Shown one piece after another: positions 1 through 64,000 of a stretch of DNA of 64,000 nucleotides (the stretch's first letter is position 1; every line of letters begins with the position of its first letter). Source of the stretch: Candidatus Aenigmatarchaeota archaeon (GTDB taxonomy: Archaea; Aenigmatarchaeota; Aenigmatarchaeia; GW2011-AR5); contig JACQID010000006.1 of NCBI GenBank assembly GCA_016198685.1, forward strand, positions 96,001 to 160,000. Direction: 5' to 3'. The notes under the pieces are model-generated. The model was not told the origin of the DNA, made no database searches, and saw only the letters and a program-made list of their open reading frames with translations. The translations under genes were made by a program, and so were the position numbers.

Positions 1-468
1 GCAATCTTCTATTATTTTCAGGCTGTGTTTGTTTGCTATGCTGCGTATCTCTTTCATGTCGCACGGTTGGCCGTAAAGATGGACTGGTATTATGGCCTTT
101 GTCTTGCGTGTTATCTTTTGCTCAATGAGAGCGGTATCTATATTGTAATGACTATCGCAGTCAGCAAGTATTGGGGTAGCCCCGACACTCATTATTGCCA
201 TGACCGTAGGAGATGCAGTGTTCGCAACAGTAATCACTTCGTCTCCCGGGCCTATGTCGAGAGCCCGGAGCGATAGGATAAGCGCGTCTGTACCCGATGC
301 AACGCCAATGCAATGCTTGTTGCCGTTGTAGGCGGCGAATTCTTTCTCGAAAGCAACGACATTCTCTCCCAGGACGAAAACGCCGTTCTCAAGCACGGAG
401 AATACAGCGCTATCTATTTCATTTTTGATGGTAGCGTACTGCCTTTTCAGGTCAAACACAGGTATCAT
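1..468 (-). CDS. DegT/DnrJ/EryC1/StrS aminotransferase (FdtB-like), N-terminal 156 aa, runs off the window edge
   Basis: Manual translation, not in ORF track: [11 protein letters not shown]...[26 protein letters not shown]...[15 protein letters not shown]...IIEDC. Start overlaps the upstream stop (TAATG). Confidence 0.9.
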
Positions 469-860
469 TATTTTCCGCCTCTGAACGAATCATAATCCTT
501 AAGATAATCATCGGCATTATAATGCTCTGAGCACAGAACCATTATCACAGCGCCTTGCGAAATGTTTTGCATCTCGACCCAGATGCGTTGTGGAACGTAA
601 AGCCCCTTCGCCGGACCATTAAAACTATGCACTGCCTTAACACTGCCATCATCGGTGATTATATCGGCGTTGCCCTGCAGGACTATAAACATCTGCTCGC
701 ACTTCTTGTGGGCATGGCCTCCCCTTTTCGCCCCGCGAGGAACTCCGTATATGTAGAATATTCTTTTCACATCAAAAGGTATATCTTTTCCAGCTTCTAC
801 AAATCCAAGACTCCCGCGAGCATCAGTTACTTCAGGGAGTTGTATAATTTTTACGCTCAC
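468..860 (-). CDS. FdtA/QdtA-like cupin, NDP-4-keto-6-deoxyhexose 3,4-isomerase
   Basis: [30 protein letters not shown] motifs; adjacent to a DegT aminotransferase. Confidence 0.88.
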
Positions 861-1834
861 TCAAACCACCATCTGTTTTGTCTGCACCACGCAATCATTT
901 CCCTAATGCCTTCCTCAAGAGAAGTCGTTGCTTCCCAGCCGAGCATGGCCTTCGCCTTGCCTGCGTCAGGCACACGCCTGGGAATGTCTTCATAGATGCT
1001 TCCATAAAGCTTTCTCGTATCAACATACTCTACGCCAAGATCTTCCCGGCCCGCGGCCTTGAGCATCAGTTGAGCCGTCTCATTGAGAGTTCGCTCTTTC
1101 ATGCTGCCGATATTGAACGCATGTCCTTCTGCTTTCTTGGATTCCGCTGCGAGCAAAGTTCCTTCAATGGCGTCCTTTACATATGTGAAACAGCGTGTCG
1201 GAGTTCCTCCGTCATATATGAGAGGTCTTTCATTTCGCAATATCCTGCGCAGACATGCGGGTATCATGAATATCGGCGCCTGCCTTGGGCCGTAGACGTT
1301 AAAATAGCGGACTATTGTCACAGGCAATCCATGCATGCGGTTCAATGCAAATAGCATATGCTCACTCATGCTCTTGCTGGTGCTGTATGTCCACCTGTCA
1401 ACTTTGGTGCTGCCTACCACACGGTCATCGTCCTCTTTCCACGGCACTTTTGGATTCTTTCCAAACACTTCACTCGTACTCGTGTATATGACCTTCGTTC
1501 CATGCTTCATTGCAGCTTCAGCCACGTTTTTTGTGCCCAATATATTGACGCTTACAGTGCCTAAAGGATCCTCACAGTAATTTTTCACCCCGACTACAGC
1601 GGCAAGATGGTAGACGACATCAATATCCTCTGTTATAACATCCTTCATGCCATTGCCTGTTATGTCTCCTTTGACAAAATGGAATCTTTCGTTTGTCTTC
1701 AGATGCTGTATATTCCGCAATTTTTCCAGTTCTGCGTTGTCAAAAACCGTTACCTCATGGCCTCTTTGCAGAAGCTCTTCAGTCAAATGACTGCCTATGA
1801 AACCGCCCCCTCCGGTGATTACAAGATTAGCCAT
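857..1834 (-). CDS. NAD-dependent epimerase/dehydratase (UDP-glucuronate decarboxylase-like extended SDR)
   Basis: GGGGFIG Rossmann motif, STSEVFG, YSTSK (YxxxK), RYFNVYGP. Confidence 0.85.
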   Translation of the reverse strand: MANLVITGGGGFIGSHLTEELLQRGHEVTVFDNAELEKLRNIQHLKTNERFHFVKGDITGNGMKDVITEDIDVVYHLAAVVGVKNYCEDPLGTVSVNILGTKNVAEAAMKHGTKVIYTSTSEVFGKNPKVPWKEDDDRVVGSTKVDRWTYSTSKSMSEHMLFALNRMHGLPVTIVRYFNVYGPRQAPIFMIPACLRRILRNERPLIYDGGTPTRCFTYVKDAIEGTLLAAESKKAEGHAFNIGSMKERTLNETAQLMLKAAGREDLGVEYVDTRKLYGSIYEDIPRRVPDAGKAKAMLGWEATTSLEEGIREMIAWCRQNRWWFE

Positions 1835-3218
1835 GTATCCTGCCTCCTTGAGGTTTGCCTATTCCTGCATATCCGAACCCATTCTCCGCCGCCTTGACCG
1901 GGCCAAATATAATTCTCCCCTCCACAATCGAACAGCCTTCAGCTGCAATGCCGTGCAGTTTTTTGAGATCGAGCGACTTGAATTGAGGATGATCGGCGCC
2001 TATCAATATACAGTCCGCATTTTCTATTGCGCTTTCGGGGGTTTTTGCGACATTCCCTGCAATCATCCGGGCATCGTTTTCAGTAACCCAAGGGTCATAT
2101 GCAGTCACGATACAATTTTCAGCCTCCAGCAGTTTCACTATTTCTTTCATCGGCGTATTGCGCACGTCTCCAGTCCCGCCCTTGAAAGCGAGACCGAGAA
2201 CTGCGATTCTGCTGCCTTTGATTTTTTTGTTCGCATATGCAAGGCAGCTTTTGACAAGATCTACGGTATGGGCAGGCATGGCTTCATTTACTTCCCGTGA
2301 CGTCTTCGGAGTCTTGAGATTCAGCCCTGCCTTTTTGCCAAGATGATACACAAACCATGGGTCTTTAGTAAGGCAGCTGCCGCCAACGCCGCATCCCGGA
2401 TATAATATATTGACCATGCTCCTGCCTTTGGGCAGGCTATTTGCCGCGTCTATTACTTCTGAGGCATCCAGCCCCATCCTTTCGCATAGCATTGCAAGCT
2501 CATTGGCCAGTGCGATATTCGCGTCTATCCAGAGGTTATCGGCAAGCTTGGCCATCTCTGCGGCTTTTGCCGAAGAGACTTTTGTTGTGACAAACCCGTT
2601 TGACCGCCAGAATGATTCGGCTTTCTTGCCGCTTTCTGCGTCTATGCCGCCTATAATTATAGGAAGCTTTTTCAGGTCTTGGATTGCAGACCCTTCAGCC
2701 AGGCGCTCCGGGCAAAACGCAAGTCCGAAGTCCTTTCCTGCCTTGAGATTGGATTTCTTTTCTAACATTATCTTGACAAGCTCTTCGGTCGTGCCGGGAG
2801 TAACAGTGCTTTTGAGTATGATCATAGCGCCTTTTCCGACCAACGAACCTAATTTTTCAGAAACTTCATTTATGTATTCAAGGTTAGGCTCGTAATTTTT
2901 GCCTAGCGGAGTGCCGACAGTCACAAGAATTACATCGGCATCGGCGACTTCCGATATTTGTGCCGTAGCCCGTATGTTTCCTTTCTTAAGGGCATCCGAG
3001 ATGAGTCCTTCGACTTCAGGCTCGTTTATCGGCGACTTTCCGTTATTTACAGCGTTTATTATTGCAGGATTGACATCAATTGCAATCACCTTGTTATTTC
3101 TGGCAAGTAGAGAGCCGATGCTGGCGCCCACATAGCCAAAGCCTATGACAGCAACTACCGTCTTCCCCGTTTTTGTCTGTTCCATTATCTGTTCTTCATC
3201 GAGAGAAAATATTTTCAT
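1827..3218 (-). CDS. UDP-N-acetylhexosamine/nucleotide-sugar dehydrogenase (WecC/WbpA family)
   Basis: GFGYVG, VTVGTP, CPER, AEMAKL, GVGGSCLTKDP. Confidence 0.88.
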   Translation of the reverse strand: MKIFSLDEEQIMEQTKTGKTVVAVIGFGYVGASIGSLLARNNKVIAIDVNPAIINAVNNGKSPINEPEVEGLISDALKKGNIRATAQISEVADADVILVTVGTPLGKNYEPNLEYINEVSEKLGSLVGKGAMIILKSTVTPGTTEELVKIMLEKKSNLKAGKDFGLAFCPERLAEGSAIQDLKKLPIIIGGIDAESGKKAESFWRSNGFVTTKVSSAKAAEMAKLADNLWIDANIALANELAMLCERMGLDASEVIDAANSLPKGRSMVNILYPGCGVGGSCLTKDPWFVYHLGKKAGLNLKTPKTSREVNEAMPAHTVDLVKSCLAYANKKIKGSRIAVLGLAFKGGTGDVRNTPMKEIVKLLEAENCIVTAYDPWVTENDARMIAGNVAKTPESAIENADCILIGADHPQFKSLDLKKLHGIAAEGCSIVEGRIIFGPVKAAENGFGYAGIGKPQGGRIHG

Positions 3219-3226
3219 TATATCAC

Positions 3227-4288
3227 CTAAACGCTTATGTCAGAATCTTCCCCTATCATGAGCCTCATCGTATCCCCGTTCCTTATTTTCGAATTCTTCC
3301 CCAAAAGGCTGCCTGATATTTTTTTAGCTCCTATGTCAATGAAGCAACCTGACATGAGTATGGAAGATTCCACAGTTCCGCTGATTATTTCGGATAAATC
3401 ACCGATTGATGTGTAAGGTCCGATGGAAGCGTTTGCTATAGTGCAATTGTCTCCTATTTTGACAGGCCCTATTATCTTCGCCCCCTTCCTCACTACTGTT
3501 CCTTTCCCGATTTCAACCGCGCCGTGAATAGACGCGCCTTCTTCGACGGTTCCTGCATTATATGGTTTAAGCGCCGAAAGTATCATTTCATTGGCATGAA
3601 GGACATCTTCGCCTGTTCCTGCGTCATCCCACCATCCGCTTATCGTATGGTGCAGTACTTTTCTGCCGGACGATAGCAAGCCCTGTATGGCGTGCGTTAT
3701 TTCAAGCTCATTTCTCGCCGAAGGCGACAAGACATCTATTTGCCTCATAATAGATGGCCGGAATATGTACACGCCTACAATCACCGTATCGCTTTTGGGT
3801 TTGACAGGTTTCTCTTCTACGCTTACTATGTTATTATCCTTTATCTCGGCAACCCCGAATCTTTCCGGCGTCCTAGACTTTGCAAGGAGAAGGCTCGCAT
3901 CGGCGTCTGACGCAAAAAACTCCTTCACGAATTTCCCTATGCCGCCGCTAATGATATTATCTCCAAGATACATTACAAAAGAGTCCTGTCCGAGGAAATC
4001 GCGTGCCGTCCATACCGCGTGAGCGAGGCCTCTCGGCGCATCCTGCTCTATATAAGTTATTTTTGCGTTCCATTTACTTCCGTCTCCGCACGCGTCTTTG
4101 ATAGCGTTTATTCTCTCGGCGGAATAGCCAACTATTATGCCTATTTCTATTACTCCGGAAGCTACAAGATCCTCTATCGCATAATGAATGACAGGCTTGT
4201 TGGCTATAGGGATTAACTGCTTTGGGCCTGCATGGGTCAGAGGGCGGAGGCGTTTGCCCAACCCGCCGGCCAGAATGATGCCCTTCAT
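3227..4288 (-). CDS. rmlA: Glucose-1-phosphate thymidylyltransferase, long form with C-terminal hexapeptide-repeat region
   Basis: ILAGGLGKRLRPLTHAGPKQLIPIANKP, YIEQDAPRGLAHAV, ELEIT, WDDAG. Confidence 0.85.
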   Translation of the reverse strand: MKGIILAGGLGKRLRPLTHAGPKQLIPIANKPVIHYAIEDLVASGVIEIGIIVGYSAERINAIKDACGDGSKWNAKITYIEQDAPRGLAHAVWTARDFLGQDSFVMYLGDNIISGGIGKFVKEFFASDADASLLLAKSRTPERFGVAEIKDNNIVSVEEKPVKPKSDTVIVGVYIFRPSIMRQIDVLSPSARNELEITHAIQGLLSSGRKVLHHTISGWWDDAGTGEDVLHANEMILSALKPYNAGTVEEGASIHGAVEIGKGTVVRKGAKIIGPVKIGDNCTIANASIGPYTSIGDLSEIISGTVESSILMSGCFIDIGAKKISGSLLGKNSKIRNGDTMRLMIGEDSDISV

Positions 4289-5106
4289 TTCACCAGCCTC
4301 CTTGCGGCTTCTGCATCCTGCTTTGTATGGATGTTGACGAATTTTCCGGATAGTATTGCGCCGCCCAAAACGCCCTTTTTGCTGAGTTCAGGAAACAAAT
4401 CCTTGTGAAGCGAGAATTTCCTGTCGGGTATCATTGTAAATATTTCAGGCTCCGCAAAAGCTATCATCGTGGAAACAAGGGTAGTCTTCTCAACAGAGGG
4501 CGTATCCCAGTAATTTATAATGTCGTTCCCGTCCAATTCGACCACAGAACTGCGGTTGCCGTCATGCCTTATGCCTCCATAAATGGCAAGCGTGGCAGGA
4601 TAGCCGCTGCGCCTGTGGACATTTTCCAGTTTTCTTAAATCAAAATCAAAATAGTGGTCGCATGGAACGAAAAGGAATGTACCCCTCACTTTCGCGCTCG
4701 CGAGTTTCAAAGTATTCGCGCTATCGCCCCTTGCCTTTTCCTCGATATATGCAACAGAACATCCCAGCGACTCGCCGTTCGCCAGTATCCCGAAGCATCT
4801 TGTCACAACTTCTTTGGTGCCTATTATAATTATGTTTCTGTAGCTCTGGCCCACGACTTTTTCCACGATGCGCTGAATCAAGGTTCTGCCTCCTATGTCC
4901 ATGAAGGGCCTGTATTCGCCGTCCGTAATCAGATAATCGCCCCCGCCTGCAAGAATAACACAGTACCTGCCCGCATCCATGTATTCCTGAAGAATTGATT
5001 CTATGGCGCCTGATCGTGTGTCAGAGAGCGCTTCCGCGTATGCGTCCACGCTTTTTATCATCTTGTCCGGAAGGGAGAGCGAGATTCTTTTGCGCATAGT
5101 AATCAC
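4285..5106 (-). CDS. Ribbon-helix-helix (CopG-like) domain fused to a degenerate nucleotidyltransferase domain; probable regulator (ATG start possibly 5097)
   Basis: N-terminus RKRISLSLPDKMIKSVDAYA...TRSGAIESILQEYM fits the RHH pattern; followed by CVILAGGG and an NTP_transferase-like fold lacking the GTRL/PK signature. Confidence 0.75.
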   Translation of the reverse strand: MITMRKRISLSLPDKMIKSVDAYAEALSDTRSGAIESILQEYMDAGRYCVILAGGGDYLITDGEYRPFMDIGGRTLIQRIVEKVVGQSYRNIIIIGTKEVVTRCFGILANGESLGCSVAYIEEKARGDSANTLKLASAKVRGTFLFVPCDHYFDFDLRKLENVHRRSGYPATLAIYGGIRHDGNRSSVVELDGNDIINYWDTPSVEKTTLVSTMIAFAEPEIFTMIPDRKFSLHKDLFPELSKKGVLGGAILSGKFVNIHTKQDAEAARRLVK

Positions 5107-5133
5107 GTAATAAAACGTAATACTATCGTAATA
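5106..5133 (-). promoter_or_regulatory. Three CGTAATA direct repeats between the TATA box and the start of the RHH-NTase gene; putative operator
   Basis: Copies at 5106, 5116 and 5127 (10-11 bp period); TTAAATAT on the minus strand at about 5133-5140. Confidence 0.6.
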
Positions 5134-5142
5134 TATTTAAGC

Positions 5143-5826
5143 CTAATTAAAGGTTCTTTTAAGAACGACGACATAGCTAAGAGCCACGCGCCGCAGAAGC
5201 CTTCCAGGCATGATTTTTTCGACCATTTCAAAGAAATGAAGGGCAAATCTTGGAAGCTTGGAAACAAGTACAATGGGCTGGAATGTTTCGCATTCGAAGA
5301 AGGGCTGGGCAGCTTCCTCAAGTTCGGGGAAAGGCACTTTATTCTCTTTTCCCGGTATCTTCAACCCGATTGCGGCCATGATATCAATTAGCCATATCAT
5401 ACCGGGGTTAGGATATGTAATAAATAGTCTGCCACCGGGTTTGAGTATTCGGGAAATTTCAGAAAGATTGTTCTTGTAGCCGTCCATGTGTTCTATGACA
5501 TCAAGCATAGTGACAAGATCGAAGGATGCATCTTTGAAAGGGAGTTCTATGCTTCCTGTGAGCACCATATTTCTCAGGTTCTTTGCTCTCGCCGTTTCCA
5601 GCAAAGTCCTCGATATGTCAGAACCGCAGACATTGCTAAATCCATGCTGGTGCAAAAACTCAACATTTATGCCTGTACCGCATCCTACATCAAGTATGTT
5701 GGCTTCTTTTGATGTGTTCTCAAGGATCTTTTTCAGTTCGCGTACGCGGCGCTCAAAGTAGTATTTGTCCCTTCTGTCATCATAATCCTTCTTTGCGTCG
5801 AATAACTTCCTTACAGACTCATTCAT
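5143..5826 (-). CDS. Class I SAM-dependent methyltransferase
   Basis: ILDVGCGTG, LPFKDASFDLV, RILKPGG. Confidence 0.88.
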   Translation of the reverse strand: MNESVRKLFDAKKDYDDRRDKYYFERRVRELKKILENTSKEANILDVGCGTGINVEFLHQHGFSNVCGSDISRTLLETARAKNLRNMVLTGSIELPFKDASFDLVTMLDVIEHMDGYKNNLSEISRILKPGGRLFITYPNPGMIWLIDIMAAIGLKIPGKENKVPFPELEEAAQPFFECETFQPIVLVSKLPRFALHFFEMVEKIMPGRLLRRVALSYVVVLKRTFN

Positions 5827-7585
5827 GCGATTTCACCCTGTAAACGGTTCTCATATGGCCCTCGAACACTTTTTCTCCGCTAAAACTTTCAGGCAGAGAG
5901 ACAGGAATCCTTAGGATACTGTCGTTGTGGAGCACTATGTATTCCACGCCGTATTTTTCCATGTAGCTGTAAAAGTCTGCCTCATTCGTGTAATACGGGA
6001 ATTGTAGCACATTCATGGAAGCTTGAGAATAATACTCATAGAAATACGGAAATGAGTCCACCATGAGCGTCGCGTTTTTGAGGCCGGTAGGAATTATAAA
6101 ATCCTGGAAAAGCCTGTATGTGTTCAGGGAACTCTCGCCTTTTGCGTCAAGATCCGCATATGCAAACGATATAAAAAGCAAGTCAACTGCTATTATGAAA
6201 AGCATTGCAAGGATCATGAGATTCTTTCTTATTTTTTCTGTCAATACAGGAAGGTTCGATAAATTGATTATGCCTATTGCTGAAAAGAGGGCAAATATCG
6301 GTATTAGATGAAAGAGATACCTTGCAACAGGAAGCGTGATAGAGAGCGTGATATAAGTCATCGCGACATAGGCGAATAGTGCGGCTGCGTATTTCTTGCG
6401 AAGCCCGGATTTCCATGCCCCTAAAATCGCCAAGAGAAACAACAGTGGATTCCCAAAAACCAAAACCGGCGTCTGGTATATATAGCCGGCCATGGTATTG
6501 GCGTATTCTTTTATGACCATGGCGGGATCGCGGAGTGCCACATCGACGAAGGTTTCAGGTACTGTATCAAGTGAATATACATAATGGCTGAAATCGCGCC
6601 CTCCATATGCTCCTACTATAAGATATCCAAGATCGCTGGCAAATGGCCCTCCTGCAACCTCCATATTGCGCATAAGCCAGGGTGAAACGATGATGACAAA
6701 TATGGCAATTATTGCCGCGGTTCTTATCATGGCAGTTTTAAGCGAGCCGGTTTCGGACCAGAGATAAGCGGTTATCGCCAAGGGGAAGGCGTATATGGCC
6801 TGATAACGTACAAGATAAGAAACCGCAAGCATCATGCCGGCGAATATATAATCAATAGGACTCTCTTTCAGCCGGAAAACGGCAAGGAGGAAAAGCGTGC
6901 CGGCAAGCATGAATGCAAGTTCTGTATGGACAACACGGGAGTTGGCAAAGACAGTCCAATCGAAAGAAAGTAATACTGCGCCAAGGATGGACGCCTTATC
7001 TCCAGAGACTTTCCTGAAAAAAAGATATCCGGCCACCGGAACAAGAGAACTTAATATGACAGATAAAAACTTCTCGACAAAAAACGAAACTCCAAGAAGC
7101 TTGTAAAATAACGCTATGGCGTACGGCATGAGCGGAGCCCGGGATGTCTCTGGGAAAGGGATTGAATCTTTTCTAAGCATGACATCCCATAAAGAGCTAG
7201 AAATGAAACCTTCGCCGCGATAAATATGCATTGCTATTGAAGAATAGTGGGCGCCATCATGATAATAGAAGCTCTCTGGAACATAGAACGAGAGAGCAAG
7301 CTTCATTGCAAAATTAGCCAAGAATATGATGCATATTATGACAATAGGGTTTGCTTTTTCTGCGGCTGTAAGAATTTTTGAAACCTCAACTCGCAGTGAT
7401 TGAAATATATCGGGAAATGATATTGCCGCAGCTGCCGCGAAAGAGAATAGCGATATCAAGGCGCTTAGTGCTCTTCCCATCTCAGGCGTAAGCAAATCCG
7501 TAGTAACGATCCGGTTGGGCAGGTCGTTAAGAGCTAAAAATGCCAGTCCGGCTATGATGAAAAGAATGACTGCATTTATTTTCGT
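5819..7585 (-). CDS. Multi-pass membrane GT-C (ArnT/PMT-like, GT39/83) glycosyltransferase; ORF track start 7495, but the frame is open from an ACG at 7585
   Basis: Many hydrophobic segments, YYHDG..Y, RAPLMPY, SPWLMRN motifs; upstream in-frame hydrophobic segment KINAVILFIIAGLAFLAL. Confidence 0.7.
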   Translation of the reverse strand, partial: TKINAVILFIIAGLAFLALNDLPNRIVTTDLLTPEMGRALSALISLFSFAAAAAISFPDIFQSLRVEVSKILTAAEKANPIVIICIIFLANFAMKLALSFYVPESFYYHDGAHYSSIAMHIYRGEGFISSSLWDVMLRKDSIPFPETSRAPLMPYAIALFYKLLGVSFFVEKFLSVILSSLVPVAGYLFFRKVSGDKASILGAVLLSFDWTVFANSRVVHTELAFMLAGTLFLLAVFRLKESPIDYIFAGMMLAVSYLVRYQAIYAFPLAITAYLWSETGSLKTAMIRTAAIIAIFVIIVSPWLMRNMEVAGGPFASDLGYLIVGAYGGRDFSHYVYSLDTVPETFVDVALRDPAMVIKEYANTMAGYIYQTPVLVFGNPLLFLLAILGAWKSGLRKKYAAALFAYVAMTYITLSITLPVARYLFHLIPIFALFSAIGIINLSNLPVLTEKIRKNLMILAMLFIIAVDLLFISFAYADLDAKGESSLNTYRLFQDFIIPTGLKNATLMVDSFPYFYEYYSQASMNVLQFPYYTNEADFYSYMEKYGVEYIVLHNDSILRIPVSLPESFSGEKVFEGHMRTVYRVKSHE

Positions 7586-7588
7586 GGT

Positions 7589-8371
7589 TCACACCTCTGT
7601 TGCGAATTTACGGCTCTTGACAAGCCCGCGGCTGCTCAGGGTATACTCAAGCAATGTTTTCAGGATGGAAAGGGAATATTTCACGCTTTCCGTGAAAGGT
7701 ATCCCGTATCCGCTGTCAGGTCCGTAGTATGTGGGTATAGGTATCTCCTTTATAACAAACTTTTTCTGCACTATCTGAATGAGTATTTCTGTATCGAAAA
7801 AATACCTGTCTGTCAGTTTCTCAAAATTGATCTGCTTAAGGTGGGCGCAACTGTATGCGCGAAAGCCGGAATGGAACTCAGTTAGCTTGGTGCCGAGGAC
7901 AAGATTCTCTATTGCCGTCAATACTTTGCTCCCTATGAGCTTATAGAAAGGCATACCGCCCTTGCGCGGGTTTCCCAGCATACGCGATCCATATACCAGA
8001 GCGCATGTACCGTCCATAAGCGACAGGGCTTCTATTATTTTTTCGTTGCCCGGGTGCTGCTTGTCGCCATGCACCATAAAAACTATTGCATAGCCGTTGT
8101 CTATCGCGTACCTGTAAGCGACTTTCTGCGTGCCGCCGTATCCGAGATTATGGGGATTTTTCTTAAGAATCAAGTTGCTCATGGTGTGCTGCTTTTTGTA
8201 TTGTAAAACGGCATCGGATGTGTTATCAGCACTGCCGTCGTCTATGACAAGTATGGTTGCGTTCTTTCTAATGCCTGAGGGAATATCATCTATGACCCTG
8301 GCAACAGTCCTTTCGCAGTTATATGCGGGTATGAAGATGCAAACTTTGGCTGTAGCTTTCATTTTCGCCAC
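7589..8371 (-). CDS. GT2 glycosyltransferase (DPM-synthase-like)
   Basis: IPAYNCE, IDDGSAD, NLGYGG, HGDKQH, SGFRAY. Confidence 0.9.
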   Translation of the reverse strand: MAKMKATAKVCIFIPAYNCERTVARVIDDIPSGIRKNATILVIDDGSADNTSDAVLQYKKQHTMSNLILKKNPHNLGYGGTQKVAYRYAIDNGYAIVFMVHGDKQHPGNEKIIEALSLMDGTCALVYGSRMLGNPRKGGMPFYKLIGSKVLTAIENLVLGTKLTEFHSGFRAYSCAHLKQINFEKLTDRYFFDTEILIQIVQKKFVIKEIPIPTYYGPDSGYGIPFTESVKYSLSILKTLLEYTLSSRGLVKSRKFATEV

Positions 8372-8372
8372 T

Positions 8373-9113
8373 TCATTCGGAAATATGTAATTTTCCCCAA
8401 CGATTGCTGTCGAGGGTCATGTCCTGCGTGAGTTTCACTCCACCCTTTTTTAGATAATCGGCATAAGAAATCGGCTTCACATCAGGCGTTGTAATTTTAG
8501 CAAGTTCATACATGCTCATTTTTCTGTCACCGGCTATGTGAAGTATGCCTGTCCTGTTTTCGTCCAGCGCTTTCTTTATTCCTTTAGCCAGATCGTCGGC
8601 AAAGAGATAAGTGCCCCACCTGTCCGTGAACGCGCCTTCATATGGCCATTTTTCCCGGGGGACGAAGTTGCCGCGAACTATAAGTGTCTTAAGAGATGCT
8701 GCCTGAACTGCAGCTTCGGCCATGGCCTTAGTGGCGCCGTAAAAATTATCGGGGTCAGGCGTATCGTCCTCCGTGTACATTCCTTTATCGCCCCTGAAAA
8801 CGCATGGCGTTGACATGAGCATGAAATAGCATGCAGGATTTGCAGACTGGCATGCTCCCAGCATGTTTATTGTGCCCTTTACATTGACGGTCCATGCCTT
8901 GCTCTTGTCGCGTTCGCACTCAGGCACGCTGGTCATGGCGGCAAGATGTATAACGATATCCGGCATAGCCTTGGCAATATATTTGCGTACAGAATCTTCC
9001 CGGTTTACGTCAAGATCTCGGCTCGAAGGCTTCAGCGCCCCGGGAAATAAAATCGACAACTCCCGGCCCAGCCGTCCGCCAGAGCCAGTGATGAGCATCA
9101 TTTTGGCAGCCAT
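8373..9113 (-). CDS. RmlD-like NDP-4-keto-sugar reductase
   Basis: TGSGGRLG, IHLAAMTSVPECE, YGATK. Confidence 0.8.
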   Translation of the reverse strand: MAAKMMLITGSGGRLGRELSILFPGALKPSSRDLDVNREDSVRKYIAKAMPDIVIHLAAMTSVPECERDKSKAWTVNVKGTINMLGACQSANPACYFMLMSTPCVFRGDKGMYTEDDTPDPDNFYGATKAMAEAAVQAASLKTLIVRGNFVPREKWPYEGAFTDRWGTYLFADDLAKGIKKALDENRTGILHIAGDRKMSMYELAKITTPDVKPISYADYLKKGGVKLTQDMTLDSNRWGKLHISE

Positions 9114-10084
9114 CCTGTTTTTTGCAGCAACGCTTTTATTCCCGTCCCATCCAGAAGCCTGGTGTTGGCTGACGTATATTCCAATACCTGGCCAGTCTTT
9201 CCGGGATCCATCTTCCTATAAGGAGCGATATCATAATAGTCTTCTGATTCAACTATCCGGTTCATCTCGTCTTCGGATACAAGAACCTCATGGGTCTTTT
9301 CGCCCGGTCGCATGCCGGTGTAAACTATCTTTCCTTTTCCGCCAAGTTCCTTTATCATGGCATTGGCAAGATCGACTATCTTGCAGGAAGGCGCTTTTTT
9401 GACAAGTATATGCCCATCGTCGGCGTCAGTGGCTTTTAGCACAAGGTCTATTGCATCATCGAGCGTCAAAAGGAATCTTGTCATCTCAGGATGCGTGACA
9501 GGCACGTTTTTGCCCTGTAATATGCGCTCCTTAAAGAAGGGGATAACACTGCCCCGGCTTCCTATGACGTTGCCGTAGCGGACGCACACAAATTTAGTGC
9601 CGCCCTTGCCTGAACTGTCTGAAACCATTATCCGCTCCTGTATAGCCTTGGTCATGCCCATGACATTAACAGGCTTGACCGCCTTATCAGTGCTTATGGC
9701 TATGACACGCTCTACGTTGTTTGCTATGGCTGCCGTCTTGACGTTGGAAGCGCCCAAGATATTGGTTTTGACGGCTTCCATGGGATGATATTCGCATCTG
9801 GGAACCTGCTTTATTGCAGCGGCATGATAGATTACCTGTATCCCACGGGAAGCATCAAGGATACGATCATAATCCCTCACGTCGCCAAGGACGAATTTGA
9901 TCAGGCTTAGATATTCTTCAAATTCCTCTTCCATCTGCCTCTGCTTTTCTTCGTCACGGGAAAAGACGGTTATCGAAGCAGTGCCCATAGTAAGCAGGCG
10001 CTTTACAATATGGCGTCCGAAGCTTCCGGTCCCGCCAGTGATGAGGACGTTTTTGCCCTTGATGTTAGGTGTTTGGGTTACCAT
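9098..10084 (-). CDS. UDP-GlcNAc 4,6-dehydratase (FnlA/CapE/PseB family)
   Basis: GGTGSFG, HAAAIKQVP, STDKAVKPVNVMGMTK, RYGNVIGSRGSV. Confidence 0.9.
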   Translation of the reverse strand: MVTQTPNIKGKNVLITGGTGSFGRHIVKRLLTMGTASITVFSRDEEKQRQMEEEFEEYLSLIKFVLGDVRDYDRILDASRGIQVIYHAAAIKQVPRCEYHPMEAVKTNILGASNVKTAAIANNVERVIAISTDKAVKPVNVMGMTKAIQERIMVSDSSGKGGTKFVCVRYGNVIGSRGSVIPFFKERILQGKNVPVTHPEMTRFLLTLDDAIDLVLKATDADDGHILVKKAPSCKIVDLANAMIKELGGKGKIVYTGMRPGEKTHEVLVSEDEMNRIVESEDYYDIAPYRKMDPGKTGQVLEYTSANTRLLDGTGIKALLQKTGWLPK

Positions 10085-10103
10085 TCGGTATAATTGACGG
10101 AAA

Positions 10104-10802
10104 ATGTTTTTAAATCAAGGAAAAGTGCAGGAATTTAACGTTTTGCCGGAAGTTATTCAAATGGATTCCAAGAACAGGCACTGGGGCAGCAAACCGGTGC
10201 ATACAAACTCTTCTGACAAAAGGCGCGACATAATCATATCCATGATACCGTCGTCGGGAAGGATACTCGATGTAGCTTGTGGGGACGGGGCAACGCTTTC
10301 GCGGATTACCGCAGAAGAAAAGCATGGCGTGGATATAAACTCTGAGAACGTGCGAGAAGCCAAAAAACACGGCATAAAAGCTATTCAGCGTGACGTGGAT
10401 GAAGGGCTTCCATATCAGGATGGGTATTTCGATACCGTAATTACAGAAGGCCTTATACAACATTTATATTCCCCAGAAAATCTGATAGAGGAAATAGCAA
10501 GGGTTCTAAGACCAGGAGGGCTGTATATAGGCAGCATGACTAACAATTATCATTTATGGCACAGGGTAATGTATTTATTGGCAAGGCCCGAAGATTCGTT
10601 CCTTTTCCGGAATAGAGCATGGCAGATATCCTCCAGTTTCTTTACATTAAACGGGTTCAAAAAACTGCTTTCTAAACATTTTGAGATAATCAGCTGTACC
10701 GCAAAACCCGGAAGATTTTCATCAGTATTTCCATCCGTTTTCGGCTGGGATATTGTATGGAAAGTCAGGAAATGTGCAGAGAGAAGAAAAACGCACTTAT
10801 AA
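10104..10802 (+). CDS. Class I SAM-dependent methyltransferase (MetW-like)
   Basis: ILDVACGDG, GLPYQDGYFD, RVLRPGG. Confidence 0.85.
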   Translation: MFLNQGKVQEFNVLPEVIQMDSKNRHWGSKPVHTNSSDKRRDIIISMIPSSGRILDVACGDGATLSRITAEEKHGVDINSENVREAKKHGIKAIQRDVDEGLPYQDGYFDTVITEGLIQHLYSPENLIEEIARVLRPGGLYIGSMTNNYHLWHRVMYLLARPEDSFLFRNRAWQISSSFFTLNGFKKLLSKHFEIISCTAKPGRFSSVFPSVFGWDIVWKVRKCAERRKTHL

Positions 10803-10838
10803 TAACCAGTTTTTAAGTTTTTGCCACATCAATACAGT

Positions 10839-11903
10839 ATGGGTTATAGCAGTGGCAAGGTTGCCGTAGATTGCATATTTTTCCGGGGAGACGTGCCGTG
10901 CAAACCGCATAAAGAAAAAGGCGCAAAATGCAAGTGCGAATTCTATATAAAACGCGGCAAAAGGATACTCATAATAAAGCTGGGCGCCATGGGCGATGTT
11001 TTGCGTTCAACACCAATCACTGAAAGGCTTAGAAAGCTCTATCCCGGGTGTGAAGTCACGTGGATAAGCAATTATCCCGATCTTGCTAGGAAAGCCGCGG
11101 ATATAGTCATGGGATTCAATGAAAGGACTGTCGTGACCCTGATGGCAGACGAATTCGACATATTATACAATTTTGACAAGGACAAGGAAGCATGTGCATT
11201 AGCTTCGCTCGTAAAAGCGAAAATGAAAAAAGGCTTTGTGCTCCAAGACGGTAAATGTGCTCCTGCAGATAAGGATGCCGAACACAAGTTTGTGACAGGC
11301 GTTTTCGACGATGAGAGCAAGAAGAATACCAAGACATATCAGGAGGAAATGTTTGAAATCGCGGGTCTTGATTACGAAGGCGAAAAATATGCCATGGAGT
11401 CCGAGGAATTCAATGGAAATATCCCTCAGGGGAAGCTCATAGGCCTGAATACCGGCGGGGCAGAAAGATGGACTGCGCGTCTTTGGCCGGAATCCCAATG
11501 GCAGCAGCTAGCTCTTTTGCTAAAGAAGAAGGGATATATTCCTCTGCTTCTAGGTGGAGAAGCCGAAGATCAGAAGAATAAAAGAATCGCCGCCACGACC
11601 GGGGCGGTTTATTTGGGCTATTTTTCTTTCAGCCAGTTTGCAGGCCTTGTCAAGAAATGCGAAGCAGTCGTAACCTGCGTAACTCTTGGTTTCCACGTTG
11701 CGGTCGGTATGGAAAGAAAAATAATACTTCTCAATAATATATTCAACAAGCACGAATTTGACCTCTACGGAAAGGGCGTGATAATAGAGCCGCCCAAGGC
11801 ATGCGCGTGCTTCTATAAGAGCGAGTGCGTCTATGGAAGAAGCTGCATGAATGATATAACGGCCGAAACTGTTGCCGCTGCCGTGGAAAAATTAGGGGCG
11901 TGA
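10839..11903 (+). CDS. GT9 (heptosyltransferase-family) glycosyltransferase with Cys-rich termini
   Basis: ILIIKLGAMGDVLRSTP, IGLNTGG..WTARLWP, LLLGGEAE; N-terminal DCIFFRGDVPCKPH..C.C and C-terminal CACFYKSEC. Confidence 0.85.
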   Translation: MGYSSGKVAVDCIFFRGDVPCKPHKEKGAKCKCEFYIKRGKRILIIKLGAMGDVLRSTPITERLRKLYPGCEVTWISNYPDLARKAADIVMGFNERTVVTLMADEFDILYNFDKDKEACALASLVKAKMKKGFVLQDGKCAPADKDAEHKFVTGVFDDESKKNTKTYQEEMFEIAGLDYEGEKYAMESEEFNGNIPQGKLIGLNTGGAERWTARLWPESQWQQLALLLKKKGYIPLLLGGEAEDQKNKRIAATTGAVYLGYFSFSQFAGLVKKCEAVVTCVTLGFHVAVGMERKIILLNNIFNKHEFDLYGKGVIIEPPKACACFYKSECVYGRSCMNDITAETVAAAVEKLGA

Positions 11904-13117
11904 ACATGGAAAAAATAGATCACCAGATAGGAATAGGATGCCTGGAAATTACCGATAAGGAAAAAGAGTATGTTATGGATACGCTGGACAAAAAGAGACT
12001 CAGCCATGGCCCTTATCTGACAAAGCTTGAAAATACTATTGCTTCATTGCATGGGTGCAAATACGGAATTTCGATGAACAGCGGAACGAGCGCGCTGCGT
12101 ACAGCAGTCGCATGCCTGAAAGAAACAGAAGGCTGGAAGGACGGGGACGAGATACTCGTGCCTGCAGTGACGTTCATAGCGACCTCGAACGTCATAATAA
12201 GCAACGGCTTGAAGCCTGTTTTCGTGGATGTGGAGCCTGACTATTACAATATTGACCCGGTAAAGATAGAAGAGAAAATAACTGAAAGGACAAAAGGCAT
12301 GATAATAGTCCATCAATTCGGCCTTGCTTGCGACATGGATCCTATCATGGAACTTGTAAGGAAGCATAAGCTGAAACTGATAGAAGATACATGCGAGACT
12401 ATGTTCGTAGGTTATGGCGGAAAGCCTGTAGGGTCTTTTGCCGACATATCCTGCTTCTCCACGTATGTTGCGCATCTTATAACGACAGGGGTCGGCGGCA
12501 TAGCAACTACCAATAATCCTGAATATGCCGTCATACTCAAGAGCCTTGCAAACCATGGACGCGATTCGATATACATAAACATAGACGATGACAGGACCAG
12601 TGACGAGAAGAAGCTCTTTGATATTGTTGAGAGGCGATTCAAATTCGTGCGATTGGGTTATAGCTATCGGATAACTGAAATGGAAGGGGCTATAGGTGTA
12701 GCACAACTTGAGAGAAAAGATGAAATACTTCGCAAGCGACAGAACAATGCCGCTTACCTGACAGAACATTTGAAACAATACGGCGATTTTATCCAGCTTC
12801 CGGCCACGCGGCCCAAATGCGAGCATGCATTCATGATGTATCCCATAGTGGTAAAAGCGGGAAGCTTTACTAAGAGGGATATTGTAAATTTCCTTGAGAA
12901 GAATAATATTGAAACGCGTGACATGAATCCGCTGATAAACCAGCCCGTCTACATCAGATTATTCGGCAATATAGAAGACCAGTATCCTGTATCCAAATGG
13001 ATAAACGAGAACGGATTCTACATAGGATGCCACCAGGAAATCACGCAAAAAGAACTGGAATATATAATTATCAAGTTCGGGGAATTCTTTGCTCAGCTTA
13101 AAAATACTGGAGTATAG
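11900..13117 (+). CDS. DegT-fold PLP/PMP enzyme with His at the catalytic Lys position (ColD/E1-type 3-dehydratase-like)
   Basis: MNSGTSAL, LIEDTCE, FSTYVAHLITTGVGG. Confidence 0.75.
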   Translation: MNMEKIDHQIGIGCLEITDKEKEYVMDTLDKKRLSHGPYLTKLENTIASLHGCKYGISMNSGTSALRTAVACLKETEGWKDGDEILVPAVTFIATSNVIISNGLKPVFVDVEPDYYNIDPVKIEEKITERTKGMIIVHQFGLACDMDPIMELVRKHKLKLIEDTCETMFVGYGGKPVGSFADISCFSTYVAHLITTGVGGIATTNNPEYAVILKSLANHGRDSIYINIDDDRTSDEKKLFDIVERRFKFVRLGYSYRITEMEGAIGVAQLERKDEILRKRQNNAAYLTEHLKQYGDFIQLPATRPKCEHAFMMYPIVVKAGSFTKRDIVNFLEKNNIETRDMNPLINQPVYIRLFGNIEDQYPVSKWINENGFYIGCHQEITQKELEYIIIKFGEFFAQLKNTGV

Positions 13118-14085
13118 TGGTATTGATGCGTGCACTTATAACCGGAGTAACAGGTTTTGTAGGCAGCCACATGGCGGAATTTCTCTTAAATAAGGGCGTA
13201 GAAGTTCATGGCGCCAAAAGATGGCGAAGCCCCATGGACAATATAAAACACATCCGGAATGAGATAACGCTTGAAGAATGCGAGCTCCGTGATTTTGCAT
13301 CAATAAACAGGGTTATTTCCAAAGTCCGGCCGGACGTTATTTATCATCTTGCAGCCCAGTCATACGTGCCGGCAAGCTTCATATTGCCGGGCGACACGTT
13401 GGCCGTGAACGTCATAGGCACGGCCAATCTTCTTGAAGCCATACGACTGAATAAAATTGATCCTATAGTGCATATATGCAGCTCCTCTGAAGTATACGGG
13501 CAAGTGCGCCCCGAGGAAGTGCCGATAAAAGAAACCAATCCGCTAAGGCCCGTTTCTCCATATGCTGTAAGCAAAGTAGGGGAAGACATGCTCGGTTATC
13601 AGTATTTTGTTTCATACGGCATAAGGACCATAAGAACACGGATGTTCACGCACACGGGAGCTCGCCGAGGAGAATTTTTCGTTGAATCCTCTTTCGCAAA
13701 ACAGATTGCGGAAATAGAAAAGGGCGTGAAGAAAGAGCCATTCGTAAACGTCGGCAATCTTGAGTCTATAAGGACTTTTGCTGACGTAAGGGATGCCGTG
13801 CGTGCATACTGGTTGCTGACCGAAAAATGCAGGCCGGGTGAAGTCTATAACATCGGCGGCAATGCTACGATGAAAGTGGGCGAGATGTTGCAGAAGCTCA
13901 TAGCGATGTCAGAGATGAAGGATATTATAAAGCCGCGTATTGATCCTTCCCTGCTCAGGCCAAGCGACGTGACGCTCCAGATACCTGACACTACTAAATT
14001 CTCCAAGGAAACGGGATGGAAACCTGAAATTCCGTTTGAAAAGACCATGAAAGATATACTTGACTATTGGCGGGCAAGGGTGTAA
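13117..14085 (+). CDS. gmd: GDP-mannose 4,6-dehydratase family
   Basis: TGVTGFVGSH, HLAAQSYVPASF, SSSEVYG, SPYAVSK, GNLESIRTFADVRD. Confidence 0.78.
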   Translation: MVLMRALITGVTGFVGSHMAEFLLNKGVEVHGAKRWRSPMDNIKHIRNEITLEECELRDFASINRVISKVRPDVIYHLAAQSYVPASFILPGDTLAVNVIGTANLLEAIRLNKIDPIVHICSSSEVYGQVRPEEVPIKETNPLRPVSPYAVSKVGEDMLGYQYFVSYGIRTIRTRMFTHTGARRGEFFVESSFAKQIAEIEKGVKKEPFVNVGNLESIRTFADVRDAVRAYWLLTEKCRPGEVYNIGGNATMKVGEMLQKLIAMSEMKDIIKPRIDPSLLRPSDVTLQIPDTTKFSKETGWKPEIPFEKTMKDILDYWRARV

Positions 14086-14792
14086 TTGTGGATGTTTCTG
14101 TAGTTCTTCCTACCCTCAATGAAGCGCAGAACATAGAGAGCCTTGTAGATAGCCTGGAAGCGGTCTTGAAGAAGGCTAAACTAACAAGCGAACTCATAAT
14201 CGTGGATGATGAAAGTGAAGACGGAACTGCCGCGATAGCACGTAAGCTGAATACAAGATACGGAAATATCAAGACACTCGTCAGGACTGTTCGCGATGGA
14301 GCGGGAGCCGCGCATCTTCACGGCTACAAAAATGCGCGCGGTAAAATCGTGATTTCTATGGAATCTGACAATTCATGTGATGTCAACGATTTGCCAACAA
14401 TAGTGCAAAAAATAAACGCAGGCTATGATTTAGTCGTTGCCTCGCGATACGCCAAGGCCGGAAGCACCAACAAATCTGCAGCTAACATGATCATAAGCAG
14501 ATTAGGCAATATTTTCATTTCTACAATATCGGGAATAAGAATAAGCGACTTTACCATCGCATATCGCGGATTTCGCCGTGAAATAATCGAGAGAGTCGAA
14601 TGCAGGGAAAAGGACGGTAATCCCTTCCTCATGGAATTCATATTGAAAGCGAATAGAGCCGGATACAAAAAAATAACGGAGATACCTACGGTATACAGGG
14701 AAAGAGAATTCGGCGTGAGCAAGAACAAACTCATAAAAGCAATACCCCGTACGTTCTTCGCTGCAGTAAGGATAACGCTTACAGGCGCATGA
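14067..14792 (+). CDS. GT2 polyprenol-phosphate glycosyltransferase (start may be GTG 14088)
   Basis: VVLPTLNEA, IVDDESEDGT, VVASRY. Confidence 0.88.
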   Translation: MAGKGVIVDVSVVLPTLNEAQNIESLVDSLEAVLKKAKLTSELIIVDDESEDGTAAIARKLNTRYGNIKTLVRTVRDGAGAAHLHGYKNARGKIVISMESDNSCDVNDLPTIVQKINAGYDLVVASRYAKAGSTNKSAANMIISRLGNIFISTISGIRISDFTIAYRGFRREIIERVECREKDGNPFLMEFILKANRAGYKKITEIPTVYREREFGVSKNKLIKAIPRTFFAAVRITLTGA

Positions 14793-14793
14793 A

Positions 14794-15639
14794 ATGGGAC
14801 AAATTCTTATCACGGGCTGCGGAGGTTATATAGGCTCCCGGCTCGCTGCGTTTCTTCTGAAAAAGGGCCATAAAATTGTCGGCATTTCGCGTCACGGTAT
14901 GAATGCATCGTTTCCTTTCTATGAAGGGGATATCCGCGACAAAAAGCTTCTGGGAACCATAATGAGCAAAGAGTATATTTCCGTCGTGTTTCATCTTGCA
15001 GCTCTGCTGAAAAGCGATGATGAAAAAGAGACTTGGGACATAAACGTCAACGGCACAAAAAGCGTAGCGATGGCCTTTTCGGAAAGCAGCGCGAAAAAAA
15101 TCATATTCGCCAGCTCGGCGAAGGCATACGGAAAAATGGATGCAGTCCCGGTTAGAGAAGAAGACAAACTGAACCCGCGTTCGCCCTACGGTAAATCGAA
15201 AGCCGAGGCGGAGAACGTGCTTCGCGGCATTGCCGGCAAACAGGTTATCGTATTCAGGCAAACTTACCTTTATGGCAAGGGGATGCCTGCCGGATTTCTC
15301 ATTCCGGATATTATACGGCAGATGGATTCCGGAGCAGTCACTTTGCGGAATGCGGATGTTAAAAGGGATTTCATACACATAGACGATCTTATCGGGGTCT
15401 ATTTCAAAGCCCTTGAAACGCCGGTGGAAGGCACATTCAACATAAGCTGCGGAAAATCCATCACGCTTCGCGATGCGGCGCATCTTCTTGCTGCGGCCGC
15501 AGGGAAGAAAATCACGGTAAAGAGCCTAGACCTGCCTGAGGATAATCAGGAAGAGCTTCTTGACATTGAGAAAATCAAGCGCGTTCTTGGCTGGGATCCT
15601 TCAGTAGGGTATAAAGAAGGATTCAGGCGCTGCGTCTGA
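14794..15639 (+). CDS. NAD-dependent epimerase/reductase (extended SDR)
   Basis: TGCGGYIG, ASSAKAYG, SPYGKSK, RDFIHIDD. Confidence 0.85.
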   Translation: MGQILITGCGGYIGSRLAAFLLKKGHKIVGISRHGMNASFPFYEGDIRDKKLLGTIMSKEYISVVFHLAALLKSDDEKETWDINVNGTKSVAMAFSESSAKKIIFASSAKAYGKMDAVPVREEDKLNPRSPYGKSKAEAENVLRGIAGKQVIVFRQTYLYGKGMPAGFLIPDIIRQMDSGAVTLRNADVKRDFIHIDDLIGVYFKALETPVEGTFNISCGKSITLRDAAHLLAAAAGKKITVKSLDLPEDNQEELLDIEKIKRVLGWDPSVGYKEGFRRCV

Positions 15640-15640
15640 A

Positions 15641-17131
15641 TCACATATACCCTAAATCGCGCAATTTTTTCTTTACAAGCTCTTCTTCGCCTTTTTCCAT
15701 GTCAGTGCTTCCTTCGGGTTTCAAAGAGTCAAAATAACGCGTTTGCTTGTTTTCTTTAAGCATATCGTACAGCACTTTGCCGTCGCAATCGCGGGGGACT
15801 GGAACTTCCATGTTGTGGAGAATCGTCGGAGCAATGTCCATGATTGACGCATCCAGGTGCATTGATTCCTTTATGTCCGGGCCAAAGCAGAGCATAATTC
15901 CTTCCGGTGCAAATGTGTGGTAGCCTTTCCAGACTGCCGTGCCTGCCGGAGAAATAATGGACGTTGAGAAATTCGTATTTATCGCGTAATTCTCGTTCAT
16001 GAGAAATACTATCTCAGGCATATTATCAGCCAATGCGCCGGTGTAGGCTTCCGTTTTTATATTCACTTCCCTGAATACGGGGATTCCCTGATCCAGAACA
16101 AGCTTCAGCTTGTCTCTAATCTCAATGATATGTTCCTTGTTCCTTACAAATAAGCTGAAATTATTGAAACCGAGAAAATCCGGCTTCTCCTGAATATTCT
16201 TTATTATATTTTCCTGATGAGGCACAAAGCGCTTCATCCATGCGGGCACTTCGCCTTCCTTGGCGAGCCATCCAAGGAGTTTCTTGCCCAGGGGGTAGAG
16301 CAGTATCTTTATTCTTTCAAAAAGCCCGACTTTTATGTATCCGTTTTCCATGAGCCATGTGTTTATGTGGAAGTATTTTTTTGGCGCCGCATGGAAGCCG
16401 TGATCGGAGATTATGAAGAAGTTGGCTGAAGGGAACTCGTCGTATATTTTCTGCAATGACGCGTCAAGCACCGAATAATAATCGCCTAAAGCTTCAGGAT
16501 CATCCCAGAAAAAATGCTGGAAGCGATCGTTCTCATCAAGAAGTATAAAACCGAATTCCGGCGAATATTTCCTCATCATTTCGATGAAGAAATCCGTCTT
16601 CTTCACGGTCATTGCGGCTATTTTCTCTCGTGTGGCATCCCTGCCGTTTTCTTTCATATATTCAATCGTATTCATGTCTTCCAGCATATCCCTTGCGCGT
16701 GCCGCGTCTTCCTCGGGCAAAATCATGTTTTCATTGATGGACGGCCTGCCTATGCCGGAGACATAAAATCCATTGACATGTTTAGGAGGGAAGGATATAG
16801 GCGGGCACATTACCCCGACCCTCAGACCATTAGAAGAAATAATATCCCATATTTCCATTTCCCTGATATCGCCTGTGCCGGCTATTTTTTCAGAGAATGG
16901 CTTTATTTCCCATGAGATTATGCCGTGTTTTCCTGGATTTTTGCCTGTAGCAAAAGACGTCCATGCCGCTGCCGAGCCCGTAGGCATCACGCTTCTGAGA
17001 ACACCGCGGCATCCCTTCGCCTTCATTGACGAAAGAAACGGCATCTTTTCGCTGAACTGGTCAAAAGAGCTCCAAGTGCCGCCGTCTATGCCTATAACCA
17101 TGTGCATAGGCAGAATATGAACGGAATGCAT
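15641..17131 (-). CDS. Alkaline-phosphatase superfamily protein (type I phosphodiesterase/nucleotide pyrophosphatase-like)
   Basis: VIGIDGG, AWTSFATGKNPGKHGI, DRFQHFFW, ISDHGF, C-terminal KLRDLGYM. Confidence 0.85.
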   Translation of the reverse strand: MHSVHILPMHMVIGIDGGTWSSFDQFSEKMPFLSSMKAKGCRGVLRSVMPTGSAAAWTSFATGKNPGKHGIISWEIKPFSEKIAGTGDIREMEIWDIISSNGLRVGVMCPPISFPPKHVNGFYVSGIGRPSINENMILPEEDAARARDMLEDMNTIEYMKENGRDATREKIAAMTVKKTDFFIEMMRKYSPEFGFILLDENDRFQHFFWDDPEALGDYYSVLDASLQKIYDEFPSANFFIISDHGFHAAPKKYFHINTWLMENGYIKVGLFERIKILLYPLGKKLLGWLAKEGEVPAWMKRFVPHQENIIKNIQEKPDFLGFNNFSLFVRNKEHIIEIRDKLKLVLDQGIPVFREVNIKTEAYTGALADNMPEIVFLMNENYAINTNFSTSIISPAGTAVWKGYHTFAPEGIMLCFGPDIKESMHLDASIMDIAPTILHNMEVPVPRDCDGKVLYDMLKENKQTRYFDSLKPEGSTDMEKGEEELVKKKLRDLGYM

Positions 17132-17179
17132 TTAATAGTAAATGGCATATTTTGGGACATATATTTATTCATTTTCTCT

Positions 17180-18262
17180 CTATAATCCGTACCGCTTCTT
17201 CAATTCAGCCATAAGAAACTTTTCCGCCTCGCCGAACGGTTTTTCCGAAGGCATTGTCTCGTCCGGGTCATTTTTCAAGTCATAGAACTCCCATTTATCG
17301 GGCGTTTTGTAGTAAACTGCCTTCGCCTGCGGCAAGCGCGCGCAAAAAACATTATGGTTCTTATGCGATGGCCACGGCCCGCCAAGCCCGCCGGTTTCGG
17401 AAAAGACAAGGCGATGCTCATCCAAGGAAAGAAGCGGCTCGCCGTCAGGCTTTTCAAAATTGCTTTCAAGCTTGATGCCCAAAAGCTTCAATATTGTCGG
17501 CATTATATCCACGCTGCTCGCCTGATAATGATTCTCGGCAGGGGTTTGCCCCGGCATACTGATTACACAAAAAGTTTTGAGCGTGTAGTCAAAAACAAAA
17601 CAGCCGTACATCCGCTCGCCGTTCTTTTCCCCGAGGCTCACGCCATGGTCGGACAAAATAATAATGATCGAATTACTGTCATATCCGAGCTGCGATATCT
17701 TGCCTAATATCCTCTCAAGATAGGCATTGCAGCCGGCCATATAACCCTCGTAGCGTTGCTTATTTTCTTTCGACATTGCAAAGAACTCCGGTCCCATGTC
17801 AGTATAGCGCTTCTGAACATCCTTTATCAATCCTGTGTGAATGTTGCTGTAATGCAGATAAAGGAAGAACTTGCCGTTCATGGATTCAAGGAGAGTTTCG
17901 TGGCGCTCGGCAAGGTCATCCTTGTTCTCATCGTGAATACCGAAAGCGTCAAAGCCGTCGCGCGGGAGTATGCTGTCATTGATTACATCGGCAGTGCAAT
18001 TGTAACCCGCATCCTTGAGATACTGCGTCAGCGTCTTGAATTTGTTTTTCTTGAACCGGAACATGTTATAATAGGAATCAACCCCGTTCCTTGACGGGTA
18101 GGTTCCGGAAAAAACCGCATGCATTGATGCAATAGTATATGGCGCGGCCGTTATGATGCCGGAGTAGAACTTTGATCTGGCTATGAATGAATTAAGAGAT
18201 TTTATCTTGCTTACATGGTCGCGCCTTAGCCCGTCCATGGTTATCATGATGACATTCATCAT
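17180..18262 (-). CDS. Sulfatase-like alkaline-phosphatase superfamily protein lacking the CxPxR motif
   Basis: IMITMDGLRRD, APYTIASMHAVFSG, LSDHG, VDIMPT, YDLKNDPDE. Confidence 0.8.
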   Translation of the reverse strand: MMNVIMITMDGLRRDHVSKIKSLNSFIARSKFYSGIITAAPYTIASMHAVFSGTYPSRNGVDSYYNMFRFKKNKFKTLTQYLKDAGYNCTADVINDSILPRDGFDAFGIHDENKDDLAERHETLLESMNGKFFLYLHYSNIHTGLIKDVQKRYTDMGPEFFAMSKENKQRYEGYMAGCNAYLERILGKISQLGYDSNSIIIILSDHGVSLGEKNGERMYGCFVFDYTLKTFCVISMPGQTPAENHYQASSVDIMPTILKLLGIKLESNFEKPDGEPLLSLDEHRLVFSETGGLGGPWPSHKNHNVFCARLPQAKAVYYKTPDKWEFYDLKNDPDETMPSEKPFGEAEKFLMAELKKRYGL

Positions 18263-19011
18263 TTTTCCCCTATCGCGAATGCGGCGTTGGTGTCTATGAG
18301 GATTCGGCCCCCTGCAGTCCTTACATTATAGTGCTTCTTGAATTCTTCGCTCCCATTGACATGAAGATATACTATGCGTTTTTTCACTTCCTCGCTCAGA
18401 GTTCCGTCATTGTCAAGCCAGTTTATCAGATCAAAATCAGGATCCTTGACTATTTCTACAGAGGCTTTCGCAAACCCGGCATCGCGCAGAAGTTTTTTCA
18501 TTTCCTCCGGGACAAACGTGACGCGCGTTTCTTTGAGTGCAAATATCCTTTCAAAATCGCTCTTAAGGCTAGGGTGCGGCGGCACGCCTTCCTGGAGTAT
18601 AAATTTACCGCCTTTCTTGAGCACGCGCAGGCATTCCTTTGCGGCTTTGAGCCTGTCTTCTGCAGAAAGTATATTGTGGAAGACATTCCTTGCAGTGACC
18701 CTGTCGTAATATCCATCGGCAATATTCATGCTTCGTATATCCCCTTCCTTATAGAAAACATTCTTGCAGCCGTTGAATGCCAGAGAAAGCATTTCCGGCG
18801 ATATATCTATTCCATGGACTTCCTTTACATGAGGGGCTATGGTAACGGCAATTGCGCCTGTTCCCGTGCCCGCATCAAGCACTATCTGATTCGGAGCAAA
18901 ATCGCCGTGTTTCAGAATAGCCTTTTTTAAATTGTCGTTGTTGACCCACTTTAGATTATTATAAGTCTTAGCTCTCGCTTTCCATACTTTTTTCTGATCA
19001 GTTTCCAGCAT
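18259..19011 (-). CDS. Class I SAM-dependent methyltransferase
   Basis: VLDAGTGTG, GIDISPEM, RVLKKGG. Confidence 0.88.
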   Translation of the reverse strand: MLETDQKKVWKARAKTYNNLKWVNNDNLKKAILKHGDFAPNQIVLDAGTGTGAIAVTIAPHVKEVHGIDISPEMLSLAFNGCKNVFYKEGDIRSMNIADGYYDRVTARNVFHNILSAEDRLKAAKECLRVLKKGGKFILQEGVPPHPSLKSDFERIFALKETRVTFVPEEMKKLLRDAGFAKASVEIVKDPDFDLINWLDNDGTLSEEVKKRIVYLHVNGSEEFKKHYNVRTAGGRILIDTNAAFAIGEK

Positions 19012-19239
19012 TTACTCACCCAAATAACCGAGGGACTTTAGCCTCGATTTTATTTTTCTTTCCATAGTCTTATCCATAGTCTTTTCGTTTTCGGAAAGTA
19101 TCATCCTCATTACAAATACCACGAATTGCGAAACGTTGGGAAATCCGGTTTCTGCAATGAGGGCTTCGAGCTTTTCGTAAAGATTCTTAGGGATGGAAAC
19201 GGTCTTGTAGCCTATCTTTCTCGTGCTCTTTACTTTCAT
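19012..19239 (-). CDS. Archaeal CopG/RHH transcriptional regulator
   Basis: YKTVSIPKNLYEKLEALIAETGFPNVSQFVVFVMR; C-terminal RLKSLGY. Confidence 0.85.
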   Translation of the reverse strand: MKVKSTRKIGYKTVSIPKNLYEKLEALIAETGFPNVSQFVVFVMRMILSENEKTMDKTMERKIKSRLKSLGYLGE

Positions 19240-19257
19240 AATAGATAATAATAGATA
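19238..19257 (-). promoter_or_regulatory. Perfect 2 x 10 bp tandem repeat (ATAATAGATA) abutting the RHH start codon; putative operator
   Basis: Copies at 19238-19247 and 19248-19257; TTTATAT TATA-like box on the minus strand at about 19266-19272. Confidence 0.5.
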
Positions 19258-19331
19258 ACGTCAAAAATATAAAGGCGCTCGATGGCGAAAAAACTCAATA
19301 AACTTTAATACGTTAAAGCGAACTGTTTCCT

Positions 19332-20465
19332 ATGGGTATGAAATACGTTCATTCTGTCTGTTCCGAGATACCGCGCGGAGGGGTGGGCGGAATCGCATAT
19401 CATGCCATGGATCAGATGAACAGGCGTGGATTTTTGAAAAAAGGCTTCATCATGAACCAGAACAAAGGCGGAAATATAGGGCCTCTCACTAAATTTTTCT
19501 TCCCGCCCAAACCGCCTTATTTCCCCATAGACAGCTATTATTCCATAAGAAACACGATTTTTGATAATTTCGTTGCGCAAATGATGCCTAAAGATGCCGA
19601 CATATTTCACGGTTGGATAGGCCACGGAATGAAATCCTTCGAAAGGGCGAAGGCCATGGGAATAAGGACCGTGACGCACGGCGCATCCCTCCATCCGGTA
19701 GACCAGAACAAGATACTCGTGGAAGAGTTCGCTAAATACAAAGTAAACGATGCGCCCTTGTCCGCGAAGACCGTAGACAAATACGTAAAGGAACTCAGGA
19801 ATGTGGAATACATAGCTGCGTCGTGCGACGTCTCAAAGGACAGCTTCATACAAAACGGTTATCCTGAAGAAAATGTTTTTGAAACGCCTTTTGGCGTAGA
19901 CACTGAAAAGTATACTCCGGGAGAAAAGACAGATGACATTTTCAGGGCAATATTCATAGGCACGGTCGGCTTGAGAAAAGGCCCGCAATATCTGCTTGAT
20001 GCATGGACCAAATGGAAGGCGAATAACAAGGAACTTGTTATTCTCGGTCCCATCGAAAGCACTATAGCGCCAATAATGGCGCCTTTCCGCAATTCCAAAG
20101 ACGTCAGATGGGTCAAATGGAGCGATGATCTGAAGAAGATGTGCAATGACTCATCCGTATTCATATTGCCTGCGCTCGAGGAAGGAGGGACTACGCTTGC
20201 GCAGATGACTGCCATGGCATGCGGCCTTCCGTGCATAGTGACGCATGCGACTTACTTTCCCGTAAGGGACGGAAAAGAAGGATTGATAATAGACGAAAGA
20301 GACTTGACGCAGATTAAAGAAGCACTGAAATATTTCAAGGACAATCCTTCCGAAGTCAAGCGCATGGGCAAGAATGCAAGAAAACGCGCAGAAAAATACA
20401 CATGGGATTATTACGGGCAGACGCTCGAAAAAATGTTCAAGGAGATTATGGAGAGAGGTTCATGA
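19332..20465 (+). CDS. GT4 glycosyltransferase
   Basis: FIGTVGLRKG, FILPALEEG...AMACGLPCI. Confidence 0.88.
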   Translation: MGMKYVHSVCSEIPRGGVGGIAYHAMDQMNRRGFLKKGFIMNQNKGGNIGPLTKFFFPPKPPYFPIDSYYSIRNTIFDNFVAQMMPKDADIFHGWIGHGMKSFERAKAMGIRTVTHGASLHPVDQNKILVEEFAKYKVNDAPLSAKTVDKYVKELRNVEYIAASCDVSKDSFIQNGYPEENVFETPFGVDTEKYTPGEKTDDIFRAIFIGTVGLRKGPQYLLDAWTKWKANNKELVILGPIESTIAPIMAPFRNSKDVRWVKWSDDLKKMCNDSSVFILPALEEGGTTLAQMTAMACGLPCIVTHATYFPVRDGKEGLIIDERDLTQIKEALKYFKDNPSEVKRMGKNARKRAEKYTWDYYGQTLEKMFKEIMERGS

Positions 20466-21964
20466 TAACTTTAGGAATAAGCATGCATCATGACAGCAGT
20501 GCTGCTCTTGTGGACGACGGGCAGGTTCTTGATGCGGCGGCCGAGGAAAGGTTTACGCGCGTAAAGCACGATGGGAATGTTCCTGTAAAGGCCATTGAAT
20601 GGCTCTTGCAAAAGCATGCACTCAAGGCGGAAGATCTTGTTGTCACGCTTTCCGAAAACAGGCCTAACCCGTTGTATAATATGGGAAATCATTATGGCAA
20701 TTTGCTTCATATGCCGTTTTACGTCAAGGAGACCGTGCTGAAGACGAATGTGCCGGCTTATCTCAAAAAATTCAAGAAAACAGTTTTCGTTCCGCATGAA
20801 CTCGGGCACGCAAGAAGCGCGTTTGGGAGCTCTTCTTTCAATAAAGCCGCGATAATAGTCATGGATGGCGCCGGAACCGACCATGCAAAAGCCGTTTCAG
20901 GGGGCATATTCCATGGCAACGGCAAGGAGATAGAGCCCATTGAATACATGGACATCAAGAGAAGCTTAGGATTTTTCTATGGCGGGCTGACCGTTGCCCT
21001 TGACTTCCAGTTCAACGACGGCGAATGGAAAACAATGGGTCTTGCGCCTTATGGAGGGAATTACATCCAGGAACTGGAAGATTTATGGAGGAAAGAGAAG
21101 TGGGACACTTATTACAGGAACATGCCAAAGATGAAAGCAATCGTGGCCAAGCACAGAAAGGAGGACATAGCTTTCACGGCCCAGAAAATACTTGAGGATG
21201 AAGTTGTCAGGCTTTGCGACAGGGCAGTTGAGTTAACGGGGACAAAAAACATCTGCATTGCCGGCGGAGTGGGCCTCAATGTCAAGGCGAATATGCTGCT
21301 TGTAGAAAAAGGATACGATGTCTTTGTCTATCCGAATCCCGGAGACAGCGGACTTGCCGTCGGCACGGCGCTGGAGTTCCAACAGGAGAAAAGAGAGATA
21401 GATGCAATTTATTACGGCCCTGATTATGACTTCATTGCGGGCGAAAAAATCGATCCTTCCCAGACGGCGGCAGACCTTCTTGAGAAGGGCAAAGTCATAG
21501 GCTGGTTTCAGGGAAAGATGGAATGGGGCCCAAGGGCATTGGGAAACAGAAGCATTCTTGCAGATCCCAGCAAAGCTGACATGAAGGACGTAGTGAACAG
21601 AAAAGTCAAGTATAGGGAAGCATGGAGGCCTTTTGCGCCTTCTATGCTGGAAGAAAAGGCAGGCATGTACGTCGAGAATGCAAAAAAATCCCCCTATATG
21701 ATCATAGGATTCAGGGCCAAAAACGCAGAAGAGATACCTGCAGTCGTCCACGTTGATGGAACAACAAGGCCTCAAACTGTGAACAGGAGCCAGAACAGAA
21801 GATACTATGATCTTATCAAGGCATTCAAGATTCCGGTGGTCATGAATACGTCTTTCAACCTTGCAGGAGAGCCGATAGTATGCACTCCGCAGGATGCTGT
21901 AAATACTTTCAGAAAATCGGGCTTGGACGCATTGATTGTGAACGACCGGCTTCTTGAGAAATAA
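20462..21964 (+). CDS. Carbamoyltransferase, NodU/CmcH family
   Basis: MITLGISMHHDSSAAL...EERFTRVKH, AGGVGLNVKAN, EWGPRALGNRS, REAWRPFAPS, NTSFN; start reassigned to the ATG overlapping the upstream TGA. Confidence 0.9.
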   Translation: MITLGISMHHDSSAALVDDGQVLDAAAEERFTRVKHDGNVPVKAIEWLLQKHALKAEDLVVTLSENRPNPLYNMGNHYGNLLHMPFYVKETVLKTNVPAYLKKFKKTVFVPHELGHARSAFGSSSFNKAAIIVMDGAGTDHAKAVSGGIFHGNGKEIEPIEYMDIKRSLGFFYGGLTVALDFQFNDGEWKTMGLAPYGGNYIQELEDLWRKEKWDTYYRNMPKMKAIVAKHRKEDIAFTAQKILEDEVVRLCDRAVELTGTKNICIAGGVGLNVKANMLLVEKGYDVFVYPNPGDSGLAVGTALEFQQEKREIDAIYYGPDYDFIAGEKIDPSQTAADLLEKGKVIGWFQGKMEWGPRALGNRSILADPSKADMKDVVNRKVKYREAWRPFAPSMLEEKAGMYVENAKKSPYMIIGFRAKNAEEIPAVVHVDGTTRPQTVNRSQNRRYYDLIKAFKIPVVMNTSFNLAGEPIVCTPQDAVNTFRKSGLDALIVNDRLLEK

Positions 21965-21966
21965 GG

Positions 21967-22956
21967 CTATTCAAGATCCTTAAGCATCTGTTTGATTCTG
22001 TGAACATACGTATGCTTTTGGATGGCTTTCTTCCTTGCTCTTTGCGCCATAGTTTTTCTTTCTTTTTCATTACGCAAGTAATAGTCTATAAGATTTAACA
22101 TTTCTTTCTTTGTCCTGTATGATGCCATCTCGTTCTTCGCGTAGAATAGCCGAAGGTCCGGCCTGTCGTCAACAAGCATGAAGCCCCCGCAGGCCGGCGC
22201 CTCAAATGCGCGCATGGTGAGGCTTCCCATTGACTGCTCCTGATGAGTTCCTATCGCTATCTTAGAAGCGGTGAACACACGGGACATGTTCTGGCCGTTA
22301 GCGGGGCGCATGGTGGCGGATTTTTTCAGGGATTCACTTTCGCAGTTCTGCCACTCGTTGCCCCATATCTTAAGTCCGAATCTTTCCAGCCCAGAAAGAA
22401 GCGCTTCCCTTTCCGGGTAATATGTGCCTACAAAGCATAGGTTGCTCCCGAATGCTTCGTGTTCGGCTCCTGAAAGCTCAGCGGGCTTGTGAATTTCAGG
22501 GTCGCATGCAAACGGTAGGAAACGCGCATTGTCAAAACCTAATGCCATCAGGCGCTTTTCCATATCTTTTACCGGAGTGAAGAATGAATCATACAGTCGT
22601 ATGCTTCTGGCGACTTTCGGCGACGAATAAAGCGGATGGAAGGGTGAATCCATGCACCAGTTGGCTGTCTTTATGCCGCGTTTTTTGAGTGATTCTATGG
22701 TAAAAGGCTCGAGTACTTCACCCTTGAGGACAAGCACAAGATCAGGCTTCTCTTTTTTTGCAAGAGAAAGAAGTCGTCTGTTAGGAAGAGCGTCGCCCAG
22801 CACGAGCTTGGAAACAGCATGGCCGGGCAGTCCGTATTTGTGGGCTGATGCCAGATAATCATGCGGAATTATTTCATGGCCGAGCTTGGCCAATGCCCTC
22901 ATGCAATAATCCCCAAGCGACCAAGGGGCCTTGGAGTGAGATACAATTATGCGCAT
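21967..22956 (-). CDS. CgeB-like (Glyco_trans_1_2) glycosyltransferase
   Basis: WCMDSP, FLPFACDP, LCFVGT, MRAFEAPACGGF. Confidence 0.85.
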   Translation of the reverse strand: MRIIVSHSKAPWSLGDYCMRALAKLGHEIIPHDYLASAHKYGLPGHAVSKLVLGDALPNRRLLSLAKKEKPDLVLVLKGEVLEPFTIESLKKRGIKTANWCMDSPFHPLYSSPKVARSIRLYDSFFTPVKDMEKRLMALGFDNARFLPFACDPEIHKPAELSGAEHEAFGSNLCFVGTYYPEREALLSGLERFGLKIWGNEWQNCESESLKKSATMRPANGQNMSRVFTASKIAIGTHQEQSMGSLTMRAFEAPACGGFMLVDDRPDLRLFYAKNEMASYRTKKEMLNLIDYYLRNEKERKTMAQRARKKAIQKHTYVHRIKQMLKDLE

Positions 22957-23006
22957 TATTAATCGGATGTTGGCATCCTTTTAAACTTTACACCATAACC
23001 AGAAAA

Positions 23007-24461
23007 ATGGAGGACCGGAAATACATCATAATGGCGCTGCTTTACGCTCTTTTGCTCTTTCCGGCGTATTATGGGTACAAATCCTTCGGATTACCGGAAA
23101 CTTCGGTTCTTGCTGTAGATAATGATGCAACATACCTTGGGACGGTGAAATCCGCTTTATGGGGATTTGCGACGCCATGGCCTTCGCCGGATGTGAGCAT
23201 TTTTACCGATGTAACCCTTGGCTCGGCATTCGCGTTCCTTCCTGTAACAGCGGCTTGGCTTGTCACGGGAATTGATCCGTGGCCTATAATCATATTCCTT
23301 AATACGGCGTTCACCTTTGGCTATCTCGTTGTCATACTGAAAATCATGCAGCGTCTGCTTCCCGCGGGCGAGTGGAAATATGCATTTCCTATCCTGCTCT
23401 TTGCCAATGGGATAGGCGGACTGCTTTATTTTCCTTTGCGGGAGTTTGGCGGCTTCACGGAAGCAGGACTGGGCAATCTTTTCTGGGGCTGGATGACGAG
23501 CTCGGCGTTTTATCAAATCTTCACGCTTTTCACCGGTTTTGCCGCCTTGCTTCTTTTTATGGAAGGCCGGAACTATGCAACTACAGCGTTGCTTTTCCTC
23601 ACGTTTCTTATATATCCTATAGCAGGCGCGCTTTTTTCCTGCCTTATAATCGCTTATTCGTTTTTTGATAATCGTTTCCCGGCTTCCTTAAAGCTGGTTG
23701 CACCCTCGCTTCTTGCGACTGTTCCCTGGGGATATTTTATTTTATTGAATAGCGCGCCTTACGAAAAATTGTCTGCTTTTTACTCTACCGCTATATCATT
23801 CCCGCAGAGTTTCATGATGACAGTTGCGATTAATTCAGGAATTGCGATACTTCTTGCCATCTATGCCGTTTCACAGAAAGGTTTCTTTGACGACAAAAAC
23901 AGGAAATTCCTGTGCGCATGGGCCGTCACACTGCTTATTGGCATATTGCTTCAAACGGCAATCAAGAAAATTGATGTTGCGAAACTGCTTGTAATGTATT
24001 GGGTGCCTGTCTCGATTCTGGCCGGCATAGGTTTGCCAGGACTTGCGGCCCGACTAAGGCTCAAGGCTGAGATTATATTTATTGCAATAATGATACTTTC
24101 ATTGCCATCGCTCATCCTCTTTTACGCTAATAATGGCGTGGTGGTTGCATCGGAAATGGACCGGGACGTTTATGCTTCGCTAATATTTCTGCGTTCGCAG
24201 CCTCAAGGCATAGTGCTGACCGATCCTCGCACCGGAAGATATGTGCCTTATCTTGCGGAAAAGCGGTCTTTGACAGGCGCGCCTCTGCCTGACAATGATG
24301 CAGAAACTGCATATGAGAACTTTCTTGAGGGTGACATGCGCATATTAGAAACAAGGAATATCACTTACATAATGACAGACAGCATGCTTGCCGGCAATGG
24401 CATCGAGAAAATATATTCATCTGGAAATCGGTCTGTTTACGTTTTCAAGAAAGTTGTATAG
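23007..24461 (+). CDS. Multi-pass membrane protein, probable GT-C-type transferase or polymerase
   Basis: About 12 hydrophobic segments plus a soluble C-terminal domain (IVLTDP..GRYVPYLA); likely ATG at 23007. Confidence 0.6.
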   Translation: MEDRKYIIMALLYALLLFPAYYGYKSFGLPETSVLAVDNDATYLGTVKSALWGFATPWPSPDVSIFTDVTLGSAFAFLPVTAAWLVTGIDPWPIIIFLNTAFTFGYLVVILKIMQRLLPAGEWKYAFPILLFANGIGGLLYFPLREFGGFTEAGLGNLFWGWMTSSAFYQIFTLFTGFAALLLFMEGRNYATTALLFLTFLIYPIAGALFSCLIIAYSFFDNRFPASLKLVAPSLLATVPWGYFILLNSAPYEKLSAFYSTAISFPQSFMMTVAINSGIAILLAIYAVSQKGFFDDKNRKFLCAWAVTLLIGILLQTAIKKIDVAKLLVMYWVPVSILAGIGLPGLAARLRLKAEIIFIAIMILSLPSLILFYANNGVVVASEMDRDVYASLIFLRSQPQGIVLTDPRTGRYVPYLAEKRSLTGAPLPDNDAETAYENFLEGDMRILETRNITYIMTDSMLAGNGIEKIYSSGNRSVYVFKKVV

Positions 24462-25469
24462 TTTTTTCCTGAGAATCTTGAAATCATAAACTTTCTCTGC
24501 TCTTTCCCTCGCTTTGCGCCCCATCTCTCGTCTTATGGCGGGTTTTTTTTGAAGCGATCTTATTTTCATGACAAACCCATGAGAATCTTCGGCTAGCATG
24601 CCGCATTTTCCGTTATCAAGATCGGTTATATTCTCGCCGATTCTTGTCGCAACAATAGCCTTGCCCATGGACATGAACTCCTTCATTTTGACCGAGCTTC
24701 TTGTTTCTGACGTAAAGAACCTGCCAAAAGGAACGAGGCAGATGTCCATCAGGTCTATGTATTTCGGTATCTCTTCGTGTTTGACATAATCTACGAATCG
24801 GAATCTGGATTCCAAGCCGTGCGTTCTCACATGTGTCTTGAAATCCCGTACACCCTTCCCGTAGCCGACAACAAGGAATTGAGCATCCTTTATTTCCTGC
24901 GCTATCTCGGTCATTTCCTGATAAGCAAACTTTTTGCCTATTTTGCCCACATATCCTGTTATGCCTATGACCAAGCGGCCATTACTTGCATTTTTGTGAC
25001 TTTTGAATTTTTCCGTATCGACGCCGTTAGGTATGTAAATTACGTTGTCTCTGCCTTTAATCGAGACAGCTATTTCTTCAAGCTTCTTGCTAACAACGAC
25101 AACCTTATCGGCCATTTCCAGGCACTTGAGTTCCCAATAATGTGGGCTCAAAAGTGAAGGCGCATTCAAACGGAAGTCCGTGAATGCGTCATCCCAATCC
25201 GCAACAAGAATGCTGCCCTTCAGCTTCTTGACTATGATAGCGGGAATCGCAGAAGCTGCAAGCGGCGCTGAAGCATAGATTATTTCATCACCGCGTATTT
25301 TCATAAAAGAGACAACAGCCTGCCTGAGAATCATGATGAGTTTCAGAGGGAAAAACGAAGGCCACCAAGGCTGGCTGATCTTCTTTGCGCCTTGCGGAAA
25401 GAGACCGGAAAGCCTTATCGAGGTCGCGTACTTTTCAGGGAGCGCGTATATGACCGCAACATTCGTCAT
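24417..25469 (-). CDS. GT4 glycosyltransferase
   Basis: DWDD, IPNGVD, KMKEFMSMGKAIV. Confidence 0.88.
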   Translation of the reverse strand: MTNVAVIYALPEKYATSIRLSGLFPQGAKKISQPWWPSFFPLKLIMILRQAVVSFMKIRGDEIIYASAPLAASAIPAIIVKKLKGSILVADWDDAFTDFRLNAPSLLSPHYWELKCLEMADKVVVVSKKLEEIAVSIKGRDNVIYIPNGVDTEKFKSHKNASNGRLVIGITGYVGKIGKKFAYQEMTEIAQEIKDAQFLVVGYGKGVRDFKTHVRTHGLESRFRFVDYVKHEEIPKYIDLMDICLVPFGRFFTSETRSSVKMKEFMSMGKAIVATRIGENITDLDNGKCGMLAEDSHGFVMKIRSLQKKPAIRREMGRKARERAEKVYDFKILRKKLYNFLENVNRPISR

Positions 25470-25471
25470 AG

Positions 25472-26434
25472 TTATGCCCCCTCAAAGCATATAGATTTCC
25501 TGTTCTTCTCCCATTGCTCCTTGTACCAGGTTGCTGTTTCGCGCAATCCGTCTTCTATTGAATATCGGGATTTCCAGTTCAGGAGTTTCAATGCTTTATT
25601 GCTGTCCGAATGCATCTGCCATATTTCGTTCTCCCTATACGGAAGCGAAGCTTCGGCCTGGATAGGATGGCCCATTATATCAAGTATTTTTTCTACCACA
25701 TCCTTTATGGGGATGCCCTTTCCGCATCCTACGTTTATTATCTCGCCTTTTGCTTTTCCGGTCTTTGCCGCTGCAATGAGTGCATCGACTATGTCTTTGA
25801 CGTAATTGAATTCTCGTGTCTGCTCGCCTTTAGTCATGCGGAATGTCTGTTTCTTCAGGCACGAGACTATGAGTTCCGGTATTATCCTGTTTGGCGTCTG
25901 CCACGAACCATAGATATTGAATAATCTCAGAACGGTTGCTGGAAACCCGTAAGTATCATGATAGAGCATGGAATAATGCTCCCCTGCCAGCTTGCCTGCC
26001 GAATACGGGGAAGTGGGCCTCGGGACCATATCCTCCCTGAAAGGGGCCTTGTTTACCGAGCCGTATATTTCGGAGCTTGACGCATATATGAAGCTCTTCA
26101 CGTTTGTGTTTTCCAGTGCTTCAAGAAGCGAAACAGTGCCAAAGATATTGGATTCCATACTCGTGCGAAGGAAGCTTTTTTCCCGAAACGGCAGCGTGAA
26201 CGCTCCAAGATGAAATATAGTATCCGGCTCAAACTGATTTATTGCGTCCTTAAGCTGGGGGTCGGTAAGGCTCATTCTTATGATTTGCAGGCTCTTCTTT
26301 ACGTCTTCTACCCTTTCCTCCGATTTTCCTTCATCGACTATAAGTATCTCATAGTTGCCTGCAAGTTCGCGTGCAAGGTGACTGCCCAGAAACCCAAGAC
26401 CGCCTGTTATAAGAGCTCTATTCATTTCCAACAC
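25472..26434 (-). CDS. NAD-dependent epimerase/dehydratase
   Basis: TGGLGFLG, SSSEIYG, SPYSAGK, RLFNIYG. Confidence 0.87.
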   Translation of the reverse strand: MLEMNRALITGGLGFLGSHLARELAGNYEILIVDEGKSEERVEDVKKSLQIIRMSLTDPQLKDAINQFEPDTIFHLGAFTLPFREKSFLRTSMESNIFGTVSLLEALENTNVKSFIYASSSEIYGSVNKAPFREDMVPRPTSPYSAGKLAGEHYSMLYHDTYGFPATVLRLFNIYGSWQTPNRIIPELIVSCLKKQTFRMTKGEQTREFNYVKDIVDALIAAAKTGKAKGEIINVGCGKGIPIKDVVEKILDIMGHPIQAEASLPYRENEIWQMHSDSNKALKLLNWKSRYSIEDGLRETATWYKEQWEKNRKSICFEGA

Positions 26435-27374
26435 CGGTATATTTCCTGTACCATGCGATTGTTTTCTTCAGAGAATCTTCCATGGCAAAAGCTGGTTTCC
26501 ATCCAAGCATTTTCAGTGCTTTGTCGCTGGAAAGATATTGGGAATGGATTTCGCCTTTAATTGACTCCCCCCTGATTATTGGCTCGCCCTTCATGTTTGC
26601 GGCATTCATCATCGCCTTTACAATATCATAAACAGTCATAGGCTTTGAGGATCCGAAATTGAACGCCTCGCCGGCGACATCGTCAATTTTTTCTATGATT
26701 TTCATATATGCCCGTACTGCGTCTTCCACGTATATGTATTGTCTTACGGGTGTTCCGTCGGTCCTTATTACAGGCGCTTCGTTTCGTGCTATAGACACGG
26801 CTGCCGAAGGCACTATGCGGCTCATGTTCATGTCGCCGCCTCCAAAGATATTGGCAAGCCTCGTTATGACGACAGTCACCCCGTATGTATTATGATATGC
26901 CTGCGCTATGAGATCTGCGCAAGACTTGGAAGCGTCATAAGGATGAAGACCCCTGAGAGGCGTCTCTTCTGTATACGGTAGTTCCTTCTGATAGCCGTAT
27001 GCCTTGTCGCTGGATGCCACTACTACTTTGATTCCAAGAAGCCTCGCGCATTCGAGAACATTATAAGTTCCGCGAATATTGGTTTCCAGAGTTACCACGG
27101 GATTTTTATTCGCCTCAGAAACTATCGTTTGTGCCGCAAGATGCACGCAGATATTGATATTATTTTTTTCGATGGTTTTTTTCACGAACGTCATATCCCG
27201 GATATCGCCCTTTATTGCTGTTGAAAGGCGGGAATCAAAAACCGATCCGGGGTTATCTTTATCAAACAGGGCAAAGACGGTGGCCCCCTTATTGGCCAAT
27301 TCATTGGACAACCAGGACCCAAGGAATCCATTGCCGCCAGTCACGAGAATATTCAAGCCTTCCATATTTTCCAC
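26418..27374 (-). CDS. CDP-glucose 4,6-dehydratase-like SDR
   Basis: TGGNGFLGSW, HLAAQTIV, ASSDKAYG, PYDASKSCADL; next to an RfbF-like gene. Confidence 0.75.
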   Translation of the reverse strand: MENMEGLNILVTGGNGFLGSWLSNELANKGATVFALFDKDNPGSVFDSRLSTAIKGDIRDMTFVKKTIEKNNINICVHLAAQTIVSEANKNPVVTLETNIRGTYNVLECARLLGIKVVVASSDKAYGYQKELPYTEETPLRGLHPYDASKSCADLIAQAYHNTYGVTVVITRLANIFGGGDMNMSRIVPSAAVSIARNEAPVIRTDGTPVRQYIYVEDAVRAYMKIIEKIDDVAGEAFNFGSSKPMTVYDIVKAMMNAANMKGEPIIRGESIKGEIHSQYLSSDKALKMLGWKPAFAMEDSLKKTIAWYRKYTGVGNE

Positions 27375-28051
27375 TCCGCCTTACCTTTGCTCCAAAGATC
27401 GTTAAGCATTATATTGTCCTGGTGAGTATTCATGCTTGCCCAGAAGCCATCATGCCTGAAGGCATAGAGCCTTCCCATGGCAGCTATTCTCGGAAGAACA
27501 TCTTTTTCGAGATCATCCCCATCCTTCATCATGTTGAGGACCGATTTGTCCATGACAAAAAATCCGCCATTGATATAATGATCAAGCACGGGCTTTTCCT
27601 TGAAATCAATTATTTTTCCACGAGAGTCCATTTTTATTATGCCGTAGGGGGATACGAGCCTTACAGCCGTCACGGTCACCAGCGCATTGTTTTTCTTGTG
27701 GAATGCGTAGAGATCTTCTAGGTTTACTGTAGAAAGATCGTCTCCATAACTCAAAAAGAAGCTATCGCCTTTTATCAATTCAGCGATTTTTTTCAGTCTC
27801 TCCGACTTTGAGGTTTCCTCGCCTGTATCCACGAGTTTTATATCCCATTCGCTGTTATTGAAATAGCTTTCAATTGCTTCTTTCCTGTACCCTAGACAGG
27901 CAATGAATTTAGTATGGCCGAAATATAAGAAATATTTCATCAGATGCTCCATGATAGGCATGTCACCGACGCTCATCATGGGCTTGGGAATATTTTCAGT
28001 ATGCGGTCTCATGCGCATCCCTTTACCGCCGCACAGCATGACGACTTCCAT
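27353..28051 (-). CDS. rfbF: Glucose-1-phosphate cytidylyltransferase-like nucleotidyltransferase
   Basis: MLCGGKGMRMR...PKPM, VDTGEET, LSYGDDL, INGGFFV, FWASMNT. Confidence 0.72.
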   Translation of the reverse strand: MEVVMLCGGKGMRMRPHTENIPKPMMSVGDMPIMEHLMKYFLYFGHTKFIACLGYRKEAIESYFNNSEWDIKLVDTGEETSKSERLKKIAELIKGDSFFLSYGDDLSTVNLEDLYAFHKKNNALVTVTAVRLVSPYGIIKMDSRGKIIDFKEKPVLDHYINGGFFVMDKSVLNMMKDGDDLEKDVLPRIAAMGRLYAFRHDGFWASMNTHQDNIMLNDLWSKGKAEWKIWKA

Positions 28052-28074
28052 ATCTAAAGCTAATAATAAGCCTT

Positions 28075-29154
28075 TTAATGCCTAACGCGAAGAACGGAAT
28101 CGTACAGCTTTTCAAGTTTACCGGCCTGAACTTTCTCGTTGAATTCCCTTTTGATTTTGCGGTTTGCCGCCCTGCCGAAAGCTATCCTTTTTTTGGCATC
28201 AAGAGCAAGCTCTTTCATGCGATCTGCTAATTTTTCTATATCCTTCTCAGGGACCAGAAAGCCCGTTTTTCCGTCATCTATTATTTCTGGAATATCGCTG
28301 TGAAGCGTGGATATGCAAGGAAGGGAAAGAGACGAGGCTTCCATCAGGGTCACAGGCGTTCCTTCCATATCGCCATTCGATGCTCTGATACTCGGAAGGA
28401 CAAAAACGTCTGCTGAAAGCATCTCGTTTCTTACAATTGTTCTTGGCTCTAGAGACGAAAAATTATCAATGAATTTAATGTCCGGATAGCCAGCTGCGAT
28501 CGTTTTGAGCCTTTTTTCCAAGGGTCCATTTCCGACAATCCTTAATTCACAATGTATATTTTTCCTGACTTCAAGAAACGCTTTTATAACATATTCAAGG
28601 CCTTTCTTTTCCACAAATCTTGCAACAGACAGGAAAAATATCCTGGATTTCTTTTTTCGTTGAATATATTTTTCGTTTTTAACGCCGAGATGATGAATTT
28701 TTATTTTATCTGGAGGGCAACCGAGGGAAATAAGGCGATCTTTCATGTGGTTGCCAAGAGCTAAAAAAAGCTCACCTTGCTTAAACAACTCGTTGTATCC
28801 ATTGGGGCTTTTTTCCGGAAACCCATAGCAATCATAGCCATAGAATGACGTAATCATGGGTATTGCCGCCTTCTTTTTTATGGCTACAATAGCGCGGCCT
28901 GCCATACCAAAATGCGAATGTATGATTTTTATCCCTTCATGCTCTATTGCGCTTTGGAAGGTTTTTGAAAGGCCAAAGACCTTGAGTCCAATTCTCTCGG
29001 CCGTTGAAAGTGAATATATTTTTGCCTCAGGGAAGTGTTTAGTGGATTGGGCGGCAAGAATGATCGGGCTGTAACGTTTTGCGTTCTTCACTTGCGAATA
29101 GATGAAAGTCTCGGATGGGTTCAGCCATTTGTGAACAAAATGTGCGACTTTCAA
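28075..29154 (-). CDS. GT4 glycosyltransferase (WcaL-like)
   Basis: HSHFG, VARFVEKKG, DMEGTPVTLMEA. Confidence 0.88.
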   Translation of the reverse strand: MKVAHFVHKWLNPSETFIYSQVKNAKRYSPIILAAQSTKHFPEAKIYSLSTAERIGLKVFGLSKTFQSAIEHEGIKIIHSHFGMAGRAIVAIKKKAAIPMITSFYGYDCYGFPEKSPNGYNELFKQGELFLALGNHMKDRLISLGCPPDKIKIHHLGVKNEKYIQRKKKSRIFFLSVARFVEKKGLEYVIKAFLEVRKNIHCELRIVGNGPLEKRLKTIAAGYPDIKFIDNFSSLEPRTIVRNEMLSADVFVLPSIRASNGDMEGTPVTLMEASSLSLPCISTLHSDIPEIIDDGKTGFLVPEKDIEKLADRMKELALDAKKRIAFGRAANRKIKREFNEKVQAGKLEKLYDSVLRVRH

Positions 29155-29972
29155 CTTTTACCACCCTTATCAGTCATAGGCGGTGGTATTATCGTTCCTT
29201 GCAGTGCCGTCTTTTCAGCCTTCAGGTATGATTCCATATCCCCTATGTCTATCCAGAACGGAAGCTTGGTAACGAAAGCCGCAAGCTTCTTAGTTTTTAC
29301 CAAAGCCGGAAATACTGATCTTTCCACTTTCTCCTTGCCGCGTGGCAGAATATCATAAACATCGGAGAGTTCCAAGACATAATAACCCGCATTTGCAAGT
29401 TTCGATGCGGAGGATGTGGGTTTTTCAACAAAGCTTTTCACAAGGTCGCATCCGGCCGCCTTTTCGATCTCAGCAATGCCGAATCTTGATATGTCTTCTT
29501 TAGGAACATCGAAAAGCGCAACAGTAGCCGATATCCCTAACTTCTTCCTGCAAGCATCGTGATATTTCAGCATGCCTGCAATGTCGATGTCTGTTATATT
29601 ATCTCCATATGCAACAATTATCTTCTGGCCTTGCAAATGGGTTTTTTCTATTATATGTTTAAGATCGCCGCCTGTCTCTCTTTGCGGGGTCTTGATAGTT
29701 TTTATTAATCCCGCAAATTCCTTTATGTGCTTCACATAATTTTCTATGCTTTTTGCATGGCTCTCGGCCACGTTTTTTTCATCGATGTCCTCTTCCTCGG
29801 ATCCATCCGCTATGCCAAGCAAGATTTCATCGATACCAGGGCATTTTGAGATGTTAGTCACGACCCAGTTCAGCACAGGAACCCCGTGCACAGGTATAAG
29901 AGGCTTGGGTATGCCGTAAGTGAGAGGTCTTAGTCTCGTGCCTTTTCCTGCGGCGAGTATGATTGCCTTCAT
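29151..29972 (-). CDS. Sugar-phosphate nucleotidyltransferase (mannose-1-P guanylyltransferase-like)
   Basis: MKAIILAAGKGTRLRPLTYGIPKP, YGDNITD, FVEKP, WIDIG; start reassigned to ATG 29972. Confidence 0.85.
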   Translation of the reverse strand: MKAIILAAGKGTRLRPLTYGIPKPLIPVHGVPVLNWVVTNISKCPGIDEILLGIADGSEEEDIDEKNVAESHAKSIENYVKHIKEFAGLIKTIKTPQRETGGDLKHIIEKTHLQGQKIIVAYGDNITDIDIAGMLKYHDACRKKLGISATVALFDVPKEDISRFGIAEIEKAAGCDLVKSFVEKPTSSASKLANAGYYVLELSDVYDILPRGKEKVERSVFPALVKTKKLAAFVTKLPFWIDIGDMESYLKAEKTALQGTIIPPPMTDKGGKS

Positions 29973-29976
29973 GGAA

Positions 29977-31245
29977 TCACCAGCAGATGCCCTCGAAGTC
30001 TTTGACTTTGGATGCATCCAGCACTTTCTTCGCTTCTATGATAATTCTGCCCTTCATGGCTGCAAAATCGCGGTCTGTCAAGGAAGAGAATTCCTTCCAT
30101 TTGGCAAGTATTAGGCATGCTTCAGCGTCCTTCAGGGCGCTGGCGATGCTGCAGTATGTGACTTCCGGATGGATACGTTTCATGTTGTCTGCGGCTTTCG
30201 GATCATATGCATAAACAGAAGCGCCCTCTTTTTTCAGCATCTCTATGATGGCTATTGCCGGAGATTCACGGATATCGTCTGTGTCTTCCTTAAACGCAAG
30301 ACCAAGAATCGCGATTTTTTTGCCTTTTATAGGAGTTTTCTTCTTCAAAAGCTCCACCAGAACCTTTCTCTGCATTGCGTTGGTTTTCAGTATCTGTTTC
30401 ATCATGCCGGTTTCGCATCCTATCTCTTCGGCTCTGTGTTGCAATGCCGAAACATCTTTCGGGAAGCAGGAACCTCCAAATCCTGCGCCAGCTTCTAGGA
30501 AATGAGGTCCTATGCGCTTGTCCTTGCCAATGGCGTTTGCCACGTCATAGGCATCTATCCCCAGCTTCTTGCATATATTGCCGATTTCGTTTATCATGGA
30601 TATTCTTGATGCAAGAAAAACATTTGATGCGTATTTTATCATTTCCGCTGCAGATAATTTCGTTCTTATGACCGGTGCGCCAAAGCTCTCGTAAAGCTTT
30701 GAGAGAGCATCTCCGGATTTCTTGTCCAATTCGCCTATAACTATCCTATCCGGATGGAGGAAATCTTCAAGCGCCTTGCCCTCCCTAAGAAATTCAGGAT
30801 TCATGCAAAGACCGAAATTTTTTGAATGCTTCTGAAGTATTGGAAGAACAATGGTTTCCGTTGTGCCCGGAACAACAGTCGATTTCACAACAACAATGTG
30901 GTCTTGCTTGGCTTTCATCGCAATGCCCACTTCTGCGCTTGCATCCTTAATGTAATCAAGGTTTATCTTGCCTGAATCATCTGACGGCGTGCCTACGCAG
31001 ATGAATGTTATATCACTGTTTTCAACTGCGTAGGAAGTGTCGGAAGTCGCTTCAAGGAGTCTTTTCGAAAGAGCTTCAGAAAGCGCCTCCTCTATTCCCT
31101 CCTCATAAAAATAAGATTTCCCCTTGCTTACAGCATCAAGTTTGGACTGATCCCTGTCCACGCATATTACCCGATGGCCCTTGCTGGCAAAGCCCGCCGC
31201 CGTCGAGAGACCGACATAGCCTGTACCAATAATGGATATATTCAT
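29977..31245 (-). CDS. ugd: UDP-glucose 6-dehydrogenase
   Basis: IGTGYVG, ICVGTP, NPEFLREG, GFGGSCFPKD. Confidence 0.9.
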   Translation of the reverse strand: MNISIIGTGYVGLSTAAGFASKGHRVICVDRDQSKLDAVSKGKSYFYEEGIEEALSEALSKRLLEATSDTSYAVENSDITFICVGTPSDDSGKINLDYIKDASAEVGIAMKAKQDHIVVVKSTVVPGTTETIVLPILQKHSKNFGLCMNPEFLREGKALEDFLHPDRIVIGELDKKSGDALSKLYESFGAPVIRTKLSAAEMIKYASNVFLASRISMINEIGNICKKLGIDAYDVANAIGKDKRIGPHFLEAGAGFGGSCFPKDVSALQHRAEEIGCETGMMKQILKTNAMQRKVLVELLKKKTPIKGKKIAILGLAFKEDTDDIRESPAIAIIEMLKKEGASVYAYDPKAADNMKRIHPEVTYCSIASALKDAEACLILAKWKEFSSLTDRDFAAMKGRIIIEAKKVLDASKVKDFEGICW

Positions 31246-31291
31246 GAATATCCTTTTTGCGAAAAGGTTTTTATAGCATCAGAGAGTGGCC

Positions 31292-31774
31292 TTACTGATT
31301 GCAATAGATGGATTTTATTTTATCTATCATGCTGGTTGTTGATTTGCCCGGAACTGCGGGAATTAGAACTACGTTGCCGCCGTTTTTCTCAACCGCATCC
31401 TGTTCAAGAAGAGGAAGCTTATAATCGCCGCCCTTAGCGTGTATAGCAGGCTTGATCTTTGCAAGCCAAGTCCTTGGATCTTTTTCCGCAAATGGAAAGA
31501 CGTAATCAACGAATTCCAGCGCAGACAAAAGCTCCATGCGGTCTTCGAGGGCCACTATAGGCCTTTTATCGCTTTTGTATGCCTTTACAGATTCATCGGT
31601 ATTAACGCCGACTATAAGAATATCGCCTAGTTTTTTGGCTTCCTTAAGGTATCGCACATGGCCCGCATGTAGAATATCAAATGCCCCGTTTGTTGTTATT
31701 ATTTTTTTCCCTTGGGCTTTCAGATTTGCCGCCATCCCGGCAATTTCGTCCACAGTGCCTATTTTGCCGTTCAT
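31292..31774 (-). CDS. Heptose-1-phosphate adenylyltransferase-like (RfaE/HldE domain II, HldC)
   Basis: TNGAFDILHAGHVRYL, VGVNTDES, KGGDY, STTSMI. Confidence 0.88.
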   Translation of the reverse strand: MNGKIGTVDEIAGMAANLKAQGKKIITTNGAFDILHAGHVRYLKEAKKLGDILIVGVNTDESVKAYKSDKRPIVALEDRMELLSALEFVDYVFPFAEKDPRTWLAKIKPAIHAKGGDYKLPLLEQDAVEKNGGNVVLIPAVPGKSTTSMIDKIKSIYCNQ

Positions 31775-33279
31775 GCGGTAGCCATCCCGTAAAGTTCCTT
31801 TTCCATCATTTCACAGGCTATATGAATTATCGCGGTATGGGATTCCTGTATTCTTGGGGTGCTGTCTGAAGGCACGCGTATCTCCACATCGCAAAGTCCT
31901 GCCGCCTTGCCGCCGGTCCTTCCAGTCAGGCATGCCGTTCTTGTACCCATATATTTTGCCTTTGCAAGGCCTTTCAGTACATTCTCGGAATTGCCGCTTG
32001 TAGTTATTCCTACGACAAGATCTCCTTTTGACGCAAGGGCTTCGACCTGCCTTTCAAAAACGCTTGAATAGCCAAAATCGTTGCTTATTGCAGTGAGTAT
32101 TGTCGTGTCGGCATTGAGCGCGAGTGCAGGCAATCCTGCCCTTTCCCGGCCGAAGCGGCCGACAAGCTCGCCGACAAAATGCTGCGCATCGGAAGCCGAA
32201 CCCCCATTGCCGAAAACAAGTATCTTCTTTCCGTTCCTGTAAGTTTCTACCATCAATTCTGTGAGCTTTTCTATTGCAGGAATCTCATTTTCCATAACCG
32301 CTTTCATTACATCCATGCTTTCCTGGAGATACCGGGAAGCTCCTGTTTTGCCGTTATTCTTGATTTCGTCGGGAGTAACGGTTGACGTACCCATCTTGCC
32401 TACGACTATTCCGGCTGCCTGATTTGCAATGACCGCAGCGTCCTTTATTTCCATGCCTGCAGCGATGCATAGCGCAAGTGTTGCAACTACTGTGTCGCCA
32501 GCTCCCGAAACATCAAAGACTTCCTTAGCTTGAGTCGGTATAGTCATCTTCCTGCCGGTTTTCTCATAAAGGAACATGCCCTTCTCGCCTCGGGTTATAA
32601 GCACATTTGTGGAAAGCATATTGCATAGAGACTGCGCACATTTCTCGACATCTTCTTCCCCTGTCATTTCCTTCGCCTCCTTCTCGTTCGGAGTCACGAG
32701 AAAAACGCCGTTAAAGAGGCGTACGTTCTTGGGCTTAGGGTCTACTATGATATTTTTCCCGTTCCTTGCGCAGGAGTCATAAAGGAACTGCAATACGTTC
32801 TCGGTTATCACGCCTTTTCCGTAATCAGAAACTACGATTATGTCCACGAACGGGACTGCCCTTTCTATATTTTTTATCAATGCGCTTTCCACTGACGTGC
32901 CGACTTTGTCGGTTTTCTCGTAATCAAGCCTGAGCATTTGATGCATCTGTCCGAGAACACGCGTCTTTTCTATCGTTGGCCTTCCGCTGTCGCGCAAAAT
33001 GCCGGATGTATCTATGCCGGATTTTTCCATCTCTCGCAAAAGCACAGAACCGGAAGAATCAGAACCTACAACGCCTATAACATGCGCGAGCCCTCCGAGA
33101 GACAGTATGTTATTTGCAGTATTTGCAGCGCCGCCCGGAACGAAAGATTCCCTTTCGACACGCACGACAGGTACTGGGGCTTCAGGCGATATTCTCGTAA
33201 CATCGCCGTGCAGGTATCTGTCAAGCATCACATCCCCTAATACAAGCACTTTCCTGCCGGCAAGTAGCGAAACGTCCAT
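31771..33279 (-). CDS. Fusion of heptose-7-phosphate kinase (RfaE domain I, PfkB fold) and phosphoheptose isomerase (GmhA, SIS)
   Basis: N-terminal GDVMLDRY..RISPEAPVPV and DVSGAGDT; C-terminal GNGGSASDAQH, TTSGNS, RIQESH. Confidence 0.9.
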   Translation of the reverse strand: MDVSLLAGRKVLVLGDVMLDRYLHGDVTRISPEAPVPVVRVERESFVPGGAANTANNILSLGGLAHVIGVVGSDSSGSVLLREMEKSGIDTSGILRDSGRPTIEKTRVLGQMHQMLRLDYEKTDKVGTSVESALIKNIERAVPFVDIIVVSDYGKGVITENVLQFLYDSCARNGKNIIVDPKPKNVRLFNGVFLVTPNEKEAKEMTGEEDVEKCAQSLCNMLSTNVLITRGEKGMFLYEKTGRKMTIPTQAKEVFDVSGAGDTVVATLALCIAAGMEIKDAAVIANQAAGIVVGKMGTSTVTPDEIKNNGKTGASRYLQESMDVMKAVMENEIPAIEKLTELMVETYRNGKKILVFGNGGSASDAQHFVGELVGRFGRERAGLPALALNADTTILTAISNDFGYSSVFERQVEALASKGDLVVGITTSGNSENVLKGLAKAKYMGTRTACLTGRTGGKAAGLCDVEIRVPSDSTPRIQESHTAIIHIACEMMEKELYGMATA

Positions 33280-33378
33280 GAAATCAGATTATAACTATAG
33301 GGAAAAGACTTAAATATTCCTCATACCTTTTCATACCATCTGGGTTATATTATCTTGCACTGTGCGTATAATAGTTTC

Positions 33379-33915
33379 ATGCTAATCTTCGATGCTGCCG
33401 CAGGGGCTATAAACAAACATTTCAATTTCCGCAAGGTACGGATAACGTCTGGATCCGAGAATCTTGCGCGTATAGACGGCGACGAACTCATGCTCACGCT
33501 AAACGTCAAGGATCCTTTCGTTTCAGAACCTTCCTATGCCGCGCTTATTGCCGTCAGAGAAACATATCTTGCAATGTACGGGCGCGACGGTCTGCCGGCA
33601 GACTTGCTTGCGAACAGGAGCGTTATAAGGGACGGTATGGGGAAAGAGCTGGCAGGCTACTATTTCTTTCTTCTCATGGAAAGGAAAAACAAGAATGCCT
33701 CGACATTGCGGGAATTTGTGGAACTAAACGTGCCGCATCTGAGTTTTGCCGGTCTCGATGAAGGTCAAGCTGATATCTTCCGGGATATAGTAGAGTCATT
33801 TACCGTCCCTCCGGAAGCGAAGAAAAAAACGGAAAGGCTTTTCCTTTTATGCAGGGATGCATACAGGAATTACGAGGAATTGAGAAAAGAAGCCGAGGAA
33901 ATATGCAAGTCATAA
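33379..33915 (+). CDS. Hypothetical protein
   Basis: Open frame of about 178 aa overlapping the next gene; no recognised motif. Confidence 0.55.
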   Translation: MLIFDAAAGAINKHFNFRKVRITSGSENLARIDGDELMLTLNVKDPFVSEPSYAALIAVRETYLAMYGRDGLPADLLANRSVIRDGMGKELAGYYFFLLMERKNKNASTLREFVELNVPHLSFAGLDEGQADIFRDIVESFTVPPEAKKKTERLFLLCRDAYRNYEELRKEAEEICKS

Positions 33916-34691
33916 GATATGCGTGGAAAGACTGGAAACCCGTATTCGTCACATCAGCAGGCGGCACTATGCGGTTATTTGAAGAGGAACTGCGTTTCGT
34001 TGCAGGCCGGAAAAGATGTACCGGGTATTCAAGAAACGGAAAGCGTATTGAATGCCCTGAAAGTGCCGAGGCAGGCGAATCAAAATGTGGCAATTGTATG
34101 CTGCGGGATAATTTCTTTATGTGCATCAAATGCACAGGCAATGAGTGCCTTAATCCTGCTAGGAGAGAGGAATGCAGAAAAGAAAAGTATTTCATTTATC
34201 TTTCGGCATTTGACTCGCTGCTAAAAGTCGGAATATCCCAAAGCTACCGGCTTAGGGAAAGGCTGGTGGAGCAGGGCGCGGATTTTGCAGCCAAAATCGC
34301 AGAAGTTCAGGACGGCAAAACTGTTCGTTTAGTGGAGCAAGGCATAGCATCGGCTTTGGGCATAACGGACAGGGTAGGCGGCGCCGAGAAACAGAAGAGA
34401 ATATTTGGAGATCCGAATGCCTCGGTAAAGCAGCTTTTGTCCGCCATCTCCCAGCTTCAGAACAGCGGATTCAATGAATATCTCATAAATCCGGAGATCT
34501 ACGACTTGCGGGAGTATTACAGGCTCGGGAATGTTCTTTCGTCCCCGACTCCTATAGCTGTCAAAGAAGGAACCGAGATATCGGGAAAAGTCACCGCTGC
34601 CAAAGGCAATATACTGATACTTGAAAACGAAGGCGCATTTCTGTCGCTTAACGCTCACGACATTATAGGAAGAACGATGGAAGGAATTTAA
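33903..34691 (+). CDS. DUF2797-like Cys-rich protein
   Basis: Multiple CxxC, YLSAFDSLLKVGIS, RLVEQGA. Confidence 0.75.
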   Translation: MQVIRYAWKDWKPVFVTSAGGTMRLFEEELRFVAGRKRCTGYSRNGKRIECPESAEAGESKCGNCMLRDNFFMCIKCTGNECLNPARREECRKEKYFIYLSAFDSLLKVGISQSYRLRERLVEQGADFAAKIAEVQDGKTVRLVEQGIASALGITDRVGGAEKQKRIFGDPNASVKQLLSAISQLQNSGFNEYLINPEIYDLREYYRLGNVLSSPTPIAVKEGTEISGKVTAAKGNILILENEGAFLSLNAHDIIGRTMEGI

Positions 34692-34706
34692 GTATTATCG
34701 GGATAG

Positions 34707-35348
34707 TTGTCAGTCATGAAAGGCATCGAATTTATCGCCGGAATAGGTGGCGGGTCAAACATATACGTCATAGACGGAGAATTGCTCATAGATACCGGCA
34801 CAGGTGAATATTTTCAGGAAACAAAAGTGCTGATAGAAAAGACCCAAAATGTTTCTAAACTCAAGACAATAATCAATACCCATTGTCACTATGACCATTC
34901 AGGAGGAGACAAAAAATTCAGGGACTGGCTCGGAGCGACGGTATGCGCGCATGAAAAAGACAGAAAGGCGCTGGAAACAGGCAACGGGACACATGCCAAG
35001 TTGTTTGGTGCCGTGTCTCGTATAGTCACCGTCGACAAAAAATTGCGCGATGGAGCTAAAATAAAAACGGAAAACTTTTCTTTTGAAGTCGTTCACACCC
35101 CTGGCCATACGCCCGGATCAATATGCCTTTACGAAAGCGAAAAAAAGATACTTATTTCGGGCGATACGCTCTTCGAGAACGGGGTAGGCAGGAGCGATTT
35201 TGAAGGAGGCGATCGTGCAGAGCTTCGTACATCCATAGAAAAACTATTCACGCTTCCTATAACTCATCTTCTCCCTGGACACGGCCTTCCGAGAAGCAAT
35301 GGAATTAATTTCTATATAAAGCAGCTTCTCGTGCAAAATATGGTTTAA
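34707..35348 (+). CDS. MBL-fold metallo-hydrolase (glyoxalase II-like)
   Basis: THCHYDH, HTPGHTPGS, ISGDTLF, PGHG. Confidence 0.9.
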   Translation: MSVMKGIEFIAGIGGGSNIYVIDGELLIDTGTGEYFQETKVLIEKTQNVSKLKTIINTHCHYDHSGGDKKFRDWLGATVCAHEKDRKALETGNGTHAKLFGAVSRIVTVDKKLRDGAKIKTENFSFEVVHTPGHTPGSICLYESEKKILISGDTLFENGVGRSDFEGGDRAELRTSIEKLFTLPITHLLPGHGLPRSNGINFYIKQLLVQNMV

Positions 35349-35444
35349 TTCCATTTTTACTTCAATATATCGACGTTAAACTGTCTCATAATCGGAATAC
35401 GTCATATCAGGTAGAGTTTTATTCTTTCGGTTGCACATAGTATT

Positions 35445-35768
35445 ATGGCGAGAAAAAACAGAGACTTCAGGTATTATTGGGAGAAAGACCGAGGAGAAGA
35501 AGCATCTAGCGACTCAATGCAGCCCGTGCCAGTGATGATAACAGAGACCGAAGAAGAAGTCATATTGGAAGCAGGATTGTCCAATCTTGACGCGGCGTTC
35601 AGGAACTCGCGAAAGAAAGCAGGTGGAACAGAAGATTATACAGATGCCGTGAAAAACTTCTTTACTCGTGCACGCAGCTTCACGGCAAGCGCAGTATACA
35701 GCGACGGCGTTCTGACCGTGAGCATAAAAAAACCGGCAGGGAAGAGGCGCAATTCAAGCGCTAAATAG
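35445..35768 (+). CDS. Small Hsp20/alpha-crystallin-like protein (divergent)
   Basis: ITETEEEVILEA and AVYSDGVLTVSIKK resemble the first and last strands of the alpha-crystallin domain. Confidence 0.5.
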   Translation: MARKNRDFRYYWEKDRGEEASSDSMQPVPVMITETEEEVILEAGLSNLDAAFRNSRKKAGGTEDYTDAVKNFFTRARSFTASAVYSDGVLTVSIKKPAGKRRNSSAK

Positions 35769-36755
35769 TAGCATGCCCTTTTCCTCGCGGCAAGCTATCT
35801 TTTTGCCGGTGAATTTTTCTATGACATAAATGTTAGACTGGCAATGCGGCGTCACTGAAGGTACGGACACGTTCCCTCCCGCTATTGCAATGTAAGGAAG
35901 TATCTGGTCGGCCATGTGCTTGTCCATGCCTGCCGGATTTTCATGCGCCCGGATGAATTCCTCGCATGCTTCTTTCGCAAGGTTTTCGGCATTTCTTTTT
36001 CTTTCTGCAACTGCGCAGGTGCCTATGAAGGAATTTTCGTATTCCGCATATATGTCAATGCCTCCGCCCGGACTCGATGAATCGCAGTATTCTGCTTTTA
36101 TCGTGGGAGTGTAAGCTTCCAGAATTTCTTCTGCATGTTGCTTCATTCTTTCTGCAACTTTTGCGTTAGCAAGGCTCGTGCTTGCAAGAGCAGTACCATA
36201 CGCCTGCAAAAGTCTGCCTCTTTCTATAATATTGATTTTTTTTAACGAGCATGGCTCCAAGGTGCCTTCTACTAATCCGCCTCCCTGAGGGTAGAATCCG
36301 TGTTTTATGATGGTTATATTGCCTGCATACCCAAACTTTTTTAGAATAGGAATTGTAACATTCTGGATATATCCTACTGATGGCGCCCACTTGTTGACCG
36401 TGCCGCCTTTTATTTTCAGCAATGTTTTGCATTTCATAGCCGGTATCATGATTGCCTGAAGCACAAGAGCAATGGAGCCGGCACTGCCTACATCAATATC
36501 AATACTTGTTGATTTGAGTTCGCCGGGCGTGAAGAGAAGGGATGCCGATCCGGGATAATTACCTTTGACTTTTGCATTGCACAGTTTGGCTACGGCATCG
36601 ACCGCCGCAACATGCTGCCTTTGCAATCCTGGATTTTTCCGGCCTGCCCTAATTCTTTCTATCTGGCAAGACTTGCCTGTGAAGGCAGAGAATGCGACCG
36701 ACAGACGCACTATGGCGCCTCCTCCCTCGCCATGAGAGCCATCTATCTCTAACAT
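35754..36755 (-). CDS. rtcA: RNA 3'-terminal phosphate cyclase
   Basis: IDGSHGEGGG, RAGRKNPGLQRQH, GFYPQGGG, DKHMADQ. Confidence 0.92.
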   Translation of the reverse strand: MLEIDGSHGEGGGAIVRLSVAFSAFTGKSCQIERIRAGRKNPGLQRQHVAAVDAVAKLCNAKVKGNYPGSASLLFTPGELKSTSIDIDVGSAGSIALVLQAIMIPAMKCKTLLKIKGGTVNKWAPSVGYIQNVTIPILKKFGYAGNITIIKHGFYPQGGGLVEGTLEPCSLKKINIIERGRLLQAYGTALASTSLANAKVAERMKQHAEEILEAYTPTIKAEYCDSSSPGGGIDIYAEYENSFIGTCAVAERKRNAENLAKEACEEFIRAHENPAGMDKHMADQILPYIAIAGGNVSVPSVTPHCQSNIYVIEKFTGKKIACREEKGMLLFSA

Positions 36756-36854
36756 AAGAAAGAATTTGGCGGCAAGCTTTATAGCTGTACAACGAGACAG
36801 GCGTGCTTCAAGGGTCCATGCGTATTGTGGGGCTATGGGTTAAATATACGACAA

Positions 36855-38096
36855 TCAAAGCTCAAGCGTTTCGCCGTTTGCCGGCGCAAATGCTTCCCTG
36901 CCGGTCTTTCTTATTTCCTTGGCAAACTGCTCGCAGGAATCGCCATGAACGCATACGACCTGCGACGGGTTTGTTTCTTCTATTATGCGCATGAGGCCCT
37001 CACGGCTGGCGTGAGCAGAAAGCTCGTATTGCTCGACGCGGCAATTAATGTCAAACTTTTCGCCTTCATTGTTGTATACCTTATTGTTAAGAACGCCCCA
37101 GCCCGGAGAGTCCTCCACTAGGTAGCCGGTGAACATAATGCGCGCTTCCTTGTCGTCGGCAATACGGCGAAGGTAAGATATTATCGGTCCTCCGGAAAGC
37201 ATGCCTGCAGATGAAAGTATTATGGGGCGGTTCTTCATTGCAGCTGCCCTGCCTTTTTCGCTTCGAACCCACATGATCTTATCCAATACGCCTTGCAGCT
37301 TTTTTGCGTCTTTTATCCTATGTCCATGAGAAGACACAATTCCTGTGGCTTTCTTGGCCATGCCATCCAGAGCTATGTATTTCGCGTATTTTTCAAGAAG
37401 CAGTAGGACTTCCTGTGCCCTGCCTACAGCAAACGCAGGAATAAGGGCGGTCTCGCCTTCAGCTATGACCTCTTCAACGCTTTCAATGAGTTTTTCTTCT
37501 TCTTTTTCTCTCGGAACGCGGTTGCGGCCTGCATAGGTGCTTTCGGTGACAAGAACGTCCACGCCTTTCGGAAGCCTTGCGCCGCGTAAAAGACTGGTGG
37601 GCTCATTATGAATATCCCCCGTATAGAGCAGGTTCTTGTCTCCTTTGACGAGCACTGAAGCTGAGCCGGGTATATGGCCGGCATCAAAAAGACTGCAATT
37701 CAAATTCCCTGCTTTGAAGGGCTGCCCGTAGTTGATAGTGTTAGTTTGTTTTACTGCCTTCGCCAATTCCACTTCAGAGAATGGCATCTTGTAGCCTTCC
37801 TTTTTGGCTATCTTGATGGAATCCTCTATGAGCAATTGGGTAAGATTAAGCGTCACATCTGTCATATAAGCCGGAAGTTTCCATTTGCTGTATAAACGGG
37901 GCAGCGCGCCGGAATGATCAAGATGAGCATGGCTAATAACAACAGCATCCGGTTTCTCAGGCGGTAGCGGCGCGTATTCCGGAGGCTCCGGACGTATCTT
38001 CACGCCGTAGTCCATGAGTATGCGCGAATTTCGTGATTCCATAAGCACGGCGCTTTTCCCAACCTCGCGGCCTGCGCCGAGAACTGTAAGTTTCAT
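36855..38096 (-). CDS. beta-CASP metallo-beta-lactamase RNase (aCPSF2-like)
   Basis: GAGREVGKS, SHAHLDHSG, DAGHIPGS, ESTY, AFAVGRAQE, SAHA, VHGD. Confidence 0.88.
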   Translation of the reverse strand: MKLTVLGAGREVGKSAVLMESRNSRILMDYGVKIRPEPPEYAPLPPEKPDAVVISHAHLDHSGALPRLYSKWKLPAYMTDVTLNLTQLLIEDSIKIAKKEGYKMPFSEVELAKAVKQTNTINYGQPFKAGNLNCSLFDAGHIPGSASVLVKGDKNLLYTGDIHNEPTSLLRGARLPKGVDVLVTESTYAGRNRVPREKEEEKLIESVEEVIAEGETALIPAFAVGRAQEVLLLLEKYAKYIALDGMAKKATGIVSSHGHRIKDAKKLQGVLDKIMWVRSEKGRAAAMKNRPIILSSAGMLSGGPIISYLRRIADDKEARIMFTGYLVEDSPGWGVLNNKVYNNEGEKFDINCRVEQYELSAHASREGLMRIIEETNPSQVVCVHGDSCEQFAKEIRKTGREAFAPANGETLEL

Positions 38097-38163
38097 CTAG
38101 TTTCACTCTGTATTACGATATCTATTTCAGCGGAGGATATAAAAAGGAAAACAAAGCCAATAA

Positions 38164-38432
38164 TCAAACCATATTCTTTTCTATGAAATCCTGTATCTTA
38201 TCTGCCATTCGTGGATTGAGCGAAATATGTAACCCATAGTCAGGGGCTTGGGCAGGAGAAACCCTTCTTTTATTGGTTCTTTTCCCGCATCTTTCATCTG
38301 TCCTTTGAGATGCTGCGGGACGCCTTTTTGTAGGTTCTCAAAATCCGTATGCTTGCCGCCCCAATACGTATGTCTCGAAAGTTTGTCAAGAATCAGCGCC
38401 TTTAATTTATTTTTATTTATCAGAGGAGGCAT
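38164..38432 (-). pseudogene. Small conserved-looking archaeal protein (YWGGKHT motif) with an apparent 1-nt frameshift
   Basis: After KEGFLLPKP the protein-like continuation DYGLHISLNPRMADKIQDFIEKNMV* lies in another frame; span 269 nt = 3n-1. Confidence 0.5.
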
Positions 38433-38487
38433 GCAAATTTCACTCCTCTGGAAATACTTCGGGACCAAAGTCCGAAAATATTTATAT

Positions 38488-38505
38488 TATTCATAATTAT
38501 GAATA
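38488..38505. promoter_or_regulatory. Perfect 18-bp palindrome TATTCATAATTATGAATA in a divergent promoter
   Basis: Direct inspection; further TATTCA half-sites at 38504 and 38518. Confidence 0.55.
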
Positions 38506-38546
38506 TTCAAACTTATCTATTCAAAGTTTGATTCTTTAGTTATATA

Positions 38547-38882
38547 ATGTCAAAAGAAATGGAACCATCGCTCTTTGTGAGATTTTTCGGGAACGCTCCT
38601 ATAGTGAAGATAATGGATTTCCTGATAGAGAACAGGCTTTTTGATTATTCAAAAACGGAAATAGCGCGGAACGCCGGCGTTGGCTGGAGCACCTTGCATG
38701 GGATATGGGGAGAACTGGAAAGGAACGGCATAGTCATAAAAACGAGAACCATAGGAAGGGCCGAGATGCACAGGCTCAACACGGACAACCTGCTCGTGAA
38801 AAATTTCATAGAGCTTGACAGGAATTTTTCAAAGTCATACGCTGCCAGAATGGACGCAGGAAAGGATAGAATAGAGGCGTAA
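38547..38882 (+). CDS. Winged-helix DNA-binding protein
   Basis: VKIMDFLIEN..DYSKTEIARNAGVGWSTL..LERNGIV..TRTIGRAEMHRLN. Confidence 0.8.
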   Translation: MSKEMEPSLFVRFFGNAPIVKIMDFLIENRLFDYSKTEIARNAGVGWSTLHGIWGELERNGIVIKTRTIGRAEMHRLNTDNLLVKNFIELDRNFSKSYAARMDAGKDRIEA

Positions 38883-38885
38883 TGC

Positions 38886-39035
38886 ATGGCGCTGAGAAAT
38901 TCCTTTGGCTTCCTTTCCGGAGAAGATATAGAAGAACTGCAACAGCGCATGAGAAATATCCGGAAACAACTATCGAAAGACGTGGAAAGGCATCTAATAC
39001 ACTGTATGCGGCAATCAACGAAGATAAAGCCTTAA
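38886..39035 (+). CDS. 49-aa helical peptide, possible antitoxin-like remnant
   Basis: Manual translation MALRNSFGFLSGEDIEELQQRMRNIRKQLSKDVERHL...; below the ORF track cutoff. Confidence 0.3.
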   Translation: MALRNSFGFLSGEDIEELQQRMRNIRKQLSKDVERHLIHCMRQSTKIKP

Positions 39036-39081
39036 TAAGGTGGGAAATTTCCTTTTTAAGTTTTCATTAGCAATCATTTTA

Positions 39082-39822
39082 ATGAGGCTTATTCTTTCTT
39101 TGAAAGCGGAAAAGGACATGGCTTATGATCAGAAGTATTTCGGCAAAGCGCAGGGACTTATTTACGGTCTCCTGAAAGGCGGCCCGTACGACAAGCTGCA
39201 CGACAAGAAAGGCTTCAAGTTTTTCTGTTTCTCCAATGTTTTTCCGACAAAGAAAGACGAGCCAATAAAGGAAGGTTCTGTGAAGAGCTTCATAATTTCG
39301 TCTCCTGACAGGAATTTCATTTCCGCCTTGAGCGATGCAGTGCCTGTAGGCACCAAGATAGAAATAGGTGAAATGCAGTTTTCATTGGTCGGAAAGAAGA
39401 CTGTCCAGCCGAAATTGACCGGCGACTGTAGGATAAAGATAATGACCCCCCTAATACTCCGGATACCCAAGCGCATGTACGCGGAGTACGGGATAGAAAA
39501 CAACTACAATTACACCTACTGGAGGCCCCAGACGGACGTTAACGCTTTCCTTAAGCAGTTGTCGGACAACGTATACAAGAAATACAACGAGTTCCACAAG
39601 ACGGACGTCAAGGAAGACTACATCTTCCAGCAGTTTATGTTCAGCGGCAGCCATCCGATTCACCCCATAATTGACCAGATTGAGCAGACGATAATAGGCA
39701 GCTACTGGACTTTCATGTTCCAGGGCCTTGGCGAACAGCAGCGCGCCCTGCTCGAGTTCGCTCTTGACTCTGGGTTCGGCGAACTCAACTCTATGGGATT
39801 CGGGTTCGGGAATGATGTGTGA
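39082..39822 (+). CDS. cas6: CRISPR endoribonuclease Cas6
   Basis: LHDKKGFKFFCFSN, TPLILR, C-terminal Gly loop GFGELNSMGFG. Confidence 0.95.
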   Translation: MRLILSLKAEKDMAYDQKYFGKAQGLIYGLLKGGPYDKLHDKKGFKFFCFSNVFPTKKDEPIKEGSVKSFIISSPDRNFISALSDAVPVGTKIEIGEMQFSLVGKKTVQPKLTGDCRIKIMTPLILRIPKRMYAEYGIENNYNYTYWRPQTDVNAFLKQLSDNVYKKYNEFHKTDVKEDYIFQQFMFSGSHPIHPIIDQIEQTIIGSYWTFMFQGLGEQQRALLEFALDSGFGELNSMGFGFGNDV

Positions 39823-39843
39823 ATAAAAGGCAGCTGTGAAACT

Positions 39844-41637
39844 ATGATTAAACAATTGGTTGAATTTGTAGAGAAATTCCCTGCAAGAAGTTGGGGAGTA
39901 GAACGACTCAAAAACGATCTCGAGCGGTCAAAAAAGAACTTTTTCTTTGCAGTTAATACCAGAGATGACATAAAATACAACGATTTTCATATAGTGGGGA
40001 TAGAAAATCCATTTCCTAAAGAAAAAGAGCTATCAAAGAAATTCATCGGCTTGGAGAAATGGTCAGAACAAAACAAAAGTTTACTGAAATATACGGAGTT
40101 TCGTCCATATAGAAAGCCGATAGGGAGTCATAACTCATGTTTAGGCAGTAATAGCGGGCTTGGAACAATAAGTCTTTCGCACTTTGAGCTGGAAAAAGGG
40201 AAAAAAGTAGATGAAAAACTTTCTATGCAGAAAGGGATTAGAGACGAAATCCTCAAAGTTTTTAACGACAAAAAAACTGGCAAAGTCGTTGCGCATATGC
40301 GGGCAATAAATGACGGAATTTTTCAAAATTTAAAAATTAACAGAGGAAAATTAGAAGATTTGTACACCGATTTTTTCAATGACTTATTTACTAAAATACC
40401 CGAAGAATCGTATAAACAAATATTCAAACACGAGGTCGTAATTTTCAATGATGTAATTCTGGGAATAAAACCACAAGATCGTGTGAAAAATGAGGATGAC
40501 GCAGAATCATTTATATATCCTAAATATTTTAATGGTCAGAATAGTAAAAAGCCATTTTTAATAGAATCTAGAACCCGTCCGATTAAACGGAACTTGTTAA
40601 TATCGAAAGCGGATCAAGAAAGAATACATGAATTTATGGTTAAAATACTTCCGGATATAGGAACGCCTTTCATTTTGCCTTTAGAAGAAAAATTGCAGAA
40701 AAAGATGGCTGGAGATATTGCATATAATGAAAAAAATTTCTTTAAAACAGTAGAAAATTTGTTGGATAAAAAAGAGGGAAATAATGGAACAATTGCAGAC
40801 AGATTTGATTTCTATTTTGTAGACCTGAGAGCCGGAAAAATATGTTTTTTTGATTATGTATCCAATTATCGGTATGATTTCCAGAACCCTTTTTATGAAA
40901 TTTTCCCGTTGGAAACGAGTATAAAATCGACACAATTTAATAGAAGGAATCTCAATGAAATATTTTCTAGGTTATTGGGTCAAAATAAAAGCCTTTCGTG
41001 CATCCCATGGGCCGATATTCCGAAAAACATGAATACTTCAAAGAAATCTGCATACATCCGGCTTCGGGAAAAAATGTTTGAAACAATATATCTTGGAAAA
41101 GCAGTATTGACGGAATATGAAGTGGCAAATCTATGTATTATGTTGATTGAAGATAGTATAATTAATGAAGATCATGCCAAAGTCGGCCATATTACAAATG
41201 ATTGTTTAAATTTTTTTATTAACTCTTATTTGTATACTGTTGGAGGCGAAAATATGAGGGAAGATGTAATATCAAAAGCAAAAAAAATTCAAGAACAAGT
41301 GTCCGGTAAAAAATTTAATCCTATTAGCAAGGAATCAGCGTTTTACTTATTGGGAAGGCTACTCAAAAGACTATGCGATAAATCAGAAACGTCTAATGAA
41401 AAATCAAGACTTCTCCAGCCGATAATAAACACTCATACTATTTCAGGGCTTAATAGAGTTGTCACTGAAAAATTTGTAGAGAAATATGCCTATAAAATCA
41501 GTGAGAATGATATTGAAACAGCGGAGCTTATAAATAAAGTCCTGCCGTTTTTTGCAGAACAAGACGGAGAAGAACCTATCAGAGATCTTAAACTATGGCT
41601 TTATGCTGGGTTTTTCTCTAATATGAAAGAGGTGTGA
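39844..41637 (+). CDS. cas8b: Type I-B large subunit Cas8b
   Basis: 597 aa between cas6 and cas7; C-terminal helical region (AFYLLGRLL); mainly a positional call. Confidence 0.75.
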   Translation: MIKQLVEFVEKFPARSWGVERLKNDLERSKKNFFFAVNTRDDIKYNDFHIVGIENPFPKEKELSKKFIGLEKWSEQNKSLLKYTEFRPYRKPIGSHNSCLGSNSGLGTISLSHFELEKGKKVDEKLSMQKGIRDEILKVFNDKKTGKVVAHMRAINDGIFQNLKINRGKLEDLYTDFFNDLFTKIPEESYKQIFKHEVVIFNDVILGIKPQDRVKNEDDAESFIYPKYFNGQNSKKPFLIESRTRPIKRNLLISKADQERIHEFMVKILPDIGTPFILPLEEKLQKKMAGDIAYNEKNFFKTVENLLDKKEGNNGTIADRFDFYFVDLRAGKICFFDYVSNYRYDFQNPFYEIFPLETSIKSTQFNRRNLNEIFSRLLGQNKSLSCIPWADIPKNMNTSKKSAYIRLREKMFETIYLGKAVLTEYEVANLCIMLIEDSIINEDHAKVGHITNDCLNFFINSYLYTVGGENMREDVISKAKKIQEQVSGKKFNPISKESAFYLLGRLLKRLCDKSETSNEKSRLLQPIINTHTISGLNRVVTEKFVEKYAYKISENDIETAELINKVLPFFAEQDGEEPIRDLKLWLYAGFFSNMKEV

Positions 41638-41641
41638 AAAT

Positions 41642-42556
41642 ATGGATAAGAAAGAATTCAATAATTGGGCAGTAGGTATATCGGTCGTGCGTTCAATAAA
41701 CGGGAATTTCAATGCAGACATATCGAGAATGCCAAGAACGCTTCCTGACAAAAAAGGAACAATATATGCAACTGACAAGGCACTCAAATATTGCATAAGA
41801 AACTATTTGGTTAATGCTAAGAAGGCCAAGGTCTTTATGTGGAGAAGGCAGAACGATAAGCGTGAGCCACTGAACATAGATGAAAATTTCAACGTATTAT
41901 TCAAAAAAGATCCCAAAAGAAGTACCAGAGAAGAAATACTTAATACCCTTCTTACGTGTATTGATGTAAGACTCTTTGGATGTACATATGCTGGAGAAAA
42001 AAATAATATTGCGATACACGGGACAACCCAAATTTCATACGGAGTGAATGGTATTCAAGATAATCTTGTTTACTCAAATCAAATATTAAGTCCGTTCCAA
42101 AACTTGAAGAAAGGCGATACGACCCAAGCAACAATGGGCGATGAGTCAAAGGCCCTTGATGTCTGTTATGTGTATGACTACAACATAAACCCAAACAATA
42201 TTGGCGCGGATAATGAACAGAGGCTAACTGAAGATGATGTCGAAACGTTTAAGGAAGCTTTGTGCAGGGGAGTAAACAGTGTTAACACGACCACAAAAAT
42301 CGGTTCGGAAACGCTGTTAGTAGTATACGTAGAATTGAACAAGCCAAAAATGCTACAAAATCTGAAAAAGCTTATTCAAATATCAAAGGACAATGAAGGA
42401 AACGTGGCCATAAATATTACTAAACTTGTGGAATATCTAAAGAAATTTGATGGCGATATAGTAAAATCGCAAATTTTTCACGAAAAGGAAAAAACAAATG
42501 TCGTGAACGAAGAGAAATGGGGCAAACTTAAAGAAACAGACCTATTCGGCGAGTGA
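41642..42556 (+). CDS. cas7: Type I-B backbone Cas7 (Csh2-like)
   Basis: NFNADISRMPR, TDKALKYCIRNY, IDVRLFG. Confidence 0.92.
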   Translation: MDKKEFNNWAVGISVVRSINGNFNADISRMPRTLPDKKGTIYATDKALKYCIRNYLVNAKKAKVFMWRRQNDKREPLNIDENFNVLFKKDPKRSTREEILNTLLTCIDVRLFGCTYAGEKNNIAIHGTTQISYGVNGIQDNLVYSNQILSPFQNLKKGDTTQATMGDESKALDVCYVYDYNINPNNIGADNEQRLTEDDVETFKEALCRGVNSVNTTTKIGSETLLVVYVELNKPKMLQNLKKLIQISKDNEGNVAINITKLVEYLKKFDGDIVKSQIFHEKEKTNVVNEEKWGKLKETDLFGE

Positions 42557-42562
42557 TTAAAA

Positions 42563-43315
42563 ATGAGCAAAGTACTGCAGATCTTAGTTAGTTCAGAGTT
42601 TGCTCTGTTTAAACGGAATGACAGTAACGAATTTGCTCTTACATACAATTTTCCCCCGAAAACCCAGATTCTTGGATTACTGGGGGCAATAATTGGTCTT
42701 TCGGGCTATTCTAAGAATGAAAGTAAAGCCGATTTTTATGAAAAACTTAAAGGCTTCAAAGTGGCGATAATACCTGTAGACGAAAATAATAAAGCTGTTA
42801 CAGAACCACCAAAAAAGACTGTTATAACATACAACAACTATCATGGATATGGGAGTATGGAAGAAGGGGGCATACTTCAGGTGAGGGAGCAATTATTGAT
42901 TGAACCTAGATATAGAATATTTATTTTTGGGGAAGGCGAGTATTATGATAAATTAAAAAAGAAACTGGAAATGCACGAATATTTTTATACGCCTTACTTG
43001 GGAAAAAATGAATTTCTTGCGGTAGTTGAGTATGAAGGAGAGAAAGACGCGATAAAAACAACGAAAGGAAATATAAAAATTTCAAGTATTTTCTTGAGAG
43101 ATTATGGCATATTTGCGATGTCCGAGCGAGGAAACAGGAATGAGATACAATTTATTATTGTGGAAGAATACCCTGTTTCATTCGATACAAATTATTTGTA
43201 TCAGAAAAAAATCGTTATATATTCGGACGGCATGCATATTCCGAACTATGAGAAGGTAGAAAAAGACGGTTTTAGAATACTTGAAGTCGAAGGACAGCAT
43301 TTATTTTTTATATAA
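42563..43315 (+). CDS. cas5: Type I-B Cas5
   Basis: FALFK...TYNFPPKTQILGLLGAIIG, YTPYLGKNEF. Confidence 0.92.
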   Translation: MSKVLQILVSSEFALFKRNDSNEFALTYNFPPKTQILGLLGAIIGLSGYSKNESKADFYEKLKGFKVAIIPVDENNKAVTEPPKKTVITYNNYHGYGSMEEGGILQVREQLLIEPRYRIFIFGEGEYYDKLKKKLEMHEYFYTPYLGKNEFLAVVEYEGEKDAIKTTKGNIKISSIFLRDYGIFAMSERGNRNEIQFIIVEEYPVSFDTNYLYQKKIVIYSDGMHIPNYEKVEKDGFRILEVEGQHLFFI

Positions 43316-43334
43316 ATATGAACAGGATAATTGT

Positions 43335-45983
43335 ATGCTGGAAACTTTATGGGCGTATGAACATATATTTCCTAAAAACGTTTTAGAGAATATATATGCC
43401 CATACAGATGACGCTGGAAATTATGAATCCATGGAGATGCACGGGGAAAGAACTCTTTCTAAAGCAAATGATATTATCTCAAAACTGCATCTTAGTAATA
43501 TTTTGACGACGCTGAACGGTAAATTATACACAGAACTCAATAGCAATTGCCCCAATGACACTATGAGTCAGGAAGAATTTAATTCTAATATGAAGGTACT
43601 TCTGGGAACCATTATTTACCTTCACGATATTGGAAAAATAAATAAAAAATATCAACATGAGAGGCTTGAAAATAATGGTGGAGGAATTGACGGGTTCATA
43701 AATTCTTATCATAGCGCTTATGGGCATATGCTAATAAATCAACTTTTGTTCTCTAAAAAATTGGACACGCCTTTTTATAAAAATAGCAGACTTGAATTTT
43801 GTGCTATAGTGCTTACGACTATCATCAATAGACATCACACGCCATTGCTTGATGTAAAACAATCACCTAGATATAATAGTAGAGGCGTTTGGGACAATTA
43901 TAGTAAGCAAATAGATGAGAATTCAATAGGTTTAGCGAATGCTTGCAAACAATCTATTGTAGGAGAGTTTGATATAGAAGTTGAACAGAACAATAAACAC
44001 ATGTACTCTCAATACTTGGAGAATGGGCGAATGCCCGATAGTATGTTTTTTATGTACAAACTATGGTATTCTATTCTTGTTCAAGCGGACTGTTTTGCTG
44101 CCGAATTATTTTCAGAAAAGAAAGAACCCGAAATAAATTTCATTGACAAAACATTAATGGTGGAGTTGCAGAATAATTTTTATTCTACAAAAGAATATAA
44201 TAGTGAACTCGGAAAAAAAGATTACCTTTTGGGTATGCCAGTAGAAAAAATTGAAGACATTAATGCTCTTAGAACAAGGATGCTATTAGAGGCTTGCCAT
44301 ACACTTAGAAAGCATGGGGAGAAAAGAATCTTTTATTTGGATGTTCCAACAGGCGGCGGCAAGACGAATATATCAATAAAGCTCGCACTTGATTTAGTGG
44401 GAAAAGAAAATCTTGTCAGAATAAATTATGTGTTTCCTTTTGTTAATATTATAGAACAAAACCATAGCGAAATAGAAAAAACTCTTAGGCAGGAGGGAAA
44501 GGATACGATATCAAAAATATATATGCTTTCTGACTGGGGGTTTGACGGGGAAACAGAAAAAGAGAACTTTAGACTCAGAAATCAGAGGTTTCTAAACTAT
44601 CCGGTGAATGTAGTATCCAATGCAAATTTTTTTAATATATTCCTTAAAAATTCAAAGAAGGCGACTATCAAGATATTAGAATTATGTAACAGCGTTGTGA
44701 TACTTGACGAAATCCAATCATTGCCTAATAAAAAATGGATTTATTTCGTAACGTTATTGAAGGGACTTTCAGAATTATATAATATATATTTCATTATAAT
44801 GAGTGCCACATTGCCAGATTTACGATTATTATTGGGCGAGGAAGGGAAAAAACAGTTTGACGCAATCAATCTATTAGCTCACCCTGAAATTTATGCAAAA
44901 CATTCGCGAATGAAGCGGGTTACTTATCAAATAATGAAAGATGCCGATCCAGAGAACGAAATTGATGAAATATTTAAAATATACAAAAATATAATTGCAC
45001 AAGAAAAATACAAGAAAATACTTATTGTTGTTAATACCATCGCGGATAGCATAGAAATATATAAAAAAATAGCGAGCCCTAAAGGGTTCAAAGTATTTCT
45101 TCTGAATTCTGCAACTCTGTCTCATAGAAAGAAGGAAGTAATCGATAGCGTAAAATCCGAGCAAAACGTCATTTTGGTATCTACTCAATCTGTTGAAGCT
45201 GGCGTGGACATAGATTGTGATGTTGGTATAAGGTCCGATGCACCTCTTGATTCTATAGAGCAAGTTGCTGGTAGAGTAAACAGAAATGGAGTAAAATCCG
45301 TTAAATTATCAAAAGTTTTTGTAGTGCCTTCCAAATCGAAAAAGAATGTCTATGCGGAAGATATTAGAAACATGTTTGACATAACTGGAGTTAATGGCTT
45401 AGATTGTGAAACTCTGTTGCTGAATCGGGATTTTGATTCCTATTACAGAAAAATAATGGAGCGTGTTCTGGAAAGAGAGGATATGACTAAAACGAATAAA
45501 TCACAATTGCTGGAGCCTATGAATAATCTTGAGTTTGATACATTGAACCGACAAGATTATATCGAATCTAAAAGTTTCTCAATTTTCTTGCCTGTAAAAA
45601 TAGATTTGAAATATTTTACAAAGCATATGGAATTTATCAATCGAAATAATCTGTCAATAAATGGTCATCTTGACGGTAAGAAAGTTTGGGAATTCTACAT
45701 TGGCAATAAAGATAGTAGATTCATTGGCGCTAATAACATGAAAAAAATGCAAATATTGATACAAAGCTTCTGCATCAATCTGACGGAGCCAAAAAGCTCG
45801 AAAAATACATTGAATTTTAGAGAGTTTATAAAATCTTCTCTTAATTTTGCTCAGGAAAGCGAACAAAATATTCTATTCGCGGACGAAAATTTTGTAAACA
45901 AATATTTTGATGAAAATTTTGGTTTGGATATACAAAAAATAAGAAACGATTTCAAAGAATCGAGAGATATGACCATTATCTAA
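43335..45983 (+). CDS. cas3: Cas3 HD nuclease-SF2 helicase (ORF track start 43281)
   Basis: LHDIGK, HH, PTGGGKT, LDEIQ, MSAT, STQSVEAGVDID, QVAGRVNR. Confidence 0.95.
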   Translation: MLETLWAYEHIFPKNVLENIYAHTDDAGNYESMEMHGERTLSKANDIISKLHLSNILTTLNGKLYTELNSNCPNDTMSQEEFNSNMKVLLGTIIYLHDIGKINKKYQHERLENNGGGIDGFINSYHSAYGHMLINQLLFSKKLDTPFYKNSRLEFCAIVLTTIINRHHTPLLDVKQSPRYNSRGVWDNYSKQIDENSIGLANACKQSIVGEFDIEVEQNNKHMYSQYLENGRMPDSMFFMYKLWYSILVQADCFAAELFSEKKEPEINFIDKTLMVELQNNFYSTKEYNSELGKKDYLLGMPVEKIEDINALRTRMLLEACHTLRKHGEKRIFYLDVPTGGGKTNISIKLALDLVGKENLVRINYVFPFVNIIEQNHSEIEKTLRQEGKDTISKIYMLSDWGFDGETEKENFRLRNQRFLNYPVNVVSNANFFNIFLKNSKKATIKILELCNSVVILDEIQSLPNKKWIYFVTLLKGLSELYNIYFIIMSATLPDLRLLLGEEGKKQFDAINLLAHPEIYAKHSRMKRVTYQIMKDADPENEIDEIFKIYKNIIAQEKYKKILIVVNTIADSIEIYKKIASPKGFKVFLLNSATLSHRKKEVIDSVKSEQNVILVSTQSVEAGVDIDCDVGIRSDAPLDSIEQVAGRVNRNGVKSVKLSKVFVVPSKSKKNVYAEDIRNMFDITGVNGLDCETLLLNRDFDSYYRKIMERVLEREDMTKTNKSQLLEPMNNLEFDTLNRQDYIESKSFSIFLPVKIDLKYFTKHMEFINRNNLSINGHLDGKKVWEFYIGNKDSRFIGANNMKKMQILIQSFCINLTEPKSSKNTLNFREFIKSSLNFAQESEQNILFADENFVNKYFDENFGLDIQKIRNDFKESRDMTII

Positions 45984-46109
45984 TTTTCTGCGTGCAACGA
46001 CACAGAACCCATACATTTTCTTATTTTTCCGCTTCAAACACGGCAAAAATGATAGGTCTGCCGTCCAAAAACAAGAAAGGCTTAATAAATTTTAATATTA
46101 TGATAGATT

Positions 46110-46195
46110 ATAGTAATCAAAAATGATAACTTTAACGTATAAAAACACTGAAAATAATGTTTTAATAGTATATAGTAATCAATATTGATTACTAT
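46110..46195. promoter_or_regulatory. Twin 24-bp inverted repeats upstream of abiEi; putative AbiEi operators
   Basis: Perfect palindrome ATAGTAATCAATATTGATTACTAT at 46172-46195; 20/24 copy ATAGTAATCAAAAATGATAACTTT at 46110-46133. Confidence 0.7.
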
Positions 46196-46236
46196 GATAA
46201 AACAAAGTATTTAAACAATGGCACGAATATAGAAAT

Positions 46237-46938
46237 ATGAAGACGATAGAACTCCTGCAGAAGCTAAGAACTATGCCAGTTTTCACGGTAAATGATCTCT
46301 CCCGCATCCTGGGCAAAAGCGACAAATACGTGAAAGTTGTTGCGTACAGGCTCTGCAAACAGGGTCTTGTGAAGCGCATTGAGAGAGGGAAATATACCGT
46401 ATATGACGATGCTGTGGAAATAGCGTCGTACATAACAACGCCTTCTTACATAAGCTTCTGGACGGCTCTTCGCATATACGGTCTTACCGAGCAGCTACCG
46501 TCAGACGCTATGGTAGCAGTAACGAAGCCCAAAAAAGAGATAGATTTTGGGGGCACGAAAATAGCGTTTGCGAAAACGCGCCATTTCTGGGCGTATGGCA
46601 AGATGCGCTACAGAGAATTTGACATATTCATTGCAGACAAGGAGAAGTCCGTGATAGACAGCATGCTCTCGAAAAATACGCCGTTTGAAGAAGCGGCCAA
46701 GGCAATCTTGAGCGGCAAACTGAACTATGAAAAGCTTGTGGAATACGTTCGGAAGACTAAAAATCAATCGCTTGCCAAACGCGTTGGGTATCTCATGGAG
46801 AAAAATAAGGTTGATGCCAATGGACTCCTCGGCATGGTCGGGACATTGTATACGCGCTTAGACACATCGAGGAAAGTCAAAGGGAAGAGGGATTTCCGTT
46901 GGAAAATAATCGTCAATTCGGATGTGGATAAAATATGA
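46237..46938 (+). CDS. abiEi: Type IV TA antitoxin/regulator, AbiEi family
   Basis: N-terminal wHTH (VFTVNDL...RIERGKY), SYISFWTAL..YGLTEQ, IADKEKSVID. Confidence 0.88.
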   Translation: MKTIELLQKLRTMPVFTVNDLSRILGKSDKYVKVVAYRLCKQGLVKRIERGKYTVYDDAVEIASYITTPSYISFWTALRIYGLTEQLPSDAMVAVTKPKKEIDFGGTKIAFAKTRHFWAYGKMRYREFDIFIADKEKSVIDSMLSKNTPFEEAAKAILSGKLNYEKLVEYVRKTKNQSLAKRVGYLMEKNKVDANGLLGMVGTLYTRLDTSRKVKGKRDFRWKIIVNSDVDKI

Positions 46939-47717
46939 TATCTTTGGAAGAACTGAAATCGAAGGCAAAGTTAAAGGGGCTCGGGTTAGGAAACGCCGAA
47001 AAGGATTACCTGCTTGACTTGGTGCTTTTTTGGATATCAAAGAATACGAGAGACGAACTTATTTTCAAGGGAGGGACATGCCTGTACAAGTTTTACGGTC
47101 TGGGACGGTTTAGCGAGGACGTGGACTTTACCGCGGCGAAGCCAATAGACGTCGAGAGGTTATTGCAATCTATAACATCGGGCATAGAGCAATTCGGGAT
47201 AAACTGCCATGTCAGGGAAAAAAGAGAGCCCTTCAATTCGGTTCTTGCAACCATTAGATGCGAGGGTCCCCTTTACAACGGCACGCCGCAGACGTATTCA
47301 AGCGTCAGGATAGACATAAACAAGAAGTCCAGCATAGACATGGCGCCCGTGCTCAAGAGCTACTCTTCCATATATACTGAAATTCCATCATTCTCCATCC
47401 TGACGATGCAAGAGGGCGAAATAATGGCGGAAAAGGCGAGGGCTATCGTGACGAGGAACAAGGCCAGGGACTTGTATGACTTGTGGCATCTTATGACAAA
47501 AGGCATAATTATAGACAAAAACGTGATAGCGAAAAAGCTGGAATACTATAAAGCAGAATTTAACTATGCGGAATTTGAAAAAGCGGTAAAGGAAAAGGAA
47601 TCCGTGTGGGAAAGGGATCTTAAACCGCTTATAAGGAATTTGCCGGACTTTAATGAAATCCAAAAATCTGTACTCTCCGAGGCCAAAAAATGGAACTCCC
47701 GAAAGAAGCGTCAGTGA
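46935..47717 (+). CDS. abiEii: Type IV TA toxin, AbiEii nucleotidyltransferase
   Basis: EKDY, FKGGTCL, RFSEDVDF, AEKARA, ARDLYDL; ATGA overlap with abiEi. Confidence 0.92.
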   Translation: MISLEELKSKAKLKGLGLGNAEKDYLLDLVLFWISKNTRDELIFKGGTCLYKFYGLGRFSEDVDFTAAKPIDVERLLQSITSGIEQFGINCHVREKREPFNSVLATIRCEGPLYNGTPQTYSSVRIDINKKSSIDMAPVLKSYSSIYTEIPSFSILTMQEGEIMAEKARAIVTRNKARDLYDLWHLMTKGIIIDKNVIAKKLEYYKAEFNYAEFEKAVKEKESVWERDLKPLIRNLPDFNEIQKSVLSEAKKWNSRKKRQ

Positions 47718-48190
47718 CAGGCGTCCAAGTTGCGTATTACATTATATGCAAACGCAAGTTGTGGCTATTTTCACATAAGATAACGATGGAGCATACTTCC
47801 GAGAAGGTCGCGATGGGAAGGATGCTTCATGAGGAATCATATGGTAGGAAGAAGAAGGAAATTGGGATAGGCAGCATAAAGATAGATTTTATCGAAAACA
47901 AAGGCGAAATCCACGAAGTGAAAAAGTCGAAAAGCCTTGAAGACGCCCACGAATGGCAGATGCTGTATTATCTCTATTATTTCAAGAAGTTGGGTATGGA
48001 CATGAAAGGGAAGATAGATTATCCGCTCACGCGGCAGAGGGTCGATGTGACGCTCACAGAAGAAAAAGAAAAACAGCTGGAACAGATTTTACGAGAAATC
48101 CAATCGATAACAGGCAAAGACTCGCCGCAAGAGCCTGTAAAACTCCCGTACTGCAAATCCTGCAGTTATTTCAATTTCTGCTGGTGCTGA
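47690..48190 (+). CDS. cas4: Cas4 exonuclease
   Basis: YYIICKRKLWL, KIDF, HEVKKS, CKSCSYFNFC. Confidence 0.95.
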   Translation: MELPKEASVTGVQVAYYIICKRKLWLFSHKITMEHTSEKVAMGRMLHEESYGRKKKEIGIGSIKIDFIENKGEIHEVKKSKSLEDAHEWQMLYYLYYFKKLGMDMKGKIDYPLTRQRVDVTLTEEKEKQLEQILREIQSITGKDSPQEPVKLPYCKSCSYFNFCWC

Positions 48191-48327
48191 CAGTTAGCGA
48201 GCTTTAAATAATCACTTATGAGCACAGGTTGTGATATGAGCTTATCAAAACGCAATGTCTTGTGTGAGAAAACCATTTATTAAACAAAGGCGAGAGTAAT
48301 ATATATTTCTGATGCGCAGATGATGCA

Positions 48328-49317
48328 ATGGAAAAGAATTATTACATACTCAAAAGTGGCCGGCTCAGAAGGAAGCAGAATACGGTTTACTTCGAGGACA
48401 AAGACGGTCAGAAGCCGATACCGGTAAATGCGATAAATGCTATCTTCGCCTTTGGCGAACTGGACATAAACTCAAAGCTTCTGTTGTTTCTCTCGAAAAA
48501 CAAGATAGCGGTTCATTTTTTTAATTATTACGGTTTCTATTCTGGAAGCTTTTATCCGCGGGAATATCTTCTTTCCGGATTTCTTCTTGTAAAGCAGGCG
48601 GAAAGTTATCTTAACCCGGAGCGGCGGATAAACATAGCCAAAGAATTCATAAGAACCGCATCATTCAATATATTGCAAAACCTTAATTATTATGAGCGGC
48701 AAGGCAAAGACGTTTCTGCGACCATAAGAGCCATAGAATCGGAAAGAAATAATATAGAGACTGCCAGAAATATACCCGAACTGATGGGATCCGAAGGGCG
48801 AATGCGTGATCTCTATTACCAGTCATTTGATTCCATGCTTCGACCGGGCTTCGAGTTTGAGAAGCGCACGAAGAGGCCGCCGGAAAATATGATAAATTGC
48901 CTGATTTCTTTCGGCAATCAGCTCCTTTATACGGCGGTATTGAGTGAAATATACCACACCCAGCTCAATCCCACGATATCGTATCTTCATGAACCCGGAG
49001 CGAGGCGGTTTTCATTAAGCCTTGACGTAAGCGAAGTATTCAAGCCGATAATAGTAGACAGGATAATTTTCAATCTTATCAACAACAGAATAATAAAGGA
49101 GGAGCATTTCGACGACAATCTCAAATTCTGTTATCTGAATGAGGCAGGCCGGAGGATATTCTTGTCGCATTTTGACGAGAAAATGAAAACCACCATACAG
49201 CATAAAACGCTGAAAAGGAAAGTATCTTACCGTACTCTTATAAGGCTCGAATGCTATAGGCTGATAAAACACATAATTGAAGGCAAAAAATATGAAGGCT
49301 TCAGGATGTGGTGGTAA
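48328..49317 (+). CDS. cas1: Cas1, type I-B
   Basis: YYILKSGRLRRKQNT, FNYYGFYSGSFYP, NCLISFGN, SLSLDVSEVFKP. Confidence 0.97.
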   Translation: MEKNYYILKSGRLRRKQNTVYFEDKDGQKPIPVNAINAIFAFGELDINSKLLLFLSKNKIAVHFFNYYGFYSGSFYPREYLLSGFLLVKQAESYLNPERRINIAKEFIRTASFNILQNLNYYERQGKDVSATIRAIESERNNIETARNIPELMGSEGRMRDLYYQSFDSMLRPGFEFEKRTKRPPENMINCLISFGNQLLYTAVLSEIYHTQLNPTISYLHEPGARRFSLSLDVSEVFKPIIVDRIIFNLINNRIIKEEHFDDNLKFCYLNEAGRRIFLSHFDEKMKTTIQHKTLKRKVSYRTLIRLECYRLIKHIIEGKKYEGFRMWW

Positions 49318-49580
49318 TGTACGTTATCATAGTCTACGATATCGCGCAGGAGAGGGTTTCCAAGGCATGCAGCCTGCTGAGGCGATACCTAAATTGGATC
49401 CAAAACTCCGTTTTTGAAGGTGAGGTCTCGGAAAGCGGGCTCCATAAGATAAAACAGGAAATCAAGAAAGTTGTAAAAGAAAGTGAGGATTCAGTCATTT
49501 TCTATGTTACCACGAGCAAAAAAATCGTGGAAAGGGAAGTTCTAGGCATAGAAAAGAATGACACCTCGAACCTGATATGA
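49317..49580 (+). CDS. cas2: Cas2
   Basis: MYVIIVYDI, WIQNSVFEG, DSVIFY; TAATG overlap with cas1. Confidence 0.97.
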   Translation: MYVIIVYDIAQERVSKACSLLRRYLNWIQNSVFEGEVSESGLHKIKQEIKKVVKESEDSVIFYVTTSKKIVEREVLGIEKNDTSNLI

Positions 49581-49681
49581 TTTTCGGGGACATTTATATA
49601 TCGGGCTCACTATCCGTACTTCCCGAAACGTGTTTAAAAATACTCGTGAATATACCATAAATAAGCCGGTTTGCCCCGGGT
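49581..49681 (+). promoter_or_regulatory. CRISPR leader
   Basis: Non-coding segment between cas2 and the first repeat, with TATA-like TTTAAAAA. Confidence 0.75.
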
Positions 49682-50990
49682 GTTTGAAGAGTACTTTTGT
49701 AGTATTGAAATTTACTCCAGGGCATACAGCTTGATCCGGCACAAACTGTTTGAAGAGTACTTTTGTAGTATTGAAATTTTAAGATTCTCATGATTGAGGT
49801 TGTCGATGATGATAAGTTTGAAGAGTACTTTTGTAGTATTGAAATTCGTCCTTCTCGCTCGCTACTCTTGTTGATAACGAACCGTTTGAAGAGTACTTTT
49901 GTAGTATTGAAATCTGAATTTAGATGTTCGCGATTTCGAAGAATTCAAAGGTTTGAAGAGTACTTTTGTAGTATTGAAATGCGAAACTTATTACAGCGAC
50001 CATTATCTCACGTTCATAAGTTTGAAGAGTACTTTTGTAGTATTGAAATTGTGTTAATTTCAGGTGCAGCCACAGACGCATCTGCAGTTTGAAGAGTACT
50101 TTTGTAGTATTGAAATCTTGTTATACCGTTCTCAGTTACGGAAGTGATGGTAGGTTTGAAGAGTACTTTTGTAGTATTGAAATTCGACAGTGTTAGATAT
50201 TGGGTCGCGGAATCTACCGGGTTTGAAGAGTACTTTTGTAGTATTGAAATTCATGCACCCCGATAAGCAAGCCCAAGTATTTGTCTGTTTGAAGAGTACT
50301 TTTGTAGTATTGAAATAAAGAATCTGACGCATGAAACAGGGAATACGCATTTAGTTTGAAGAGTACTTTTGTAGTATTGAAATTCGGGCGCACCGCCTGC
50401 TGGCGCTGTTTCTGAAACGTGTTTGAAGAGTACTTTTGTAGTATTGAAATAGTTCATCGTTCAATTCTCTAAGAGCAAGAATTTCGTCACGGTTTGAAGA
50501 GTACTTTTGTAGTATTGAAATACTGCGAAAACTGCTTCGAGTGCGCCTGACGCAACGCCCAGTTTGAAGAGTACTTTTGTAGTATTGAAATCAGCACGCC
50601 CTTGTCCGTGCTACCAAACTGCCGCTGCGTTTGAAGAGTACTTTTGTAGTATTGAAATTGAGGCCGAAGTTGTAAACAGAAAAGGGGAAAAACGTTTGAA
50701 GAGTACTTTTGTAGTATTGAAATCTGATCGCCTTCAAAGGAGTAGGGCTTGATTTTTCTTTGTTTGAAGAGTACTTTTGTAGTATTGAAATTACCATAGC
50801 GTCATGCTTTCACCTCGTCAAGTAGCCGTTTGAAGAGTACTTTTGTAGTATTGAAATATCAATTTTTCAAGAACATTCTGATATTTGCTTTTAGTTTGAA
50901 GAGTACTTTTGTAGTATTGAAATTATCTCGCCCTGCTTGATTCTATCTCGGCAAAACTAGGTTTGAAGAGTACTTTTGTAGCATTCTTAT
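49682..50990 (+). CRISPR. CRISPR array: 30-bp repeat GTTTGAAGAGTACTTTTGTAGTATTGAAAT, 19 perfect copies plus a degenerate terminal copy, 19 spacers of 35-41 nt
   Basis: Repeats counted at 49682, 49748, 49816 ... 50894; terminal copy at 50961 ends GTAGCATTCTTAT; ATTGAAAT 3' handle and TACT/AGTA stem. Confidence 0.99.
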
Positions 50991-51271
50991 ATCCTGCTGA
51001 TCTTCTCAGAGAGTTTGCGTTTCTCTATGGCAAAATCCTTGAGAAACCGGTAACCCGCGGCGCTAAGCTCGGCGCCTTTTGTCGTAGGCTGCAGGAAGCT
51101 GCATTGCTGTATTATGCGAAGAGAATAGCGTACCTGTTGCGGAGGAATCTCGGTTATTTTAGACAATTTCAGTATACCCAGAGGGCCTTGTTCCGACAGT
51201 AAGCGCATGATTCGTATGTGCCTTTCCATGAGTTGCAGTTCTTTTTTGACATTCTTTATGATTAAAACCAT
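50987..51271 (-). CDS. Archaeal winged-helix transcriptional regulator (COG3388-like)
   Basis: KELQLMERHIRIM..QGPLGILKLS..QVRYSLRII..PTTKGA. Confidence 0.75.
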   Translation of the reverse strand: MVLIIKNVKKELQLMERHIRIMRLLSEQGPLGILKLSKITEIPPQQVRYSLRIIQQCSFLQPTTKGAELSAAGYRFLKDFAIEKRKLSEKISRI

Positions 51272-51342
51272 GTTACTATGTTACATAGTTGCACATATTT
51301 AAAGGCACGTTTCATAATCAGCAAGGTAATAGAGGTGAAACA

Positions 51343-51576
51343 ATGGAGGCACGTATAAGGCTGAGAGAGCTTAATCCGGTACCCAAAGGGTGGAAACCCA
51401 TAGCCACGGTTCGCGTACCGTATGGATGCACGGATTTTACAGACGAGTGCATGCAGATAGCGCGAAACAGGGGATACGAACTTCCGGTTGCATTTGGCAT
51501 TAGAATCAGCCATTCGATTCCAAGACCATATGCAGATGAACCGGATCAGAAAATAGTGCAATTTTATGCGCTTTGA
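51343..51576 (+). CDS. Hypothetical protein (77 aa)
   Basis: GAGGTGA RBS ahead of the ATG at 51343; no motif recognised. Confidence 0.45.
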   Translation: MEARIRLRELNPVPKGWKPIATVRVPYGCTDFTDECMQIARNRGYELPVAFGIRISHSIPRPYADEPDQKIVQFYAL

Positions 51577-51632
51577 TTTTTTCCTTTTTTTGTCTTGCAA
51601 ACCAATAAAAGCCTTCCAATAGATGTGATTAG

Positions 51633-52709
51633 ATGGACATCGAACGCCGCATGGAACTGATCAAGCGCCCTCCGACAGAGGAAATAATCACAGAAGAAGA
51701 CCTGCGTTCGCTTCTGCAAACAAAGCAGAAGCCCATGGCGTATGACGGCTTTGAAACCAGCGGGCTCATGCACATAGGCAGCAGCGTGCTGCGTGCGATT
51801 AAGATAAACGACTTGCTTGAAGCAAAAGTTGATTTCACGCTTTGGATAGCTGACTGGTTCGCTTACATCAACAACAAAATGAAGGGCGATATGGAGCTCA
51901 TCAAGAAAACAGGTGAGTATTTCATAGAAGGATGGAAAGCATGCGGCGTTCCTGTCGAGAAGGTTCGCATCCTACGCACGAGCGATGCAGTTAAAGACCC
52001 TGATTATTGGAAGGGTGTCATCGATGTTGCCAAAGCAACGACACTACAAAGAACCCTGCGAGCCAGTCCCATAATGGGCCGGCAGGAAGCTGACATGAAA
52101 TATACATCACAGCTTTTCTATCCGATGATGCAGACATGGGATCCTTTTTACTTCAACGCAGACATACTCCAGTTAGGCATGGATCAGCGTCATGCAACCA
52201 TCTTGTCAAGGGAAGTTGCGCCAAAACTTGGAAGGCCAGTTCCTGTCTGCGTTCACCATCATTTGCTTGCCGGATTGCAAGGCTCGACCGGCAGGATGGG
52301 TCAGGAGACGGCAACGCTCATGGACGAAAAAATGAGCAAGTCAAAGCCCCAGACGGCAATATTCATCCATGACAGCAAGGAAGAAATAGAGGACAAGATA
52401 AAGAAGGCATACTGCCCTGAACGCTCGGCAGAAGGTAACCCTATCCTTGAAATGTGGAAATACATAATACTGAGAAATTTCAAATCAAGAACAATAGAAC
52501 GGCCTGCAAAATTCGGGGGGAACTTGGATATATATTCTTACGAGAATCTTGAGAGCATGTATTCTGAAGGTAAACTTCATCCAATGGACCTCAAGAAGGA
52601 AACTATTAATGCGATGGATGAAATCCTCTCTCCTGTAAGGAAGCATTTTGAAACGGGCAAAGCCAAGAAACTATATGAAACTGTCAAGACGGCGCATATC
52701 ACAAGATGA
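51633..52709 (+). CDS. tyrS: Tyrosine-tRNA ligase, archaeal type
   Basis: AYDGFETSGLMHIG, IADW, YPMMQ, LGMDQR, KMSKS. Confidence 0.96.
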   Translation: MDIERRMELIKRPPTEEIITEEDLRSLLQTKQKPMAYDGFETSGLMHIGSSVLRAIKINDLLEAKVDFTLWIADWFAYINNKMKGDMELIKKTGEYFIEGWKACGVPVEKVRILRTSDAVKDPDYWKGVIDVAKATTLQRTLRASPIMGRQEADMKYTSQLFYPMMQTWDPFYFNADILQLGMDQRHATILSREVAPKLGRPVPVCVHHHLLAGLQGSTGRMGQETATLMDEKMSKSKPQTAIFIHDSKEEIEDKIKKAYCPERSAEGNPILEMWKYIILRNFKSRTIERPAKFGGNLDIYSYENLESMYSEGKLHPMDLKKETINAMDEILSPVRKHFETGKAKKLYETVKTAHITR

Positions 52710-53236
52710 TCGCAATAATTCTTCCCGGAAACGGCGGTCCTGACATTGACCGGAACTGGTACAAGAGCGTCAAGAAAGAGCTTGAGAGCTTAGGAATTCG
52801 CGTTGTTCTCCAAACCATGCCGGATCCGATTCTTGCGAGAAAAGAATTCTGGCTTCCTTTCATAGAGCATCATGCTTCACAGAAGCAAAAAGTCATACTG
52901 ATAGGTCATTCTTCCGGCGCAGTCGCGATACTGCGTTATCTGGAAACGCACAAGGCCGAAGGAGCGATTATAGCCGGCGCCTGCGTCACCGACCTTGGGG
53001 ACGATATGGAGAAAGCGAGCGGCTATTATGACAGCGCGTGGCAATGGGAAAGTATAAAGAAGAATACGGGATGGATAATCCAGTTCGCCTCCCGCGACGA
53101 CCCTTACATTCCGATAGAAGAGGAACGGTATATAAATGAAATGCTGAACACCGAGTATCATGAGTTTGAGGACAGAGGGCATTTCATGGATGATGATTTT
53201 CCTGAGCTTGTTCAAGAGCTAAGGAAAAAACTTTAG
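52706..53236 (+). CDS. RBBP9/YdeN family alpha/beta hydrolase
   Basis: PGNGG..NWY, MPDP, IGHSSGA, SRDDPYI, RGHF. Confidence 0.9.
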   Translation: MIAIILPGNGGPDIDRNWYKSVKKELESLGIRVVLQTMPDPILARKEFWLPFIEHHASQKQKVILIGHSSGAVAILRYLETHKAEGAIIAGACVTDLGDDMEKASGYYDSAWQWESIKKNTGWIIQFASRDDPYIPIEEERYINEMLNTEYHEFEDRGHFMDDDFPELVQELRKKL

Positions 53237-53589
53237 GGGAAACTCCATAGGTATCTCGCGTCTATTCTCCCGCCTTTGACAATCACACCATCCTGCGCCA
53301 ATAGCATAATCTTTTTTTCGATATTTGTTCCTTTCGTCTCGCCGGCATAGCCTCCAAGTGTACGGTCAGAACGGATAACCTTATAGCAGGGGCAGATATC
53401 TGTCCGTGGGTTTCTCTTCAATATCTGGCCCACTGCGCGTGGCGAAGTGCCAGCCGCACGGGCTAGTTCTTTGTATGTTACGACCTTTCCTTTCGGTATT
53501 TTTCGCAGTAGCAGAAGCGCCGGATGCAAGTTATTGAGAGGTACCATGAACGAATATTCGGCGTGTATTTTAAAACGTTTTCCATCCAA
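53233..53589 (-). CDS. ogt: O6-methylguanine-DNA methyltransferase (MGMT) family
   Basis: IPKGKVVTYKELA, PRAVGQIL, PCYKV (variant of PCHRV). Confidence 0.85.
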   Translation of the reverse strand: MDGKRFKIHAEYSFMVPLNNLHPALLLLRKIPKGKVVTYKELARAAGTSPRAVGQILKRNPRTDICPCYKVIRSDRTLGGYAGETKGTNIEKKIMLLAQDGVIVKGGRIDARYLWSFP

Positions 53590-53597
53590 GGTCTTTC

Positions 53598-54104
53598 ATG
53601 AAGCATATTCTTGTCGTACTTGCCGTTCTTGCAGCGGCAGGTTGCATCACAGGGAATGCATTGGACGGGATTGGTGATACTATGGCAGTTGAAAAAGGAG
53701 ATCATATTTTCGTCGATTATACAGGAACGCTGGGCGACGGCACGGTCTTCGATTCCTCCGAAGGGAAGGAACCGCTTGAGTTTGACGCAGGCGCGGGCCA
53801 GATGATAAAGGGCTTCGATGATGCGGTCATAGGAATGAAGAAGGGTGAAACAAAGAGCGTGACGATTGCCGCGAAGGACGCTTACGGTGAGCGAAGTGAG
53901 GATAACGTAATCGGCGTTTCGCTGACGAAGATAAGAGACGCAGGCATAATAGACCCGAAAGTCGGAGACGTGCTTTCTATGAGCGGACAGCCCGTGAAGA
54001 TAGTTTCCATTGACGGCGGCATAGTAAGAGTGGATGCGAATCATCCGTTGGCCGGAAAAGACCTGACCTTTAAAATAAAGGTCGTTGACATAAGGAAGAA
54101 GTGA
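53598..54104 (+). CDS. FKBP-type peptidyl-prolyl isomerase (SlyD-like) with lipoprotein-like signal
   Basis: VDYTGTL.DGTVFDSS, GAGQMIKGF, DANHPLAGKDL; N-terminal LAAAGC. Confidence 0.92.
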   Translation: MKHILVVLAVLAAAGCITGNALDGIGDTMAVEKGDHIFVDYTGTLGDGTVFDSSEGKEPLEFDAGAGQMIKGFDDAVIGMKKGETKSVTIAAKDAYGERSEDNVIGVSLTKIRDAGIIDPKVGDVLSMSGQPVKIVSIDGGIVRVDANHPLAGKDLTFKIKVVDIRKK

Positions 54105-54575
54105 CTACTTTAGCTGCAAAATATGCGATTCTTTGGATTCGTAAAAGCAGAATAATGTGAGAGTCCTTTCCACTTCCGGCATGTTCCATAGCGTATCCAC
54201 GACCCATTTTCCTATCTCCTTTTCGCTCTTTCCCCTTACCTTTATCAACGCGTCATATTCTCCGGTGACGAGATAAGCTTCCTGAACTTCCGGCAATTTT
54301 GCCAATGCCTGGCCTATGTGTTCGGATTTCATTTTGCCGTCTTTTCTTACATATCTTTTCACCAGTACCATAGCCACGGTAGGCAGGCCGATCTTCTCCG
54401 GGTCCAGTATGGCGGAGAACCCTTTTATCAAGCCCCGGTTTCTCATGCGCGTGATCCTCTGATACACAGTAGTGGCGGGCATGCCCAATTTCCTGCCCAA
54501 AGTCCTTGTGGACTGGCGGCAGTTTTTTTGAAGCTCGGCCAAGATATCCTTATCCTTCTTGTCCAATTCGTACAT
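54105..54575 (-). CDS. Lrp/AsnC family transcriptional regulator
   Basis: LDKKDKDILAELQKNCRQS, GFSAILDPEKIG, TGEYD. Confidence 0.92.
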   Translation of the reverse strand: MYELDKKDKDILAELQKNCRQSTRTLGRKLGMPATTVYQRITRMRNRGLIKGFSAILDPEKIGLPTVAMVLVKRYVRKDGKMKSEHIGQALAKLPEVQEAYLVTGEYDALIKVRGKSEKEIGKWVVDTLWNMPEVERTLTLFCFYESKESHILQLK

Positions 54576-54700
54576 TATTTTACCCTTAATTGCGTATATT
54601 GTCCATATTTTTTAATCAAATTATTTATATTGTATGTTTAAATGTTCATAGGCACGAAGAAATTTATCATTCCTTCTGCAAATATGCCGGGTGATAGAAT

Positions 54701-55397
54701 ATGATACCGGTTCTCATGAACTACAGGAATACGGGAAACAGGAAAATTCTGGTCTCGGATTGCGAGGGAACGCTGACGAGAAAGGAATTCATGGAGGAGC
54801 TCGGCAGGTACGCTACCGGTGAGTGCCTTTCTGGACGGCCGTAAAATTGCGATAGGGGGCTATATGCGGGAGATAACCCGTCGTGGCATGACGGGCGAGA
54901 TGCCATTCGCCGATTCCCTGAATGCAAGAGCGAGGGCCATGGGCGAACGGATGACGCTTGCGGAAATGGAAGACATATGCGGCAACGTGAAACCAAGAGG
55001 GGGACTGGGATATGCATTGGACGTCCTCACCCGCGAAGGCTACGATCTGGCGGTCGTCAGCGGCGGCATATATCCTTTAGTGGAAGCGTTTACGCAGAGC
55101 AACGGCATTCAGGCGGATTACATGGCAGCATCGGGAATTACAAGGCTTGCGGGAAGAATATCCGGAGTGATGCCCCTTACCGATAAAAGAGAGGTTGTAA
55201 ATCATTTCAGGAATATCGGATATCAGTACATAGCCGCTATGGGCGACGGGGCAAACGATCGCAGCATGAAGGCCGCCGCCGACCTGTTTGTCTGGATCGA
55301 ACCAAAACCGGGCATGGTCGAAACGGGGGACATGGTGCTCTCAGGTAATGATTTAAGTCTGCTGCCTGATATCCTATTAAATTACAGGAGAAAGTGA
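54701..55397 (+). pseudogene. Phosphoserine phosphatase-like HAD enzyme split by a +1 frameshift
   Basis: Motif I (SDCEGTL) is in 47-aa ORF 54701-54844; cap and motifs II-IV (TRRGMTGEMPF, VSGG, GDGAND) are in ORF 54819-55397. Confidence 0.75.
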
Positions 55398-55401
55398 TGC
55401 C

Positions 55402-56682
55402 ATGCTTGACATAAAGATGATACGCGAGAAGCCTTCGGAAGTAAGAAAAAATCTTGAACGAAGGCATGACCCGTCGATACTTGCGCGGCTGGATGAAGCG
55501 ATCAAGGCAGATGCCGAGAGAAGAGACGTGATAAAGCAAGTCGAAGCCCTGAAGAAAAAACGGAATGAAATAACCAAGGAGGTTTCTTCTCTCAAGGCAA
55601 AGGGCAATGACGCCAAGAAGGAACTCAAGGACGCCGGAGAAGTTGCGGCTAAAATATCAAAGCTTGACATTGAACAGGCGAAGCTGGACGAAAAAACAAA
55701 GCTTCTGCTTATGGGGATACCGAATCTCTTGCACGAATCGGTGCCCGAAGGAAAAGACGATACGGACAATGCGGTCGTCAAGACGGCCGGCGGCACGCTT
55801 GGTTTCACGTTCAAGCCCAAGAACCATCTGGAAATCGCGCTTGCGCTGGGACTGATAGACGAGGAGCGGGCGTCAAAGGTTTCCGGTACCGGATTCTTTT
55901 ATCTTAAGGAAGAGCTTGCCATACTTGACATGGCAATAGTCCGTTATACGATTGATTTTCTTCGAAAAAGAGGGCTCAAACTCATAGAGCCGCCTTTCAT
56001 GATGAGAAAGAAGGCCTATGAAGGTGTCGTTTCATTGGAAGACTTTGAAAACGTGATGTACAAGATAGAAGACGAAGACCTGTACATGATTGCAACGTCC
56101 GAGCATCCTATAGGCGCCATGCTGGGCGATGAAATAGTGCTTGAGAAAGACCTTCCGATGAAATTTGTCGGCGTCTCGCCCTGTTTCCGTAAAGAGATAG
56201 GAGCGCACGGGAAATATACCAAGGGAATATTCCGTGTTCACCAGTTCAATAAGGTAGAGCAGTTCGTTTTTTCAAGACCTGAAGACTCGTGGAAATTACA
56301 CGAGGAACTGCAGAAGAATTCGGAGGAGCTTTTGGAAAGCCTTGGCATAAAGTTCCGCGTTGTGAATGTATGCACTGGAGACATAGGGAGCATTGCTGCC
56401 AAGAAATATGATATTGAATTTCTTATGGCAGACGGGAATTACCGCGAAATCGGCTCGAATTCCAATTGCACGGATTACCAAGCCCGCAGGCTGGGAATAC
56501 GATACAAGGAAAAAGAAGGCATGGCTGTGAAAGGCTTCGTGCATACATTGAACAACACAGCCGCAGCGACAAGCCGCGTGATGGTCGCTATTCTTGAGCA
56601 GTTCCAGCAGGCGGACGGGTCGGTGGCGATACCGGCAGTTTTGCAGCCGTATTGCGGGTTCGCGGAAATGAAGAGAAAATAG
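55402..56682 (+). CDS. serS: Serine-tRNA ligase
   Basis: MLDIKMIRE, IATSEHP, CFRKEIG, FRVHQFNKVEQF, EIGSNSNCTDYQARR, TLNNT. Confidence 0.97.
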   Translation: MLDIKMIREKPSEVRKNLERRHDPSILARLDEAIKADAERRDVIKQVEALKKKRNEITKEVSSLKAKGNDAKKELKDAGEVAAKISKLDIEQAKLDEKTKLLLMGIPNLLHESVPEGKDDTDNAVVKTAGGTLGFTFKPKNHLEIALALGLIDEERASKVSGTGFFYLKEELAILDMAIVRYTIDFLRKRGLKLIEPPFMMRKKAYEGVVSLEDFENVMYKIEDEDLYMIATSEHPIGAMLGDEIVLEKDLPMKFVGVSPCFRKEIGAHGKYTKGIFRVHQFNKVEQFVFSRPEDSWKLHEELQKNSEELLESLGIKFRVVNVCTGDIGSIAAKKYDIEFLMADGNYREIGSNSNCTDYQARRLGIRYKEKEGMAVKGFVHTLNNTAAATSRVMVAILEQFQQADGSVAIPAVLQPYCGFAEMKRK

Positions 56683-56734
56683 TAACTATTAATTAGTAGT
56701 AAATCTTTAAATATTCTGCCTGCCAATTAAATAG

Positions 56735-57382
56735 ATGGCATTCGTGTTCGGTCGGAAAAAGCTTCAGCCGCATTTCAATATTTTGACGCAGGCAGAATAT
56801 GCGGAGAATCTGGAAGAGGCACTGGCCAATCCCCATCAATATGAGGACCGTTCGTCAGGGTATATGCTGACGGAGCTTGGTTTGTGGGTCGCGGAAAGAT
56901 TCAAGGACAAGCCTGTCATAGACCTTGCGTGCGGCAGCCCAAAATCCGTGAAAAGGATGTACAGGTTGGCGTCGGTGGCAGGAACGAGTGACTACCTCGG
57001 AACGGATATTCTGGCAACGGGCAGGGGCGCGTACAAATCCGCGGTAGAAGGCGTAAAAGAAGGGATGCCGATGGAGAATTACCCGCGCTGGGATGTGTCG
57101 GACAAGGATATGCTACTTTTCCTGAAAGGACTGGCCAGAAACCTGAAAGGGAACGTATTATTCAACGGCATTGATGACGCGATAATCAGGAGGGACGATG
57201 CCGGCATAAGATACATGGACGAAGTATATTTGCAGATAAAGCGGCATCTTGCAGACGGCGGCATCGTGATAGGTTCCGGAGATTTGCACGGCTGGTTGGG
57301 ACGGTTCGCAGAGCATGAGTTTGAAAGGGTTGAGGATAACGGCCCTTACAGGAACAGCATAGGCATATTCATGGCGAAATAG
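56735..57382 (+). CDS. Hypothetical protein with a SAM-binding-like motif
   Basis: VIDLACGS...YLGTD; otherwise unrecognised. Confidence 0.5.
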   Translation: MAFVFGRKKLQPHFNILTQAEYAENLEEALANPHQYEDRSSGYMLTELGLWVAERFKDKPVIDLACGSPKSVKRMYRLASVAGTSDYLGTDILATGRGAYKSAVEGVKEGMPMENYPRWDVSDKDMLLFLKGLARNLKGNVLFNGIDDAIIRRDDAGIRYMDEVYLQIKRHLADGGIVIGSGDLHGWLGRFAEHEFERVEDNGPYRNSIGIFMAK

Positions 57383-57446
57383 AGCGGCATCGATATAGTG
57401 CGGCAAATGATTCTATTTATTTAAACATATACTATATTATTATCAT

Positions 57447-59648
57447 TTGAAATATATGGCGCACACTCTCATCATTTGCGAGAAACCGACGGCTTCCAAG
57501 AGCATTGCCGAGGCTCTTGCAGAAGGCAAACCTAAAAAAATGTTTGAAGAAGGAAGCAAGGCAGTCTGGTACGAATTCCAGAGAGACGGCAAAAAATTTG
57601 TTACCGTCCCTGCAGTCGGCCATCTTTTTACGTTAAAGCAAATAGGCAAAGGATGGGAATACCCGAATTTTGACGTTGAATGGGTTCCTTCATTCAAGGC
57701 AAACCAGATGGCTGCATTCTCAGAGCCTTACTTCAGGAATATAGAGAAATTGGCATCTGATGCGGGCGATGTTATTGTAGCAACTGACTATGACGACGAA
57801 GGAGAGGTCATAGGTTTCAACATTCTCAATCTCATGCTTGGCAGAAAAGATGCTGCACGAATGAAATTCTCCACAATGACGAAGGCCGAGCTTGTTGACA
57901 GCTACCTTCACGCGGAAAAACATCTCAATAAAAATCTCATAGAGGCGGGGATGGCGCGTCATTATCTTGATTGGTACTATGGCATAAACCTAACGCGCGC
58001 CCTTACGAACGCAATAAAAAAGAGCGCCAAGCGATTCAGGATTCTATCAACAGGACGCGTTCAGGGGCCAACCCTCCACCTTTTGGCATCGCATGAAAAA
58101 ACGATAAAACTATTCAAATCAACGCCTTTTTGGCTCATACAACTTAATGTGAAGATAGGCAAAGAAACGCTTCTTGCGGACTACGCCGAAGACAAGATAT
58201 GGGAAAAAGCCAAGGCAGAAAGCGTTATGAAGAAAGCCTCTGCCAAGAAAGCAGTTGTAACGGATGTAGAAAAAAAGCTGGTGACACAGGCACCGCCCAA
58301 GCCTTACAACACTACATCATTCCTTAGCGATATTTACAGGTATTTCGGGTATTCACCCCAGCAAGGCTTGAATATAGCCGAGACGCTTTATCAGGCAGGA
58401 TACATATCTTATCCCAGAACTTCCTCGGAAAAACTGCCCCCTGACATAAATTATAAAAAAATTATCAGCGCCCTTGGCAAACAGAAAGACTATTCAAAGG
58501 GAGCAGAAGTCCTTCTTAAAAAAGAACTCAAACCTCATGAAGGTGCGCGTACGGATCCGGCTCATCCGGCAATCTATCCTACAGGCGAGATTCCGTCAAA
58601 AGCGGGCGACAAACAGAAGAAAGTTTATGATCTTCTAGTAAGAAGATTCATGGCGTGCTTTGGCGATCCTGCTAAAAGAGAAAGCCAGAAAATTATCCTT
58701 GATGTAAATGGCGAGGAGTTTCTCATTCACGGAAAGAAGACCATAGAGAAAGGCTGGCTTTCGCTTTATGGAAAATACGCCCAGCGTGAGGATCAGGCAT
58801 TGCCTGATGTGAAAAAAGATGATTCGTTGGAGATAGTAAGCGTAGATATGCTTGACAAAGAAACGCAGCCTCCTGCCAGGTACTCGCAGGGTTCTGTACT
58901 AAAGGAAATGGAAGAGAAAAATCTCGGAACGAAAGCAACCCGAGCGCAGATCCTTCAGATACTTTACAATCGTGGTTATGTCATAGGGAAGAGCATAGAA
59001 GTCACAGAACTTGGCCAGCAGCTTTCTGATATACTTGAGAAGAATGTGCCCGATGTCGTCTCGGAGAAACTTACCGGCATGTTTGATCAGATGACAGAAA
59101 ATATTGAACTTGGCAAAGAAAAGCGTGAGCACGTGCTTAAGGAAGCCCAGAAGGAACTATCGAAAATATCATCCGAGTTCAAGAAAAAGGAAATGAAAAT
59201 AGGAGAGGAACTCACAAAAGCAGTCATCGCGACACAGGACAAGCAATCGATACTTGGGACATGCAAGGAATGCCACGGCACCCTTAAAGTTCACAAGCTC
59301 TGGAGAACGGGCAAACGTTTTGTCGGTTGCACGGGCTACAAGAACGGATGCCGTGTTGGATTCCCGCTGCCCAGGGAAGGCACGATAATGAATACCGAGA
59401 AAATATGCGAGGAATGCAAAACGCCGATAATACAGGTATATTCACAGGGGAGAAGGCCGTTTAGAATGTGCCTTGACATAAACTGCGTAACGAAGAAGGA
59501 TTGGCTGGATAAAAACAAACTCAAGAAGGCCAAGCAGGAAAGCATAGCGGCTTCCCGGGAAGCCGAGAAATTGAAGTGTTCGTGTACCAAAAGCTTCAAA
59601 AGTAATAGAGCCCTTAGTATGCATAGAAAAAAGGAGGGTCATGAATGA
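57447..59648 (+). CDS. topA: DNA topoisomerase IA
   Basis: ICEKP, ATDYDDEGE, STGRVQGPT, YISYPRT, AHPAIYPT, C-terminal zinc ribbons. Confidence 0.97.
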   Translation: MKYMAHTLIICEKPTASKSIAEALAEGKPKKMFEEGSKAVWYEFQRDGKKFVTVPAVGHLFTLKQIGKGWEYPNFDVEWVPSFKANQMAAFSEPYFRNIEKLASDAGDVIVATDYDDEGEVIGFNILNLMLGRKDAARMKFSTMTKAELVDSYLHAEKHLNKNLIEAGMARHYLDWYYGINLTRALTNAIKKSAKRFRILSTGRVQGPTLHLLASHEKTIKLFKSTPFWLIQLNVKIGKETLLADYAEDKIWEKAKAESVMKKASAKKAVVTDVEKKLVTQAPPKPYNTTSFLSDIYRYFGYSPQQGLNIAETLYQAGYISYPRTSSEKLPPDINYKKIISALGKQKDYSKGAEVLLKKELKPHEGARTDPAHPAIYPTGEIPSKAGDKQKKVYDLLVRRFMACFGDPAKRESQKIILDVNGEEFLIHGKKTIEKGWLSLYGKYAQREDQALPDVKKDDSLEIVSVDMLDKETQPPARYSQGSVLKEMEEKNLGTKATRAQILQILYNRGYVIGKSIEVTELGQQLSDILEKNVPDVVSEKLTGMFDQMTENIELGKEKREHVLKEAQKELSKISSEFKKKEMKIGEELTKAVIATQDKQSILGTCKECHGTLKVHKLWRTGKRFVGCTGYKNGCRVGFPLPREGTIMNTEKICEECKTPIIQVYSQGRRPFRMCLDINCVTKKDWLDKNKLKKAKQESIAASREAEKLKCSCTKSFKSNRALSMHRKKEGHE

Positions 59649-60235
59649 GATGCGCTGCACTCGTAATAGCGTGCCTTCTTGCTGCAGGATGCGTACAACC
59701 GAATTTAGAATATAATGGATACGATTTTGCAAAATATGGCCAGAACGGCATAAGTGCTACGGGAGACAAAGTCGTGTATTTTAATCCTTCTAATCTGCCT
59801 GAAAATGCTCTTCCTGCCGATTACATATTTTTCAGCTACGATGACTGCGACAAGTCCGCTGCCGAGCAATTGAAGCATAACGAGACCCGCATCATGGGAC
59901 CCTTCAATTGCGTTTTGGGCATGGCAGGCGGTATTTACTCCATGGAGCCTAACGAAAGAATGACATTCGATTTTGGCGAGATGGTAATAGAATCATCTTC
60001 TGCAATAAAGGATAACAAGCAGGGAAACGGCTATCTTGTGACGTTTGACGGAATGAGCCTTTATTATAACGACGGAGACAGGGTGAGCGCAGTAGACTCG
60101 AACGTTGATATAGCATTCCTCACTTATGGCGGCGCGGCGAATACAATACATCCAAAAATAGCAGTTCCATTAGCCAATGGCGCAGAATTTGAGTCTGCGC
60201 TTGAAGGTACAGGCATAGAAGTACGCGCAATCTGA
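59645..60235 (+). CDS. Lipoprotein-like protein with a degenerate MBL (UlaG-like) fold
   Basis: LAAGC lipobox-like signal; VYFNP, ADYIFFSY, GYLVTFDG, DIAFL, PKIAVP align with the family but the metal ligands are missing. Confidence 0.55.
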   Translation: MRCAALVIACLLAAGCVQPNLEYNGYDFAKYGQNGISATGDKVVYFNPSNLPENALPADYIFFSYDDCDKSAAEQLKHNETRIMGPFNCVLGMAGGIYSMEPNERMTFDFGEMVIESSSAIKDNKQGNGYLVTFDGMSLYYNDGDRVSAVDSNVDIAFLTYGGAANTIHPKIAVPLANGAEFESALEGTGIEVRAI

Positions 60236-60291
60236 TTTTCAGCCGGGAAATAATTTGCGCAAAGGGTGCTATTAATAAGTTTTTTGACGAT

Positions 60292-61197
60292 ATGATTTTC
60301 ATGTGGGACAGGAACAGTCTTGTATCTGTGACGCAACTTTCCCGTTCCGACATCGAAGAAATATTATCCGTTGCTTCTTCGTTTGTGAGGGAGCCACGGG
60401 AGTTATGCAAAGGCAAGATACTTGCTAATATATTTTTCGAGCCTTCGACAAGGACTGAGAAAAGTTTTCAGTCAGCAATGTACCGTCTGGGCGGCCAAGT
60501 GCTAACACATAAGGATGCAGGATCTTCCAGAGAAAAAGGCGAAACAAAGGAAGACACCATAAGGATACTTGCGGGTTACGCTGACATAGCAGTCATACGC
60601 GATGATGAAGAGGGGCAAATCATGCGGTATGCCGCGCTTGCCGGCGTGCCGGCGATCAATGCCGGCGACGGCTCGAATGAGCATCCAACGCAATCACTGC
60701 TTGATGCGTTTACAATAATGCAGGAGCATGGAAGGCTGGAAAATCTGAGAATTGCATTTCTCGGCGACCTGAAATACGGAAGGACCGTGCATTCATTGAT
60801 GAAAGTTCTTTCGCTCTTTCCCGGAAATGAGATGTATTCAATAACCCCATCTTCATTGACTCTCCCTGCGGAAATGCGATTTATCGAGGCAGGTCATTAT
60901 GATGTTGAAAACATGGAAAAGGCGCTGAACGAAATAAAGCCCGATGTTGTATATTGTACGCGCGTTCAGAAAGAGCGTCTTAAAGGCGAGAAAGGAAGTT
61001 ATATTATGCATCGTGAAATACTTGAGGCTCTGCCGACAACCTGCCGTGTACTTCATCCATTGCCAAGGTCAAATGAAATAAACGCTGACATGGACTCGGA
61101 TCCAAGAGTAATACCTTTCAAGCAGGCTAGAAACGGAGTTCCGGTAAGAATGGCAGTGATTTCCATGATGCTAAAAGCCAAGAAGGAACTTGAATAG
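60292..61197 (+). CDS. pyrB: Aspartate carbamoyltransferase catalytic subunit
   Basis: FFEPSTRT, KGET, NAGDGSNEHPTQ, GDLKYGRTVHS, LHPLPR. Confidence 0.97.
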   Translation: MIFMWDRNSLVSVTQLSRSDIEEILSVASSFVREPRELCKGKILANIFFEPSTRTEKSFQSAMYRLGGQVLTHKDAGSSREKGETKEDTIRILAGYADIAVIRDDEEGQIMRYAALAGVPAINAGDGSNEHPTQSLLDAFTIMQEHGRLENLRIAFLGDLKYGRTVHSLMKVLSLFPGNEMYSITPSSLTLPAEMRFIEAGHYDVENMEKALNEIKPDVVYCTRVQKERLKGEKGSYIMHREILEALPTTCRVLHPLPRSNEINADMDSDPRVIPFKQARNGVPVRMAVISMMLKAKKELE

Positions 61198-61339
61198 CAG
61201 ACCAAGCAGCATCGCGCTGCCTCCGATCACCGTTATCACGCTTAATATGAGAAACGCGTTCATGTATTCGTGCATTTTACATCAAGCAGTTCTAAGACCT
61301 TAAAAATATTTAACAGTTTGCTTATTCCTGAGTTCCTAT

Positions 61340-62035
61340 TCAAATTATCCCCAAGAGCTTGACTTCCTTCAACTTGTCTTCTTTGATCTCGAATTCAACG
61401 CTTTTGCTTTCCGCCACCGAACGGTGTTTGCGGATGATGGCCAGCCGATGACCGGCGGCTTCGGTTTTCTTTATCTCAATGAGCGCCTTTGACCAGTACT
61501 TGCTTATTGTGCGCGATGTCATCTCAATTTTCTCCCCTTCCTTTCCGTCCCCGCGAATCCCGTAGACGTGGTTGGTGACTATGACCGGAATCTTTAGGGT
61601 CCTTGCGATGCGTGACAGCACCGAGTACTGTGTTGCAAGTTGGCGGTTTATGGCTTGGAAATTATCGTCGTCAAGTTCCAACCTATAGAGCGAAACTATA
61701 GAATCCACAACTATGAGGCCGATGCTCTTCTTCTCCATGCTTTTATCAAGGCGCAGAATCTCGGCGTGCTGCTGTTTCCACGAAGTGGGTTCTACAAAAG
61801 ATACGTTTTTCAGCAGCTCTTCGGTGCCGCCAAGTTGGAAATATCTGTCAAGGGAGAACGAGCCTTCGGTGTCGATATATACGACATGCTTGCTATCCTT
61901 CGCGGCCTGTATCGCAGCGCATATTGCAATATTCGTCTTGCCCACGCCTGCCGGGCCGTATAAGTTCGTTATGGCGTCGTCCTCTATGCCACCGTCCAGT
62001 ATCTTGTCAAGCGGCGTATTTGTGGCTATTTTCAT
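61340..62035 (-). CDS. radB: RadB recombination paralog
   Basis: YGPAGVGKT, YIDTEGSFS, VVDSIVSLYR, KYWSK, KHRS. Confidence 0.9.
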   Translation of the reverse strand: MKIATNTPLDKILDGGIEDDAITNLYGPAGVGKTNIAICAAIQAAKDSKHVVYIDTEGSFSLDRYFQLGGTEELLKNVSFVEPTSWKQQHAEILRLDKSMEKKSIGLIVVDSIVSLYRLELDDDNFQAINRQLATQYSVLSRIARTLKIPVIVTNHVYGIRGDGKEGEKIEMTSRTISKYWSKALIEIKKTEAAGHRLAIIRKHRSVAESKSVEFEIKEDKLKEVKLLGII

Positions 62036-62134
62036 AGTTATTTTATCGGACGAAAGGATAAAACAGCGGCGTATAAATTAGCATTCTTCGTTATACTAAT
62101 GATTTAAATAATTTAGCATTACGTATAATGCTAA

Positions 62135-62488
62135 ATGGCCATACGGATAGAAATCCGGAAGAGCGGCGGCGAATGCATCATAATAAGCTTCCATACAAAT
62201 CCGGAGCGCTTCTCATCGGATTACGAGAGAATAGCGTTCTTCCGCAAGCTTCACGGCTGGAAGCAGACCGTGCCGAGGAACGGGAAGAATTACGAGTACA
62301 GGCGTAACGGCCTGCTGGACAGCGTTCCGCACGAGAAGATAGCGGATTCAGTTTTCCTTGTGGCTAAGGAACACATGAGAATTATGGAGGAATTCTTCCG
62401 TGAATGGGAAGAAAAAGTTGATTATGATATTATGGATGTCGTGCTGAAGGCCAGAAGACAGGGCCATAATAAACGGTCAAATATATAA
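62135..62488 (+). CDS. Hypothetical protein, possibly Cas2/VapD-like ferredoxin fold
   Basis: FFRKLHGW...[15 protein letters not shown]; fold guess only. Confidence 0.45.
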
Positions 62489-62507
62489 GTTTGGGAGGGG
62501 AATAGTT

Positions 62508-64000
62508 ATGATGGAAGAAGTTATTCTTAATGTAGGCGAATTGACTGAAAGAGCAGACTTTGGCCGAGGCATCGTGAGAATTCCCTCCAAAGAGATGAAA
62601 AGGCTAGGAATAAACGAAGGAGACGTTTTAGAAATCGAGGGAAAGCGAAAAACGGGCGCTATAGCGGTTCGCGCTTATCCTGCAGATGTAGGATTGGACA
62701 TAATAAGAATGGACGGCCTTGAAAGGAGGAATTGCGCCGCAGGAATAGGGGAGTCGGTCAAAGTCAGACGCTGCGAAATCAAGGAAGCCAAGGCCGTTAC
62801 GATAGCTCCGGCGAGAAAAGGAATCATAATCCATATGGGTGGCAATCTTCTCAAGCAGAATCTTCTCATGCGGCCTGTTCTTACGGGTGACATCATAATA
62901 CCGAATCCTGTGGTTCAGGACAGAAGATCACAGAATTCATTGTTTGAACAATTCTTCGGCATGGATTTCGGGGATTTCATGTTCACGCCTTTCGGGGACG
63001 AAAAATTCGTTGTGGTAAGCAGCGAACCGAAAGGCATCGTAAGAATAACGCGCGCAACTGACGTGGAACTCTTGCCTCAGGCAACCGCGCCTGTCGAAGA
63101 AGGCAAGATACCAGAAGTCACATATGAGGATTTGGGCGGCCTGCACGAGGAAGTCAAGAAAGTAAGGGAAATGATAGAGCTTCCGCTAAAGCATCCTGAG
63201 CTCTTTGAGCGTCTCGGAATAGAGCCGCCAAAAGGCATACTACTGCACGGCCCGCCCGGTACAGGCAAGACGCTGCTTGCAAAAGCCGTAGCTAACGAGA
63301 GCGGTGCCAAGTTCTTTGTCATAAACGGACCTGAAGTCATGAGCAAATTCTATGGTGAATCGGAAGAGAATATACGTAAGGTCTTTGAGCAGGCTGAGAA
63401 GAATGCGCCAAGCATAATCTTTATCGATGAGATAGATGCCATAGCGCCGAAGCGCGAGGAAGTGCGCGGTGAAGTTGAGAAACGCGTAGTGTCGCAAATG
63501 CTCACGCTAATGGACGGGCTGAAATCAAGAGGCAAGATAATCGTCATAGGCGCAACAAATATACCGAATGCGCTTGATCCGGCATTAAGAAGGCCGGGCC
63601 GCTTTGATCGGGAGATAGAGATAGGCATACCCAACAAAGAAGGAAGAAGAGAGATATTGCAGATACACACAAGGGGCATGCCGCTTTCCAAAGACGTCAA
63701 CGTAGAAAATATAGCGTCTATAACCCACGGTTATGTAGGCGCGGACATACAGGCGCTCTGCAAGGAAGCTGCAATGCATGCATTAAGACGGGTGCTTCCT
63801 GATATCACATCAATAAAGGAAGATAAGCCAATAGATCCGGAGATAATAAAGAAGCTCACGGTAACGGATGAAGACTTCAATTATGCTCTTAAGATGGTGG
63901 GACCTTCGGCAATGCGCGAGGTTCTGATAGAAGCTCCGAATGTGAAATGGACCGACATAGGAGGCCTTGAGTATGTCAAGCAGTCATTGATAGAAGCTGT
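62508..64000 (+). CDS. cdc48: Cdc48/VAT AAA+ ATPase, partial (runs off the right edge)
   Basis: Manual translation: [55 protein letters not shown]. Confidence 0.97.

What the first reader, a model, noticed from the sequence alone, without database searches (positions are those of the whole stretch)
4285..5133. RHH DNA-binding domain fused to an apparently inactive nucleotidyltransferase: candidate sugar-nucleotide-sensing repressor
Seen: the first ~45 aa are RHH-like. The rest follows the NTP_transferase fold, but AGG is followed by GDYLITDGEYRP instead of the GxGTRL..PK signature intact in the paralogs at 3227, 27353 and 29151. The gene heads the minus-strand nucleotide-sugar operon. Three CGTAATA repeats, one helical turn apart, cover its TATA-to-start interval. 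Inference: a one-component regulator that uses an enzyme fold to sense NTP, sugar-1-P or NDP-sugar and control glycan precursor genes. I know of no characterised regulator with this architecture.
Basis: partly seen in the sequence, partly recalled or inferred. Interest (0 to 1): 0.7.

Follow-up and report, generated by a model that had tools for sequence, protein, structure and literature searches.

The report
Sugar-pathway repressor with dead-enzyme sensor
This gene of a tiny uncultured (DPANN) archaeon joins a small DNA-binding domain to a sugar-activating enzyme fold that has lost key catalytic residues. A repeat array conserved across several archaeal phyla sits on its own promoter, so it is most likely an undescribed switch for cell-surface sugar precursor genes.

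Summary
Window 4288-5097(-) encodes a 270-aa protein: an N-terminal ribbon-helix-helix (RHH) domain fused directly to a sugar-1-phosphate nucleotidyltransferase (NTase) fold. The NTase has lost the G-loop Arg, the second metal Asp (now Asn255) and, in this clade, the EKP Lys. Other pocket residues are invariant.

Three TATTACG copies spaced 11 and 10 bp run from the TATA box towards the ATG. They are copies of a palindromic heptamer, GTAWTAC. The same heptamer array precedes the orthologue in 22 of 23 loci from Aenigm-, Woese-, Micr-, Nano- and Parvarchaeota. It occurs nowhere else in those loci, and only once per genome in four genomes tested.

The gene always lies beside nucleotide-sugar genes. 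It is either divergent from rmlCBDA or ugd operons or, as here, first in a tightly coupled block of six genes (rmlA_long, NDP-sugar dehydrogenase, SDR, FdtA, aminotransferase).

Best reading: an autoregulated repressor whose pseudo-enzyme domain senses a nucleotide-sugar metabolite. The ligand and the DNA binding are inferred, not shown.

The family has at least 157 clusters at 50% identity. Its relatives include RHH-NTases with intact catalytic motifs. I found no paper on this architecture. This scan has already flagged the same family in many other genomes.

The parts
4288..5097 (-). CDS of the RHH-pseudo-nucleotidyltransferase regulator (270 aa, P0001). The stop codon is 4285-4287 and overlaps the start of the next gene (ATGA).
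4969..5097 (-). Ribbon-helix-helix DNA-binding domain, residues 1-43
   Evidence: Pfam RHH_1; NikR hit; model with helices 11-23 and 28-42
4288..4965 (-). Sugar-1-phosphate nucleotidyltransferase-fold domain, residues 45-270; probably non-catalytic
4900..4953 (-). Degenerate G-loop region, residues 49-66. The signature Arg is absent, the loop is 3 residues shorter than in the rest of the family, and the PK Lys is replaced by invariant Arg63.
4654..4659 (-). Invariant Asp147-His148. Asp147 is the retained first metal-binding Asp of the GD motif; His148 replaces the usual Asn or other residue.
4327..4335 (-). Asn255-x-His257, invariant in the family. It replaces the D-x-G motif that carries the second metal-binding Asp.
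5107..5134 (-). Operator: three GTAWTAC-type heptamers at 5128-5134, 5117-5123 (perfect) and 5107-5113, with centres 11 and 10 bp apart.
5133..5140 (-). TATA-like box (TTAAATAT), overlapped by the first heptamer and about 40 nt upstream of the ATG
   Evidence: the same TATA-then-heptamers layout appears in homologous loci
3227..4288 (-). Downstream gene 1: glucose-1-phosphate thymidylyltransferase, long form, with intact motifs
   Evidence: NCBIfam rmlA_long 402.6 bits, cut-off 320
1..3218 (-). Rest of the coupled block: NDP-sugar dehydrogenase (1827-3218), SDR dehydratase or epimerase (857-1834), FdtA-family cupin (468-860) and a DegT-type aminotransferase (runs off the window). Junctions are overlaps or an 8-nt gap.

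Best explanation
The protein is a one-component, autoregulated transcription repressor of a nucleotide-sugar operon.

DNA binding (inferred). RHH domains pair into dimers. Each dimer reads one palindromic GTAWTAC heptamer. Heptamers one helical turn apart place the dimers on the same face of the DNA, where the NTase-fold bodies can contact one another.

Repression (inferred). The array overlaps the TATA box and the expected transcription start. Occupancy should therefore block TBP/TFB or RNA polymerase.

Sensing (inferred). The NTase-fold domain no longer catalyses. It keeps a remodelled, strongly conserved pocket. That pocket probably binds a pathway metabolite: an NDP-sugar end product, or an NTP or sugar-1-phosphate. 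Binding would alter DNA affinity and so feed precursor supply back onto transcription.

What is shown here: the domain identities, the loss of catalytic residues, operator conservation and uniqueness, and the genomic linkage.

What is not shown: DNA binding, the sign of regulation, and the identity of the ligand.
For: RHH assignment. NTase fold.

Catalytic residues. The G-loop Arg is lost in the whole family. The D-x-G Asp is replaced by invariant Asn. The PK Lys is replaced by Arg. The EKP Lys is replaced by Thr in this clade. Mutating the homologous Arg cuts activity 100- to 6000-fold in GalU, GlmU and ADP-Glc PPase. The EKP Lys is needed for Glc-1-P binding (PMC4643126).

Conserved pocket. 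Asp147, His148, Glu120, Asn255 and His257 are invariant and Arg63 nearly so, in 50 sequences that share only 39-58% identity with the window protein.

Operator. Heptamers are 35.7 per kb in the 78 bases scanned at each regulator start (70 upstream plus 8) against 2.3 per kb in the flanks. Exact copies number 23 in 1.8 kb against 24 in 252 kb. No other doublet occurs in 252 kb of flanks. The own genome has only one array of 3 or more sites, and it is this one. The exact doublet is unique in each of four other genomes and lies at the regulator promoter.

Context. The gene is divergent from rmlC-rmlB-rmlD-rmlA or from ugd-NTase-epimerase, often with intergenic regions of only 46-85 bp. In the window it is co-transcribed with rmlA_long.

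Precedent. GMPPA is a non-catalytic NTase paralogue that binds GDP-mannose to regulate GMPPB (PMC11228364).
Against: There is no experimental or expression data, and no RNA run was listed.

The RHH score of this one protein is just below Pfam's cut-off.

The first metal Asp is retained, and much of the family keeps the EKP Lys, so residual or altered catalysis is not excluded.

Under a relaxed definition (one mismatch per site or fewer), an array of 3 sites arose by chance in 2 of 5 genome shuffles. The weight therefore rests on cross-phylum conservation rather than on this genome alone.

In some loci, such as L007 with a 201-bp spacer, the operator is far from the divergent operon's start. 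Control of that operon is uncertain there.
Confidence: 0.7

Rival explanations
1. Bifunctional enzyme-repressor. The protein still makes an NDP-sugar, perhaps with an unusual substrate or with Arg63 compensating, and also binds its operator. This would resemble BirA, NadR or PutA.
For: RHH-NTases with fully intact G-loop, PK, GD, EKP and DxG motifs are common in the same phylum and also carry heptamer or GTATGA boxes upstream. Asp147 is retained and the pocket is conserved.
Against: In the query's clade of 94 representatives, my motif test classed none as intact (FastTree). In the core family the G-loop Arg is lost and the second metal Asp is Asn in nearly every member. The window protein also lacks the EKP Lys and has a shortened loop. 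Its Pfam NTase score is 43 bits, against 151 for intact fusions and 173-207 for active RmlA. An intact rmlA_long lies directly downstream.
Confidence: 0.12
2. The NTase-fold domain is only an oligomerisation or partner-binding scaffold. It holds RHH dimers in register. Alternatively it forms hetero-oligomers with the co-encoded active RmlA, as GMPPA does with GMPPB, so that enzyme state rather than a free metabolite sets DNA binding.
For: NTases of this fold are oligomers, and GMPPA-GMPPB and GalF-type paralogues act through protein contacts (PMC11228364; PMC4643126). An active NTase is encoded next to the regulator in most loci.
Against: The invariant residues lie in the canonical substrate-binding motifs rather than only at surfaces. 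That argues for a small-molecule pocket.
Confidence: 0.13
3. The protein is not a regulator. The N-terminus would be a chance or antitoxin-like RHH, and the repeats a generic promoter feature of these AT-rich genomes.
For: The RHH score for the single protein is marginal. The best weak NCBIfam and Pfam side hits are antitoxin RHH families.
Against: Heptamer arrays are absent from the promoters of all other genes in 252 kb of flanks and are unique per genome. No toxin partner is present. The fusion and its context are conserved across phyla.
Confidence: 0.03

Closest known systems
NikR (nickel-responsive repressor; PDB 2bj1 hit)
   Same: An N-terminal RHH is fused to a C-terminal ligand-binding oligomerisation domain. 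It autoregulates or represses by binding palindromic half-sites (GTATGA type) over a promoter. It was the only DNA-binding protein found by the family profile in the PDB.
   Different: NikR's sensor is an ACT-like metal-binding domain. Here the sensor is a nucleotidyltransferase (GT-A-like Rossmann) fold. The operator here is an array of 2-5 heptamers 10-11 bp apart, not two half-sites separated by 16 bp.
GMPPA, GalF and the ADP-glucose pyrophosphorylase large subunit (non-catalytic or weakly catalytic NTase paralogues)
   Same: They share the enzyme fold, have lost or weakened catalysis through changes in the G-loop Arg region, and were recruited to regulate NDP-sugar supply. GMPPA binds the product GDP-mannose (PMC11228364; PMC4643126).
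   Different: Those proteins regulate a catalytic partner by protein contact and have no DNA-binding domain. This protein acts, by inference, on transcription.
BirA, NadR and PutA (enzyme-repressor fusions)
   Same: A DNA-binding domain is fused to a metabolic enzyme of the pathway it controls. PutA uses an RHH. The intact-motif RHH-NTases of the same superfamily (L035-L045) may work this way.
   Different: Those enzymes are active, and their catalytic cycle sets DNA binding. The window protein lacks catalytic residues.
MetJ, Arc, CopG and omega repressors (RHH proteins on tandem short repeats)
   Same: RHH dimers bind cooperatively to arrays of short (7-8 bp) repeats in direct or inverted orientation. 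MetJ uses a small-molecule co-repressor.
   Different: These are single-domain proteins without a large sensor domain, and they are bacterial, plasmid or phage proteins. Repeat spacing here is a full helical turn.

Membership tests
Ribbon-helix-helix (CopG/MetJ/Arc) superfamily | N-terminal beta-strand followed by two helices, detectable by an RHH profile | tested here: met
   RHH_1 scores 20.4 bits for the window protein (cut-off 20.5). 35 of 50 family members match, best E 5e-8. The profile hits NikR. The model has helices 11-23 and 28-42 after an extended N-terminus.
Ribbon-helix-helix (CopG/MetJ/Arc) superfamily | Dimerisation to form the two-stranded ribbon, and sequence-specific binding to repeated sites | not testable with these tools
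   The only evidence is indirect: conserved palindromic heptamer arrays at the gene's own promoter. No multimer modelling or binding assay was available.
Sugar-1-phosphate nucleotidyltransferases (PF00483: RmlA, GalU, GMPP) | The fold | tested here: met
   Pfam 43 bits. Foldseek finds GMPPB 7d74 and RmlA 4ecm at E about 1e-17, TM 0.72-0.76.
Sugar-1-phosphate nucleotidyltransferases (PF00483: RmlA, GalU, GMPP) | G-x-G-T-R-L loop with the catalytic Arg | tested here: not met
   The Arg is absent in the whole core family, and the loop is 3 residues shorter in the window protein.
Sugar-1-phosphate nucleotidyltransferases (PF00483: RmlA, GalU, GMPP) | Lys of the P-K motif | tested here: not met
   It is replaced by the nearly invariant Arg63.
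Sugar-1-phosphate nucleotidyltransferases (PF00483: RmlA, GalU, GMPP) | First metal-binding Asp (GD motif) | tested here: met
   Asp147 is invariant.
Sugar-1-phosphate nucleotidyltransferases (PF00483: RmlA, GalU, GMPP) | E-K-P lysine that binds the sugar phosphate | tested here: not met
   The window protein and its nearest relatives have D-T-P. Many more distant family members keep E-K-P.
Sugar-1-phosphate nucleotidyltransferases (PF00483: RmlA, GalU, GMPP) | Second metal-binding Asp (W-x-D-x-G) | tested here: not met
   It is replaced by the invariant Asn255-x-His257.
NikR family | C-terminal ACT-like metal-binding tetramerisation domain | tested here: not met
   The C-terminal domain has the NTase fold. 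The protein works like NikR but is not a member.
Type II antitoxins with RHH | Small RHH protein encoded with a cognate toxin gene | tested here: not met
   No toxin neighbour is present. The neighbours are nucleotide-sugar genes in all loci.

The most novel reading that the evidence does not exclude
A DPANN-wide superfamily of one-component regulators arose from a sugar-1-phosphate nucleotidyltransferase. In this reading the enzyme first gained an RHH, giving a bifunctional enzyme-repressor that is still extant with intact motifs. It then lost catalysis in several lineages and became a pure NDP-sugar sensor. If so, these would be the first nucleotide-sugar-responsive transcription factors described in archaea. 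They would also be the main local control of surface-glycan precursor supply in these genome-reduced symbionts.
Probability: 0.5. Interest if true: 0.75.

Novelty: new variant of a known kind. Interest (0 to 1): 0.62.

Why it matters
DPANN archaea have tiny genomes, few recognisable transcription factors and no genetic systems. Their surface glycans are thought to matter for attachment to hosts.

This family offers several things:
- a conserved regulator with a defined operator (GTAWTAC spaced 10-11 bp) and a defined target pathway, giving a concrete handle on gene regulation in these organisms that can be tested in vitro;
- a sensor fold not previously described for transcription factors;
- a natural series from intact-motif fusions that are probably active enzyme-repressors to pseudo-enzyme sensors, useful for studying how enzymes become receptors;
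- a candidate NDP-sugar biosensor scaffold.

It also corrects a systematic misannotation. Databases label these proteins as NTP transferases, and one as AglF.

Tried and rejected
Contexts of the intact-motif fusions therefore came from genome-search loci of only about 3.8 kb.

2. No RNA holder was listed for the region, so there is no evidence on the transcription start or on expression.

3. Regulon search. No further heptamer array of 3 or more sites exists in the 935-kb genome. One doublet lies at contig C8:16435-16451, in the 11-nt gap between two co-directional genes. Fewer doublets were observed than expected by chance (8 against 14-24 in shuffles), so I treat it as chance.

4. The ATTACG hits near 62.1-62.3 kb of the window are scattered and unphased. 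I rejected them as operator sites.

Pocket geometry and the clustering of the invariant His, Asp and Asn residues could not be measured. A possible metal site (Cys146, Asp147, His148, His257) was considered but not tested. His161 is conserved in nearly every sequence aligned, the intact-motif ones included, so it is not specific to this family.

6. Four literature searches for this architecture found no paper describing it: two returned no paper at all and two returned only unrelated ones.

7. 'Independent degeneration' of the two paralogues. The FastTree places both inside one larger degenerate group, but with weak support (85-88). This is neither confirmed nor rejected.

8. The toxin-antitoxin reading was rejected on gene context.

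Full report
**What is there**

The ORF at 4285-5106(-) most likely starts at ATG 5097. All homologues begin M-(R/K)-x-R-(I/V)-S-L-S at that position. The product, P0001, is 270 aa.

Pfam finds NTP_transferase on residues 47-223 (43 bits) and RHH_1 on residues 4-39 (20.4 bits, cut-off 20.5). The marginal RHH score becomes firm at family level:
- 35 of 50 aligned homologues match RHH_1, best E 5e-8.
- The family profile hits the RHH regulator NikR (2bj1, E 1e-4) as its only non-NTase match in the PDB.
- An AlphaFold2 model (mean pLDDT 89.5, pTM 0.85) shows an extended N-terminus, helices 11-23 and 28-42, then the NTase domain without a linker.

Foldseek places the model with GDP-mannose pyrophosphorylase B and RmlA (E about 1e-17, TM 0.72-0.76).

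**Organism**

The window lies in a 935-kb genome that is 94% complete. A 99%-identical locus is labelled Candidatus Aenigmatarchaeota (L001). The organism is therefore a DPANN archaeon.

**State of the enzyme domain**

I aligned the protein with the window's three intact paralogues and two RmlA/NTase genes from other loci, and with 190 relatives. The core family shows these changes:
- The G-loop Arg is lost (GGxPxxL in place of GGxGxRL). The window protein and its closest relative also carry a 3-residue deletion here.
- The P-K lysine is replaced by the nearly invariant Arg63.
- The second metal-binding Asp of W-x-D-x-G is replaced by the invariant Asn255-x-His257.
- The E-K-P lysine is Thr in the window's own clade, but is kept in many other members.
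- Retained and invariant residues are Gly51-Gly52, Glu120, Asp147 (GD motif) followed by His148, and others.

These positions are known to matter. Mutating the homologous Arg lowers activity by two to more than three orders of magnitude in GalU, GlmU and ADP-Glc pyrophosphorylases. The E-K-P lysine is needed for Glc-1-P binding (PMC4643126).

The domain is therefore very probably not a pyrophosphorylase. Its pocket motifs are nonetheless under strong constraint, which points to retained ligand binding. That last step is inference.

**The repeats**

TATTACG occurs at 5127-5133, 5116-5122 and 5106-5112 on the minus strand. These are three of only nine copies in 64 kb. They directly follow a TATA-like box at 5133-5140 and end 9 nt before the ATG. 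Read one base over, they are copies of a palindromic heptamer, GTAWTAC.

In 23 homologous loci from genome assemblies, the same layout recurs: a TATA box, then 2-5 heptamers with centres 10-11 bp apart, reaching the start codon.
- Heptamer density is 35.7 per kb in the 78 bases scanned at each start, against 2.3 per kb elsewhere in the loci.
- Exact copies number 23 in 1.8 kb against 24 in 252 kb.
- No other doublet occurs anywhere in the flanks.
- In the window's genome, this is the only array of 3 or more sites.
- In four other genomes of 0.7-1.8 Mb, the exact doublet occurs once, and always at the regulator's promoter.

This is strong comparative evidence for a specific operator and for autoregulation.

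**Context**

In the window, the gene is followed by five genes joined by overlaps or an 8-nt gap: rmlA_long (NCBIfam equivalog, 402 bits), an NDP-sugar dehydrogenase, an SDR dehydratase or epimerase, an FdtA-family cupin (161 bits) and a DegT-type aminotransferase. The block ends where the strand changes. This set is consistent with synthesis of a dTDP-3-amino-3,6-dideoxyhexose.

The upstream methyltransferase is co-directional and ends 45 bp before the ATG.

In most other loci the regulator is monocistronic. It is divergent from rmlC-rmlB-rmlD-rmlA or from ugd-NTase-epimerase, often across just 46-85 bp filled by the TATA box and operator. A factor whose only site lies in that shared region most plausibly controls the divergent operon as well as itself. 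That is inferred.

**Family**

A profile search of 1.84 billion representatives found 157 clusters at E<=1e-30. Nearly all are full length from the RHH onward. The clusters I looked up by name are labelled only as generic NTP transferases. One family member is labelled AglF.

The wider superfamily includes RHH-NTases with all catalytic motifs intact. These are common in Aenigmarchaeota. It also includes forms with the G-loop deleted. One such paralogue lies 11 kb away in this same genome and has its own palindromic site.

In a FastTree rooted on active RmlA, the intact-motif fusions are basal. The query sits in a clade of 94 representatives (support 100) in which the motif test classed none as intact. 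Treat this tree as provisional.

**Mechanism proposed**

RHH dimers occupy heptamers on one face of the DNA, over the TATA box and transcription start. The NTase-fold bodies mediate cooperativity and bind a pathway metabolite that tunes occupancy.

The closest functional analogues are:
- NikR, an RHH with a ligand-binding domain;
- GMPPA, a dead NTase that senses GDP-mannose (PMC11228364);
- PutA, BirA and NadR, for the intact-motif relatives.

**Novelty**

Four literature searches returned no paper describing this architecture. This scan has already reported the same family in many other genomes, with concordant follow-ups. My result adds the GTAWTAC operator definition, per-genome uniqueness, the clade-specific loss of the E-K-P lysine, and the operon assignment for this genome.

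Noticed in passing
L026:1147-1911 (+), which is own genome C1:88563-89327, about 6.7 kb before the window start: A second RHH-NTase paralogue of 255 aa. Its whole G-loop is deleted and it is flanked by GT9-like glycosyltransferase genes. Between its TATA-like box and ATG lies a different palindrome (AGTATG ... CATACT). Its RHH strand differs from the query's (Lys and Ala where the query has Arg4 and Ser6).
   Followed up: partly
L033:666-1499 (-), Parvarchaeota MAG: A further RHH-NTase of 277 aa with a near-intact loop in which only the Arg is changed to Gly. GTATTAC-N3-GTAATAC abuts its start codon. This is the same operator word with 10-bp spacing in a different subfamily.
   Followed up: partly
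L030:1500-1590: An intergenic region carries two heptamer doublets beside TATA-like boxes, but no ORF of 80 aa or more lies downstream. It may be a small gene or an RNA target of the regulator.
   Followed up: no
L035-L045 (Aenigmarchaeota genomes): RHH-NTases with fully intact catalytic motifs. Upstream they carry one RTAWTAC heptamer flanked by GTATGA boxes. L037 has TTTCATAC repeats 11 bp apart. Operator words therefore differ between subfamilies.
   Followed up: partly
L002:5989-6040: The homologue's RHH strand is encoded in frame upstream of the first canonical start codon (the frame opens ATT AAG AAG). The deposited 251-aa protein (P0012) probably has a mis-called start, or the gene uses a non-canonical one.
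   Followed up: no
P0018, P0047, P0064 (413-419 aa): These family members carry an extra N-terminal part of about 145 aa that itself begins like an RHH and continues into a domain of about 100 aa with no assigned function. P0044 has an AIM24/TIGR00266 domain in place of the RHH.
   Followed up: no
window 1-4288 (-) and own genome C1:95386-96000: The operon behind the regulator (rmlA_long, NDP-sugar dehydrogenase, SDR, FdtA, DegT aminotransferase) resembles a dTDP-3-amino-3,6-dideoxyhexose pathway with an added dehydrogenase.
   Followed up: partly
P0049 (the protein of L013): A family member lacking the G-loop Arg is named 'UTP--glucose-1-phosphate uridylyltransferase AglF' in NCBI. This is a probable misannotation of a regulator as an enzyme.
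   Followed up: no
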